Under the pieces are notes generated by a model that worked only from the letters and a program-made list of their open reading frames with translations, ran no database searches and was not told the DNA's origin. A stretch of DNA of 64,000 nucleotides, from assembly GCA_950097015.1 (NCBI GenBank), contig CATNEN010000038.1, positions 27,776,001 to 27,840,000 on the forward strand. Reading direction: 5' to 3'. Positions 1 through 64,000 of the stretch are shown in pieces. Source of the stretch: Macrostomum hystrix. Taxonomy: Eukaryota; Animalia; Platyhelminthes. The position numbers were made by a program, and so were the translations under genes. Every line of letters begins with the position of its first letter. The first letter of the stretch is position 1.

Positions 1-2083
1 GAGAGCGAATGCTGAGAACCAAGCAGGAAAGAAAGTGGAGTCCATAAAGCTGAAGCGCAAGTTCGAATCTTTGGTTAGTCACTGAGCACTGACCAATTAC
101 ATATACGAGCGTATACGAGATATATACCTATTTTGTGATATCTCGCATACCTTTAATTTTCAACTAGGTTACCCAGTTGGCAAAAATCGGAGGCAGTGCC
201 TCTTGTGTAATTCGTCTGCCAGACCGCAAACTAGTCATTCTTGAAACCCCTGATGTTAGTGGAGCCGCAGAGCGGACGAATTTCGCTTCAGTAAGTAACT
301 TCTAGCGCTTTAGTCCACATGCGAATACCAAGTTGAACGCGAGTTAAATCGTTATTCAACGTTTTGTCTCTTTCTAGTATGCGTTCTTTCGCAGCAGCGG
401 TTCTACCGATGACATGACAATCGAAGAGTTGCGCTCTTCATGCGCTTCCATGCTACAGCTTAAGTATAGTAAGTGCGACTATTCTGCATAATCGTATATC
501 ATTGTATATCATTCCGTTAAACGTATTTCAGAATGTAGAATGTAATGTAGTCCTCGATTGTGTATGTCCATCTATCCAAATTATGTTACTACTTTCAGAT
601 TATTATAATTAACTTGTATGAGCACAATCCTGTAATGCTTTTAGAGCAGTCAGGCGGCGGCCGTCGTCTGAACTACGTAAAATATCCAGCCCAGGGATTT
701 TGGTCCTCATGGCCTCTAGGCGTTCCACCGAATATTCCAGTCAATTCGATGTCAAAGGAGCAGCTTCTCAAAGTCTGGCGCGTCAGAGACGAGCTACAGT
801 TCAATCCCAGGAGCAGCTCCTCTGTTTCAACCGGATCGTTTAATCGAAATCTGGATCATGAGTCTGGGTTTGTTATACCATATTTTTTACATATTTTTTT
901 TAAGTTCGTTGTGCTTGGATTAGCAGCCTGCAAAAAGGCAATTCTGCCAATTTCGCTGACCCCTGAACAGACACGCGCATACTCACTAGAAAGTGTGTGT
1001 GTGTGTGTGTGTCTGTGTGTGTACTCTTGTACTCTGTATGTAAACTCTGCCCTGACTTCATCCTCAGGCAGCTCGTCGACGCTTGTACACTCACAGTGTG
1101 CCTCCGACCGTCCAATGCGTCAACTGCACTTCCCACTTCCCTATTTTTAAGCTAAGTACTCATGAACTCACTAAACTCCTTTTAGGTCATCCGTGGCTGG
1201 CGTTTTTTCGGGTTTTGTCGAATACGATAGCACCAATCAAGCCACCTTTGAGCGCTCATCTTCCGAGACCGCTTCCGATTCTGGTGCTGCTGCCTCGGTG
1301 CGCACGACATCTGGTGCTGCTGCCTTGGTGCGCACGACATCTGGTGCTGCTGCGTCGGTGCGCTCGACATCTGGTGCTGCTGCGTCGGTGCGCTCGACAT
1401 CTGGTGCTGCTGCCTCGGTGCGCTCGACATCTGGTGCTGCTGCCTCGGTGCGCACGACATCTGGTACTGCTGCGTCGGTGCGCTCGACATCTGGTGCTGC
1501 TGCGTCGGTGCGCTCGACATCTGGTGCTGCTGCGTCGGTGCGCTCGACATCTGGTGCTGCTGCCTCGGTGCGCACGACATCTGGTGCTGCTGCCTCGGTG
1601 CGCTCGACATCTGGTACTGCTGCGTCGGTGCGCTCGACATCTGGTGCTGCTGCCTCGGTGCGCTCGACATCTGGTGCTGCTGCCTCGGTGCGCTCGACAT
1701 CTGGTGCTGCTGCCTCGGTGCGCTCGACATCTGGTGCTGCTGCCTCGGTGCGCACGACATCTGGTACTGCTGCGTCGGTGCGCTCGACATCTGGTGCTGC
1801 TGCCTCGGTGCGCTCGACATCTGGTGCTGCTGCCTCGGTGCGCTCGACATCTGGTGCTGCTGCCTCGGTGCGCACGACATCTGGTACTGCTGCGTCGGTG
1901 CGCTCGACATCTGGTGCTGCTGCGTCGGTGCGCTCGACATCTGGAACCATTATCACTAACTCCGATCCTTCACCTCCTTTCTCGTTAGTCCAGAGTACAG
2001 TTGCCGGGTCGTCTGGCATTCGCGTTTTCTTTCGTTCCTCTGACTCAGTAGCGACAAAAGTTTTTCGAATAGACACCTCTTAG
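1..2083 (+). CDS. 5'-partial multi-exon gene encoding a TFII-I/GTF2I-like protein (N-terminal ES-x4-LAK domain, one I-repeat-like domain, 22 x 10-aa Ser/Ala/Thr tail)
   Basis: Exons <1-73, 168-290, 378-468, 645-867, 1186-2083. All introns are GT-AG, phases 0,0,1,2 join into one open frame ending TAG 2081-2083. Translation ...KLKRKFESLVTQLAKIGGSASCVIRLPDRKLVILET...NFASYAFF...TIEELRSSCASMLQLKYKQSGGGRRLNYVKYPAQGFWSSWPLGVPPNIPVNSMSKEQLLKVWRVRDELQFNPR... The family call is a by-eye match to recalled TFII-I sequence, not a search. Confidence 0.72.
920..1090 (+). mobile_element. Diverged 3'-UTR fragment of the LINE at 25030-25890, in an intron
   Basis: GCAGCCTGCAAAAAGGCAATTCTGCCAATTTCGCTGACCCCTGAACA matches 9973-10020 and the reverse complement of 25075-25125. 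Contains a (GT)n tract and the CTGCCCTGAC...TCAGGC hairpin. Confidence 0.55.
1281..1945 (+). repeat. 30-bp coding tandem repeat, 22 copies (CTGGTGCTGCTGCSTCGGTGCGCWCGACAT; SGAAASVRST)
   Basis: Directly visible 30-bp period inside the last exon of the TFII-I-like gene. Confidence 0.97.
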
Positions 2084-2236
2084 CAACCGTCTTCTTTTCT
2101 GGCTCATATCAGTTAAAGATTGTGAACATAAAATCGGTCGTAGTTTACGCTAAGGTCTTTCTAGCCACTGTTTTAGTTCTTATTCGTAGTTGTACAACTT
2201 CCCACGATAGAAACACCGAGCATCTAAAATTCTGGA

Positions 2237-2613
2237 TTGCATTTAGATAATGTTGCATTTAGATAGTGTTGCATTTAGGTAGTGTTGCATTTAGATAGTG
2301 TTGCATTTAGATAGTGTTGCATTTAGATAGTGTTGCATTTAGGTAGTGTTGCATTTAGGTAGTGTTGCATTTAGATAGTGTTGCATTTAGGTAGTGTTGC
2401 ATTTAGATAATGTTGCATTTAGATAGTGTTGCATTTAGATAGTGTTGCATTTAGATAGTGTTGCATTTAGGTAGTGTTGCATTTAGGTAGTGTTGCATTT
2501 AGATAGTGTTGCATTTAGGTAGTGTTGCATTTAGGTAGTGTTGCATTTAGATAGTGTTGCATTTAGGTAGTGTTGCATTTAGATAGTGTTGCATTTAGAT
2601 AGTGTTGCATTTA
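2237..2613. repeat. 17-bp minisatellite (TAGRTAGTGTTGCATTT)
   Basis: Directly visible, about 22 copies. Confidence 0.95.
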
Positions 2614-3199
2614 GCGGTGCGTATTTTTAATGCAGGATGACGAGAACAAGTGGGGAGCTGGACTAAAACGAGGTAGAAACCAGAATAAAGTTAGCCCGCT
2701 CTACAGCATTTATCACATGCTTATGTAAGCACTGCTCCCCTCACCTTTCGAAGTGCTTGAGTGGCAAAAGGCCATGATGGTAATTTTATACTGAGTTGAT
2801 CAGGCGCAATCAAGGCAAAAGGACTTTATCAATGACCACTTGACAACATACAGCTTGCTAATTAAATAAGATTTGAGAGGAATTTAAGTATACGTGATTG
2901 GCAGCCAAAAGTTTGACTTCACTCATGTGAGTTGTTACTCGTAAAGGCTGAAAGTGTACTCTCAGTTTTCCTGGATTTTCTTGGCTTTTTTACTTTGCTT
3001 AATCAAGTCGCTAGATTTAGCTAGGTACTTTTTTCTTTGCTAAGCACTTACTATGTCTTCTTACGGAAAGTGTGGCGAGGTTCTACATGTATGACAATTG
3101 TTGTAATGGGAAATTAAAAAATGCAGCCATAAACCATTTTCATGGTGTATGGAATATCCTGCGGAGTAATATTCATAAAATAATTAACTGCACGTGCCC

Positions 3200-3330
3200 C
3201 AATTGGGGCAGATTTACAGAAGACAGCACAGCCGCAGCTATTTTGCGCTGTGCCTCCGCAGGCTGGGTATGACTATTCAGTCCATGGACTGGGGCGGGGC
3301 CACGCGCAGCCTCAATTACGCTGGCACCCG
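3200..3330 (-). mobile_element. Diverged LINE 3'-UTR fragment
   Basis: GCAGGCTGGG...GTCCATGGACTGG...CGCAGCCT is collinear with GCAGGTTGGG...GTCCATGGACTGG...CGCAGCCT at 25124-25177. Confidence 0.45.
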
Positions 3331-3607
3331 TTTAAAGCTTGGCCTTAATAACATGGTATATAATAACAAACGCTACGTAGCCCACTGCATGGTAACAAAA
3401 AATGGGCATCAATTAAGGCTCGCGTCGAATGGGGCGCCACAGCAGACAGCTTGCGAGCGGACAAACTCCGGCCGTTGTCAGTGTCGTTTGAGACCATAAA
3501 AAACGTAAAATTTTGCTTAGTCTAAAAAACTAAAATTAAACTTACACTCCATATTCAACTCAAAACGCGTGACTTGTATATCGAGCACTGGATTGACTCC
3601 GATGTAA

Positions 3608-3886
3608 GTAGGATGACTGCGAGTGTATTCAATACAGCTGGGATGCAAGTACATGTAGGATGACTGCGAGTGTATTCAATACAGCTGGGATGCAAGTACA
3701 TGTAGGATGACTGCGAGTGTATTCAATACAGCTGGGATGCAAGTACATGTAGGATGACTGCGAGTGTATTCAATACAGCTGGGATGCAAGTACATGTAGG
3801 ATGACTGCGAGTGTATTCAATACAGCTGGGATGCAAGTACATGTAGGATGACTGCGAGTGTATTCAATACAGCTGGGATGCAAGTA
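3608..3886. repeat. 47-bp tandem repeat, 6 identical copies, interrupted by the Tc1-like element
   Basis: Units start at 3608, 3655, 3702, 3749, 3796, 3843. The unit resumes (TACATGTAGGATGACT) at 5486. Confidence 0.95.
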
Positions 3887-5485
3887 TTGCTTTTGTCGCG
3901 CTATGTGGAACAGTGGACATGCAAAACGGAACGGCCCATGGTGGAATTCTATGGCCAAGCGTTTGAATTCACACGAGAAAGAAGCCATAGACAACTCAAT
4001 TTGTCATGCTATGTGGAACGATGAGCCAGAATAGAAGGAACGATTTTAGTTTTTCAGAGACAAGAACACGCTTTCATTTTCTTTCGTTTGATCAGTTAAG
4101 CAATAATGGCGCCCCAAATTGCTGTACGTGATCGACGTACAGCGCATCGTCGCCGCCTTGCACCGTGGACTGTCGATGAAGGATGTGTCAGTCTTGTTAG
4201 GAGTATCCAAAACTTCTGTTCAGCGTATTCGGTCAACATTCGAACAAGCTGCATGGCAGGTTGGAAGCTTTGCCTCGTGGAGGATGCAAGGAAGCAAACT
4301 GCAAAATGGACGCAAAGATGCGAGATTTTTTACAACATGAGGTGCAGCGAAATCCCTTTCAAACGCTAAAGTCAATGGCTGAGAAGCTGATCGGACGCTT
4401 TCCTGACAAGCCACAGGTGAGCCTTAAAACAATTGATCGAACAATGGATGGTTTGCTCTTTACGGTCAAACTTGCTACCAAGGGGACGGATATATTCACC
4501 TAAACACCAACCGAGTCGAAAGCCTGGACGCCAGAAGCGAATACGCTAACTTCATGCTCCACTTAGCTCCAGGAGTTCACACTGTCTACTTAGATGAGAC
4601 CGGTTTTAACTTGTGGACCCGGAGGTCGTAGGGCAGGTCGGCTCGTGGACACCAAGTGTTCGCAAGGATTCGGCACGGTGACAACCCAGAGGGGTCCTAA
4701 CGTTACGGTTTGCATGGCAATTTCGTCGGAGTTCCGGTTGGTGCATTATGTCATCCAGAGAGGGGCCAAACGCAGCAAAGGTTTCAAGAATTTTTAGACC
4801 ACCTAGCAGACCGCTGCCATCAACTGGACCCTACCGGAAACTGGGTAATTTTTATGGATGGCCCAAATTTTCATCGTGGTGTGGAGATCCGAGAGAACCA
4901 TCGGGACAGAATTGTGACACGAATCCTACCCCCGTATTCACCATTTCTAAACCCGACCGAATTTGCTGCGTTGAAGTCAAATCTCAAGAACCGTTTGGCG
5001 GAAGCCGGCATGGTTGAGAATGAGCAAGTTTGAACAGAAGGAGTGACACTTAAGCAGTGGAGATTCATGCTACTTGAACGAGAGGCGACTGAAGCTGTTG
5101 GTCAAGCAATCACTGCGGACAAGTGCGCTGGCTGGGAGCTGCGCTGCAATCGATTGTTTGGATTGGGTTTGAGGCGACATCTGTTTTAGGGGTTGAAATT
5201 TTTTAACTTTGATGTTTCAATTGCAGACTTAAAATATGATTTATTGGAATGCAACTCTGAAAAATGTTCTGTTTCTGCTTAATTTCATTCTTTCTGCAAA
5301 TAAAATCTAAAATCGTTCCTTCTATTCTGGCTCATCGTTCCACATAGCATGACAAATTGTCTTGCATCAATTGCATGAGTTGTCTATGGCTTACTTTCTT
5401 TTGTGAGTTCAAACGCTCGGCCATAGAATTCCATGGGCCGTTCCGTTTTGCATGCCCACTGTTCCACATAGTGCGAAAAATACAA
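3887..5485 (+). mobile_element. IS630-Tc1-mariner DNA transposon (Gambol-like), full length but decayed
   Basis: Imperfect TIRs of ~165-180 bp (3887-4049 and 5307-5485), each with an internal direct repeat CTATGTGGAAC. TA duplication at 3885-3886 and 5486-5487. Transposase remnants inside. Confidence 0.93.
4106..5189 (+). pseudogene. Tc1/IS630-type DDE transposase with frameshifts and stops
   Basis: HTH (GLSMKDVSVLLGVSKTSVQRIR), LPRGG linker, YLDETGFNLW, QRGPNVTVCMAIS, FMDGPNFH, LPPYSPFLNPTE and ITADKCAGW are spread over several frames with internal stops. Confidence 0.9.
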
Positions 5486-5723
5486 TACATGTAGGATGAC
5501 TCTGAGTAAGTGAGTTAAGTGAAGTGGTAAAAAGCTTCGTACATATGTATATGGCAAATTCTTAACAAAATGTTTTTTGGGTGGCGTAAGGGTGAACGAT
5601 ATGCTGACGATGGCGGGCCAATCGTTGAAATTGCGTGAGCCGAAGTGAATAATTTCGACAAAGTAAGTTAAAAATCACTTTGACATGTCTACGCTCTTAT
5701 AATGTGCCCTGGGCATTCACGCT

Positions 5724-6146
5724 TGTCACGATGCCCAAGCACACTAATACGAGCATTTTAATTTAATTGCGTACACGCACGATGACTCAGTTTAAGTCAT
5801 CGTGAGGCAGATAACAGGTAACTGTCTGCCTGTCTCGCTTGACCTTGGAGCATGTGCACCTATGTCTGTTAGTTTGATGCGAATCTGCGGGGCTTCAGCC
5901 TCTCCCCCGCGCTGTCAGTATTTAAGAGGGCTTTCAGCCTGTGTGCCAGCGCGCTTTTTGACACCTTCTGCTGCGTGTTGCTTTTCGAGTCTGCATTTCT
6001 AAAACTGGTGCCGCTGGTTATTTTAGCGCCAAATAAATGTTCGCTTTAACTGTCCGGCCTCGTCCTATCGGTTGTTCGTGCCATGCATTTCTGCTGCTTG
6101 GACTACATCCTCTGGGAGTTAGCATTTTTTTGGGTTATTGCGATAC
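5724..6146 (+). mobile_element. Possible solo LTR
   Basis: Starts TGTCACGATGCCCAA, ends TTGGGTTATTGCGATA (degenerate inverted ends). TATTTAAG at ~5919 and AATAAA at ~6032. No TSD found. Confidence 0.3.
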
Positions 6147-7279
6147 CAAAATATTAATTTGTAAGTACTTTTACCTGATTGAAATGTGGTTCCAATCATC
6201 AAGGACAATTTATAATTGGACGAATCAACCAACGATTCATAATTTAAGCTTACGCTCGTAGTCCTTCTGGTATAATTGGCACGTTCTAGAACCGAAAAAA
6301 AGAAAGAAATCGGATGAATAAAACTTTATACAGACCTAAAATTTTATTCGCCGTTAATTAATTTCCGTTAAACACACAATCAGATATACAATTTATTTGG
6401 CTTTTAACCGTTTCCTTAAAAAAATCGCAGCAAGGAAAGCAATCCAATATACATTCATGATTGAAGTAACAAAAATGGAGATATTTTTGACTTACCATGA
6501 GCCTTAGATTTAATAAATAATGAACATAGCTTTGATTCTCATCAAAACGTGTCGTCTTTCCACAAGCTCTCTAAGACATCAGCGATCACGGTAGGTTCTA
6601 GATCAACTGAACTCAATTTGTAACAAAAACTGGGTAACTATCCTTTCTATATATTATGGATCAGAGAAACCATTCAAACAATCATAGGCATGCAATGTAA
6701 GGGGCGTAAGGAACAATTACGAGAATTTAGTTGGGCACAGGACGGAACCGGTATAAATGTAACAATTACTTGCTACGTTAAGCTACGCTTGTTTCTATGG
6801 TATTTATATAATGCCTCGAATTTAGTCTATTATACAATTAAAAAATAGCTAGAAGTACAACGTTCAGAAACAACACAAATATAAGTAGGGAGATACGAGA
6901 AGTTATACGAGAAGATACAAGAACCTGAAGTACAATAAGCTTGACTGATTTGCAAATACATAAGTGAACTGCATGTACATTACTAAACAAGAACAGCATT
7001 AAAAAGAATTTCTGAGCATAAGATTATAGCTTATCCTGTGCAAGTAACGTGACTTTAATCAACTGCGCTTGTAAGTGCCACAGATAACCTAAAGCCACAG
7101 CCACACTGCTGCTCTGAACATTTTTGCTGCCTATCGCTAGCTCGTACGTACGCGTTTTCTTAGCACATACATGTGTAAGTTAAACTGGTCTGGGAATCCA
7201 GAGCACATATGTCATTCACAAGTAAGTCAGAGAAAAAGAAGTGCAGACCCGACAACGCAGTGCATTAAGAGAACTGAAT

Positions 7280-10200
7280 TCATTCAGTGTCTGTGTCATC
7301 ATCCGATGCTGAAAGAACAGGAAGGAATGAAATAATAGTACGAAAAGCTATTTATAGCACAATGTAAAGCAGTACGAGCGACAAATCACGCGCGCATATT
7401 CGACAATTTGTTGCCTGTGTGGGCAACAAAAACATAATAAAGTGAGCCCGAAATAATCTAGTCTAAAGTGATGAGATACAAACACTTTCAATCTTTACAA
7501 CCTTCTGAAACTATCATACCATAACATGGACATGGTCGCCGAATCGTTTTTAAAAATTGGCAATTTTTACTTACCGGAGTCACTCATAGAGTAAACGTCA
7601 CACGTTTCTTCGTCAAGAGCCACAGAGCCGACTGCCTCCATCGCCAGTATGTTGGTGTCTTGAACCAGGGTTTTTTCTGATGGAAAGGCGGTGACATGCC
7701 GATGAAGAAGTCGACTGAGACCGATGAGCCGATTGTAAAGCACAGGAGAGTTATAATGACTTGAGGCAATGCGCGCCCAGGTTTGCTGAATGGCCCGAAG
7801 TAGAAAGCGGGTGGAGCGTCGAACTTCACACTCCACAATGGCTATCTCCTCTTTAGCTCGAAGGCGCATATGATATAGACGATAGGCAACCATCTGCGAC
7901 GTTGTATTTGCGTCCAATTGGCTAAGATTAGCTGTTTTAAAGCCTTCAGCTGCAAAGCTCGTAAAATCTTCTAGACTAAGTGGAGGCTCAGAAGATAGGC
8001 TAGAGTTGAAGCGACGAACTATGATCTCGCGTTTTTTATCGATTGCTTTCTTAGCCGACGCCAAGCGTTTTGCCATTTTCTGACCCCGATCGGTAGCGAC
8101 ATGCTGGGCCAGATATTCCCGCTCTGCGGTTAGTGCAGCTAGATCGTTGATAGCTAACTCACGAGTAGTGCTCACCCGTCTTTGATTAGATGTTGCCATG
8201 ATGGATGCACAAAAGTCTGGCGCCCAAGATTCCACGTACGCCTCAAAAGCAGAAAGCGTCGCTGAAAAAAGTAACGAAAAATTATTGCGGAAAAGCAAGA
8301 GTAAAAAGAGGCTACATTTAATCGAGTGCAAAGCATGCTGTACTAAATTAAAATGTTTTGCTTTTGTGCAAAGTTTATCTGACGAGTTCATACGTGAGAT
8401 TTGATGGCTCGAAGCAAATGCAGTTATCTCATTTTCGATGCGTGCATTGGTCCGCTGGACGTATTTGATGCGCTGCGTCAGCCAGTTAGCTACACGAATT
8501 TAGGCATCGGATGGGATGGTTGTTAAGTTATTAATTGGGATAAAACTTTCACGTGTACAGAATTAGCTGACTTTGATAACTTATTAGCATGAGCGCAAGA
8601 GAAAGAGGTCAAGAAGCACAAGATGCAAAACTTCCCGCAAAAGCATTTCCGGTTCATTTATAAACTACAAGTAGCTGGTATTGCCTTACTGATGTTGACG
8701 ATTAATTCGAAGTTCATGTCAGCAGCTAAAGTGTTTAAAAATCGACGTCTATTGACGTGAGTCATCTCCTTCGTTTGTGCGGAAAAACGCCGTAAATAGC
8801 TCCACAGTCGTTCGCAACCTTCGCCGTCTGTAAGACCGACATCCGGTTTGAAGCGTACGCCGTTTGTTAGCTGGCACGGCCATGAATGTCCGTAGGCATG
8901 CATTGCAGGCACTACGAAAGCAATTTGAGAATCCCGAAATGTAGCTTTCAGCTTGCATGCAATGTCATATGAGACAATAATGCGAGCCGCTGGGTTGCGT
9001 GCCACAGCTGTCTTCACTGATGCCACAGCGTAGTTGAGTCTAAGATGGAGTAGTTCGGATTGGCTAGCAAGTAAGTCCAGTGCATAGTACATTAAGTTTA
9101 AAGTTTCTGCGACCAACCCCAAACTTAATGTGGCTTTGCCTTGTAGCGGCTCATGACTAGCCGTTAGGATGCATTACCACTCTGCCAATGATCAGAAAAA
9201 ATGAAAAATGAAAATTCCTAACTAAAACTAAACTCTTAATCACATTACCGTTCTCCACTTGTAATCATATCCGAAAGCGTTAATATTGACTCGTGGCGGC
9301 AAGATGCAGCAAACAGGCCAAAGACATCCAAATTTGTTTTGTCTCTTGCCGTGACGAGCTGCTGACCTCTTTCACCTGCTTTCCAATTAGGACAACTCTG
9401 AGCATTGACTTGAAAGTCACCGGACATGTCTGCTTCCACAAAGTAGCTATTGGTGTCGTGCTCAGGAAAAGATGAAAGGCCGGCAGAGGCTCTGTGCCGC
9501 ATTCCGAAGCAGCCGTCGAGCTGAACAATCAATGGAGCCGACAAGGTATCTTGGCATTCGGACTAAACAGAGATTAGGAATGGTTAAAAAAATTATTTTG
9601 ACTAAAAAAGCAATACAATACACGATGGAGCACTGTTTGGAGAAAGTGGGGCAAAACTTGACGAAATTTCGAGGCTCCTATAAATTACATTTCGCACATG
9701 TGAATATTTACAATACCCATGATTAGATATAAGAGAAGGAAAAATGCTAATTCTTCGACTTAAACCGTATAGCAAGCTGGACAATTGGTCTCTCCATCCC
9801 ACTGAATTGAACTCAAAAGCTGGCGAAAAGCAGTCATTGAGCCGAAAGTATTCAGCGGCCGGTATAGATTCATCTGAAATAAAAAAGCTTGATAACATAT
9901 ACTACCTGTAATAATAATAATGTTAGCAGGAGGGCTGTGGGCAATGGCACATCATTTGGTGACACTAGACCTGCAGCCAGCGAGGAGGCAATTCTGCCCA
10001 TTCCGCTGACTCCTGAGCACACACGCACACAGATACCGTACGCAGGCACACACTCACACAGAGGTGTACATCTGCCCTGACTTTTTCATCGTCAGGCGGT
10101 GTACATTTTCTCTGTGCGTTGGAGGTTGGCCCTCATGGGCGTAAATTGCACGACAAGCCCCCAAGCCTTCTCTCCGCGGCTGCACCTCAAATTAATGTGG

Positions 10201-12021
10201 CCTTGCTCGCGGAATCGAGCTCAGGGACCGTGGTGCGAGAGGCAAACGCGTTAACCGCTCTGCCACTCACCCCCTCATATACTACCTATAAAAACATCAA
10301 GCATCAAAACATTTTGCATTGAATTCTGTCACCAAATAAATTTGGCTCCAAGAGTATACAGGTACCAAAACTTCCTGACTTAACGTGCATGTAGACAAAA
10401 AAATTACTTCATCGTACCCCTTGTCGGCCCCACATAGGCGATCTGAAAGATGCCATGGCACAACAAGCACTTTGTAGGGAGCCTGCACACTTTTTGTTGA
10501 TAGCGATAAGCTGTAAAAGGAGCTTGAAAGAGGCAGCAGTAACGCGAATCGCCAGATCTGGTTCAGCTTGCAGCGGCCAGAATCCATGGCGAACCAGTGA
10601 TGCGCGGATGTTGCTGCAATTACATACTTCTAAAGAAGCATCGAATTCGTCGCCTGAAATTGTGTTATGAAATTTGATTGGATTTCAGCGTAATGTATAT
10701 GTATATGATGTATGAGGTGGAGCGAGTGTATGTTGTGTATATGTTGTATCTCAATATCAGCACGATCTAGGATTAGAAACTAAGGGTGAGCTGCCGACAG
10801 CACAGCCACAGCCATTGCGTAGCGCATTTGAAGATTCACAAAATTAATCCCAGACAATGCTAGCACTCATTTAACAGCTGGGTGAACTGAAGCAATGCAG
10901 AGTTAAGTGTTGTGCTAATAGACAAAAAGTTTACAGTAAAATCAGGAATCGAACCTCGACCTTCAAGCCCTGAGTCGGACATTATAAACTACAAACCCAC
11001 ATGTCGGTAAGAAAGCAAGAAGGTTTTCCGCTTTAAAAGGTTTTAAAAAAGTAATTTGGCCCTGTACAAATAGTGATAAAAATCGTATAGGCATTTACTT
11101 ACCATTGTCATCAAAAATAAACACTTGCTTGACAAACGATGATCCCAAGCACGAGCATCGACGTTTCAGCACAGCGGGAGCTGTCAGTGGAACGTAAACA
11201 AGACCCTGTTGGAAGTAGTAAATTAAAAAATACAAACAATTCTGAATTCTGAGAATAAAAATGCAAATGATACAGTGAAAACACTGTAAAAAATACAATA
11301 GTATAGTGTATTGATAAACTAATCTTAAATGTCATAAAAATCATTCAAAGTGCACCGAAAGCCAAAACTGTAAAGGCTCGTTCACACTGCCATGAAATGA
11401 AGTGACTCGTTTTGGTGTACACCTACTTTGTGGTAAAATGAATGGGAATTAAGAAAGTAAATTACTGTGTTCTAGCCTACGTTTGATGGCAGTATGAGCC
11501 AACTTTAAAGCTTACATTCCACTGTTCCGCCACGTGCGGAGGATGATGTTTGTGTTGTTCGTCAAGGCAATTACGGCAGACTTGCAGTAAGTGGCATGCA
11601 CTGCACCGAAACGGCGCCTCATGTGTTTTACACTTTACGCAGTTGCCTAATGGGCTAAAAAAATCGCAGATTGCTGACTCTGCATCGCGCTGGCTATCTG
11701 ACCATGCCTTGGTAGCACGATTGATACGATCCTGATATTGTGTGTTGCCACACAGGGGTGGTGAAGCAGAACTGAATGAAAGGTGTTCTTCGGCACTGGG
11801 GGCAGATTCTTGATCATGTGGTCGTTGCGGCGGTCTGTGAAGGTTTTTTATACGCTAAAAACTTACAATTCTGTACATTTACGCGCAACGTACACTTTCC
11901 GTAATCACAGAACTTACAAAGAGCTAGTACCATCAACCGTTATCTTTCGCCTGCTAGCTCGCTGACCAGGTGTGTAGTGTCTTACTTTAAAGTGCAACTC
12001 AGTAACTTTTGCACGCAGCAT
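7280..12021 (-). CDS. KDZ (Kyakuja-Dileera-Zisupton) transposase with N-terminal CxC cysteine clusters; 10 exons, 781 aa, apparently intact
   Basis: Exons 12021-11918, 11834-11516, 11205-11103, 10653-10418, 9873-9766, 9562-9249, 9039-8690, 8489-8394, 8261-7575, 7308-7280 (2346 nt, all GT-AG, phases consistent). Motifs: CVKC..FRCSAC..CRNC..H..PPH..W; VCNC..LVRHGFWP; CPAC; LDGCFG; GLFAASCRH..GER; YDIACK; PAMHAYGH..CQ; GLTDGEGCERLWS. Confidence 0.92.
9960..10106 (+). mobile_element. LINE 3'-end fragment with terminal stem-loop, in a KDZ intron
   Basis: Reverse complement of 25031-25128. Ends in hairpin TGTACATCTGCCCTGAC-tttttcatc-GTCAGGCGGTGTACA. Confidence 0.65.
10120..10274 (-). mobile_element. 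tRNA-derived SINE (family A), in a KDZ intron
   Basis: Minus strand GGGGTGAGTGGCAGAGCGGTTAACGCG (A box) ... GAGCTCGATTCC (B-box-like). Related copies at 19150-19283 and 20280-20385. Confidence 0.7.
10850..11000 (-). mobile_element. tRNA-derived CORE-like SINE (family B), decayed
   Basis: Minus strand GGTTCGATTCC B box followed by ACACTTAACTCTGCATTGCTTCAGTTCACCCAGCTGTTAAATGAGT, which resembles the CORE-type SINE central domain. Confidence 0.6.
11371..11508. mobile_element. Degenerate PIF/Harbinger-like MITE in a KDZ intron
   Basis: Imperfect inverted ends TAAAGGCTCGTTCACACTGCCAT / ATGGCAGTATGAGCCAACTTTA. Confidence 0.45.
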
Positions 12022-12102
12022 ATTGCTAAAAAAATAATGCCTTATGAGTAAACACTAAACAGCGAAAAATGTCGATTTATAAAAGGAAGAGCAAGCTTAG
12101 CA

Positions 12103-14945
12103 AGAGGAGGATAGAGGAGGATAGAGCAGGGTGGAGGAGGCTAAAAGAGGCTAGAGGAGGTTGAGGATGGTGGAGGGTAGAGGATAGTGGGGAGGGTAGA
12201 GGAGGGTAGCGGAGGGTAGAGGATGGTTGAAGAGGGTGGAGGGTAGAGGATAGTGGGGAGGGTAGAGGATGGTGGGGAGGATCGACGAGGTTAGAGCAGG
12301 GTAGAGGAGGGTAGAGGAGGGTAGAGCAGGGTAGAGCAGGGTAGGGGAGGGTAGGGGAGGTTAGAGCAGGGTAGAGGATGGTAGGGGAGGTTAGAGCAGG
12401 GTAGAGGATGGTAGGGGAGGTTAGAGCAGGGTAGAGGAGGGTAGAGGATGGTTGATGGTAGTGGAGGGAAGAGGATGGAAGGGGGTAGAGGAGATTAGTG
12501 GATGGCTAGGGAGGGTGGTGGAGGGTAGAGGATGGCGGGGAAGATAGAGGAGGGTAGCGGAGGGTAGAGGATAGTGGGGAGGATCGACGAGGTTAGAGCA
12601 GGGTAGAGAATGGTTGAGGAGGGAAGGGGGTAGAGGAGAGTAAAGACTGGTGAAGGAGGGTAGAGGATGTTGGGGAGGATAGAGAAGGGGAGTGGAGGGT
12701 AGAGGATGGCGGGTAGGAAAGAGAAGGGGAGTGGAGGGTAGAGGATGGCGGGTAGGAAAGAGAAGGGGAGTGGAGGGTAGAGGATGGCGGGGAAGATAGA
12801 GGAGGGTAGAGGAGGGTAGAGAAGGGAAGGGGGTAGAGGAGAGTAGAGGAGGGTAGAGCAGGATAGAGCAGGGTAGAGGAGGGTAGAGGAGGGTAGAGGA
12901 GGGTCGATGGTCGATGGTAGTGGAGAGAAGAGGAGGGAAGGGGGTAGAGGAGAGTAGAGGAGGGTAGAGGAGGGTAGAGAAGGGTAGAGGAGGGTAGAGG
13001 AGGAAAGAGCAGGGAAAGATATAGTAGAGTAGAGTTGAGTAGAGGAGAGTAGAGGAGGGTAGAGGAGGAAAGAGCAGGGAAAGATAGAGTAGAGTAGAGT
13101 TGAGTAGAGGAGAGTAGAGGAGGGTAGAGCAGGGTAGAGGAGGGTAGAGGAGGGTAGAGGATGGTAGTGGAGGGAAGAGGAGGGAAGGGGGTAGAGGAGA
13201 GTAGAGGAGGGTAGAGCAGGGTAGAGCAGGGTAGAGGAGGGTAGAGGAGGTTGAGGTTAGAGGAGGGTAGAGGAGGTTGAGGTTAGAGGAGGGTAGAGGA
13301 GGGTAGAGAAGGGTAGAGGATGGTAGTGGAGAGTACAGGAGGGTAGAGCAGGGTAGAGGAGGGTAGAGGAGGGTAGAGGATGGTCGATGGTCGATGGTAG
13401 TGGAGGGAAGGGGATAGAGGAGAGTAGAGGAGGGTAGAGCAGGGTAGAGGAGGTTAGAGGAGGTTAGAGGAGGTTAGAGGAGGGTAGAGGAGGGTAGAGC
13501 AGGGTAGAGGAGGTTAGAGGAGGTTAGAGCAGGGTAGAGGAGGGTAGAGCAGGGTAGAGGAGGTTAGAGGAGGTTAGAGGAGGGTAGAGAAGGGTAGAGG
13601 AGGGTAGAGGAGGTTAGAGGAGGGTAGAGCAGGGTAGAGCAGGGTAGAGGAGGGTAGAGGAGGTTAGAGGAGGTTAGAGGAGGGTAGAGGAGGGTAGAGC
13701 AGGGTAGAGCAGGGTAGAGGAGGGTAGAGGAGGTTAGAGGAGGTTAGAGGAGGGTAGAGGAGGGTAGAGCAGGGTAGAGGAGGGTAGAGGAGGTTGAGGT
13801 TAGAGGAGGGTAGAGGAGGTTGAGGTTAGAGGAGGGTAGAGGAGGGTAGAGAAGGGTAGAGGATGGTAGTGGAGAGTAGAGGAGGGTAGAGCAGGGTAGA
13901 GGAGGGTACAGAGGAGGGTAGAGGATGGTCGATGGTCGATGGTAGTGGAGGGAAGGGGATAGAGGAGAGTAGAGGAGGGTAGAGCAGGGTAGAGGAGGTT
14001 AGAGGAGGTTAGAGGAGGTTAGAGGAGGGTAGAGCAGGGTAGAGGAGGTTAGAGGAGGTTAGAGGAGGGTAGAGGAGGGTAGAGCAGGGTAGAGGAGGTT
14101 AGAGGAGGTTAGAGGAGGGTAGAGAAGGGTAGAGGAGGGTAGAGGAGGTTAGAGGAGGGTAGAGCAGGGTAGAGCAGGGTAGAGGAGGGTAGAGGAGGTT
14201 AGAGGAGGTTAGAGGAGGGTAGAGGAGGGTAGAGCAGGGTAGAGCAGGGTAGAGGAGGGTAGAGGAGGTTAGAGGAGGTTAGAGGAGGGTAGAGGAGGGT
14301 AGAGCAGGGTAGAGGAGGTTAGAGGAGGTTAGAGGAGGTTAGAGGAGGGTAGAGCAGGGTAGAGGAGGTTAGAGGAGGTTAGAGGAGGGTAGAGGAGGGT
14401 AGAGCAGGGTAGAGGAGGTTAGAGGAGGTTAGAGGAGGGTAGAGAAGGGTAGAGGAGGGTAGAGGAGGTTAGAGGAGGGTAGAGCAGGGTAGAGCAGGGT
14501 AGAGGAGGGTAGAGGAGGTTAGAGGAGGTTAGAGGAGGGTAGAGGAGGGTAGAGCAGGGTAGAGCAGGGTAGAGGAGGGTAGAGGAGGTTAGAGGAGGTT
14601 AGAGGAGGGTAGAGGAGGGTAGAGCAGGGTAGAGCAGGGTAAAGGAGGGTAGAGGAGGTTAGAGGAGGTTATAGGAGGGTAGAAGAGGGTAGAGAAGGGT
14701 AGAGGATGGTAGTGGAGAGAAGAGGTTAGAGCAGAGTAGAGGAGGGTAGAGGATAGTAGTAAAGGGAAGAGGAGTAGAGGGAAGAGGGAAGGGTGTAGAG
14801 GAGAGTAGAGGATGGTGAAGGAGGGTAAAGGATGGTGGGGAGGATAGTGAAGGGTAGTGGAGGGTAGAGGATGGCAGGGAAGATAGAGGAGAGTAGTGGA
14901 GGGTAGAGGATGGTTGAGGAGGGCGGAGGCTAGAGGAGAGTAGGA
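12103..14945 (+). repeat. 2.8-kb polypurine array, 10-bp core AGAGGAGGGT / AGAGCAGGGT / AGAGGAGGTT
   Basis: Directly visible. Homogeneous centre, degenerate flanks. Starts ~80 bp upstream of the KDZ ATG. Confidence 0.95.
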
Positions 14946-15824
14946 AAGCCTTTAGGATAGTAACTAGCTAGCTGGCAATAATGTTTCTTTTTATTTTGCT
15001 AGTAGACATAATAGATTTACAAGACATAATAGATCAGGAGCTAGATCAATATAATTATATACATTTTGTCAGTCAATAAAAAGAACATTTATATAGGTAG
15101 GGACCTAGCTATTTTTAGGTATTTAGGTATATCAAAACATTTTTCATATCAATAGCTACCAAGAGAATTTCATTTAGACTAGTCAGTTTATTTAAATACT
15201 GGTGTACTTGCATTGAATCTAGTTATATTTGTCAGGCCATTGATTATCAATTGTGAAAGTGGTTTTGAAGTAGGCTATAATGCTGTATAGCAGTTATATA
15301 TATATATATATATAGGCCTATATATATATACACTAAACATATTTTAGCTAGGCTACACAGTACACAGAAGCACATAAGCAAGCTATACCTAAAGCTATAG
15401 TCGATATATGATATATAATTTTTTGCTATTGTCTAATATCCTTTTGAATAGTCATATTCAACTAGCTCAGCCTAGCTACTATTAGTGCTAGTACTAAAAA
15501 TAGAATTAGCAACAGCCAATTCCAATTATACGATAGCCTAATTGTATAATTACTGGCTTAAGCTTTCACTAGCCTAAACATTATGTTAGATTAGTTGTCC
15601 TGTTGCGAAACTTATTTAACATAAGCAGCATGCTTTATATTTATATTTCAGCACGTATTTATATATAGCAGCACGTTCGACGTTTGCCCCACATAAAAGC
15701 GTTGTATTGGCTTTGAAAGCTATAAGCTGCGCGTATCAATACGCCGCTGCGCGCAGAGTACCGCTTTGTAGGCTCGTGTTGTAACGCAGATTTGGCTTTA
15801 CGGAGTGTAACACGGGTGCACTTG

Positions 15825-15970
15825 TAATAGAAGTAACGGACTCACAAAAAGTCCATTCCGTTACCAAGTCCGTTACCTAACAAAAAAAGTAACTTCCGGT
15901 AGTAACGCTTCTAAAAACGTAACTTCCGGTAGTAACGGAGGAACGGAGGAACGGAAGTTGCCCAACACTG
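15825..15970. mobile_element. DNA-transposon-like right terminus with subterminal repeats
   Basis: Clustered GTAACGGA / TCCGTTAC / GTAACTTCCGGTAGTAACG motifs in both orientations, ending GTTGCCCAACACTG (reverse complement CAGTGTTGGGCAAC). No partner end found in the window. Confidence 0.55.
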
Positions 15971-17357
15971 CATATAGTACAGAACAATAAGAAAGAAACC
16001 ACGACCACGTGGCCATGCATGGTTCTGAATTTGAAAACAATATGATTTCTATGAAATCGTCCTGAAATTAAGCTCGTAAATAAAACGGATGATCTCGGAC
16101 TGTGGTTCGACAACGCTAAACCTTTGTTGTCCTTTTTATCGTCAACAATGATATAAAATAACGATGTGCCAAAGATGAGCACAAGTCTAGTTATCTTCTT
16201 ATAATATAAGTTTTAATTACTAATCATTTGTCGTGGTTCGTTACGATCATTTACCTACACAGCAGATTTTTTTCAACATTACTTTCGCAGTGCATTAGCG
16301 TGTCGAAAGGCGCTGTTTTTACATTATTATATAATAGCTCACATGCTCTGACTTACAACTGCAGCATGATGTGCACTGCGAGTGAATTGCGAATCTATTG
16401 CGAGAGCTGCAATTAACGAGCCCGATTAATTCGTAATTAGTAATTCGCTGTGTACGACCGTTTTTCCCTCGATCTGATGTGCACATTGGCTCATAATTTG
16501 CTTAGTAAACATTTGTTGTTGCATGCCGAGCTTTATTATTTGCATGTAAATTAAAAAACGAGGTGACATCGTCACAGATCATACTAGTTTCGACACGGGT
16601 CCCGCCGATTCAAGTATTTTCATAAGTAATTTAGTAATTAAAAGAAAATTTATAATTAATGAACTGTACGTTGCGCAACGATTATGTAATATTTCCCACC
16701 CTATTTCTCCCCAAGCTTGCTGTACAACGTGGGGCCAATCAGAGCGCGGCCGGGCTTGTTTATACACTGTACTGCAGGGTCAAGGCTGGCCGTCAGCGGA
16801 GACTTTTTCCATCACGGTTCACGCAAATGATGTTTGAATTGTCCCCCTATACATATGTATAATCTCTTCTTCTTTCGTTCCACGTTCGGCGCATTCCGAC
16901 ATATTCGGACGCGGTTGCCCGCAGTCCCCCTGCTACTTTCCCCCATAAACAATCTTACTTTCTTGTGATATATTTGAACATGCTAACTTATTTTTATCAT
17001 GCATGTTCTTTTATAATACGAGAACTTCGTAAGCAGTTTATTCCAATTGCCAATCAGCAAAGTTAGTCGTTGTTTTGCCATATATAACTTCCGATAATAG
17101 TAATAATCATTAAATATTCCGGAACGTTCGATGTGCATTTTGTTGTCTACAGTTTCGAGCGATCGTAAAGATTTTTCTTTATAAATATTTGATGAATGTT
17201 TCTTTATCTGAAACATGATACGTACTGTGTAGTGTGTATATACACTACAGCTTTTTTATTAACGCATGCTAGCTAGTAACTATACGAGTAATGTATATGT
17301 GTCTACTCGAATGCTTTGAGTCGCTACTCTCTCTACGCCATTCAGCCACTGTAAACA

Positions 17358-17428
17358 CAAGGACAACTGAAGTTACGTTATATATCTACGTTATTAATAC
17401 GCTATAATATAGGTTCAGGTTGTCCTTG
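17358..17428. mobile_element. 71-bp MITE with perfect 8-bp TSD
   Basis: TIR CAAGGACAAC(-)TGAA / TTCAGGTTGTCCTTG, flanked by TGTAAACA at 17350-17357 and 17429-17436. Confidence 0.8.
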
Positions 17429-19149
17429 TGTAAACATATCGCTATTCTCATGGTTTTACGGTATTAGAAAATATACAAAAATTACCTTTCCCAATAAGGT
17501 GCGAATTTCAGAAAGGACCAGCAGGAATTGTTCATATTATTATCGTAATATCTGTTTATAATTAAGAGGTCTATAAGTTGTGCGTAATTTTTTGAGCAGA
17601 TATAATCGCCGCGTATATTACAAACTGATTCTCTACAATATTGTTTCTAAATTATTTTATCTTTAATCTATATTATATGCGTCAATTGTAACATAGATTT
17701 TTAACGTCTAGATCGTTTATTTATAATTAACTATATTAATTATACTTGGCGATGCATCCATGCAGTAGTGTGTTTATAGTCAGCTGAAGGTACAAATCGT
17801 TATATACCCACAACAAAATTTAGTTTAAGCGGGGAAATCTGATTCCTCAAAACAAAAGGAAGGAACAAAAGGAACAAAGGAACAAAATATTATTAATATG
17901 AATATAATAATATTAATATTAATAATATTATTATTATGTAGATAGTACGTATTTTAAGGGCGGCAATTTATTTGATAAATATTGTTTAAATTGTGCATGC
18001 AGCAGCCACTAGTGACGTCGTTTTCCACTCGAAGAGAAGACCTTTTTAACTCGATGAAACTTTTTTGAGAATTGAGCTCTTTTTCCGGAAACGCCTCAAC
18101 CTATCAATCACTGATTTTCCATAGTTATCCTGCCGGCTAAGATAAAGTGACCAAATCTTATATGTGTGAATTTTTAGTGCTGACCATTTCCTGGAATTTT
18201 AACTATAGGTTTTATAGACGAGAATAGAAACCGACTGAATTGCTGAAAATAGGGAATTTAGTTTTTTTCAAAAGTCCTTGCAATGTTGCTTAATGTATTG
18301 AATGATATATACTATTTACTGTTTTGATTTCGCAAACCAATTGACTGCGAGGCAAGAAGGATATTGATTTTTGAGATTTAAAATAAAAGTACATTTGCGA
18401 GATCAATGATAACTTTTTACAACGTGACTAGTTTTTATTTTATGAATTTTTTGGAGGCCTTTGGCAGTACACTTTTTAACTAACTCATTTATTCATTTTC
18501 CGCGGTGATTTGAAAGAAATCACGGCCTTTTTCTGTATTCGGTTTCGTGTGTTTAGCTTGTTTTCGTTACAGAAATTCCGGAACATTCTAACGTTTGCTA
18601 TAAGAGTTTATGACTCTCACACTTTAGTACATGATTTCGCATATATAATGTAACATTATTAATCTTTTGTTTCTTTACAGCAGTGACTTTCATGATGCAA
18701 TCGTTGAAATAGAATTGTAGGCCAGCTCATGATATTAGGCCAGCTCTTTGGTTAATTGGTGTCATGTAACTCTTATATACTATACATAGTAAATAATTAA
18801 TTCTGTGTGCATTCCTTTTGCAACAAAACTTTGTGGCCCATGATTTGTACTATTTTACAGCTTTTAGGCTTAGATGTTACTGCCAGCGTTATATAGTCTA
18901 GCTGACTAACCGAACCTCGGTCATAAATTTCAGGTCCACAACATAAAAAAGTCATATGGACACGTTGTGGTTCTTGTAGTTTCACTACGGACTGTGTCTT
19001 TTCATTGGAAAATAAACGAAATAGATAAATAAAAACGATTTATTTTTTTGCGCAGAGAATAATCAAGCAATAATGTACAGTACCAAGAAAAAACTATAAC
19101 AACTAAGAGCAGACATACATTTTTTTCATTGAAAAGTCAAAGCTCTCAA

Positions 19150-19283
19150 AAGGAGGTGACTTGCACGACAATTGACTCCAAATCCTTCTCTCCGCGGCTG
19201 CGCCTCAAATGAATGTGGCCTCGCCGCTGATGGAGCTGATCAGGGACCTTGGTGTTGAGACACTTGCGTCATGACCACCCACT
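19150..19283 (-). mobile_element. tRNA-derived SINE (family A), diverged
   Basis: TTGCACGACAA..CCTTCTCTCCGCGGCTGCGCCTCAAATGAATGTGGCC..CAGGGACCTTGGTG matches 10146-10240. Confidence 0.65.
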
Positions 19284-19724
19284 AAACACACATATATGAT
19301 GTGTGTAAGGGATTAAAATTGGTTCTTCTATTTTGGGATTTTTAGTTCCCTATTACGAGCTCCGTGCGATTGTACATGGCATGCGTTGGAGATAGAAATA
19401 CGAGTACTGTATCGAGTGAGAGATGTGCCAGCTGTTCACAACACAGAGGATACAATTTCATTTTCGTATATTAGCAATTTCAGTACTTCCACTTCGTTAG
19501 ACACAAAAATAAGATTTGAATTTAAAATTGATGATGGAAATTTCGTTTTAAATTTGACGTGCTACACTGTATAAAAAAGCAAGTGAGTTATTCACGCGGT
19601 ATCAATTAATTTATGCTCGATAGCGTGCAATAAAATTACAGGTGCAAAAGTACAAAGGAATCTAACAGAATCAGTTATGATATGCATCGATCGTCGGATT
19701 GTTTTTATTAAAAGAAAGCTTCGA

Positions 19725-22700
19725 TCACTCGGGTCCAACGCATGAGTCATCTTTATTTGAACCAATCGCGGCGTTGGGCCTTCTAAACTCGCCGGCGCCT
19801 GCGCTAGCTACAAGAAGTAGGGTGCGCGAATTGCAACTATTGTAAGTTGTTGATCGACCAATTAGGAAAGGAGTTTCAGATAGTTGACACTGCTGGTCCT
19901 TGACGTCCGCATTGGTCAAGTTTGACGCCAGTGCAGTGGTCGGCGTCTCTGACCTAGTCGCTGTGTAATTAAAAGAATTACACCTGGGAATTGGTGGCTG
20001 CTCGCGAGTTGGTTGAAACGATAATGACAGATTGTGCCGCAGCTGATGCTGCTGATACATCACGGAGCTGGTTCGTCGAGAGCGCATATCCGAGCGGCCC
20101 CTGGCGCACGGACAGCAGCAGCAGAAGCGACGCAGATAGAAATTGCAGACTGGGTCGCAGGACTGGATGTACAGGAATGGATTAACGGCGCTGTTGCAGA
20201 GAAGAAGCCACCAGCACACCTGACATTTTTCAAGGAAGAATTAAAACTTGATTGCTAAAGTTTTCTTGACCAATAGCTCACTCCGTGACTGCATGCGCCC
20301 AATGTGGCCACGCCGCGGAATCGAGCTCAGGAATCGACCTTGGCGCGAGTGGCAAACGCGTAAACCAACTCTGCCACTCACCCCCTTTCAATATCTACTA
20401 AAGGAATCAATCGAAACATCATCTTTGCACTAGATGGCCATAGACTAAATTTCTCACTTTTGTTAGCTTCTTTGGTCGACATGTCTATGGCCAAGATGGA
20501 CATGCATTTAATGTAAAAACAGTAAAATAAGTCATCTGTACTCAGCATCTTCTTAAAAGCCAGCTTTATAAGCCTGGTATTTCACCATTTTTCTTTCACT
20601 CTCGACAATCCGTTTTCTTTGCGGTGTTCAGTTCTATTCTGTTCTGTAACAAAATTAATTTAGCTTACACTCCTTCACCTAACTGCAACAGGAAGCAGCT
20701 ACGGGAGGTTTGTGGTCGCAAAGTATTTTACTTTGAAAAATGGCAATGCCTGCTATAGGCCAGCGAATGTACTTTTAGCATCTGGTTACTTAGAATGCGA
20801 ATGTTCTTAGCCTCTGTCAGAAATTCACGGAGTAGGAACTATCAGTGCCTGAATAAAATGCTAATGTCTGCACCAATGCTGCTTGCATTAAATAAGCCTA
20901 GTAAATAGTAGGCATTTTAGTTTTTAACACTTCAATTCAAGCTATTTGGTATGTGCAGCTTAAATATAGAAAGATGCTTTAGTTTAAAAGTGTACCTACG
21001 ATTATTTACTGAGGGCGAATTTTAATGATCTCAGGAGATCAATTTTGATTTGGGGCATTGCCATCATTTGGGGCATTGCCACCATGGATTTGGGGGATTT
21101 CCAGCATGGATTTGGGGCATTGCCACCATGGATTTGGGGGATTTCCAGCATGGATTTGGGGCATTGGCACCATGGATTTGGGGGATTTCCAGCATGGATT
21201 TAGGGCATTGGCACCATGGATTTGGGGGATTTCCAGCATGGATTTAGGGCATTGGCACCATGGATTTGGGGCATTGCCACCATGGATTTGGGGGATTTCC
21301 AGCCTGGATTTGGGGGATTTCCAGCATGAATTCGGGGGATTTCCACCATGGATTCGGGGGATTACAACCATGGATTTGGGGGATTTCCAGCATGGATTTG
21401 GGGCATTGTCACCATGGATTTGGGGGATTTCCAGCATGGATTTAGGGCATTGTCACCATGGATTCGGGGGATTAACACCATGGATTTGGGGGATTTCCAG
21501 CATGGATTTAGGGCATTGGCACCATGGATTTGGGGGATTTCCAGCATGGATTTAGGGCATTAGCACCATGGATTTGGGGGATTGCCACCATAAATTTGGG
21601 GGATTTCCAGCATGGATTTGGGGGATTTCCACCATGGATTTGGGGGATTTCCAGCATGGATTTAGGGCATTGTCACCATGGATTCGGGGGATTAACACCA
21701 TGGATTTGGGGGATTTCCAGCATGGATTTAGGGCATTGGCACCATGGATTTGGGGGATTTCCAGCATGGATTTAGGGCATTAGCACCATGGATTTGGGGG
21801 ATTGCCACCATAAATTTGGGGGATTTCCAGCATGGATTTGGGGGATTTCCACCATGGATTCGGGCGATTACCACCATGGATTTGGGGGATTTCCAGCATG
21901 GATTTGGGGCATTGTCACCATGGATTTGGGGGATTTCCAGCATGGATTTAGGGCATTGTCACCATGGATTCGGGGGATTAACACCATGGATTTGGGGGAT
22001 TTCCAGCATGGATTTAGGGCATTGGCACCATGGATTTGGGGGATTTCCAGCATGGATTTAGGGCATTAGCACCATGGATTTGGGGGATTGCCACCATAAA
22101 TTTGGGGGATTTCCAGCATGGATTTGGGGGATTTCCACCATGGATTTGGGGGATTTCCAGCATGGATTTAGGGCATTGTCACCATGGATTCGGGGGATTA
22201 ACACCATGGATTTGGGGGATTTCCAGCATGGATTTAGGGCATTGGCACCATGGATTTGGGGGATTTCCAGCATGGATTTAGGGCATTAGCACCATGGATT
22301 TGGGGGATTGCCACCATAAATTTGGGGGATTTCCAGCATGGATTTGGGGGATTTCCACCATGGATTCGGGCGATTACCACCATGGATTTGGGGGATTTCC
22401 AGCATGGATTTAGGGCATTGCCACCATAAATTTGGGGGATTTCCAGCATGGATTTGGGGCATTGCCACCATGGATTTGGGGGATTTCCAGCATGGATTTG
22501 GGGGATTTCCAGCATGAATTCGGGGGATTTCCACCATAAATTTGGGGGATTTCCAGCATGGATTTGGGGGATTTCCAGCATGGATTTGGGGGATTTCCAC
22601 CATGGATTCGGGGGATTTCCAGCATGGATTTAGGGCATTGTCACCATGGATTCGGGGGATTAACACCATGGATTTGGGGGATTTCCAGCATGGATTTAGG

Positions 22701-24218
22701 GCATTGGCACCATGGATTTGGGGGATTAACACCATGGATTTGGGGGATTTCCAGCATGGATTTAGGGCATTGGCACCATGGATTTGGGGGATTTCCAGCA
22801 TGGATTTGGGGCATTGTCACCATGGATTTGGGGGATTTCCAGCATGGATTTAGGGCATTGGCACCATGGATTTGGGGGATTTCCAGCATGAATTCGGGGG
22901 ATTTCCACCATGGATTCGGGGGATTACCACCATGGATTTGGGGGATTTCCAGCATGGATTTGGGGCATTGTCACCATGGATTTGGGGGATTTCCAGCATG
23001 GATTTAGGGCATTGTCACCATGGATTCGGGGGATTAACACCATGGATTTGGGGGATTTCCAGCATGGATTTAGGGCATTGGCACCATGGATTTGGGGGAT
23101 TTCCAGCATGGATTTAGGGCATTAGCACCATGGATTTGGGGGATTGCCACCATAAATTTGGGGGATTTCCAGCATGGATTTGGGGGATTTCCACCATGGA
23201 TTCGGGCGATTACCACCATGGATTTGGGGGATTTCCAGCATGGATTTAGGGCATTGTCACCATGGATTTGGGGGATTTCCAGCATGAATTCGGGGGATTA
23301 CCACCATGGATTTGGGGGATTGCCACCATGGATTTGGGGGATTTCTAGCATGAATTCGGGTGATTGCCACCATGGATTTAGTTGGTTGTCACAAAGAATT
23401 CTGCTCACCTGGAACAGGTGAAACAGTGGTCGACCAGGCGAGAACAAGTTAGCTGAGACGGCACACCTCAGTAACACCATGGCCATGCAAGGCAACCACA
23501 TGGTGGTGTAGATTGAGTCGAACAGTATCAGCCATCTTCCAGCCTTGCGACTAGCCTTATTGGCCTGCCTAATCATGGAGTTGTGCCTGGCAAACTGGGC
23601 CAATCCGTCCTGTACATTGAAGAATAGGCGCTTGCGTCTGGTCATGCGATGATAGACCAGGCCGCTACTAATGACAGTAGCCGCGAATGGTAGAAAGAAT
23701 TGCACCAGAACGCCGCCTAGTTGAATGCCCAGGTGTTCCTCGTATTGTACAGCGCAGGTAGCAGCATCGGGTTCAGTAGCATTGGCAGCTTCCGGCCAAA
23801 GTAGAATGAGAGGCGTATGAAAATTTGCCAGCATGAATGCTCCAGTGAGGATGCACAGAATTTTTCTTCTAGTCTGCAGTTTCTGATAGCGCAACGGCTC
23901 GAACACCAGGACGCAACGGTCGAAACTGAGAATGGCCACGCAATAGGAGGACATGCTGCACAATAGGTAGTCCAGTATTAGATAGGGTTTGCACAGCAAC
24001 CCGGGTAAAGGCCATTGGAATGCGTTCAACGTGAACACGGCGTAGATCGGCACATCGACTAGGCAGACTAGCAGGTCGATGCCTGCCATCATCGTGATGA
24101 TGAAGAAATAGGGACTGGACGCTCGACCGAAGCGACCCATGCCGTAGATGACGGCGATGTTGCCAGCGGTGCCTAGCAACACCATGGTCGAGATGGCTGT
24201 GGCTGAGACTGCCAACAT
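19725..24218 (-). CDS. Class A (rhodopsin-family) GPCR, aminergic histamine H3/muscarinic-like; 2 coding exons, ~434 aa
   Basis: Exons 24218-23409 (CAG|GTGAGC) and 20219-19725 (tcag|GTG), phase 0. TM1 GN, TM2 D, WPLPGLLC, TM3 LILDYLLC...SFDRC, TM5 FFLPF, TM6 MWLP, TM7 WWLLLCNSAVNPFLY, Cys cluster in the tail. An upstream exon is possible (in-frame acceptor ~24252). Confidence 0.88.
20280..20385 (-). mobile_element. tRNA-derived SINE (family A) in the GPCR intron
   Basis: AATGTGGCC..CGCGGAATCGAGCTCAGG..GGCAAACGCG..CTCTGCCACTCACCCC matches 10194-10274. Confidence 0.7.
21048..23380. repeat. 22-bp minisatellite (CATGGATTTGGGGGATTTCCAG and variants) with higher-order blocks, in the GPCR intron
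   Basis: About 105 units. Identical ORF translations recur at a 506-bp offset (21524/22030, 21568/22074) and partly at 220 bp. Confidence 0.96.
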
Positions 24219-25029
24219 GTTCGCTCTGACTGTCTTCTGTCGATTTGTTGACTGTCAATTGGAGAGACTTAAAGATGACACACTTTTTTGTCTATAGAAG
24301 AAGATTATATTTTAGGGAATAGATTTGAAAAGCTGAGAGGATAATTGGACGACCGAAGGCCAGCCAATCAGAAACGCGCTCACGGCAATCATTGAAGGCG
24401 ATGTAGAAGTAAAGCGACAAGATAAAACTACGTATAAGAATAGGCTGCAATTATATAACCATGAAATGAGAAAGCTCAGGCGAAAGTGTTACACAGAAAA
24501 AAGGAAATAAGAGGTTGAGATTTTTTAGGGTAAGATCGTGAAAAGAAAAATGAGAGAGGCATGAACGAGAGAAGGTTTAAGATTTCCCGTCTAAGCCGGA
24601 GACTTCCTTTATTTTTAATATAATTTTTGCTTCCACTACTTCACAGTTTTACAATTTTAAGCACCTATCGCAAGTTTAGGAAAAATATGGGTATTCCTTA
24701 CGAGTACTATACTATATAGTGTTTAATAAACAATACTATAATAGTATGATTGTGTGTTCTATTATAGAATTTGGGTGCGCTCAAGCAATGAGTATTGTGA
24801 GCTGTCAGGCTTAAATTTATTGAGTAGACTGTCAGTTTTTAATTAAAGCTTTCCTATTCGCTCAGCAGGAAAAATGCTACGGCTGATTGAGTGAAATTCA
24901 GCCCGAATTTTCGGGACAGTTAATTGAGCGTCAAATATTCCCTGTCATGAACTAGGGAATGAAGTGTTATATTAGAAAACTAGTGTTCAAGGAAGATAAG
25001 ACACTAGCACCGTGATGGTGTTATGGTGG

Positions 25030-25890
25030 TGCAGATGTACACACCTGTGCGAGTGTGCGCCTGCGTACAGTGTCTTTGCTCAGGAGTCAGCGGAACGGGC
25101 AGAATTGCCTCCTCGCTGGCTGTGCAGGTTGGGCGCCTATGGAGTCCATGGACTGGAAAGCTGTACATACGCAGCCTTTAGATACGCCGCGCAATACAAG
25201 ACCACAGTGTCTTGACTTAGCGGCAGGGAGCCTCCATGACGGACGCAGCGAGGAGGCGGCCGGTGCCGCCCATATCGCTAACCCCTGGCAGCCGGACGGC
25301 CTCCAGCGAGGCGGTGCCGCTCAGGGTGGTCCGTCGGTCGGTTCCGAGCGCGATCTCCCTCGCCATAGGCTGGGAAGAAATCAGCTCGGCCGGTATTGCG
25401 GAGGAAGTGGGCGAGCTGTGGAATGCTCTCGGGCGAGCAGGCTTCGACTAGGGTCGGCACCGGCCCGAGATGTTTTAGCCTAGCCCGGGTGAAGGCCGGG
25501 CAGTGGCAGATGAAATGCTCGGCGTTTTCACGTCCGGAGCAGCAGAAGGGACACGTTTCCTCGGGCACATGGCCTTGGAGGTAGCGGTGTCTGGTGAAGC
25601 AGCCATGTCCCGAGAGGGCCATGGTGACTGCTCTCAGGTCTCTGCGATTTAGCCTAAGCAAGGCTTTACGCAGGTTACTAGAGGGGGTTGGCACCGCAGC
25701 CCTGGACTGGCGACAGTTCAGGGTGCTAGACCACCTCCTTCGGTGTTGGGTCTCCATCCAGCGGTTGATGTTGGAGTTTACCACAGAAATAGGGATCGGG
25801 GCCTCCGGGCCCGGGCCCATCAGGGAGCTGGCTGCTCCAGCCTTTGCAAGCTGGTCCGCCATCTCATTCCCTGTGAGCCCGGGACCACAG
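25030..25890 (-). mobile_element. 5'-truncated non-LTR retrotransposon (RNase H C-terminus, CCHC knuckle, 3' UTR)
   Basis: [17 protein letters not shown] (RNase H end), [27 protein letters not shown], as in RNase H-bearing I/R1/Loa/Tad-group LINEs. GC-rich relative to flanks. Confidence 0.85.
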
Positions 25891-26349
25891 GGTCTGGTGG
25901 CAGTTCTATTGTTCAAGCTTTCGTGGGACAGAATATGAAAGTTGGGACTTTGATAAAGAAACAATAGTGCGGATTGAGTGCGACGATAGCGTAGGTTAGG
26001 TACTTTCGGTACAGTCTTGTCATTTATTGAATTTTTTTATTAGTTCTTATCAGTAAGCTTAAGTTTCCTGCCGACGGGACCTCATTTTCTGCGGATTATA
26101 TGGACGCAAAAAAACGAGAAGAAAACTATGAAAAAATTAAAGGACAAGCCGAAACTGTTAAAAAAAAAGATTATCACTAAAACTCCAGCAGCCTAGTAGA
26201 TTAGCCTGGGCAGGATTGCGTAGAATTTACCAGCTAAACCAAACTTCCAATCATGTCCGCATGCGGCACGGCTGAACCATTCTGTATCCGACTGGCTTTT
26301 CCTAATGCGCCTTTATCGACTCAAACAGATGGTTCACGGAGACATATGA

Positions 26350-28135
26350 TATTCTCATCACTGAGTGAGAAATTGAGATTCTCATGGCCTATCACTGAGT
26401 GAGAAATTGAGATTCTCATAGCTAATCACTGAGTGAGAAATGAGATTCTCATAGCTAATCACTGAGTGAGAAATGAGATTCTCATAGCTAATCACTGAGT
26501 GAGAAATTGAGATTCTCATAGCTAATCTCTAAGTGAGAAATTGAGATTCTCATAGCTAATCTCTGAGTGAGAAATGAGATTCTCATAGCCAATCTCTAAG
26601 TGAGAAATGAGATTCTCAAGGCTAATCTCTAAGTGAGAAATGAGATTCTCATAGCTAATCACTGAGTGAGAAATGAGATTCTCATAGCTAATCTCTGAGT
26701 GAGAAATGAGATTCTCATAGCTAATCTCTGAGTGAGAAATGAGATTCTTATAGCTAATCTCTGAGTGAGAAATGAGATTCTCATAGCTAATCTCTGAGTG
26801 AGAAATGAGATTCTCAAGGCTAATCTCTGAGTGAGAAATGAGATTCTCAAGGCTAATCTCTGAGTGAGAAATGAGATTCTCATAGCCAATCTCTGAGTGA
26901 GAAATGAGATTCTTATAGCTAATCTCTAAGAGAGAAATGAGATTCTCATAGCTAATCTCTAAGTGAGAAATGAGATTCTCATAGCTAATCTCTGAGTGAG
27001 AAATGAGATTCTCATAGCTAATCTCTAAGTGAGAAATGAGATTCTCATAGCTAATCTCTGAGTGAGAAATGAGATTCTCAAGGCCAATCTCTGAGTGAGA
27101 AATGAGATTCTTATAGCTAATCTCTAAGTGAGAAATGAGATTCTCATAGCTAATCTCTGAGTGAGAAATGAGATTCTCAAGGCCAATCTCTGAGTGAGAA
27201 ATGAGATTCTCATAGCTAATCTCTAAGTGAGAAATGAGATTCTCATAGCTAATCTCTGAGTGAGAAATGAGATTCTCATAGCTAATCTCTAAGTGAGAAA
27301 TGAGATTCTCATAGCTAATCTCTGAGTGAGAAATGAGATTCTCAAGGCCAATCTCTGAGTGAGAAATGAGATTCTCATAGCTAATCTCTAAGTGAGAAAT
27401 GAGATTCTCATAGCTAATCTCTGAGTGAGAAATGAGATTCTCATAGCTAATCTCTAAGTGAGAAATGAGATTCTCATAGCCAATCTCTGAGTGAGAAATG
27501 AGATTCTCAAGGCCAATCTCTGAGTGAGAAATGAGATTCTTATAGCTAATCTCTAAGAGAGAAATGAGATTCTCATAGCTAATCTCTAAGTGAGAAATGA
27601 GATTCTCATAGCTAATCTCTGAGTGAGAAATGAGATTCTCATAGCTAATCTCTAAGTGAGAAATGAGATTCTCATAGCTAATCTCTGAGTGAGAAATGAG
27701 ATTCTCATAGCTAATCTCTAAGTGAGAAATGAGATTCTCATAGCTAATCTCTGAGTGAGAAATGAGATTCTCATAGCTAATCTCTGAGTGAGAAATGAGA
27801 TTCTCATAGCTAATCTCTAAGTGAGAAATGAGATTCTCAAGGCTAATCTCTGAGTGAGAAATGAGATTCTCATAGCTAATCACTAAGTGAGAAATGAGAT
27901 TCTCATAGCTAATCTCTGAGTGAGAAATGAGATTCTCATAGCTAATCTCTGAGTGAGAAATGAGATTCTCATAGCTAATCACTAAGTGAGAAATGAGATT
28001 CTCAAGGCTAATCTCTGAGTGAGAAATGAGATTCTCATAGCTAATCTCTAAGTGAGAAATGAGATTCTCATAGCTAATCTCTAAGTGAGAAATGAGATTC
28101 TCATAGCTAATCTGGAGTGAGATTTGAGATTCTCA
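26350..28135. repeat. 33-bp minisatellite (GAGTGAGAAATGAGATTCTCATAGCTAATCTCT)
   Basis: Directly visible. Source of the ISYENLISHSE ORF. Confidence 0.96.
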
Positions 28136-28542
28136 GGACCCTTAAAAAATTCGGAGAGCAAAATAAAAACTGTATTATGATGTTAATCTATTAATTTGCT
28201 AAGACAGGTATAGACACTGGCACTGTCCGGTCTAAAAAGTGTTAGCTAGATAAAAAAATTTCACTAAATTAAGTTCACAGGAAGATATTTACTTGAGACT
28301 ATTACGTAATTGTCACGAAACTGTTGCACGTTTTTTAATTCAGAAACTTTTTTCTTACTTGAATCAGAACTAAATGAAAATTATCAAACGAAAAAGAGAT
28401 TACTTAAGCGAGAAAACCAGGTAAAATAAGCACGATTTAAGTTAATTCTCTCTTTAAAAATTGATCCAGATTTTTCTTGACAGACTTGCGATTCTGCGAC
28501 TTAAATTGTTGCCTTACTAACACAGCACACATGTTGTAGATA

Positions 28543-29798
28543 AGTATCAATCTAACACCTGAAGTATCAATCTAACACCTGAAGTATCTATCTAACACCA
28601 CAAGTAATTATCTAACACCTCAAGTATCTATCTAACACCTCAAGTATCAATCTAACACCTCAAGTATCAATCTAACACCGGAAGTATCAATCTAACACCT
28701 GAAGTATCAATCTAACACCTGAAGTATCAATCTAACACCTGAAGTATCAATCTTACACCTCAAGTATCAATCTACACCTGAAGTATCAATCTAACACCTG
28801 AAGTATCAATCTAACACCTGAAGTATCAATATACACCTGAAGTATCAATATACACCTGAAGTATCAATCTAACACCTGAAGTATCAATATACACCTGAAG
28901 TATCAATATACACCTGAAGTATCAATCTAACACCTGAAGTATCAATCTTACACCTAAAGTATCAATCTACACCTGAAGTATCAATCTAACACCTGAAGTA
29001 TCAATCTAACACCTGAAGAATCAATATACACCTGAAGTATCTATCTAACACCTGAAGTATCAATATACACCTGAAGTATCAATATACACCTGAAGTATCT
29101 ATCTAACACCTGAAGTATCTATCTGACACCTGAAGAATCTATCTAACACCTGAAGTATCTATCTGACACCTGAAGAATCTATCTAACACCTGAAGTATCT
29201 ATCTAACACCTGAAGTATCTATCTAACACCTAAAGAATCTATCTAACACCTGAAGTATCAATCTAACACCTGAAGTATCAATATACACCTGAAGTATCTA
29301 TCTAACACCTGAAGTATCAATATACACCTGAAGTATCTATCTAACACCTGAAGTATCTATCTAACACCTGAAGAATCTATCTAACATATAATGTTCCAAT
29401 CTAACAACTGAACTATTTATCAGACACCTAAAGTATCGATCTATCTAACACCTGAAGTATCAATCTAACACCTCAAGTATCCATCTAACACCTGAAGTAT
29501 CACTCTAACACGTGAAGTATCAATATACACCTGAAGTATCAATATACACCTGAAGTATCAATATACACCTGAAGTATCAATATACACCTGAAGTATCAAT
29601 CTACACCTGAAGTATCAATCTACACCTGAAGTATCAATCTAACACCTGAAGTATCAATCTAACACCTGAAGTATCAATCTAACACCTGAAGTATCAATCT
29701 AACACCTGAAGTATCAATCTAACACCTGAAGTATCAATCTAACACCTGAAGTATCAATCTAACACCTGAAGTATCACTCTAACACGTGAAGTATCTAA
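28543..29798. repeat. 19-20-bp minisatellite (GAAGTATCAATCTAACACCT)
   Basis: Directly visible. Confidence 0.95.
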
Positions 29799-30949
29799 CC
29801 AATTTACCAATCTCGTAGATGGATACTTTAGTTATCGTAAAAATATTTCACAATATATAAAATTTGCGAACTAGCACAGCAGGCAAATGAAAAGTACAAC
29901 AATCCGTTGGGCAAGTATTCATAATCAGCTGGCCTAAAAAACTGATGGGCAGCTAAATCAAAGTTGCTGCCTTGTATTCGAATCATATTTTATCGCATAG
30001 CATCGCAGCTTGTCTTCAGGTATAACTATACATCTAGTACGTGTTAGTTTTATTAAGCCCTGCGCATCAACCAAAACCATTAGTTGGACTTTAGGATTAG
30101 GAACAGCTTAGGAATTGGACCTAAAATAAATTTATGGAATAACGTGGCCTCTATAGCAACTGTATTGATTGGCTATCCAAAGTATGATTTTAAGGATTTA
30201 GGAGTTTTTTATAATGCATAATCTATAACTGGTTGCAGAATAAAATGAACGTGTAAAACAAATATTTAAATTGAATATGAAAATCTAGACATTTCAATTT
30301 AACAAATCGCAAATGGATTTAGAGAAAAAATTGAATAGATAAATAGAAATTGGACTAAAATCTGCTAATAAAATAGTTTCTTCGAAGTCGGGAATCGAAC
30401 CCCCGACCTTCAAGACCAATAAGAATCCAAAAATGAACACATGAAGGTCATTTGAAATACAGAGCGAACAAGATGTTCTGCAGTTTCAGTAAATATGTTT
30501 TCTAGTTTATGACTAACTGTGTAGGAGTCAAAAACTTTATTGTAGCAACAAATATAGTACGAAGTAAAAATTATCAAACCTAGCAAAGGTGTAATTATAT
30601 TTCAAATCGTGCAAGATGATGCTATGGAAATGCTTTTGATCCGAATTTAATTATATACACAGCCAGGTGTGCACACAAACAGGCCAGCATTGGCTGATCG
30701 GATGTAATTCAGCAATCATAACTACAGTGTGAGGTCAAGCATGGTTTTGACACATACCTTTGCTGATGCTCAGGTGCCAATATAACGAAGGGAATAAATA
30801 TGACGAGGTCAATTGGGGTCATCTTACGCAAAGAAGGGCTGGATTTTACATTAATGTAGATAATTTTACATGATTTTACAGGAATATCGTTTAGTGATTG
30901 ACAACATAACAAATGTAAAACAAGATTACCAGCTGTTAGACAAGATCAA

Positions 30950-31720
30950 TCCATGTTAGATGTTAGGCAGGATCCCTTAGATAGATCCTAAAGTGTTAGA
31001 AAAAATCCTAAAATGTTAGACAACATCCGAAAGTGTTACATAAGATCTTAAAGTGTTAGATAAGATCCTTAAGTGTTAGATAAGATCCTAAATGTGTTAG
31101 ATAAGATCCTAAAGTGTTAGATAAGATCCTAAAGTGTTACATAAGATCCTAAGGTGTTAGATAAGATCCTAAAGTGTTACATAAGATCCTAAAGTGTTAG
31201 AAAAAGTCCTAAAATGTTAGACAACATCCTAAAGTGTTAGATAAGATCCTAAAGTGTTAGATAAGATCCTAAAGTGTTACATAAGATCCTAAGGTGTTAG
31301 ATAAGATCCTAAAGTGTTACATAAGATCCTAAAGTGTTAAAAAAAGTCCTAAAATGTTAGACAACATCCTAAAGTGTTAGATAAGATCCTAAAGTGTTAC
31401 ATAAGATCCTAAAGTGTTAGATAAGATCCTAAAGTGTTAGATAAGATCCTAAAGTGTTACATAAGATCCTAAACATTAGATAAGATCCTTGGGTGTTAGA
31501 TAACGTCCTTAAGTTTAGATAAGATAATTAAGTGTTACACAATATCCTAAAGCAATAGATAAGATCCTTGGGTGTTAGATAACGTCCTTAAGTTTAGATA
31601 AGATAATTAAGTGTTACACAATATCCTAAAGCAATAGATAAGATCCTTGGGTGTTAGATAACGTCCTTAAGTTTAGATAAGATACTTAAGTGTTACAAAA
31701 TATTCCTAAGTGTTAGATAT
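30950..31720. repeat. 20-bp minisatellite (ATAAGATCCTAAAGTGTTAG)
   Basis: Directly visible, degenerate at both ends. Confidence 0.93.
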
Positions 31721-32060
31721 GATTCATAAGTACCATTACTCATTGTTCTAGCTAATAGCTATTAAGAAAAAGTGTACTTTTAAAACGGAAGAAAATATTT
31801 AAAAGACAAGTTTACGTCAAAGAAAAGAAAAAAGTTATTCGAAAGTTTTCTAAAAAATCTAATATAATTGTACGTCGCGAAAACTTGCATCACTAAAAAT
31901 TAAGACAAGCATGAGAAATCATACCTTTCGTCTCTAAGTAATTTATTTTTTCCCTTATTCTAAGTAGTAGGACTAAGACAATCTACTAGTCTATTTAAAC
32001 AGACTTTAACAGACAGTTAGACAAAAATTTTTTGGTAAACTTTCACAGAACCAAATTCAA

Positions 32061-34632
32061 ATTGGTAGATTTTGAATTGACAGACAATATCAATGGTGAC
32101 AGATTTTGAACTGACAGACAATATCAATGTTGACAGATTTTGAACTGACAGACCATATCAATGGTGACAGATTTTGAACTGACAGACCATATCAATGTTG
32201 ACAGATTTTGAATTGACAGACAATATCAATGTTGACAGATTTTGAACTGACAGACCATATCAATGTTGACAGATTTTGAATTGACAGACAATATCAATGT
32301 TGACAGATTTTGAATTGACAGACAATATCAATGTTGACAGATTTTGAACTGACAGACAATATCAGTGTTGACAGATTTTGAACTGACAGACCATATCAAT
32401 GTTGACAGATTTTGAACTGACAGACAATATCAATGTTAACAGATTTTGAATTGACAGACAATATCAATGTTGACAGATTTTGAACTGACAATATCAATGT
32501 TGACAGATTTTGAATTGACAGACAATATCAATGTTGACAGATTTTGAACTGACAGACAATATCAATGTTGACAGATTTTGAACTGACAGACAATATCAGT
32601 GTTGAAAGATTTTGAACTGACAGACAATATCAGTGTTGACAGATTTTGAACTGACAGACAATATCAGTGTTGACAGATTTTGAACTGACAGACAATATCA
32701 GTGTTGACAGATTTTGAACTGACAGACAATATCAGTGTTGACAGATTTTGAATTGACAGACAATATCAATGTTGACAGATTTTGAACTGACAGACCATAT
32801 CAATGTTGACAGATTTTGAACTGACAGACAATATCAATGTTGACAGATTTTGAACTGACAGACAATATCAGTGTTGGTAGATTTTGAACTGACAAGCTAA
32901 ATCAATGTTGGTAGATTTTGAACTGACAAGCTAAATCAATATTGGTAGATTTTGAACTGACAAGCTAAATCAATGTTGGTAGATTTTGAACTGACAAGCT
33001 AAATCAATATTGGTAGATTTTGAACTGACAAGCTAAATCAATGTTGGTAGATTTTGAACTGACAAGCTAAATCAATGTTGGTAGATTTTGAACTGACAAG
33101 CTAAATCAATATTGGTAGATTTTGAACTGACAAGCTAAATCAATGTTGGTAGATTTTGAACTGACAAGCTAAATCAATGTTGGTAGATTTTGAACTGACA
33201 AGCTAAATCAATGTTGGTAGATTTTGAACTGACAGACAATATCAGTGTTGACAGATTCTGAACTGACAGACAATATCAATGTTGGTAGATTTTGAACTGA
33301 CAAGCTAAATCAATATTGGTAGATTTTGAACTGACAGACCATATCAATGTTGGTAGATTTTGAACTGACAAGCTAAATCAATGTTGGTAGATTTTGAACT
33401 GACAGACAATATCAGTGTTGACAGATTCTGAACTGACAGACAATATCAATGTTGGTAGATTTTGAACTGACAAGCTAAATCAATATTGGTAGATTTTGAA
33501 CTGACAGACCATATCAATGTTGGTAGATTTTGAACTGACAAGCTAAATCAATATTGGTAGATTTTGAACTGACAAGCTAAATCAATATTGGTAGATTTTG
33601 AACTGACAAGCTAAATCAATATTGGTAGATTTTGAACTGACAAGCTAAATCAATATTGGTAGATTTTGAACTGACAAGCTAAATCAATATTGGTAGATTT
33701 TGAACTGACAAGCTAAATCAATGTTGGTAGATTTTGAACTGACAAGCTAAATCAATGTTGGTAGATTTTGAACTGACAAGCTAAATCAATATTGGTAGAT
33801 TTTGAACTGACAAGCTAAATCAATGTTGGTAGATTTTGAACTGACAAGCTAAATCAATATTGGTAGATTTTGAACTGACAAGCTAAATCAATGTTGGTAG
33901 ATTTTGAACTGACAAGCTAAATCAATGTTGGTAGATTTTGAACTGACAAGCTAAATCAATGTTGGTAGATTTTGAACTGACAAGCTAAATCAATATTGGT
34001 AGATTTTGAACTGACAAGCTAAATCAATGTTGGTAGACTTTGAACTGACAAGCTAAATCAATATTGGTAGATTTTGAACTGACAAGCTAAATCAATGTTG
34101 GTAGATTTTGAACTGACAAGCTAAATCAATGTTGGTAGATTTTGAACTGACAAGCTAAATCAATATTGGTAGATTTTGAACTGACAAGCTAAATCAATGT
34201 TGGTAGATTTTGAACTGACAAGCTAAATCAATATTGGTAGATTTTGAACTGACAAGCTAAATCAATATTGGTAGATTTTGAACTGACAAGCTAAATCAAT
34301 GTTGGTAGATTTTGAACTGACAAGCTAAATCAATATTGGTAGATTTTGAACTGACAAGCTAAATCAATGTTGGTAGATTTTGAACTGACAAGCTAAATCA
34401 ATGTTGGTAGATTTTGAACTGACAAGCTAAATCAATGTTGGTAGATTTTGAACTGACAAGCTAAATCAATATTGGTAGATTTTGAACTGACAAGCTAAAT
34501 CAATGTTGGTAGACTTTGAACTGACAAGCTAAATCAATATTGGTAGATTTTGAACTGACAAGCTAAATCAATGTTGGTAGATTTTGAACTGACAAGCTAA
34601 ATCAATGTTGGTAGATTTTGAACTGACAAGCT
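32061..34632. repeat. 34-bp minisatellite with two subtypes (TTGACAGATTTTGAACTGACAGACAATATCAATG, then TTGGTAGATTTTGAACTGACAAGCTAAATCAATR)
   Basis: Directly visible. The right part is duplicated at 40743-42190. Confidence 0.96.
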
Positions 34633-35476
34633 AAAACAAGATTTCGATTTTGAACACAAACAAGCTTTCCGATTCTGATAATCGAGAATAACAAAATAAA
34701 CAAGACTCAAAACACGAAACGAAACGACTTAGAACCGAGGAAGCTACAAACGCGAACTAAAAATATTGTTGAGCTATGAGGACAAACAATACAAACAATT
34801 CACATTTGTTATATTCTCTGATTTAACTGAAAAAATCTGTTTATTTTTATTGTGAAACTAAAATAATCTAAACAGAACACGCGAGGGTTGGTCATCCTAA
34901 ATTACAATAGCTACATGCGTTAGATGCTACTTAATAATTTTTATGGAAAACACTAAGCTAGGTTTAGTCAGTAAGCTGAAGTGGACAAAAACTATGATAG
35001 GTTTTAATGGTGAACTAAAAACTATTAAAGCGAGTAACAGTTTTATTAAAAAAACTATTTTTGTGATTGAAAACTAAACGTACAATAAAAGTTACTAGAA
35101 AAACAACAGCTGCACATTAATCCAGTTAATTTATGAATATGGTTAGAATAGTTGCATAGGTTAGGCGATGAAGCTTGTCAAGATATATCAATTCGATTTA
35201 ATTTAGGTTTTGATTCTACTGTAAACCTTTTAGTCTAGTTAAACAAATATTTATTACGTTTAGTACATCATATTAAGATATATTGACTTTCCTAATGTAC
35301 ATTAATTAAAAAATTGATGCTTGAATTTAATAAAATATCGATTTTCCCATGTACATTAGACAAAGTAAAAATATTAATAATAGTAATCTTTAGGTTTCTA
35401 TGAACGGAAAATTCTAACCATATAAAAATTCCAAAATGTGTGTTGGTCAGAACCTTCTCATTAAAGCATGATGTCA

Positions 35477-37771
35477 TCACTTGGCTTTGCCCTGATTGGC
35501 TACGCGCTCCATAGCTGCTTTGACCTCCGCTTCGCTAGCCAGATAATAACTCTTCACCGGTTTCAGATCTTTGTCCAATTCGTAAACCAGCGGAATTCCG
35601 GTCGGTATGTTCAGCTCCACAATATCCTGATCACCAATATTATCCAGGTATTTCACTAGGCCTCGCAGGCTATTACCGTGAGCGGTGATCAGCACCCGCT
35701 TGCCGCTGCGAATGGTCGGCGCAATTACCTCATGCCAGTAAGGCAGCACGCGAGCCACCTTTGCGTTTTTTTGCAGGACGAATCGTATTTAGCTATCAGG
35801 TTTGAGTAGTCACTAATCTCATCTAATACACATGGATTATCAGGCTTGAGTAGTCACTAATCTCATCTCATACACATATGGATTATCAGGCTTGAGTAGT
35901 CACTAATCTCATCTCATACACATATGGATTATCAGGCTTGAGTAGTCACTAATCTCATCTCATACACATATGGATTATCAGGCTTGAGTAGTCACTAATC
36001 TCATCTCATACACATATGGATTATCAGGTTTGAGTAGTCACTAATCTCATCTCATACACATATGGATTATCAGGCTTGAGTAGTCACTAATCTCACATCA
36101 TACACCAATTGATTATCAGGCTTGAGTAGTCACTAATCTCACCTGATACACCAATTGATTATCAGGCTTGAGTAGTCACTAATCTCACCTCATACACCAA
36201 TTGATTATCAGGCTTGAGTAGTCACTAATCTCATCTCATACACGTATGGATTATCAGGTTTGAGTAGTCACTAATCTCATCTCATACACGTATGGATTAT
36301 CAGGTTTGAGTAGTCACTAATCTCACCTCATACACATATGGATTATCAGGCTTGAGTAGTCACTAATCTCATCTCATACACATATGGATTATCAGGCTTG
36401 AGTAGTCACTAATCTCATCTCATACACGTATGGATTATCAGGTTTGAGTAGTCACTAATCTCATCTCATACACGTATGGATTATCAGGTTTGAGTAGTCA
36501 CTAATCTCACCTCATACACATATGGATTATCAGGCTTGAGTAGTCACTAATGTCATACAATTGACTCACTGTGTCCTTCAGGCACTCGTGCCTCGGCACC
36601 TGGCTAGGATCCAGATCTTTATAGCGCGGATCGGAGCCCGGATACTGATCGGATGTGGTCTCCACGGCTGGCGGCGGAATGTCGTACGAGCGACGCCAGA
36701 TCTTAACCTGCGACGAAGGCGAGATTGGAATTTATGATAATCCAGTATTTACTCTGTGTTTGGATAATTATTGAGATATGTGATTCATCTAGAGTCACGT
36801 GAGTCACCTTGAGTCACGTGATTCAACTCGAGTCACGTGGTTAAACGTTGATATTCTAAATTACTCATTGATCTAGCATGGAATCCTTGGCCCCTGTCTA
36901 GTCTGACAGCTTAGTCTGAGATAATCCTTAAACTAGTCCGAGATACCCCTGACCTAGTCTGAGAAAATCCTTGACCTAGCCTGAGATAATCCTTGACCTA
37001 GCCTGGGATAATCCTTGACCTAGCTTGAGATAATCTTTGACCTAGCCTGAGATAATCCTTGACCTAGCCTGAGATAATCCTTGACCTAGCCTGAGATAAT
37101 CCTTGACCTAGCCTGAGATAATACTTGACCTTGTCTAATATAATCCTTGACTTAGTCTAAGATAATCCTTGACCTAGCCTAAGATAATTATTGACTGTGA
37201 TAATCGTTAACAATGTCTGAGATTATCCTTGATCCATTCTGAGATAATCCTTGATATAGTCTGTGATCTTGACCCATTCTGAGATAATCATCGACCTAGC
37301 CTGAGATAATCCTTGACCTAGTCTGCGATTTTTATCTAGGTTGAGATAATCCTACTCTCAGTTCCTAGACCTAGTCTTAATCCTAATCGTACTCCTAATC
37401 CTTGACCTAGTCTCAAATGCTTGAACTCAGCTGACCTGATCTTCGCCATGCTTAGCAGCAGTTTCGCTTTTGTTAAGACCCTGCAGGCCGCCGTACATTC
37501 GCTCATTGAGGCGCCAATGCTTGTGCACAGGAATCCAGTGCAGATCTAGCACATCCAATACGTGATTTAATGTCTTAATAGCGCGCTTCAAAACGCTGGT
37601 ATAGGCCACGTCGAAGCTTAGGCCCTTCTTCTTGATCATCTCGCCGGCATTCTTAGCCTCTTCATTGCCAACATCGGATAAATCGGCGTCAATCCAGCCG
37701 CAGAAGCGATTCTCCTTGTTGAAGTTAGACTCCCCGTGACGAATCAGTACTAGAGTGTAGGCGGCAGACAT
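35477..37771 (-). CDS. PGAM: 2,3-BPG-dependent phosphoglycerate mutase, copy 1; 3 exons, 251 aa
   Basis: Exons 37771-37436, 36707-36570, 35758-35477, phase 0. [63 protein letters not shown]. Confidence 0.97.
35793..36550. repeat. 46-bp minisatellite filling PGAM intron 2 (copy at 43352-44109)
   Basis: Unit GGATTATCAGGCTTGAGTAGTCACTAATCTCATCTCATACACATAT. Confidence 0.95.
36792..36840. promoter_or_regulatory. Three GTCACGTG E-boxes at 19-bp spacing with overlapping TGAGTCA sites, PGAM intron 1
   Basis: CACGTG at 36796, 36815, 36834. TGAGTCA at 36800 and 36810. Function is inferred only. Confidence 0.3.
36915..37410. repeat. 22-bp minisatellite in PGAM intron 1 (copy at 44474-44969)
   Basis: Unit GAGATAATCCTTGACCTAGCCT, degenerate at the edges. 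Confidence 0.9.
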
Positions 37772-38399
37772 GCTGACTTTTCGTTTTAAAAGTAATTCTT
37801 TAAACACTGCAATGTTTGAATGTTTGAACACCATAATGCTAAATATGATATATGAACCATAAATTAAGCATATCTATGATCTAACCATCTTGTTTTTTTT
37901 CAAAATAATATTTAAATATTACAAAAAATTATATGAAATAACAATATGAATTGATATTTTAACTAAAAATTACATAGCTAGCAGTACAGGAAAGTCACTA
38001 AAGAACAAAACTAGCTTACATTGCTATAAACAATTAATAAATTGATTTAGAGACTAGAGTACTGTTCTATTGTTTCTATAGCAAAGTCTAAAGATACAAT
38101 TTTGCTTTTTAACTTTTTAATGAAGTTTTAGTTTTGCAAGCAGGTAGCTTTAAGCTATCATAGGATGACTTTTTACTGCAAGGACTTTTACACATTGGTA
38201 TGAAAGTTTTTCAATTATTAATGATTGGTTTAAAAATAATCATTTATAAAGTTAATAAATTTAACTAGAATTGGACAAAAATTAAGTAATGTAGTAGGGA
38301 TGCTTTAACACTGAATCTTGTTTTTATTAAATTGGTACTAATATTTTTGTTAGGTGCACAAACTTGTCAAATATTTTATACACAAAAATATGAATATCT

Positions 38400-38880
38400 G
38401 TATCTGAATGAATATACGTATAATATGAATATTTTACATGTTGAGTTAGTTGAGGCCGTGACCCTCTGATCTGTTCAGTGAATACTGGTTTAAGAAAAGG
38501 CCTTAGAGAGATTGCTTGTGCCAAGTGATATACTACCACAGAGAGAGAGATAAAGTGATAATCCCTGTTACAACCTTGGTGGCAGCAGTGGGATCAGTAA
38601 AAAAACAGATAATTGACCCATTGATGAGTAAGATCAAGATATAGATCAAGCCCAAGCATAGGATTAAATCGATGCACTTGCTGAAGAATTAAAAAATAGG
38701 TTGGAGATTGTTCATGTAAAGATTAAAAAATTCACACCTAGTCAGGAAATTCAGAGGTGTCTCACCACATTTGATCATAGATGCCCGCCAGAAGGAATTT
38801 AAGTGGGCCATTGGAAGCAGGAATTGCTTGCCAAATTGTCCACAGAATTTGTGTCAGTTCAGAGAATGAACCTACCAGAA
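38400..38880 (+). mobile_element. Decayed gypsy-type LTR retrotransposon 5' part (LTR end, tRNA-Leu-like PBS, gag remnant); copy at ~45960-46440
   Basis: TGTTACA (38566-38572) followed by TGGTGGCAGCAGTGGGATC (38577-38595), then a gag-like KIKKFTPSQEIQRCLTTFDHRC..KWAI. A second PBS-like TTGACAGCAGCAGTGGGATT lies at ~39634. Confidence 0.55.
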
Positions 38881-41800
38881 AACCTTGAATATGAAAAATT
38901 TATGAAAATAATTAAATAGTAATTAATAGAAAGATTTGGATACATGGAAAATAAAACACTATAAATGGAATTTATTGCATAACTATAGCTTTTTCATTAA
39001 AAACCTATTTTTTATGATGTAGACCGAATCTTTTTAAGTTGAAAAACCGCGATTTTGTTTTAATTCCTGTAAAATACGTAAATTTGTTTTAATCTGAAAA
39101 TAATTTGTTTAAATGTACCGTAATTATTTTGTTTAAACAATAAAATTTTGGTATAAATACAGGAGCAAAAGTGAGAAAGAAATTAACCTTGTTCAACACA
39201 GTTTGAATCAAAGTTCGTATACAATACTCAGAATTGTGTTCTTTTCATTCTTTATAAAACATACGGAGACAAATACTAAGAAGGATTCCAGAGAGAGAAA
39301 TAGAAAGTATTGCTGTACACTTGAGATCATTGGTAACACTCTTCGGAAAGCCTATACTCAGAAATACATCCATGCGATAATTATTCGGCCAGAATAACTA
39401 AATACGCTACCTTAGACTAACTAAAGACAATATTCAAAGATAACTAAATACGCTACCAAGAAATTCTTTTGGATATATAGAATACATTCTCAGAAATTAA
39501 TTCTAAGAAACATTAACAGTAAAGAATACAACAACATTGTGAGAGTAACAGTTAGAATAATAATTAGCGCTAGAACAACTTTGGTGGTATTCAGTAGAAT
39601 AATAAAATATTATAAAATAACCCTAGGACAACTTTGACAGCAGCAGTGGGATTAATTAGCCCTACAACATTTAATAAACAATTTGTGATGTTGGCTTGTG
39701 TGGCCTTTCAGGCTGATTGTTTTAATACTAATGTGGGCTGTGCCATTAACAATATATATTTGTGCTTATGTGGCCTAATATTATTGTTAGAGTTCTACTG
39801 TAGCTATGGATACAACTATGGGAAATTACAGATTTGGACCTTTTTGGACAAATTTAGGGATATAGACATAAGACATGGTTATGAGAAATTTAGTTTCTTA
39901 TATCTAGTTTCTGCATCTTGAGTTCTCAAGAAGAACCTATAATTTGCACTGAAGTGAGTAAAAATAAACAGTGCAGAGACAATGCCTTATGACAGCTAAG
40001 GACAATTCACAGATTTCAAAGAATTTATGAAGACACTTTGGCTTATAATGGGAACTCTAAATTCCTTAGTATCCAGTATTCAAGCCTAAAAAATTGTGGT
40101 TGGGTTTTACCTTAATCTGCTGACTGTTGGTGGGTTATAATAATAGACAGGATGTCACAAGATTTATAACAAAGGCAATTCTTTAGCCTGCCTATGATAA
40201 AAACTATTAATCCCCAGTTGTGGCTATGGGGACTCAAGCTTTAGGATTTCAATGCATGCAATTATAATTATAGGATGATGGAGAGGGCTTTACCCTAAAC
40301 CTGTTGAGTCTTACAAAAGGCTCTGATTGGCTGCAGTCTCTCTCATTGTGTCTTTCTCGTGATGTCTCTGAGTAACATGCATTTATATCTCTTAAAGCAT
40401 GTTTAAGAGATGCTGTGGAGGTTATAGAACAGTAATTTTTTGTCACAAATATGCTTAGGCCTTAGACCATGAAAAAATGTGGGTACAGACAGAACTCTAA
40501 TAATAGACAGACTATGGTTGATAGTAAGTAATAAGAGATTTTGAATTGCAAAAATACTTCACCAAAAACAAGAGCAGATAATAAATATTTTTAGATTTTT
40601 TCCCAATATAAATTATAGGCCCTACTTAAGTCTGAGACTTGGCTAAACAAACTATGCCAATACTAGGCAGTATTTGAAATTATTTACTAGGGCCTAATTC
40701 AATAAGTTTTTATGCTTTTAGTTGTGAGAGATTTTGCCGGCGAGATTTTGAACTGACAAGCTAAATCAATGTTGGTAGATTTTGAACTGACAGACAATAT
40801 CAGTGTTGACAGATTCTGAACTGACAGACAATATCAATGTTGGTAGATTTTGAACTGACAAGCTAAATCAATATTGGTAGATTTTGAACTGACAGACCAT
40901 ATCAATGTTGGTAGATTTTGAACTGACAAGCTAAATCAATGTTGGTAGATTTTGAACTGACAGACAATATCAGTGTTGACAGATTCTGAACTGACAGACA
41001 ATATCAATGTTGGTAGATTTTGAACTGACAAGCTAAATCAATATTGGTAGATTTTGAACTGACAGACCATATCAATGTTGGTAGATTTTGAACTGACAAG
41101 CTAAATCAATATTGGTAGATTTTGAACTGACAAGCTAAATCAATATTGGTAGATTTTGAACTGACAAGCTAAATCAATATTGGTAGATTTTGAACTGACA
41201 AGCTAAATCAATATTGGTAGATTTTGAACTGACAAGCTAAATCAATATTGGTAGATTTTGAACTGACAAGCTAAATCAATGTTGGTAGATTTTGAACTGA
41301 CAAGCTAAATCAATGTTGGTAGATTTTGAACTGACAAGCTAAATCAATATTGGTAGATTTTGAACTGACAAGCTAAATCAATGTTGGTAGATTTTGAACT
41401 GACAAGCTAAATCAATATTGGTAGATTTTGAACTGACAAGCTAAATCAATGTTGGTAGATTTTGAACTGACAAGCTAAATCAATGTTGGTAGATTTTGAA
41501 CTGACAAGCTAAATCAATGTTGGTAGATTTTGAACTGACAAGCTAAATCAATATTGGTAGATTTTGAACTGACAAGCTAAATCAATGTTGGTAGACTTTG
41601 AACTGACAAGCTAAATCAATATTGGTAGATTTTGAACTGACAAGCTAAATCAATGTTGGTAGATTTTGAACTGACAAGCTAAATCAATGTTGGTAGATTT
41701 TGAACTGACAAGCTAAATCAATATTGGTAGATTTTGAACTGACAAGCTAAATCAATGTTGGTAGATTTTGAACTGACAAGCTAAATCAATATTGGTAGAT

Positions 41801-43034
41801 TTTGAACTGACAAGCTAAATCAATATTGGTAGATTTTGAACTGACAAGCTAAATCAATGTTGGTAGATTTTGAACTGACAAGCTAAATCAATATTGGTAG
41901 ATTTTGAACTGACAAGCTAAATCAATGTTGGTAGATTTTGAACTGACAAGCTAAATCAATGTTGGTAGATTTTGAACTGACAAGCTAAATCAATGTTGGT
42001 AGATTTTGAACTGACAAGCTAAATCAATATTGGTAGATTTTGAACTGACAAGCTAAATCAATGTTGGTAGACTTTGAACTGACAAGCTAAATCAATATTG
42101 GTAGATTTTGAACTGACAAGCTAAATCAATGTTGGTAGATTTTGAACTGACAAGCTAAATCAATGTTGGTAGATTTTGAACTGACAAGCTAAAACAAGAT
42201 TTCGATTTTGAACACAAACAAGCTTTCCGATTCTGATAATCGAGAATAACAAAATAAACAAGACTCAAAACACGAAACGAAACGACTTAGAACCGAGGAA
42301 GCTACAAACGCGAACTAAAAATATTGTTGAGCTATGAGGACAAACAATACAAACAATTCACATTTGTTATATTCTCTGATTTAACTGAAAAAATCTGTTT
42401 ATTTTTATTGTGAAACTAAAATAATCTAAACAGAACACGCGAGGGTTGGTCATCCTAAATTACAATAGCTACATGCGTTAGATGCTACTTAATAATTTTT
42501 ATGGAAAACACTAAGCTAGGTTTAGTCAGTAAGCTGAAGTGGACAAAAACTATGATAGGTTTTAATGGTGAACTAAAAACTATTAAAGCGAGTAACAGTT
42601 TTATTAAAAAAACTATTTTTGTGATTGAAAACTAAACGTACAATAAAAGTTACTAGAAAAACAACAGCTGCACATTAATCCAGTTAATTTATGAATATGG
42701 TTAGAATAGTTGCATAGGTTAGGCGATGAAGCTTGTCAAGATATATCAATTCGATTTAATTTAGGTTTTGATTCTACTGTAAACCTTTTAGTCTAGTTAA
42801 ACAAATATTTATTACGTTTAGTACATCATATTAAGATATATTGACTTTCCTAATGTACATTAATTAAAAAATTGATGCTTGAATTTAATAAAATATCGAT
42901 TTTCCCATGTACATTAGACAAAGTAAAAATATTAATAATAGTAATCTTTAGGTTTCTATGAACGGAAAATTCTAACCATATAAAAATTCCAAAATGTGTG
43001 TTGGTCAGAACCTTCTCATTAAAGCATGATGTCA

Positions 43035-45330
43035 TCACTTGGCTTTGCCCTGATTGGCTACGCGCTCCATAGCTGCTTTGACCTCCGCTTCGCTAGCCAG
43101 ATAATAACTCTTCACCGGTTTCAGATCTTTGTCCAATTCGTAAACCAGCGGAATTCCGGTCGGTATGTTCAGCTCCACAATATCCTGATCACCAATATTA
43201 TCCAGGTATTTCACTAGGCCTCGCAGGCTATTACCGTGAGCGGTGATCAGCACCCGCTTGCCGCTGCGAATGGTCGGCGCAATTACCTCATGCCAGTAAG
43301 GCAGCACGCGAGCCACCTTTGCGTTTTTTTTGCAGGACGAATCGTATTTAGCTATCAGGTTTGAGTAGTCACTAATCTCATCTAATACACATGGATTATC
43401 AGGCTTGAGTAGTCACTAATCTCATCTCATACACATATGGATTATCAGGCTTGAGTAGTCACTAATCTCATCTCATACACATATGGATTATCAGGCTTGA
43501 GTAGTCACTAATCTCATCTCATACACATATGGATTATCAGGCTTGAGTAGTCACTAATCTCATCTCATACACATATGGATTATCAGGTTTGAGTAGTCAC
43601 TAATCTCATCTCATACACATATGGATTATCAGGCTTGAGTAGTCACTAATCTCACATCATACACCAATTGATTATCAGGCTTGAGTAGTCACTAATCTCA
43701 CCTGATACACCAATTGATTATCAGGCTTGAGTAGTCACTAATCTCACCTCATACACCAATTGATTATCAGGCTTGAGTAGTCACTAATCTCATCTCATAC
43801 ACGTATGGATTATCAGGTTTGAGTAGTCACTAATCTCATCTCATACACGTATGGATTATCAGGTTTGAGTAGTCACTAATCTCACCTCATACACATATGG
43901 ATTATCAGGCTTGAGTAGTCACTAATCTCATCTCATACACATATGGATTATCAGGCTTGAGTAGTCACTAATCTCATCTCATACACGTATGGATTATCAG
44001 GTTTGAGTAGTCACTAATCTCATCTCATACACGTATGGATTATCAGGTTTGAGTAGTCACTAATCTCACCTCATACACATATGGATTATCAGGCTTGAGT
44101 AGTCACTAATGTCATACAATTGACTCACTGTGTCCTTCAGGCACTCGTGCCTCGGCACCTGGCTAGGATCCAGATCTTTATAGCGCGGATCGGAGCCCGG
44201 ATACTGATCGGATGTGGTCTCCACGGCTGGCGGCGGAATGTCGTACGAGCGACGCCAGATCTTAACCTGCGACGAAGGCGAGATTGGAATTTATGATAAT
44301 CCAGTATTTACTCTGTGTTTGGATAATTATTGAGATATGTGATTCATCTAGAGTCACGTGAGTCACCTTGAGTCACGTGATTCAACTCGAGTCACGTGGT
44401 TAAACGTTGATATTCTAAATTACTCATTGATCTAGCATGGAATCCTTGGCCCCTGTCTAGTCTGACAGCTTAGTCTGAGATAATCCTTAAACTAGTCCGA
44501 GATACCCCTGACCTAGTCTGAGAAAATCCTTGACCTAGCCTGAGATAATCCTTGACCTAGCCTGGGATAATCCTTGACCTAGCTTGAGATAATCTTTGAC
44601 CTAGCCTGAGATAATCCTTGACCTAGCCTGAGATAATCCTTGACCTAGCCTGAGATAATCCTTGACCTAGCCTGAGATAATACTTGACCTTGTCTAATAT
44701 AATCCTTGACTTAGTCTAAGATAATCCTTGACCTAGCCTAAGATAATTATTGACTGTGATAATCGTTAACAATGTCTGAGATTATCCTTGATCCATTCTG
44801 AGATAATCCTTGATATAGTCTGTGATCTTGACCCATTCTGAGATAATCATCGACCTAGCCTGAGATAATCCTTGACCTAGTCTGCGATTTTTATCTAGGT
44901 TGAGATAATCCTACTCTCAGTTCCTAGACCTAGTCTTAATCCTAATCGTACTCCTAATCCTTGACCTAGTCTCAAATGCTTGAACTCAGCTGACCTGATC
45001 TTCGCCATGCTTAGCAGCAGTTTCGCTTTTGTTAAGACCCTGCAGGCCGCCGTACATTCGCTCATTGAGGCGCCAATGCTTGTGCACAGGAATCCAGTGC
45101 AGATCTAGCACATCCAATACGTGATTTAATGTCTTAATAGCGCGCTTCAAAACGCTGGTATAGGCCACGTCGAAGCTTAGGCCCTTCTTCTTGATCATCT
45201 CGCCGGCATTCTTAGCCTCTTCATTGCCAACATCGGATAAATCGGCGTCAATCCAGCCGCAGAAGCGATTCTCCTTGTTGAAGTTAGACTCCCCGTGACG
45301 AATCAGTACTAGAGTGTAGGCGGCAGACAT
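43035..45330 (-). CDS. PGAM: Phosphoglycerate mutase, copy 2; 3 exons, 251 aa
   Basis: Exons 45330-44995, 44266-44129, 43316-43035. Same translation as copy 1. Confidence 0.95.
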
Positions 45331-48300
45331 GCTGACTTTTCGTTTTAAAAGTAATTCTTTAAACACTGCAATGTTTGAATGTTTGAACACCATAATGCTA
45401 AATATGATATATGAACCATAAATTAAGCATATCTATGATCTAACCATCTTGTTTTTTTTCAAAATAATATTTAAATATTACAAAAAATTATATGAAATAA
45501 CAATATGAATTGATATTTTAACTAAAAATTACATAGCTAGCAGTACAGGAAAGTCACTAAAGAACAAAACTAGCTTACATTGCTATAAACAATTAATAAA
45601 TTGATTTAGAGACTAGAGTACTGTTCTATTGTTTCTATAGCAAAGTCTAAAGATACAATTTTGCTTTTTAACTTTTTAATGAAGTTTTAGTTTTGCAAGC
45701 AGGTAGCTTTAAGCTATCATAGGATGACTTTTTACTGCAAGGACTTTTACACATTGGTATGAAAGTTTTTCAATTATTAATGATTGGTTTAAAAATAATC
45801 ATTTATAAAGTTAATAAATTTAACTAGAATTGGACAAAAATTAAGTAATGTAGTAGGGATGCTTTAACACTGAATCTTGTTTTTATTAAATTGGTACTAA
45901 TATTTTTGTTAGGTGCACAAACTTGTCAAATATTTTATACACAAAAATATGAATATCTGTATCTGAATGAATATACGTATAATATGAATATTTTACATGT
46001 TGAGTTAGTTGAGGCCGTGACCCTCTGATCTGTTCAGTGAATACTGGTTTAAGAAAAGGCCTTAGAGAGATTGCTTGTGCCAAGTGATATACTACCACAG
46101 AGAGAGAGATAAAGTGATAATCCCTGTTACAACCTTGGTGGCAGCAGTGGGATCAGTAAAAAAACAGATAATTGACCCATTGATGAGTAAGATCAAGATA
46201 TAGATCAAGCCCAAGCATAGGATTAAATCGATGCACTTGCTGAAGAATTAAAAAATAGGTTGGAGATTGTTCATGTAAAGATTAAAAAATTCACACCTAG
46301 TCAGGAAATTCAGAGGTGTCTCACCACATTTGATCATAGATGCCCGCCAGAAGGAATTTAAGTGGGCCATTGGAAGCAGGAATTGCTTGCCAAATTGTCC
46401 ACAGAATTTGTGTCAGTTCAGAGAATGAACCTACCAGAAAACCTTGAATATGAAAAATTTATGAAAATAATTAAATAGTAATTAATAGAAAGATTTGGAT
46501 ACATGGAAAATAAAACACTATAAATGGAATTTATTGCATAACTATAGCTTTTTCATTAAAAACCTATTTTTTATGATGTAGACCGAATCTTTTTAAGTTG
46601 AAAAACCGCGATTTTGTTTTAATTCCTGTAAAATACGTAAATTTGTTTTAATCTGAAAATAATTTGTTTAAATGTACCGTAATTATTTTGTTTAAACAAT
46701 AAAATTTTGGTATAAATACAGGAGCAAAAGTGAGAAAGAAATTAACCTTGTTCAACACAGTTTGAATCAAAGTTCGTATACAATACTCAGAATTGTGTTC
46801 TTTTCATTCTTTATAAAACATACGGAGACAAATACTAAGAAGGATTCCAGAGAGAGAAATAGAAAGTATTGCTGTACACTTGAGATCATTGGTAACACTC
46901 TTCGGAAAGCCTATACTCAGAAATACATCCATGCGATAATTATTCGGCCAGAATAACTAAATACGCTACCTTAGACTAACTAAAGACAATATTCAAAGAT
47001 AACTAAATACGCTACCAAGAAATTCTTTTGGATATATAGAATACATTCTCAGAAATTAATTCTAAGAAACATTAACAGTAAAGAATACAACAACATTGTG
47101 AGAGTAACAGTTAGAATAATAATTAGCGCTAGAACAACTTTGGTGGTATTCAGTAGAATAATAAAATATTATAAAATAACCCTAGGACAACTTTGACAGC
47201 AGCAGTGGGATTAATTAGCCCTACAACATTTAATAAACAATTTGTGATGTTGGCTTGTGTGGCCTTTCAGGCTGATTGTTTTAATACTAATGTGGGCTGT
47301 GCCATTAACAATATATATTTGTGCTTATGTGGCCTAATATTATTGTTAGAGTTCTACTGTAGCTATGGATACAACTATGGGAAATTACAGATTTGGACCT
47401 TTTTGGACAAATTTAGGGATATAGACATAAGACATGGTTATGAGAAATTTAGTTTCTTATATCTAGTTTCTGCATCTTGAGTTCTCAAGAAGAACCTATA
47501 ATTTGCACTGAAGTGAGTAAAAATAAACAGTGCAGAGACAATGCCTTATGACAGCTAAGGACAATTCACAGATTTCAAAGAATTTATGAAGACACTTTGG
47601 CTTATAATGGGAACTCTAAATTCCTTAGTATCCAGTATTCAAGCCTAAAAAATTGTGGTTGGGTTTTACCTTAATCTGCTGACTGTTGGTGGGTTATAAT
47701 AATAGACAGGATGTCACAAGATTTATAACAAAGGCAATTCTTTAGCCTGCCTATGATAAAAACTATTAATCCCCAGTTGTGGCTATGGGGACTCAAGCTT
47801 TAGGATTTCAATGCATGCAATTATAATTATAGGATGATGGAGAGGGCTTTACCCTAAACCTGTTGAGTCTTACAAAAGGCTCTGATTGGCTGCAGTCTCT
47901 CTCATTGTGTCTTTCTCGTGATGTCTCTGAGTAACATGCATTTATATCTCTTAAAGCATGTTTAAGAGATGCTGTGGAGGTTATAGAACAGTAATTTTTT
48001 GTCACAAATATGCTTAGGCCTTAGACCATGAAAAAATGTGGGTACAGACAGAACTCTAATAATAGACAGACTATGGTTGATAGTAAGTAATAAGAGATTT
48101 TGAATTGCAAAAATACTTCACCAAAAACAAGAGCAGATAATAAATATTTTTAGATTTTTTCCCAATATAAATTATAGGCCCTACTTAAGTCTGAGACTTG
48201 GCTAAACAAACTATGCCAATACTAGGCAGTATTTGAAATTATTTACTAGGGCCTAATTCAATAAGTTTTTATGCTTTTAGTTGTGACACAGTTAAGTAGT

Positions 48301-49540
48301 TTCTTTGCTTAAAAATTGTATCATAGGCCCTATTAACAATTTATTTAGAATAATTTACTAAACAAAACTACAATTGTCTTAAATTCACACCTCTAGGCCT
48401 AAGGCCTACCATAATAAATGTTGTTATTGAATAAGGTAGCCTACCCATATGCCTATAGTCCTAAGGCCCAAAGCGATAGGGAGGGCCTACAAGTAAGTCT
48501 GCAATACTGGTTTACTTAAGCTTTAGGCCTAGCTAATTTTAGGATAATTTGGCATTATGTTTAAATCTGATATCGTCTATGATGCTATAGGCCTATTGAA
48601 TATTTATTATGTGAAAATACATGTGAACTTTGTTTAATTTATTGTTAGCCCCAATAGAATAGACTTAAATCTCTAAATTGAAATCAACTGTAAAACAGAA
48701 ATTGCCAATTGAGAAAAATTGGATAGTTCCTATTGTTTACTTAGGCATAGGGCCTATATAAGTGTAGTAGGTGAATAATTCCACCTTATTATTCCTTTTA
48801 AATTTATGCGAACGAGAGAAGAAATTTAATATTTTGTTTGAATGCACCGATTGTTATAATACACCGCGAAACCACCCCTCCACTCTATTATATATAGAGC
48901 GCCTTTTTGGGAGTATGAAATCCAACTTGCGGACGTGCGAACAGACGTTCTCAAAGTACTAAACTCAAAAGTTCTAAAAAGACAGTTTCCAGTGCGAAGA
49001 AAAATATACATATATGAGTTATTCATATTAATAGGTAGAAAAAGTGTCTTACCGCTCGGACACTCACATGCTACCATAGAGTTAACAACTCTAATATAAG
49101 AAAATGTATATGTGTTAAACTGGTTAAATATTGCTGAAGTTAAATAATAAGAAAGATCCCTCCAACATAAGGTCTAGAGAGCGTTTGGGTACAGTTGTTC
49201 ACGTTATGACTGAGGCGTTGTCCATATTTCTTTTTACAGAGTCTACACGAGTTTTGGGTGTTTACTTTTTGGTATGAATTCGATTTTAAGTGGCGCTTTA
49301 TAACGTTTATAGTTTTTCATTAAATGTTTTACGGTGTATAGATGGATTAACAAAGCTAACATACATTCTTTTTTGTTTAATTTGTACAGTAAAAAATATT
49401 GACTTTATTGTATCAACTGGTAGGCTTTTTACATGTCAGAAGTATTTAATAAGCTTTCTTGTGCACGCACTTATTTAAGAGATAAATATTTAAATATTTT
49501 ACACTTGCCAAAACCGCTTTCCGAACTCATCCAAATAAAC

Positions 49541-49706
49541 CGGTGGCGTAGCTAGGGTGATACGGGGTTATATCCCCCCCAAGCGGAAGAAAAATTGTTG
49601 GAGAATTAAAAGGGGGAGTATTACCATTAAAAACAGTCTATTTTTTAATTGTCCATTTAACTTTTTTCCTTTATCCCCCCATCGAAAATCCCTAGCTCCG
49701 CCACTA
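49541..49706. mobile_element. hAT-like MITE
   Basis: TIRs CGGTGGCGTAGCTAGGG / CCCTAGCTCCGCCACTA. Flanks AAATAAAC and AAATATGC (6/8 match, degenerate 8-bp TSD). Confidence 0.7.
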
Positions 49707-50587
49707 AAATATGCATAAAATAAATAAGATGGGCAAAACAGGCTGCTTGCTTGAGGCCCTGAGCGAACCTACCTACCTTTTATATTATTAATCTGAAGCC
49801 GCCCGTCTGCTATGTGTTGTTGAGTAATTATCGCTGCTTTTGATTGAACTTTTCACTCTGCTACACATGAGAAATGATTAGGTTAATGTGCAACAGCTGG
49901 CAGTTAAATGGTTTTTATTTGCAGCCTTTAAGCCAGTTTTTATACATAGTCATAAAATATATCAAGTCAATGACTTTGCTATGAATATGTGAATATGATA
50001 TCTGCTAAAAAATCATTTTGCAAAGCAATTTTACAATACATCAATTCTCTGCATTGGCAAAACTATTCCAACTATAAAATGTTTTGTTGCTTCAAGTCAT
50101 CTATCTAAGACTAGGTTAACCAAAGGAAACAAAAACTGAGTCCTTATATGCCTACTAAGACAGGCCAACAATGATTAGCAAAAAATTAATGCACAAGTCT
50201 GGGGCCTAGGCTATTTGTAAGTCAGTTTTGATAGATTATGTGTTATATTGATGCACTATATAAATAAATGACTATATAAATAATTTAAAGGCGAACAGAT
50301 ATATAGTTCAAGCATCTTATATTTTGCTCAAAATAATGTATCATTTTCAGTTAGCATGACTACAAAAGTACAATCTTCTAACCATTGCAAATTTTTAAAG
50401 GCTAATATACATATTATAAAACTGTATAAACTTCAAGCCAATAATTTTATTCATTCCGTATCTAAATAATTTTGTAAAATGATTTTCTATTTTAGTCTTT
50501 ATTGTTTATAGGCATAGCTTGCTTTATTATATATTAATAAATTTCTAGCTAGCTACTTAGGCAATTACCTAATTCAAATTCCATTTC

Positions 50588-50870
50588 AGCTGTTACCTAT
50601 GTGGACTGTGTCTGCCCGAATGGCACAGAGCCACATGTCACCACTTTTGTCTGTCCTTAGAAAACAGGACTTAAACCCAAGTTGCACAAAGTGGCATTTC
50701 AAAACAAGACTAGTAAAGCAAGCAGTGACAATAATAGGGTAAAAGAACAGGCTAGTGAGGATTGATAAGCTCCCTACTAGTGAAGCCACAGGTGAAAGAG
50801 AGACTAAAGACTAGCTGCATGGAGTTGAAGTCCTCTCCAGACTAGAGCCAGACAAATAAGAGTGAAAAGC
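50588..50870 (+). mobile_element. Possible highly decayed LTR-type reverse transcriptase remnant
   Basis: AVTYVDCVC..PHV..TGLKPKLHKVAF loosely follows the YVDD..H..GL...KC.F pattern, with stops and frameshifts. Confidence 0.25.
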
Positions 50871-51655
50871 CCACTTAAATGGTATAGGGGGAAGTGAAAA
50901 TCAAACTAACATGACTATAATGATTACTATTATGTGGTAGTAAACATGCAAATAAATAAGGGTGCAAGAGCAAAGACTAGGCAACCTGGAACAATAGTAG
51001 CCAACTCGGACAGAGATGTGATAAAAGATATGGAGTCTGCTGAAGTGAAACTAGACAATCAAGAAAGGCAGAGGGGTAAGAGCCAATGCCAAAAGGACTG
51101 TCGGACAGACTAGAAAGGAGATGCAGAAGAAAGGTTGATCAAGTGTTGAGTGCTGGTAGAGAAGCCAAACTCAGTAGAGGGAATAATGAGCTGAGTTTTA
51201 ATAAGGCTCAGTCAGAAGAAAAGGGTTGCCAAAAAGGGAAGAAAAATAGGTGCACACATAGTTGATTACTAGGCTGATTACAAGTGAAGTCACAACTACG
51301 TTGCTAGACTAGTGGTTCACTTCACTAATATTTTCAATCATGCAATCATGCAAAGTAACTAACATATTACTAAAATATAAATTATGTCTCAGTGCACTTT
51401 TTAACAGAAACAATTAATATAATTAAAAAATTAAAGTATTTAAGAAGCTTTTTGTGCATGTATAGTTTAATATACTATCTAGTTTAAAATTAAATAATTT
51501 AAAGTGAAGTGTGTAGTAATTAGTTCAATCAAGTTCTTTTTTAATTTAATCTAGTCAAGTATAAAAAGTGGAAATTATTATTTGTTTTTACAACTACTAA
51601 TTAGCAAAAATGTGAAATCATGAAAAGAATTTTATTTCTTGTCTTTCAGAAACCA

Positions 51656-54600
51656 ATGTTAACAGCTAGCCAGCCAAGCAATGGAGACTTGCAACATATT
51701 AATCCTGAAACAGAATCAAATCTGGCCACTCCGCAGGAACTTAAAAGAATCGTTCATGATTTCTTTTACAATAGTTCTCAAGTGGTTGAATCACAGTTTA
51801 GTAATTTGTCTATTGGCTCCATTGTCAGTACATCATTTAATTTTCCTGAACCACTTGAAGATTCACATTCAATTGGCTGGAATGTTGAATTGCTAAATCA
51901 AATTACTCCTGCACTAAAGTCCATTGGTTTGTCACCATCACAATGTAAATGTAAGTCGACCTAATGCTTACACTCGTAATCGGGTAATCTTTAGAAATAC
52001 TGGCCTTATCTTTACTAGCTATCTTGTCTTCTCTAGGAGTAAGGAACCATGCATAAGTATTAAGTAACACTGACTATTTTCTTGTCTGCCATATTTGCAC
52101 ATTCTACTCTACCCAGACACTGTCTACTCTACTCAGACACTGTCTACTCTACTCAGACACTGTCTATTCTACTCAGACACTGTCTACTCTACTCAGACAC
52201 TGTCTACTCTAATCAGACACTGTCTACTCTACTCAGACACTGTCTATTCTACTCAGACACTGTCTACTCTACTCAGACACTGTCTACTCTAATCAGACAC
52301 TGTCTACTCTACTCAGACACTGTCTACTCTACTCAGACACTGTCTACTCTACTCAGACACTGTCTAGTCTAATCAGACACTGTCAAGTCTAATCATTCAC
52401 TGTCTAGTCTAATCAGACACTGACTACTCTACTCAGATAATACTCAACTCAAGTCGCTGTCTACTCCATTCAGACTCTGTCATGAGTCATTTTGTAAACC
52501 TTAACTGTTTTCAGCTGAGCCGCCAACACCGGATGACTTCAATGAGTCGCCGAGTTCACCGTTTAAAACCAGCAGCCTTCCCTGCCGCCGTCGTTTAATA
52601 GTCGACCTAAATCCCAACGGATTTTCCCAACGTCGACGCTGCTCTCACGAGGCGCCAAAGTCGAGCAGCTTCGGCGCTTATTGTCGCCGCCGTCGGCGAA
52701 TATCTTCCACTGGTACTGGCGAAGACGATGTGACTAACAAATATCTTCAGACTAATGATCAAAATGAAAATTCGTGTAATAAGGATAGGAATGCAACAAT
52801 TTCAAAGCAGGCAAAACTGACACCACCACAGCCGCTGCAGTTTCATCGCAGTCACAGCGCCTCGTGCAGCCACCAGCCTTGCCGTAATTTTTCTGTCATC
52901 AATGATCAGCTTCGAATCCAGTTATCTGCTTCTAGTAGCAGCATGTCAGCGAATATCTTGAATGCGGGCAATGATGATGAAGGATTGGACGAAGATCTCG
53001 CGATGGGCCGACGCCTGTTATTACCGGTTGAGCCTTGGAGCGATGCCAGATTCGGAATTGGGTAGGCTTTTGTTCTCAAGGATTTTGTTTACTTATTTTG
53101 TTTTTCTCCCTTCCTTACCCCTTTCATCTTCCCCTTCCTCACCCCTCTCATCTCCCCTACCTCACCCCTCTCATCTCCCCTTCTCAGCCCTCTCATCTTC
53201 CCCTTACTCAACCCTCTCATCTCCCCTTACTCACCCCTCTCATCTCCCCTTACTCCCCCCTCTCATCTTCTCATTCCTCACCCCTCTTATCTTCCCCTTC
53301 CTCACCCCTCTCATCTCCCCTTACTCACCCTCTCATCTTCTCATTCCTCACCCCTCTCATCTCCCCTTACTCACCCTCTCATCTTCTCATTCCTCATCCC
53401 TCTCATCTTCCCCTCACCCCTCTTATCTTCCCCTTCCTCACCCCTCTCATCTTCCCCTCACCCCTCTTATCTTCCCCTTCCTCAGCCCTCTCATCTTCCC
53501 CTTCCTCAGCCCTCTCATCTTCCCCTTCCTCACCCCTCTTATCCTCCACTTTCTCACCCCTCTTATCCTCCACTTCCTCACCCCTCTTATCCTCCACTTC
53601 CTCACCCTCTTATCTTCCCCTTCCTCACCCTCTTATCCTCCACTTCCTCACCCTCTTATCTTCCCCTTCCTCACCCTCTTATCTTTCCCTCACCCCTCTT
53701 ATCTTCCCCTTCCTCAGCCCTCTCATCTTCCCCTTCCTCAGCCCTCTCATCTTCCCCTTCCTCACCCCTCTTATCCTCCACTTTCTCACCCCTCTTATCC
53801 TCCACTTCCTCACCCCTCTTATCCTCCACTTCCTCACCCCTCTTATCCTCCACTTCCTCACCCTCTTATCTTCCCCTTCCTCACCCTCTTATCCTCCACT
53901 TCCTCACCCTCTTATCTTCCCCTTCCTCACCCTCTTATCTTTCCCTCACCCCTCTTATCTTCCTCTTTCTCATCCCTCTCATCCCCCATTTCTCTTTACT
54001 TTCCTCATCCGTTTATCTTTTCTTTCTTCCCCATTTTCCTCAGATTGTTAACATCAAATTGTATTGAACTACTCCTAGTAGACCAGTTAGGTTTTTAATT
54101 GCATTTAGTCAGTTCCTCAAATCTCCCACTTAGAAGTTTAAAATGGAAAACACTTTCATAAGAATTCAGTTGTACAAAAAACATGACCTTTGCATCTTAA
54201 ACACGTGCGAGTTAGCGATTGAGTCCATGAAATATGAAACTCTAGGTCAAGTGCTGTACCGTTGCATTCATTTTTGTCTTGCATTAATCATTCGTTTATT
54301 TTTTAGGAAATCTTTCATTTCAATGTACCACAATAAGTTTTGAGCCAGAATTTGATCAATCGACTTAGGGAGAGAAGTAAATATGAAAACGAGGGTGAGA
54401 AGTAGATAGACTGAGGGAGAGAAGTGAATATAATAACGAGGGTGAGAAGTAGATAGACTGAGGGAAAGAAGTAAATATGAAAACGAGGGTGAGAAGTAGA
54501 TAGACTAAGGGAGAGAAGTAGATAGACTGAGGGTGAGAAGTAGATAGACTGAGGGAGAGAAGTAGATAGACTGAGGGTGAGAAGTAGATAGACTGAGGCT

Positions 54601-57570
54601 GAGAAGTACACAGACACAGTCACAGACTGAGGGTGAGAAGTAGATAGACTGTGGGTGAGAAGTAGATAGACTGAGGCTGAGAAGTAGATAGACTGAGGGA
54701 AAGAAGTAAATATGAAAACGAGGGTGAGAAGAAGATAGACTGAGGGAGAGAAGTAAATATAAAAACGAGGGTGAGAAGTAGTAGACGGAGGGTTAGAAGT
54801 AGATAGACTGAGGGTGAGAAGTAGATAGACTGAGGCTGAGAAGTACACAGACACACAGACTGAGGGTGAGAAGTAGATAGACTGAGGCTGAGAAGTACAC
54901 AGACACACAGACTGAGGGTGAGAAGTAGATAGACTGAGGCTGAGAAGTAGATTGAAATGAAAAGGAAAAAATAAATGTTTAGATTGGTATAAGTTTTCTA
55001 TGCAAACATACAACCAAAGAAATAGGCTCTTTGGGATTAACCATAATTATTAATGTGGTCTCATCTGAGCAAACATTTTCTGGCTGACTGGAATAAATAT
55101 AAGGCAAATCTACAATGTCTTCCTCCGATCTCATAGATCTGTTTTTTAGCATAGTTATAATTAAAAAGGAATTTTTACTCGCCTATTTTGTATTAAACCG
55201 AAAACTTGTTCAATTCTAAATAGTTTATTAAGTAGACACAGTATTGAAACGATATTGGAACGCTGTAAAGTAAAAATGCTAGTAAAAAGTGTACTTTAAT
55301 TCAGTAGTTTCATAAAATCGGTTCGTTTAAATTTAGTTTCGACGGAGTAAAAATAGGAACTTATTAGTAAGCAGTTTTGGTTATTGATTTTAACATTCGC
55401 ATCAATCATCCTAATTGTTTGTATTGAACTTGTTCTCGTAGTCTCGCAAGTAGCTAATAAATATTAAATTCAAATTTTAGAACTGAGCTTTACCTTGTTG
55501 AAGGTTTTTATACTAAAAGTACAAATCCTTTTTACGTTTTTTGTTTATCTATCTATACTAGAAAGTCACACACACACAAATTCAGTCATTGAGTGATCAG
55601 TCACAGATGCACAAATTCAGTCATTGAGTGATCAGTCACAGATGCACAAATTCAGTCATTGAGTGATCAGTCACAGACGCACAAATTCAGTCATTGAGTG
55701 ATCAGTCACAGATGCACAAATTCAGTCATTGAGTGATCAGTCACAGACGCACAAATTCAGTCATTGAGTGATCAGTCACAGACGCACAAATTCAGTCATT
55801 GAGTGATCAGTCACAGACGCACAAATTCAGTCATTGAGTGATCAGTCACAGATGCACAAATTCAGTCATTGAGTGATCAGTCACAGACACACAAATTCAG
55901 TCATTGAGTGATCAGTCACAGACACACAAATTCAGTCATTGAGTGATCAGTCACAGACACACAAATTCAGTCATTGAGTGATCAGTCACAGATGCACAAA
56001 TTCAGTCATTGAGTGATCAGTCACAGATGCACAAATTCAGTCATTGAGTGATCAGTCACAGACGCACAAATTCAGTCATTGAGTGATCAGTCACAGATGC
56101 ACAAATTCAGTCATTGAGTGATCAGTCACAGACGCACAAATTCAGTCATTGAGTGATCAGTCACAGACGCACAAATTCAGTCATTGAGTGATCAGTCACA
56201 GACGCACAAATTCAGTCATTGAGTGATCAGTCACAGATGCACAAATTCAGTCATTGAGTGATCAGTCACAGACACACAAATTCAGTCATTGAGTGATCAG
56301 TCACAGACACACAAATTCAGTCATTGAGTGATCAGTCACAGACACACAAATTCAGTCATTGAGTGATCAGTCACAGACACTAATTCAGTCATTGAGTGAT
56401 CAGTCACAGACACTAATTCAGTCATTGAGTGATCAGTCACAGACACTAATTCAGTCATTGAGTGATCAGTCACAGACACTAATTCAGTCATTGAGTGATC
56501 AGTCACAGACACTAATTCAGTCATTGAGTGATCAGTTAAAATCTGTTTAGTTTCGGTAGATATTTTTTTCGAATCCTAACACTTATTTTATATTCCAGAC
56601 AAATCTCGCCTTGTACTTTAGCCTCGGCCATGACAATAGGCCATGGCGTTGATCTAGCTGGTTACTCACTGCTCATTGTTGACTGCCGATTCCCCTACGA
56701 ATGGTCAGCTGGACGAGTTCGCGATGCTGTGAATATCTACCTGCCTGATCAGCTTTTTGAGGCCATGTTGTCTGAGCATACTCAACTAACAAAAACTCTG
56801 TTGGGTGAGTGAATTTGGCACGACTGGGAATCCTAGATCCTAAACTGAAATCCCATATAGGAATCCTAGATCCTAAACTGAAATCCCATATAGGAATCCT
56901 AGATCCTAAACTGAAATCCCATTTAGGAATCGTAGATCCTAAACTGAAATCCCATATAGGAATCCTAGATCCTAAACTGAAATCCCATTTAGGAATCGTA
57001 GATCCTAAACTGAAATCCCATATAGGAATCCTAGATCCCAAACTGAAATCCCATATAGGAATCCTAGATCCTAAACTGAAATCCCATCTAGTATCTAAGG
57101 TCTAAGATACTAGGATCTAGGAATCCTAGATCCCAAACTAGAAGCCCTTATAGGAATCCTAGATCCCAAACTAAAATCCCTTATACAAATCCTAGATCTC
57201 AAACCTATCTATACTCATTTGTTCGCGAACCTCATGTAAACTCCCAGTGTTCTACTGCGAGTTCAGCTCCGAACGAGCTCCACGCCTAGCCAGTCTCCTT
57301 CGCAGCTGCGACCGTCAGCTCAGCCTGAGCCAGGGCCGCTATCCACTGCTCCAATATCCCCAGCTGTGCCTCCTCCGTGGCGGCTACCGGGCTTTCAACG
57401 CCAGCCATCCTCAGCTCTGCCAGCCGGCCGGCTACACCAGAATGTCCGATTCGCGCTTCGCTGACGACTGCGCCAACTGTCTCAGCCAGTTGAATGCCTG
57501 GGAGAGAATCAGGCATCAGCGAAGTTTCGCGACTAGACGGCAAAAGATGCGGAAGTCCGTTTTTGATTGA
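51656..57570 (+). CDS. CDC25: Cdc25/string M-phase inducer phosphatase; 4 coding exons, 456 aa
   Basis: Exons 51656-51950, 52515-53061, 56599-56804, 57248-57570 (1371 nt, phases 1,2,1 consistent). QISPCTL, IVDCRFPYE, AVNIY, FYCEFSSERAP (CX5R), YPQLCLLRGGYRAF. N-terminal region rich in SP/TP. Confidence 0.92.
52100..52470. repeat. 20-bp minisatellite (ACTCAGACACTGTCTACTCT), CDC25 intron 1
   Basis: Directly visible. Confidence 0.93.
53105..54040. repeat. Polypyrimidine degenerate ~23-25-bp repeat, CDC25 intron 2
   Basis: CTCACCCCTCTYATCTTCCCCTTC-type units. Confidence 0.9.
54362..54950. repeat. 22-bp purine-rich minisatellite (GAGGGTGAGAAGTAGATAGACT), CDC25 intron 2
   Basis: Directly visible. 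Confidence 0.9.
55565..56536. repeat. 35-bp minisatellite (last units 33 bp), CDC25 intron 2
   Basis: Unit CAGAYRCACAAATTCAGTCATTGAGTGATCAGTCA. Confidence 0.95.
56826..57203. repeat. 33-bp minisatellite filling CDC25 intron 3
   Basis: Unit GGAATCCTAGATCCTAAACTGAAATCCCATATA. Confidence 0.94.
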
Positions 57571-57784
57571 CTTAGTGATAACTTGTTTTTTAAGCTTCGT
57601 CACACTTTCTAGATTTGAAACATTTTTCTAGATTATGAGCAGTTAAACTACGACTAAATCACCATCTTTATTGTTTATTGTATAAATCGTCTTGTTTATC
57701 AAGTTGATTCAACTGTCCTAACGGAAAAAACTAATTTTCTGTTTTTCCAGTTATATCTACTTTAATTTCCTTATTTCATTTTTT

Positions 57785-58760
57785 GTTCTCGTTCTTCCTA
57801 CTCTTTCTTCCCCTTCTCTCCCTTCTTTCCTTTCTTCCCCTTCGCCCGTATCTTACCTATCTTCCCATTTTTACTTTCTTTCCCTTCTTCCCTTTCTTCC
57901 CCTTCTTCCCTTTCTTCCCCTTCTTCCCTTTCTTCCTTTTCTTCTCCTTCGTCCCTTTCTTACCTATCTTCCCTTTCTTCCGCTTCTTCCGTTTCTTCCC
58001 CCTCTTCCCTTTCTTCCCCTTCTTCCCTTTCTTACCCTTCTTCCCTTTCTTCCTTTTCTTCTTCTTCGTCCCTTTCTTCCGCCTCTTCCCTTTCTTCCCC
58101 TTCGTCCCTTTCTTCCCTATCTTCCCCTTCTCTCCCTTCTTTCCTTTCTTCCCCTTCGTCCCTTTCTTGCCTATCTTCCCATTTTTCCTTTCTTCCCCTT
58201 CTTCCCTTTCTTCCCCTTCTCTCCCTTCTTCTCTTTCTTCCCCTTCTTCCCCTTCTTTCCTTTCTTCCCCTTCGCCCGTATCTTACCTATCTTCCCATTT
58301 TTACTTTCTTTCCCTTCTTCCCTTTCTTCCCATTCTTCCCCTTCTTCCCTTTCTTCCCCCTCTTCCCTTTCTTCCTTTTCTTCTCCTTCGTCCCTTTCTT
58401 ACCTATCTTCCCTTTCTTCCGCTTCTTCCGTTTCTTCCCCCTTTTCCCTTTCTTACCTATCTTCCCTTTCTTCCGCTTCTTCCGTTTCTTCCCCCTTTTC
58501 CCTTTCTTCCCCTTCTTCCCTTTCTTACCCTTCTTCCAATTTTCTTTTCTTCCCACTCTTCCCTTCCTCCCCCTACGTCCCTTTCTTCCCCTTCGTCCCT
58601 TTCTTCCCCTTCTCTCCCTTCTTCTCTTTCTTCCCCTTCTTCCCATTTTTCCTTTCTCCCCTTTCTTCCCTTTCTTCCCAATCTTCCCTCTCTTCCCCTT
58701 TTCCCCTTCTTCTCTTTCTTCCTATCCTTTTCCTCCTTCTCCCCATCTCCATCTTATTTT
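57785..58760. repeat. Polypyrimidine (TTCTTCCCY)n low-complexity tract 3' of CDC25
   Basis: Directly visible. Confidence 0.92.
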
Positions 58761-59204
58761 ACTTGTTCTTCCCATTGAGATATACAAGAAGTTAAGTAAA
58801 AATTGTGATAAGAGGAAAGTGTGTTTTAATCGAAATTTCACTTGCTGTCTGTTTGTTTATAAATGCAGCTAGTATTTTTATCTCAATTTTCGATCATCAA
58901 AGTCGTTTTCATTGCTTTTAGCAGCCAATGTTTTCCTGCTTGGCATATTGTTTTTATTCTTGATTAATTTAGCTACAAAAATAATTGCGTTTATTATTAT
59001 CTTTTACACCTGTTCTCTTTAGAAATGTAAATATTTTCTATATCCGAAAAAATTCCGAAATGTTGTTGGTAATAAATATAAAACAATGAGATAATAAGTT
59101 AATAATAGTTTCGAAGCTTCATTTTAAGAATCAACATTGTAAAACTCGGTTTCGTAAATTTATGGCTTGCTGATGAGGTTTTATTAATTTGACAAAATAA
59201 TAAG

Positions 59205-59525
59205 CATGAGGATCTGGGATAATGTCTGACTCGAACTGACAATCTGGGAGAATGGTCTCAAACTGAGGATCTGTGTTAATTTCTGACTCAACCTGAGGAT
59301 CTGAGATAATGACTGACTCAAGCTGAGGATCTGAGATAATGACTGACTCAACCTGAGGATCTGAGATAATGACTGACTCAACCTGAGGATCTGAGATAAT
59401 GACTGACTCAACCTGAGGATCTGAGATAATGACTGACTCAAATTGAGGATTTAAGAGAATGACTGATTCAAACTGAGGGTCTGTGTTAATTTCTGACTCA
59501 AACTGAGGATCTAAAAGAATGTTTG
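59205..59525. repeat. 30-bp minisatellite (ACCTGAGGATCTGAGATAATGACTGACTCA)
   Basis: Directly visible. Confidence 0.9.
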
Positions 59526-59886
59526 ACTAAAAATACGGCGAGCCAAATTCACATCGGACGTATTGCCGGACATGTGACTACTTTCATTTATAGTCTTCTA
59601 ATTAAAGTTGTCACGGTTTCAAACTTACAGCTGTCATCTTCCTATTCCCGCTTGTGTTCTCTGCTGATTCTGTTAGACACTTGTCTCACCCCAATACAGT
59701 ATTTATGAAGCACAATTGCCCCTACGCCAAACTACGACATTGTTTACAACTGTCAACATAGGAATCGACAGTCTCATGACTCTAACAATAGGTCCAACTT
59801 TAACAATGCGATTTGACAGCTCTGCACTTGCACAAACGCATCCTTGGCCATTGTCACGACCAGGTGAGATTTCAGGTGTAGGTTCC

Positions 59887-61490
59887 AGTTTGGGATCGAG
59901 GATTCCCAGAAAGGATTATAGTTTGGGATCTAGAATTTCCAAAAAGGATTGTAGTTTGGGATCTAGGATTTCCAAAAAGGATTATAGTTTGGGATCTAGG
60001 ATTTCCAAAAAGGATTATCGGTTTGGATCTAGGACTTCCAAAAGGGATTCTAGTTTGGGATCTAGGATTACTAAAAAGGATTCTAGTTTGGGATCTAGGG
60101 TTACCAAAAGGGACTATCGGTTTGGATCTAGGATTTCCAAAAAAGATTATAGTTTGGGATCTAGGATTACCAAAAAGGATTATCGGTTTGGATCTAGGAT
60201 TTCCAAAAGGGATTATAGTTTGGGATCTAGGATTACTAAAAAGGATTCTAGTTTGGGATCTAGGGTTACCAAAAGGGATTATCGGTTTGGATCTAGGATT
60301 TCCAAAAAGGATTATAGTTCGGGATCTAGGACTTCCAAAAGGGATTCTAGTTTGGGATCTAGGATTACTAAAAAGGATTCTAGTTTGGGATCTAGGATTA
60401 CTAAAAAGGATTCTAGTTTGGGATCTAGGATTACTAAAAAGGATTCTAGTTTGGGATCTAGGATTACTAAAAAGGATTCTAGTTTGGGATCTAGGGTTAC
60501 CAAAAGGGACTATCGGTTTGGATCTAGGATTTCCAAAAAGGATTATAGTTTGGGATCTAGGATTACCAAAAAGGATTATCGGTTTGGATCTAGGATTTCC
60601 AAAAGGGATTATAGTTCGGGATCTAGGATTACTAAAAAGGATTCTAGTTTGGGATCTAGGGTTACCAAAAGGGACTATCGGTTTGGATCTAGGATTTCCA
60701 AAAAGGATTATAGTTTGGGATCTAGGATTACCAAAAAGGATTATCGGTTTGGATCTAGGATTTCCAAAAGGGATTATCGGTTTGGATCTAGGATTTCCAA
60801 AAAGGATTATAGTTTGGGATCTAGGATTTCCAAAAAGGATTATAGTTTGGGATCTAGGATTTCCAAAAAGGATTATAGTTTGGGATCTAGGATTTCCGAA
60901 AAGGATTATAGTTTGGGATCTAGGATTTCCAAAAAGGATTATAGTTTGGGATCTAGGATTTCCAAAAAGGATTATCGGTTTGGATCTAGGATTTCCAAAA
61001 GGGATTATAGTTCGGGATCTAGGACTTCCAAAAAGGATTATAGTTTGGGATCGAGGATTTCCGAAAAGGATTATAGTTTGGGATCTAGGATTTCCAAAAA
61101 TGATTATCGGTTTGGATCTAGGATTTCCAAAAGGGATTATCGGTTTGGATCTAGGATTTCCAAAAAGGATTATAGTTTGGGATCTAGGATTTCCAAAAAG
61201 GATTATAGTTTGGGATCTAGGATTTCCAAAAAGGATTATCGGTTTGGATCTAGGATTTCCAAAAGGGATTATAGTTCGGGATCTAGGACTTCCAAAAAGG
61301 ATTATAGTTTGGGATCTAGGATTTCCGAAAAGGATTATAGTTTGGGATCTAGGATTTCCAAAAATGATTATCGGTTTGGATCTAGGATTTCCAAAAGGGA
61401 TTATCGGTTTGGATCTAGGATTTCCAAAAAGGATTATAGTTTGGGATCTAGGATTACCAAAAGGAATTACAGTTTTAATTCTAGAATTTC
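59887..61490. repeat. 33-bp minisatellite (AGTTTGGGATCTAGGATTTCCAAAAAGGATTAT)
   Basis: Directly visible. Reverse-complement relative of the CDC25 intron-3 array. Confidence 0.95.
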
Positions 61491-62024
61491 AGTTTAAAAT
61501 CTTCGATTCCCCAATGGGATTCTGCTTTTGAGATCTAGGATTCTTAATTCTATAATTTTACTTTGGATTTTTCAATTTCGGCTTTCGATTTGCGAACCAG
61601 TTTGGGGTCTGTTTTTATTCAGAGATAAAATACCTTTTTATTCGGGTATCTTGCAGAGTAGCTCATCCCCTATCCCTTTAGCGCCCATTAATATAAGAAG
61701 TCGCATTGTAAAGTTGTTTCTGAAGTGACCTCGCCACTCATTTCATTCTGACACTAACGAACTTAGCAGAGAAAATTAATTCAATTGAAACATTTTTTCT
61801 ACCTTTAGCCTAAGGAACTTGTCTGCAGACTTTCACTTCTGACACTCAACTTAGACAATATTTATAGTTCATATTAGTATATTACGAATGTAATATTGAT
61901 CTATAAACCAACTAGATCGACTAAGATCGATTTTTTCTTTGGCTAAATTCGTTCGCTTTTCAAGTAGAGCCAAATTAACAAAATAAAAGTTTGACTAGTT
62001 TAAATGTAGTTTGTTGTGTCCAGT

Positions 62025-62745
62025 TTTGGGATCTAAGATTCTGATTTAGGGATCTGGGATTCTGATTTAGGCATCTAAGATTCTGATTTAGGGATCTGGA
62101 ATTCTGATTTAGGGATCTGGGATTCTGATTTAGGGATCTGGGATTCTGATTTTGGGATCTGGGATTCTGATTTGGGGATCTGGGATTCAGATTTAGGGAT
62201 CTGGAATTCTGATTTAGGGATCTGGGATTCTGATTTAGGGATCTGGAATTCTGATTTCGGGATATGGGATTCAGATTTGGGGATCTGGGATTCAGATTTG
62301 GGGATCTGGAATTCTGATTTAGGGATCTGGGATTGCGATTTGGGGATCTGGGATTCAGATATTGGGATCTGGGATTCTGATTTGGTTATCTGGGATTCTG
62401 ATTCGAGGATCTGCGATTCTATTAAGGGATCTGGGATTCCATTTTGGCGATCTGGGATTCCGATTTGGGGAACTGGGATTCGATTAGGAGATCCGATTTT
62501 CGATTTGGGGATCTGGGATTCAGATTTGGGAATCTAGGATTCTTATTTGGGTATCTGGGATTCAGATTTGGGAATCTAGGATTCTGATTTGGGGATCTAG
62601 GATTCTGATTTCGGGATCTAGGATTCTGATTTTGGGATCTGGGATTCCAATTTGAGGATCTGGGATTCCGATTTGGGGATCTGGGATTCCTTTTAAGGGA
62701 TCTGGGATTCCTTTTTAGGGATCTGGGATTCCGATATGGATTCCC
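62025..62745. repeat. 21-bp minisatellite (GGGATCTGGGATTCTGATTTR)
   Basis: Directly visible. Confidence 0.93.
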
Positions 62746-63139
62746 AATATTCAAATATATTACCTGAGATTTTTTTATTTAGTTATGAGAAGCTTGAAGT
62801 GCTTCCCAATGGATGCTAAAATATATCAATTGCGGATATTTTACGTTGCCTCTTGCCTAGTTCCCAAGCGCTGACTCAAACATTCGCGCCTTCATTGTTC
62901 ATTGTGATTAATGTCTTTAGTGCACTACGCGCCATATGATTCTATGAAAGTTATAAAACATCGGAAACAGCAGCTCAATCAAATAGGAATGTCCATCCAT
63001 TTAAATACCTGCGTGCTCTCTATTTTTACTGATTATTAAGGAAACTAAAACGTAGTTAAAATTTATATTATAAAGTACATTGTCACGAGTTGACTTGGGA
63101 TCTTTACAAGATCTAGGATCAAGATCTGTGATTTTCAGA

Positions 63140-63505
63140 TATGGGAACTTTAGATCTGGGATCTTTAGATCTAGGATATTTAGTATTGGGATCTTTAGTA
63201 CTGGGATCATTAGTACTGGGATCTTTAGATCTGGGATCTTTAGATCTAGGATATTTAGTATTGGGATCTTTAGTACTGGGATCATTAGTATTGGGATCTT
63301 TAGATCTGGGATCTTTAGTACTGGGATCTTTAGATCTGGGATCTTTAGTACTGGGATCTTTAGTGCTGGGATCTTTAGTACTGAGATCTTTAGTATTGGG
63401 ATCTTTAGTACTAGGATCTTTACTACTGGGATCTTTAGTACTGGGATCTTTAGTACTGGGATCTTTACTACTGGGATCTATAGTACTGGGATCTTTAGAT
63501 TCGGA
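63140..63505. repeat. 15-bp minisatellite (GGGATCTTTAGTACT)
   Basis: Directly visible. Confidence 0.93.
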
Positions 63506-64000
63506 ATATTTAGGTATTGAGATAATACGAGCGTATATTAGTTATGGATTAGTCGTGGATTAGCCAAATCCCATGGACCGGAAAGCGGCAAGCATCTATT
63601 AGCGAACCAATCTCAGAGCGTGACTGTTATTAACCTGCCTCACATCCCGAATAAAAAAAGAACAATAATTTTGGGGATAAAACTATTGCCATTTCAATCG
63701 TTGTTAGATTAGATAGTCATTTCTAGCCTAAAACAATGTAGATTATTCCTGTTTTTTTACAAGCATCCATTTGATATTTTTTGGTTGGTAGAGACACTGC
63801 AGTCAGTTCCCTGTGTGACCGCTTGAAGCCTAGGGGTTTGAGTCAACTTTGCTTTGAGTATGCAGAGTGTGTGTTTTGTCTGCTGCTGGGGGCAAATGAT
63901 CTGCATGGCCTACAGAACCTGGCGTGCAGCTCATATTTTTTATAGCCATCATCCCATCGCTCATGCTTAACTCTATAGATGTCCCTGCTACTACAGCACA

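What the first reader, a model, noticed from the sequence alone, without database searches (positions are those of the whole stretch)
1..15970. Candidate two-gene KDZ transposon: transposase plus TFII-I-like accessory gene
Seen: the TFII-I-like gene (+) and an intact KDZ transposase (-) are tail-to-tail, separated by minisatellites, a nested Tc1, a possible solo LTR and non-coding sequence. A transposon-like end lies beyond the transposase at 15970 with no partner in the window. The introns of both genes lack the minisatellites that fill host-gene introns here. Established: KDZ elements carry accessory chromatin or DNA-binding functions (TET/JBP in fungi; SWIM, SAP, HMG, Ulp1 domains in Zisupton), and other DNA transposons such as Harbinger and CACTA pair a transposase with a separate DNA-binding protein. 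Inference: a >16-kb element in which the I-repeat protein is the DNA-binding partner. That would point to a transposon origin for the vertebrate TFII-I family.
Basis: partly seen in the sequence, partly recalled or inferred. Interest (0 to 1): 0.92.

Follow-up and report, generated by a model that had tools for sequence, protein, structure and literature searches.

The report
Two-gene KDZ transposon, I-repeat-like partner
A 21.8-kb jumping gene in a flatworm genome carries, besides its KDZ transposase, a second expressed gene that stays with this transposase lineage through many diverged families, and part of its protein weakly resembles the DNA-binding repeat of the vertebrate factor TFII-I.

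Summary
The element runs from 6,019 bases before the window to window 15818 (21,838 bp). It has perfect inverted ends (CACCCGTG...), 7-bp target duplications, three copies 98-100% alike with different flanks, and five paralogous empty sites. Both genes therefore moved as one unit. The "end" at 15970 belongs to an older repeat into which the element inserted.

The second gene is spliced and expressed. Its conserved exon occurs at 22 loci. Fifteen lie 4.6-8.6 kb from a KDZ domain, always tail-to-tail, and only in one KDZ clade.

The TFII-I likeness is real but weak. Pfam GTF2I finds nothing. A profile search of PDB sequences, Foldseek and VIA on two AlphaFold models, and the ESM Atlas structure search all rank GTF2I domains first for this module, none significantly. 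The N-terminal domain looks MADS/SRF-like. The tail is a coding minisatellite.

A DNA-binding cofactor role, perhaps on the roughly 290-355 copies of TAGAGGAGGG in each arm, is inferred only. A transposon origin of TFII-I is untested.

The scan has already noted such second genes in other KDZ elements of this genome (s1-410600, s1-332707).

The parts
1..15818 (.). Window part of the 21,838-bp KDZ element. The whole element is G000:C38:27769981-27791818, i.e. window -6019 to 15818; the left 6,019 bases are L017:3981-10000.
   Evidence: The C3 copy aligns at 99.4-99.95% identity and the C31 copy at about 98%. Both alignments stop exactly at these ends.
1..73 (+). Second (accessory) gene, 3' end of exon 1. 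The exon starts upstream of the window. An in-frame ATG lies at -283, and homology to the relative's transcript starts at -287.
   Evidence: Spliced contigs, joint 73/168; open frame.
168..290 (+). Accessory gene exon 2. It encodes part of the N-terminal MADS/SRF-like domain (motif ..VILET....G).
   Evidence: Joints 73/168 and 290/378. The exon is conserved in paralogues and in P0004.
378..468 (+). Accessory gene exon 3. It encodes the first helix of the I-repeat-like module (EELRSSCASMLQLKY) and ends in phase 1.
   Evidence: Joints 290/378 and 468/645. Equivalent exons ending K[YF]S|K occur in the paralogues.
645..867 (+). Accessory gene exon 4. It encodes the conserved core (G.L.Y.KYP.QG.W..WP.GVP...P...LS..EL..IW.....I.F), which is I-repeat-like.
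   Evidence: Joints. Twenty-two loci in the genome match at E 1e-7 to 1e-28. GTF2I domains are the top structural hits.
1186..2083 (+). Accessory gene exon 5. The open frame runs through the 30-bp minisatellite (1280-1944; 22 copies of a 10-residue unit, SGAAASVR[ST]T) to a stop at 2081-2083.
   Evidence: Joint 867/1186 and contig cover to 1260; ORF; TRF. Paralogues also carry peptide tandem repeats after the core. Transcript cover beyond 1260 was not tested.
3881..5507 (+). Nested degenerate Tc1-like element. The 47-bp minisatellite at 3608-3886 derives from its end.
   Evidence: DDE_3 at E 8e-11; inverted arms 3881-4054 and 5302-5491. It lies within the stretch that aligns continuously with the C3 and C31 copies.
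7570..11854 (-). KDZ transposase gene with several exons. Open segments: 11854-11480 (Cys-rich), 10684-10412, 9901-9605, 9562-9248 and 9173-8661 (KDZ core), and 8499-7570 (C-terminal 310 aa).
   Evidence: Pfam PF18758 above its cut-off; open frames. The C3 copy has a 1-bp indel in the core exon. The splice pattern was not verified.
12102..15818 (-). Right inverted arm. It holds about 288 copies of the 10-bp unit AGAGGAGGGT (12103-14923) and an 880-bp unique terminal part ending ...CACGGGTG at 15818. It mirrors the left arm, L017:3981-7774, which holds about 355 copies of CCCTCCTCTA at L017:4878-8362.
   Evidence: Self inverted match at 87% over 3.8 kb; the terminal 880 bp are 100% identical between the arms; TRF; termini.
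15819..15825 (.). Right copy of the 7-bp target site duplication CACTTGT. The left copy is L017:3974-3980.
   Evidence: At five paralogous empty sites the two flanks overlap by exactly these 7 bp.
15819..15970 (.). End of the older host repeat into which the KDZ element inserted.
   Evidence: Five other genomic copies at 99% identity run uninterrupted across the insertion point. The motif has no partner within 20 kb upstream.

Best explanation
This is a recently active, probably autonomous DNA transposon of the KDZ superfamily. Its 7-bp target duplication and CA..TG termini are Kyakuja-like.

It is 21,838 bp long and bounded by 3.8-kb inverted arms. It carries two convergent genes:
- A multi-exon KDZ transposase.
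- A five-exon accessory gene. Its protein has an N-terminal alpha-beta-beta-alpha domain (MADS/SRF-like in models), a module of about 75 residues with the predicted fold of the TFII-I I-repeat, and a tail of 10-residue tandem repeats encoded by a minisatellite.

Shown:
- The borders, target duplications and empty sites, so both genes move together.
- Splicing and expression of the accessory gene.
- The pairing is conserved, in the same orientation, through many diverged families of one KDZ clade.

Inferred:
- The accessory protein is a DNA-binding cofactor of transposition, analogous to TnpA of En/Spm or the Myb-like protein of PIF/Harbinger.
- It probably recognises the subterminal sequence, with the hundreds of TAGAGGAGGG units in each arm as candidate sites, and helps the transposase to pair or find the ends.
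For: Borders and mobility:
- Identical termini CACCCGTGTTACACTCCG... sit at both ends of three copies (C38, C3, C31).
- High-identity alignment between copies stops at those termini, and the flanks are unrelated.
- TSDs are CACTTGT (C38) and ACTATTA (C31).
- At five loci the left and right flanks of the C38 copy are contiguous and overlap by exactly 7 bp.

Transposase: KDZ Pfam domain above its cut-off.

Accessory gene:
- Four GT..AG joints appear in a 100%-identical contig (depth 54). The same four joints appear in 90-95%-identical contigs of two wastewater metatranscriptomes.
- Of 22 exon-4-like loci, 15 lie 4.6-8.6 kb from a KDZ hit and always convergent. Family groupings of the two genes agree. 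Other KDZ clades lack the accessory gene.
- Exon structure and the tandem-repeat tail are conserved among paralogues only 25-41% identical.

Fold:
- GTF2I domains rank top for the exon 3-4 module in five searches:
  - Profile HMM against PDB: 2dzq E 0.45, 2ed2 E 1.1.
  - Foldseek: 2dzr prob 0.85, rmsd 2.2 A over 43 columns.
  - ESM Atlas: top three clusters are GTF2I, TM 0.67-0.69.
  - Sources.

Literature: 7-bp TSDs and CA..TG termini are reported for Kyakuja (PMC12730594).
Against: - No experiment or computation here shows DNA binding, binding to the arms, or any effect on transposition.
- Pfam GTF2I, SRF-TF and Plus-3 do not match the protein or its full-length Macrostomum lignano homologue.
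- The fold searches are not independent, because all rest on one sequence family.
- The C3 copy has no target duplication, and its transposase core exon carries a 1-bp indel.
- The C31 copy has a stop in the putative N-terminal extension, so the start codon is uncertain.
- The transposase gene model and its expression were not verified.
- A Penelope-like fragment sits directly upstream of the accessory gene and lies within the span the transcript contig would cover if it is colinear there. The native promoter is therefore unclear.
Confidence: 0.8

Rival explanations
1. The accessory protein is carried and needed by the element but is not an end-binding cofactor. It might be a regulator (repressor or activator of the transposase promoter), a tether to host chromatin that guides target choice, or a counter-silencing factor, as proposed for TET/JBP genes of fungal KDZ elements.
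For: - Long-term linkage shows selection for the element but does not say for what.
- The best fold neighbours (SRF/MCM1, NRF1, TFII-I repeats) are transcription factors.
- Fungal KDZ elements carry chromatin-modifying passengers (PMC12730594).
Against: No data favour this over end-binding. Huge subterminal arrays of one 10-bp motif are what end-binding cofactors such as TnpA use in En/Spm (established knowledge).
Confidence: 0.25
2. The resemblance of the exon 3-4 module to the I-repeat is a chance likeness of a small alpha/beta unit, not common descent. The accessory protein would then belong to a family of its own.
For: - Pfam PF02946 finds nothing in six frames of the whole genome, nor in the full-length homologue P0004 at E <= 10.
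- phmmer of exon 4 against 1.84 billion proteins finds no GTF2I protein.
- All structural scores are below significance.
- Another follow-up in this scan could not show the identity (s1-332707).
Against: - Five searches with two predictors (AlphaFold2, ESMFold), two query proteins only 37% identical, and one pure sequence profile all put GTF2I domains first, out of 177,635 to 7.7 million targets.
- The aligned parts are equivalent in every case and cover 47-80 residues of a domain of about 75 residues.
Confidence: 0.28
3. The accessory gene is a captured host gene (a passenger, as in Pack-MULEs) with no function for the element.
For: Large DNA transposons often pick up host fragments. This element also carries a Tc1 and a Penelope-like fragment.
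Against: - The gene is found with the same orientation and exon structure in at least six or seven KDZ families whose accessory cores are only 25-41% identical.
- Its frame is open in 18 of 22 loci.
- No intact copy was seen that is clearly outside a KDZ context: four of the seven loci without a KDZ neighbour carry stops.
Confidence: 0.05
4. The three copies are segmental duplications or assembly duplicates, not transposition products.
For: Copies are 98-100% identical, and the C3 copy has no target duplication.
Against: - Homology stops exactly at perfect inverted termini.
- Two copies have 7-bp duplications.
- Five empty sites restore the uninterrupted target.
Confidence: 0.01

Closest known systems
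Kyakuja lineage of the KDZ (Kyakuja-Dileera-Zisupton) DNA transposons
   Same: The KDZ transposase domain (PF18758) is present, with a Cys-rich N-terminal region. Target duplications are 7 bp and termini are 5'-CA..TG-3', as reported for fungal Kyakuja (PMC12730594). The element is large and carries an extra gene.
   Different: - Described Kyakuja families have no TIRs, whereas this element has 3.8-kb inverted arms with hundreds of 10-bp units.
- The extra gene of fungal KDZ elements is a TET/JBP dioxygenase. Here it is a small putative DNA-binding protein.
- The host is a flatworm.
- The lineage assignment rests on TSD length and termini only. No transposase phylogeny was made.
Two-component DNA transposons: En/Spm (CACTA) with TnpA plus TnpD, and PIF/Harbinger with a Myb-like protein plus transposase
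   Same: There is one transposase plus one separate small protein with a DNA-binding-type fold. The termini are CAC..GTG, and subterminal arrays of short repeats sit in inverted orientation (established knowledge for En/Spm; PMC12730594 for Harbinger/Nuwa).
   Different: The transposase superfamily is unrelated. The accessory protein shows no detected similarity to TnpA or Myb/SANT. The two genes are convergent rather than products of one transcript. The role is not tested.
GTF2I / TFII-I I-repeat (Pfam PF02946; PDB 1Q60, 2DZR, 2DN4, 2EJE and others)
   Same: The predicted fold and the order of elements match: helix, strand, loop with G.P, helix, strand. The length is about 70-75 residues. The motif pattern is LR....L..KY ... 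V.Y ... G[VL]P..[IV]P ... L..[IV][WL].....[IL].F. GTF2I domains are the best neighbours in five searches.
   Different: The Pfam model does not match. There is one module (possibly two), not five or six tandem repeats. The protein also has a different N-terminal domain and a minisatellite-coded tail. It is transposon-borne.
MADS-box (SRF/MCM1/MEF2) and NRF1 DNA-binding domains

Membership tests
KDZ transposon superfamily | Transposase with the KDZ catalytic domain (PF18758) | tested here: met
   98 and 44 bits on two adjacent exons, against a cut-off of 26.6.
KDZ transposon superfamily | Defined ends with target site duplication (7 bp in Kyakuja, 8 bp in Zisupton) and CA..TG termini | tested here: met
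   CAC...GTG termini and 7-bp TSDs in two of three copies. Five empty sites confirm the duplication. Reference values come from PMC12730594.
KDZ transposon superfamily | N-terminal zinc-chelating CxC-type domain | tested here: inconclusive
   A Cys/His-rich stretch lies in exon 11854-11480, and a C.C motif lies in 10684-10412. Pfam gives only a weak B-box hit (E 0.011) and no CxC model.
KDZ transposon superfamily | Placement within Kyakuja versus Dileera versus Zisupton by transposase phylogeny | not tested
   No reference transposase sequences were at hand, and the spliced protein was not joined.
GTF2I / TFII-I I-repeat family (PF02946) | Match to the Pfam GTF2I profile at or above the gathering score (27 bits) | tested here: not met
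   No hit in six frames of the genome at E <= 1. No hit on exons, paralogues or the full-length homologue P0004 at E <= 10.
GTF2I / TFII-I I-repeat family (PF02946) | I-repeat fold | tested here: inconclusive
   GTF2I domains are the top neighbours, but below significance:
- Foldseek: 2dzr prob 0.85, E 0.47.
- ESM Atlas: TM 0.67-0.69, top three clusters.
- Profile HMM: 2dzq E 0.45.
GTF2I / TFII-I I-repeat family (PF02946) | Several tandem I-repeats in one protein | tested here: not met
   One clear module (exons 3-4). The N-terminal domain is possibly a second one.
GTF2I / TFII-I I-repeat family (PF02946) | Sequence-specific DNA binding by the repeat | not testable with these tools
   Needs EMSA, DAP-seq or similar.
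MADS-box (SRF-TF, PF00319) | Match to the Pfam SRF-TF profile | tested here: not met
Plus3 domain (the name UniRef gives to the homologue A0A1I8GVQ9) | Match to the Plus-3 profile or to the RTF1 Plus3 fold | tested here: not met
   No Pfam hit. No Plus3/RTF1 structure appears among the Foldseek or VIA rows shown.
Two-component cut-and-paste transposons (works-like comparison) | The accessory protein is required for transposition and binds the element's subterminal repeats | not testable with these tools
   Only the co-inheritance of the two genes and the presence of subterminal arrays are shown.

The most novel reading that the evidence does not exclude
The I-repeat of TFII-I/GTF2IRD1 and the accessory proteins of one KDZ transposon clade share a common origin. 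The accessory gene would be an ancient, obligatory partner of these transposases, with possible relatives among the unannotated Basidiomycota proteins that are the nearest ESM Atlas neighbours. The animal GTF2I-domain transcription factors (cnidarian and vertebrate) would descend from a domesticated transposon accessory gene, just as GTF2IRD2 later took up a hAT transposase.
Probability: 0.15. Interest if true: 0.9.

Novelty: new variant of a known kind. Interest (0 to 1): 0.72.

Why it matters
KDZ elements are the least understood large superfamily of cut-and-paste transposons. Their known passengers are TET/JBP enzymes in fungi. No separate DNA-binding partner turned up in the library I could search.

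Here a complete, very young animal KDZ element is defined to the base, with ends, target duplication, empty sites and three copies. Its second gene is shown to be a stable partner of one transposase clade. This gives a concrete system for asking how KDZ transposases find their ends.

It also gives a testable lead on where the I-repeat came from. That DNA-binding module has an unclear origin and is tied to Williams-Beuren syndrome genes.

The enormous mirrored arrays of a 10-bp unit in the arms, and the minisatellite-coded peptide repeats in the partner protein, are unusual features in their own right.

Tried and rejected
- **Pfam GTF2I:** no match in six frames of the genome, on single exons, on paralogues or on the full-length homologue.
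- **phmmer, exon 4 against 1.84 billion representatives:** four hits. Three are repetitive false positives (GntR-, ComGG- and LRR-like by Pfam). One is a real homologue, Macrostomum lignano A0A1I8GVQ9.
- **The search for homologous proteins:** with that homologue and with an alignment, it found only the homologue itself.
- **phmmer of the homologue against PDB:** only chance Hsp70 hits.
- **Metagenome contig scan with exon 4:** nothing.
absent within 20 kb. It was rejected as this element's end.
- **Elements with TIR tips 84-87% like this one (C38:4.26 Mb, C30, C33, C39):** I first took these for sister KDZ elements. The shared 160 bp lie about 425 bp inside their own ends. The two copies I read to their tips (C38, C30) make 9-bp duplications. 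None holds a KDZ or accessory hit, so this is a different family.
- **MAFFT placement of exon 3:** the exon-3 fragments were put in the wrong place in alignment A2. Exon 3 was therefore left out of the alignments used for folding.
- **Joined spliced model:** the spliced accessory protein was never joined or searched as one sequence. Only exons by reference and the natural homologue P0004 were used.
- **Iyer et al. 2014 (PMC3918813):** not held.
Full report
**What is there**

The window is G000:C38:27776001-27840000 of a 220-Mb assembly. Earlier notes of this scan describe it as a Macrostomum-type flatworm.

A KDZ transposase lies on the minus strand. Pfam PF18758 matches window 8661-9173 (98 bits) and 9248-9562 (44 bits), against a cut-off of 26.6. 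Further open exon-like segments run from 11854 down to 7570, including a Cys/His-rich N-terminal one.

At the window's left edge lies a plus-strand gene that continues upstream of the window. I fetched the 20 kb before the window (L011, L017).

**Borders**

I compared the extended locus with two other places that hold the first 1,200 bases at 100% identity (C3:2.81 Mb and C31:0.06 Mb). High-identity alignment starts at window -6019 and stops at window 15818. Nothing outside those points is shared.

Both ends of all three copies begin with the same sequence, CACCCGTGTTACACTCCGTAAAGCC..., in inverted orientation. The element is 21,838 bp long.

Its arms are 3.8 kb long. Each has an 880-bp unique terminal part that is 100% identical between the two arms. 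Each also has a huge 10-bp minisatellite:
- The left arm holds about 355 copies of CCCTCCTCTA.
- The right arm holds about 288 copies of the complementary unit.

**Proof of transposition**

The C38 copy is flanked by CACTTGT on both sides. The C31 copy is flanked by ACTATTA.

The 200 bases left of the C38 copy and the 157 bases right of it each occur at five other loci at 99-100% identity (C39:10.23 Mb, C33:4.51 Mb, C1:23.96 Mb, C24:2.20 Mb, C8:2.94 Mb). At every one of these loci the two matches abut and overlap by exactly 7 bases.

These are paralogous empty sites. The whole 21.8-kb unit, with both genes, inserted into a copy of an older repeat and duplicated 7 bp.

It has no partner within 20 kb upstream.

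Seven-base duplications and CA..TG termini are what a 2025 survey reports for the Kyakuja lineage of KDZ. Zisupton makes 8 bp (PMC12730594).

The C3 copy has no duplication. A solo 185-bp end lies 297 kb away, with a flank that nearly matches (ATGCATG against ATGCATA). This may record a rearrangement. I did not resolve it.

**The second gene is real**

I laid public runs on window -650 to 1260. One run of the organism holds a 2,071-nt contig at 100% identity and depth 54. It skips four GT..AG introns, at 73/168, 290/378, 468/645 and 867/1186.

Two wastewater metatranscriptomes hold contigs 90-95% alike with the same four joints.

The frame is continuous across the joints. It then enters an open frame that runs through the 30-bp minisatellite (1280-1944) to a stop at 2083, encoding 22 copies of a 10-residue unit. 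Cover beyond 1260 was not tested.

An in-frame ATG lies at -283, four bases after the point where the relative's transcript begins to match. The C31 copy has a stop at codon 34 of this extension, and that stretch differs most from the relative. The true start is therefore uncertain.

Upstream lies a 246-codon open fragment with a GIY-YIG-like motif. I read it as Penelope-like; there is no Pfam support. It lies within the span the transcript contig would cover if the contig is colinear upstream of -650. Only the part from -650 onward was actually laid.

**The pairing is old**

A profile of exon 4 finds 22 loci in the genome at E 1e-7 to 1e-28.

Fifteen of them lie 4.6-8.6 kb from a KDZ domain hit, always convergent. 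The KDZ hits involved all have the same exon break at profile position about 100. Fifteen of the 17 KDZ hits of that type have the partner. The other KDZ clades of the genome have none.

Four of the seven unpaired loci carry stops.

The accessory cores of different families are only 25-41% identical. They keep the same exons, including the phase-1 intron after K[YF]S, and all are followed by peptide tandem repeats with a V[KR] core.

Groupings by accessory score and by transposase score agree. A passenger gene would not behave like this.

**What the protein is**

Sequence searches are almost blank.
- Pfam gives no family.
- phmmer against 1.84 billion representatives returns one true homologue, a 225-residue Macrostomum lignano protein (P0004, UniRef A0A1I8GVQ9). 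UniRef names it 'Plus3 domain-containing', and I could not reproduce that name.

All searches used exons by reference or this natural homologue.

For the exon 3-4 module, every structure-aware search ranks GTF2I domains first:

| Search | Query | Result for GTF2I domains |
|---|---|---|
| Profile HMM against PDB sequences | Seven exon-4 sequences | 2dzq (E 0.45) and 2ed2 (E 1.1) among nine rows |
| Foldseek against PDB | AlphaFold2 model of P0004 | Highest probabilities: 2dn4 0.75, 2dzr 0.60, 2dzq 0.57 |
| Foldseek against PDB | Model of the window's own exon 4 | 2dzr first in the PDB (prob 0.85, E 0.47, rmsd 2.2 A over 43 columns); five of 20 rows are GTF2I |
| ESM Atlas structure search | Residues 108-195 | Three GTF2I/GTF2IRD2 clusters on top (TM 0.67-0.69, 77-80 residues aligned), then unannotated Basidiomycota clusters |

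None of these is significant alone, and they share one sequence family. The convergence is hard to ascribe to chance. I put an I-repeat-like fold at about 0.7. Membership of PF02946 is not met.

**How it likely works**

Shown: the two genes move and persist together, and the accessory gene is expressed.

Inferred: the accessory protein is a DNA-binding cofactor, as TnpA is for En/Spm or the Myb-like protein for PIF/Harbinger. The mirrored arrays of TAGAGGAGGG, or the unique 880-bp termini, are its likely sites.

A regulatory or chromatin-tethering role fits the data as well.

**State of the copies**

- C38 (this window): all tested exons are open.
- C3: a 1-bp indel in the KDZ core exon.
- C31: the stop noted above.

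The copies differ by 0-2%, so activity was recent.

**Known or new**

Full-text searches found no paper that links GTF2I-type domains to KDZ elements. Cryptococcus KDZ1-3 are described with a transposase only.

The scan itself has noted the same kind of second gene in two other KDZ elements of this genome. One follow-up accepted the GTF2I likeness and the other did not (s1-410600, s1-332707).

What this report adds:
- Base-exact borders and empty sites.
- The genome-wide pairing count.
- The coding minisatellite tail.
- The MADS-like reading of the N-terminal domain.

A transposon origin of vertebrate TFII-I remains a lead, not a result.

**Limits**

- Reads were laid on the accessory gene, so the transposase has no transcript evidence.

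Noticed in passing
L017:8654-9391 (window -1346 to -609), plus strand: A 246-codon open fragment with a GIY-YIG-like motif (..VVYKFYCSGDRNISYIGKTKRNLYTRVREH..) sits directly upstream of the accessory gene. I read it as a Penelope-like retroelement remnant, but Pfam gives no hit. The region aligns with the C3 copy, and it lies within the span the expressed contig would cover if colinear upstream of -650. It may therefore supply the promoter.
   Followed up: partly
L046/L045 (C38:4.26 Mb), L048/L047 (C30:4.42 Mb), L044/L052 (C39:8.82 Mb), L051/L050 (C33:2.06 Mb): Four elements of 15-29 kb have long inverted ends (tips ACTAAGTACTGATTTCACC...). The two read to their tips make 9-bp target duplications (CAATTATCG, ATTGAGGAT). 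About 425 bp inside each end they hold a 160-bp segment 84-87% like the terminal 160 bp of the KDZ element. No KDZ or accessory hit lies inside them.
   Followed up: partly
L041-L043 (C3:2806324-2828079 and C3:3124675-3124859): The C3 copy lacks a target duplication. A solo 185-bp end lies 297 kb away. Its flank (ATGCATG) nearly matches the flank of the C3 copy's right end (ATGCATA). This may be a transposon-mediated rearrangement.
   Followed up: partly
window 15819-15975 and L017:3781-3980: The repeat into which the KDZ element inserted has at least six copies at 99-100% identity, so it is itself a young family. Its end carries twice the motif GTAACTTCCGGTAGTAACG and the tip CAGTGTTGGGCAAC.
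   Followed up: partly
L031, L032, L034 (paralogous accessory genes); window 1280-1944: In every family the conserved core is followed by a different minisatellite-coded peptide repeat: AVQPVKVGGT, VVQPVRVGSGSNGGG, SSAVTVRGVGAVQG, and here SGAAASVRST. All have a V[KR] core. The repeat tail seems to be a kept feature, not junk.
   Followed up: partly
window 3608-3886 and 5486-5507: The 47-bp minisatellite next to the nested Tc1-like element repeats that element's own terminal 22 bases (TACATGTAGGATGACT...). The array therefore grew out of a transposon end.
   Followed up: partly
contig C1 of G000: Nearly half of the KDZ domain hits, and half of the accessory-gene hits, lie on one 27.6-Mb contig (C1). 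It may be a transposon-rich or otherwise special chromosome.
   Followed up: no
L001:1213-2760 (window -287 to 1260): Two wastewater metatranscriptomes hold spliced contigs 90-95% like the accessory gene, with the same four joints. A related element is therefore expressed in a relative living in wastewater. Upstream of -287 their sequence is unrelated.
   Followed up: partly

What the first reader, a model, noticed from the sequence alone, without database searches (positions are those of the whole stretch)
1..867. Invertebrate TFII-I/GTF2I-like protein hidden in short exons
Seen: four short exons, mostly missed by the ORF track, splice in frame to LKRKFESLVTQLAKIGGSASCVIRLPDRKLVILET...FASY, then IEELRSSCASMLQLKYKQS..LNY..WPLGVPPNIPVNSMSKEQLLKVWRVRDELQF. 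Recalled knowledge: human TFII-I starts with [30 protein letters not shown]..FVKY, and its I-repeats follow IxxLR-x9-KYxQ..PY..LPEGIP..P...L-x11-F. The spacings ES-x4-LAK-x6-C, LR-x9-KY, P-x-G-V-P and L-x11-F all match, in the same domain order. Inference: a single-repeat TFII-I homologue outside vertebrates, in a family usually described as vertebrate-specific.
Basis: partly seen in the sequence, partly recalled or inferred. Interest (0 to 1): 0.88.

Follow-up and report, generated by a model that had tools for sequence, protein, structure and literature searches.

The report
Transposon gene with TFII-I-like domain
The spliced gene is real and expressed, but it is the second gene of a recently mobile 21.8-kb KDZ jumping gene in a flatworm-type genome, not a host TFII-I; its central domain probably folds like the TFII-I "I-repeat".

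Summary
Observation confirmed.

Interpretation partly supported.
- Sequence evidence for GTF2I is weak. Pfam GTF2I fails on the exons, on the one outside homologue (P0004, Macrostomum lignano) and on the six-frame genome. One paralogue gives an on-target hit at E 0.25, profile positions 43-74 of 75.
- The N-terminal TFII-I match uses residues the family does not conserve.

Context changes the reading. The gene lies inside a 21.8-kb element with CACCCGT termini, a 7-bp target duplication, an empty site elsewhere and three copies at different loci. A KDZ transposase gene converges on it. About 19 diverged paralogues exist; at 13 or more loci one pairs with a KDZ gene, and the two co-diverge. The scan had already noted two-gene KDZ transposons elsewhere in this genome.

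The parts
1..73 (+). 3' end of exon 1 of the accessory gene. The exon continues upstream of the window to a likely ATG at C38:27775717.
   Evidence: The frame is open from the window start. RNA contigs run unspliced into it, and the 73/168 joint is seen.
168..290 (+). Exon 2 (41 codons, phase 0). N-terminal region with the family-conserved GG ... P ... ET ... G pattern.
   Evidence: Paralogue alignment A7. hhalign places the exon-2 profile on P0004 residues 63-102, P 5e-4.
378..468 (+). Exon 3 (30 codons + 1 base). The first helix of the GTF2I-like domain starts at about 399.
   Evidence: Alignment A6. hhalign places it on P0004 residues 106-134, P 3e-4.
645..867 (+). Exon 4. The rest of the GTF2I-like domain (to about 820), with invariant W, W-P and F.
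   Evidence: 37% identity to P0004 residues 136-187. Alignment A3. AF2 model of this exon: pLDDT 92-96 for residues 21-50, with GTF2I domains at Foldseek ranks 1, 2 and 5.
1186..2083 (+). Exon 5: a low-complexity tail with a 10-residue tandem repeat, then the stop codon.
   Evidence: The 30-bp x 22.2 array lies at 1280-1944. Paralogues carry different 10-residue repeat tails whose copy number varies.
3883..5488 (+). Tc1/mariner-type element nested inside the KDZ transposon.
   Evidence: Dozens of copies at 84-96% identity in the genome. DDE_3 hit at E 8e-11.
7567..9544 (-). Checked exons of the convergent KDZ transposase gene.
   Evidence: PF18758 hits at E 7.5e-28 and 2.3e-11 on ORFs 8661-9122 and 9248-9544. 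Paralogues at 50-62% identity lie beside accessory-gene paralogues.
12102..15818 (-). Right inverted arm of the transposon. The element ends at 15818; the left arm and left end lie before the window, at window coordinates -6019 to about -1630.
   Evidence: 87% inverted match over 3.9 kb. The first 80 bases of the two termini are identical, starting CACCCGTGTTACACTCCG.
15819..15825 (.). Right copy of the 7-bp target-site duplication CACTTGT.
   Evidence: The same 7 bases precede the left end. At the empty site C39:10231694-10232203 the two flanks are contiguous.

Best explanation
The five-exon gene is the second (accessory) gene of a KDZ-class cut-and-paste DNA transposon. The element spans C38:27769981-27791818 (21.8 kb) and has three near-identical copies at different loci. 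Its protein has three parts: a helical N-terminal stretch followed by a short conserved region (exons 1-2), one roughly 80-residue domain predicted to fold like the GTF2I/TFII-I I-repeat (exons 3-4), and a fast-changing tandem-repeat tail (exon 5). Shown: the splicing and expression, the transposon borders, the target-site duplication and empty site, the stable pairing with the KDZ transposase and their co-divergence, and the fold prediction. Inferred: that the I-repeat-like domain is homologous to GTF2I repeats. Also inferred: that the protein binds DNA or the transposase and so helps or regulates transposition, much as the Myb-like second protein does in PIF/Harbinger elements.
For: Gene and splicing.
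Transposon: termini, 7-bp duplication CACTTGT and long inverted arms. Copies on C3 and C31 have unrelated flanks, and the C31 copy has its own duplication, ACTATTA. Empty sites exist in five other copies of the host repeat.
KDZ transposase.
Pairing: at 13 loci an accessory paralogue and a KDZ paralogue lie 4.6-8.6 kb apart, always convergent.
Sister subfamily: three copies at 97-99% identity, about 580-bp inverted ends starting CACCCGT, 7-bp duplications, both genes inside.
Co-divergence: Mantel r 0.62, with 37 of 5040 permutations as high.
Shared exon structure across paralogues.
Sequence: PF02946 hit on paralogue L015, 12.1 bits, E 0.25, profile positions 43-74 of 75. It is one of only two families hit by the 12 members.
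Confidence: 0.65

Rival explanations
1. It is a transposon accessory gene, but the likeness to GTF2I repeats is convergent or a prediction artefact. The domain would be a lineage-specific small alpha/beta module with no common ancestry with TFII-I.
Against: All ten GTF2I-domain entries listed surface among the 49 Foldseek hits from 350,542 chains, six of them at ranks 1-6. A second predictor gives the same answer at TM 0.69. The only Pfam family hit other than one chance-level row is GTF2I, in the expected register.
Confidence: 0.25
2. One reading: a host-encoded, single-repeat TFII-I homologue acting as a cellular transcription factor in an invertebrate.
Against: The gene sits inside the borders of a transposon with a target duplication and an empty site. 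Three identical copies lie at unrelated loci. About 19 paralogues exist, nearly all beside a KDZ transposase, and the two co-diverge. The N-terminal motif residues are not conserved in the family.
Confidence: 0.05
3. It is a captured passenger with no role in transposition, a host gene fragment picked up by the element and carried along.
For: Large KDZ elements in this genome carry varied cargo according to earlier notes of this scan (unchecked). No function was tested here.
Against: The same gene, with the same exon structure and convergent orientation, is kept in at least seven KDZ subfamilies whose accessory proteins are only 19-51% identical. It tracks the transposase tree. No free-standing host copy was found.
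Confidence: 0.05

Closest known systems
GTF2I-like repeat (I-repeat) of vertebrate TFII-I, GTF2IRD1 and GTF2IRD2 (Pfam PF02946; solved domains 2EJE, 1Q60, 2D99, 2DN4 and others)
   Same: The predicted fold of the exon 3-4 domain matches over 63-87 residues at 13-20% identity. It also shares the P-x-G-[VI]-P ... L ... I-x-F register in the second half.
   Different: There is one domain, not five or six. It falls below Pfam's cut-off. Invariant Trp residues (W-x2-W-P) replace the usual motif. The gene is carried by a transposon and has a tandem-repeat tail. The N-terminal likeness is unproven.
KDZ (Kyakuja-Dileera-Zisupton) DNA transposons, known mainly from fungi, some carrying TET/JBP genes (PMC12730594)
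   Same: A PF18758 transposase, terminal inverted repeats, a target-site duplication, and extra genes carried inside the element.
   Different: The host is an animal (flatworm-type). The partner gene is an I-repeat-like protein, not TET/JBP. No paper in the held library mentions GTF2I together with Kyakuja or Zisupton.
PIF/Harbinger two-gene transposons (transposase plus a Myb/SANT DNA-binding protein; mentioned in PMC12730594)
   Same: A two-gene layout in which the second protein is a putative DNA-binding partner that stays with the transposase.
   Different: The transposase superfamily and the accessory fold are unrelated. This is a likeness in how it may work, not membership.
Macrostomum lignano protein A0A1I8GVQ9 (P0004), labelled 'Plus3 domain-containing protein' by UniRef
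   Same: It is the only outside homologue found. It is collinear with exons 2, 3 and 4.
   Different: It is 225 aa and lacks the long repeat tail. The Plus3 label is not borne out: there is no Pfam hit, and no Rtf1 Plus3 structure appears among the fold matches.

Membership tests
GTF2I/TFII-I family (PF02946) | Match to the PF02946 profile at or above the 27-bit gathering score | tested here: not met
   No hit on the exons, on P0004 or on the six-frame genome. The best hit in the family is 12.1 bits, E 0.25, on paralogue L015.
GTF2I/TFII-I family (PF02946) | The GTF2I-domain fold as in the solved I-repeats | tested here: inconclusive
GTF2I/TFII-I family (PF02946) | Several I-repeats in tandem (five or six in TFII-I and GTF2IRD1) | tested here: not met
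   One domain per protein. The remainder is an N-terminal region and a low-complexity tail.
GTF2I/TFII-I family (PF02946) | N-terminal leucine-zipper region like that of TFII-I | not testable with these tools
No TFII-I N-terminal sequence or structure could be fetched. The N-terminus of P0004 is modelled as long helices, which is not specific.
KDZ transposon | A KDZ transposase (PF18758) inside the element | tested here: met
   E 7.5e-28 and 2.3e-11 on two exons at 8661-9544 on the minus strand.
KDZ transposon | Terminal inverted repeats and a target-site duplication | tested here: met
   The two 80-base termini are identical, and the 7-bp duplication is CACTTGT. The C31 copy has ACTATTA. The sister subfamily has about 580-bp inverted ends and three 7-bp duplications.
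KDZ transposon | Mobility: copies at unrelated loci and an empty site | tested here: met
   Three full-length copies (21.4-21.8 kb) with unrelated flanks. The two flanks are contiguous at C39:10231694-10232203 and in four more copies of the host repeat. The C3 copy shows no matching duplication.
Plus3 domain (Rtf1) | Match to the Plus-3 profile or fold | tested here: not met
   No Pfam hit for P0004 at E up to 10. No Plus3 structure appears among the fold matches.

The most novel reading that the evidence does not exclude
The I-repeat of the vertebrate TFII-I family may descend from a DNA-binding accessory module of DNA transposons. This flatworm KDZ partner gene, and perhaps the unnamed basidiomycete protein clusters that the ESM Atlas places next to it (feature scores 0.86-0.90, TM 0.60-0.64), would be surviving transposon-borne members. 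That would make TFII-I another transcription-factor family born from a mobile element.
Probability: 0.15. Interest if true: 0.75.

Novelty: new variant of a known kind. Interest (0 to 1): 0.5.

Why it matters
KDZ transposons are known chiefly from fungi, and their partner genes are poorly understood. Here an animal KDZ lineage keeps a conserved, spliced, expressed second gene. Its core domain looks like the DNA-binding repeat of TFII-I, a vertebrate factor tied to Williams-Beuren syndrome. If the homology holds, it gives a testable model for how KDZ elements recognise their ends, and a possible transposon origin for I-repeats. It is also a caution for annotation: a gene model read alone as an "invertebrate TFII-I" is in fact transposon cargo.

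Tried and rejected
**Searches that found nothing useful**
- phmmer of exon 4 against 1.84 billion representatives gave only P0004 plus three spurious repeat proteins: GntR-like, ComGG-like and LRR.
- The search for homologous proteins with P0004, with the ORF around exon 4 and with profile A3 gave nothing new.
- Two metagenome scans gave nothing, then one bacterial false hit. Alignment A3 was too diverse to scan with.
- No intron-less paralogue exists that would give the whole domain by one reference.
- Literature searches found no report of GTF2I-like domains in KDZ elements, and no clear statement on I-repeats outside vertebrates.

**Technical limits**
- MAFFT stacked the exon 2, 3 and 4 fragments on one region (A2). 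Only exon 4 pieces were therefore used as alignment depth.
- BLASTP of exons 2 and 3 against P0004 found nothing; hhalign with paralogue profiles did.

**A reading I corrected**
- I first took the C3 and C31 copies for haplotigs. Their flanks are unrelated, so they are separate insertions.

Full report
**1. The observation**

I laid four public runs on L001:1-2780 (L001 = window + 1500). All four joints appear as GT..AG skips: 73/168, 290/378, 468/645 and 867/1186. They are seen in:
- a contig of X7 (organism C, no mismatches);
- a contig of X2 (organism A);
- contigs of two wastewater metatranscriptomes, X1 and X3, which hold a relative with 3-8% mismatches in the exons and about 10% in the 5' part.

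These runs come from three studies. They are contigs, so they show the spliced form exists but not its level or its ends.

Exon 5 runs from 1186 to a TAG at 2081-2083. It is mostly a 30-bp x 22.2 tandem array that encodes a 10-residue repeat.

Upstream, the RNA contigs run unspliced out of the window. The frame stays open back to an ATG at L005:9717 (C38:27775717). The relative's contigs begin to match 4 bases before that ATG. The stretch between the ATG and about L005:9930 looks like repeated DNA motifs rather than protein, so the true start is not settled. A spliced-leader acceptor before L005:9936 is a possibility that I did not test.

**2. Is it TFII-I-like? Sequence evidence**

No search or fold of the full spliced protein was made.

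- Pfam gives no GTF2I hit for any exon, even at E up to 10. The PF02946 profile finds nothing in the six-frame translation of the whole 220-Mb assembly.
- phmmer of exon 4 against 1.84 billion representatives gives one true relative, P0004. It is 225 aa, from Macrostomum lignano (A0A1I8GVQ9), at E 3.5e-4 and 37% identity over 52 residues. The other three hits are repeat proteins whose scores are inflated by many stretches.
- P0004 is collinear with our exons 2, 3 and 4. Profiles of paralogue exon 2 and exon 3 pieces align to its residues 63-102 and 106-134 (P 5e-4 and 3e-4). Exon 4 aligns to residues 136-187.
- P0004 itself has no Pfam family, so its UniRef label 'Plus3 domain-containing' is not borne out.
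- A profile of twelve exon 4 pieces against all PDB sequences does not list GTF2I chains.
- When the twelve pieces are scanned singly at E up to 10, only two families appear in all. One is PF02946: paralogue L015, 12.1 bits, E 0.25, its residues 21-53 on profile positions 43-74 of 75. For the single hypothesis 'GTF2I' among 24,736 models this is far less likely by chance than the nominal E suggests. It is still far below the 27-bit cut-off.

**3. Is it TFII-I-like? Fold evidence**

I folded P0004 with the exon 4 pieces as alignment (A3). Mean pLDDT was 67: about 90 for residues 150-190 and 52-69 for residues 112-150.

| Search | Result |
|---|---|
| Foldseek, 350,542 PDB chains | Ranks 1-6, 8, 11, 15 and 47 are GTF2I-domain NMR entries. 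E 0.5-10. The core superposes at rmsd 1.6-2.1 A over 40-41 columns in three of them. |
| ESM Atlas (separate predictor), residues 108-195 | TM 0.69, 0.68 and 0.67 to three GTF2I-bearing clusters. Next come unnamed basidiomycete clusters at TM 0.60-0.64, which are also the nearest by language-model features (0.86-0.90). |
| Foldseek on a model of our own exon 4 (pLDDT 92-96 for residues 21-50) | GTF2I domains at ranks 1, 2 and 5 of eight rows. |

No single score is significant. The agreement of two predictors, three aligners and one on-target Pfam hit makes an I-repeat-like domain the best reading, at roughly two in three.

The residues it relies on vary among paralogues. The family instead conserves GG ... 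P ... ET ... G.

**4. What the gene belongs to**

*A paired gene family.* Exon 4 has about 19 diverged relatives in this genome, at 25-41% identity. They share intron positions and phases, and each has its own 10-residue repeat tail.

The ORFs at 8661-9122 and 9248-9544 on the minus strand are KDZ transposase (PF18758; E 7.5e-28 and 2.3e-11). KDZ paralogues at 50-62% identity lie 4.6-8.6 kb from accessory paralogues at 13 loci. They are always on the opposite strand and convergent.

Across seven subfamilies the pairwise identities of the two proteins co-vary: Mantel r 0.62, with 37 of 5040 permutations as high. The three closest pairs are the same for both genes.

*A sister subfamily that is plainly mobile.* It has three copies at 97-99% identity, on C41, C1 and C7. 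The borders are sharp, the inverted ends are about 580 bp and start CACCCGT, and the 7-bp target duplications are GGAAAGG, ATCCAAG and GCTTTAG. Both genes lie inside.

*Our element.* It runs from window coordinate -6019 to 15818 (C38:27769981-27791818, 21.8 kb). Its 80-base termini are identical and start CACCCGTGTTACACTCCG. It has 3.7-kb satellite-like inverted arms and the duplication CACTTGT.
- The two flanks are contiguous at C39:10231694-10232203 and in four more copies of the repeat it landed in. These are empty sites.
- The same termini bound copies on C3 (21.76 kb) and C31 (21.36 kb), with unrelated flanks.
- The C31 copy has its own duplication, ACTATTA. The C3 copy shows none.
- All three copies match window 1-900 at 100%, so the family moved very recently.

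I had first read the C3 and C31 copies as haplotigs. That was wrong.

Earlier notes of this scan describe other two-gene and giant KDZ transposons in this genome, and name it a Macrostomum flatworm. I did not check the species name. It fits the fact that the only outside homologue is from M. lignano.

**5. How it most likely works**

Shown: the accessory gene is expressed and spliced. It is carried within a mobile KDZ element, and it has stayed with the transposase through deep divergence.

Inferred from what I-repeats are known to do in TFII-I and GTF2IRD1 (DNA binding and protein contacts, from my own knowledge): the single I-repeat-like domain binds element DNA or the transposase and helps or regulates transposition. 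PIF/Harbinger elements offer a comparison, since they pair their transposase with a Myb/SANT DNA-binding protein (PMC12730594). The repeat tail is probably disordered and changes quickly.

I put the helper role at roughly one in three to two in five. No function was tested.

**6. Comparison and novelty**

KDZ transposons and GTF2I repeats are both known. A KDZ element whose stable partner gene has an I-repeat-like domain is not reported in the held library: no paper holds GTF2I together with Kyakuja or Zisupton.

'Vertebrate-specific' is too strong for the domain as such, because an ESM Atlas cluster of cnidarian homeobox proteins carries PF02946. Annotation of transposons as GTF2IRD2 is a known trap (PMC10641963), although there it comes from the hAT part of that protein.

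I rate this a new variant of a known kind, with interest 0.5.

**7. Limits**

- The joined coding sequence was not searched.
- The other KDZ lineage I checked lacks this partner.

Noticed in passing
L005:8442-9713 (C38:27774442-27775713, just before the window): An insertion sits directly upstream of the accessory gene's likely ATG. It holds a 242-aa ORF (L005:8666-9394) with what looks by eye like a GIY-YIG endonuclease motif, as in Penelope-like elements. Pfam gives no hit. X7 RNA contigs read through it into exon 1. In the wastewater relative it lies elsewhere, since the match breaks at L001:1213.
   Followed up: partly
window 3883-5488: A Tc1/mariner-type element (DDE_3 hit, terminal inverted repeats) with dozens of copies at 84-96% identity is nested in the KDZ element between its two genes.
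   Followed up: partly
window 2237-2614: A 16-bp x 23.6 tandem array (unit TTGCATTTAGATAGTG) lies just after the accessory gene's stop codon.
   Followed up: no
L005:3981-8370 and window 12102-15818: The transposon's inverted arms are kilobases of a 10-bp satellite-like unit (CTCTACCCTC and variants). They are candidate arrays of binding sites, or a source of fold-back structure.
   Followed up: no
L004 (G000:C1:10726351-10726851, minus strand): A 90%-identical partial copy of exons 2-4. It is cut off in exon 4 by unrelated sequence, so it is probably a dead fragment.
   Followed up: partly
G000:C30:4415085-4435701, C38:4259508-4278935, C39:8820857-8849523: Pairs of termini that differ by two bases from this element's 25-base end lie 19-29 kb apart. 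They suggest further related elements that did not appear in my exon 4 or KDZ hit lists.
   Followed up: no
G000:C3:2806324-2828079: The C3 copy has no matching 7-bp duplication (CTGGGAC on one side, ATGCATA on the other), and its KDZ exon match is split in two. A third identical terminus lies at C3:3124835, which may point to recombination between copies.
   Followed up: no
L016, L017, L018 (C41, C1, C7 copies of the sister subfamily): Near-identical copies differ in the number of 10-residue tail repeats (ORFs of 383, 403 and 347 aa), so the tail changes length on the time scale of transposition.
   Followed up: no
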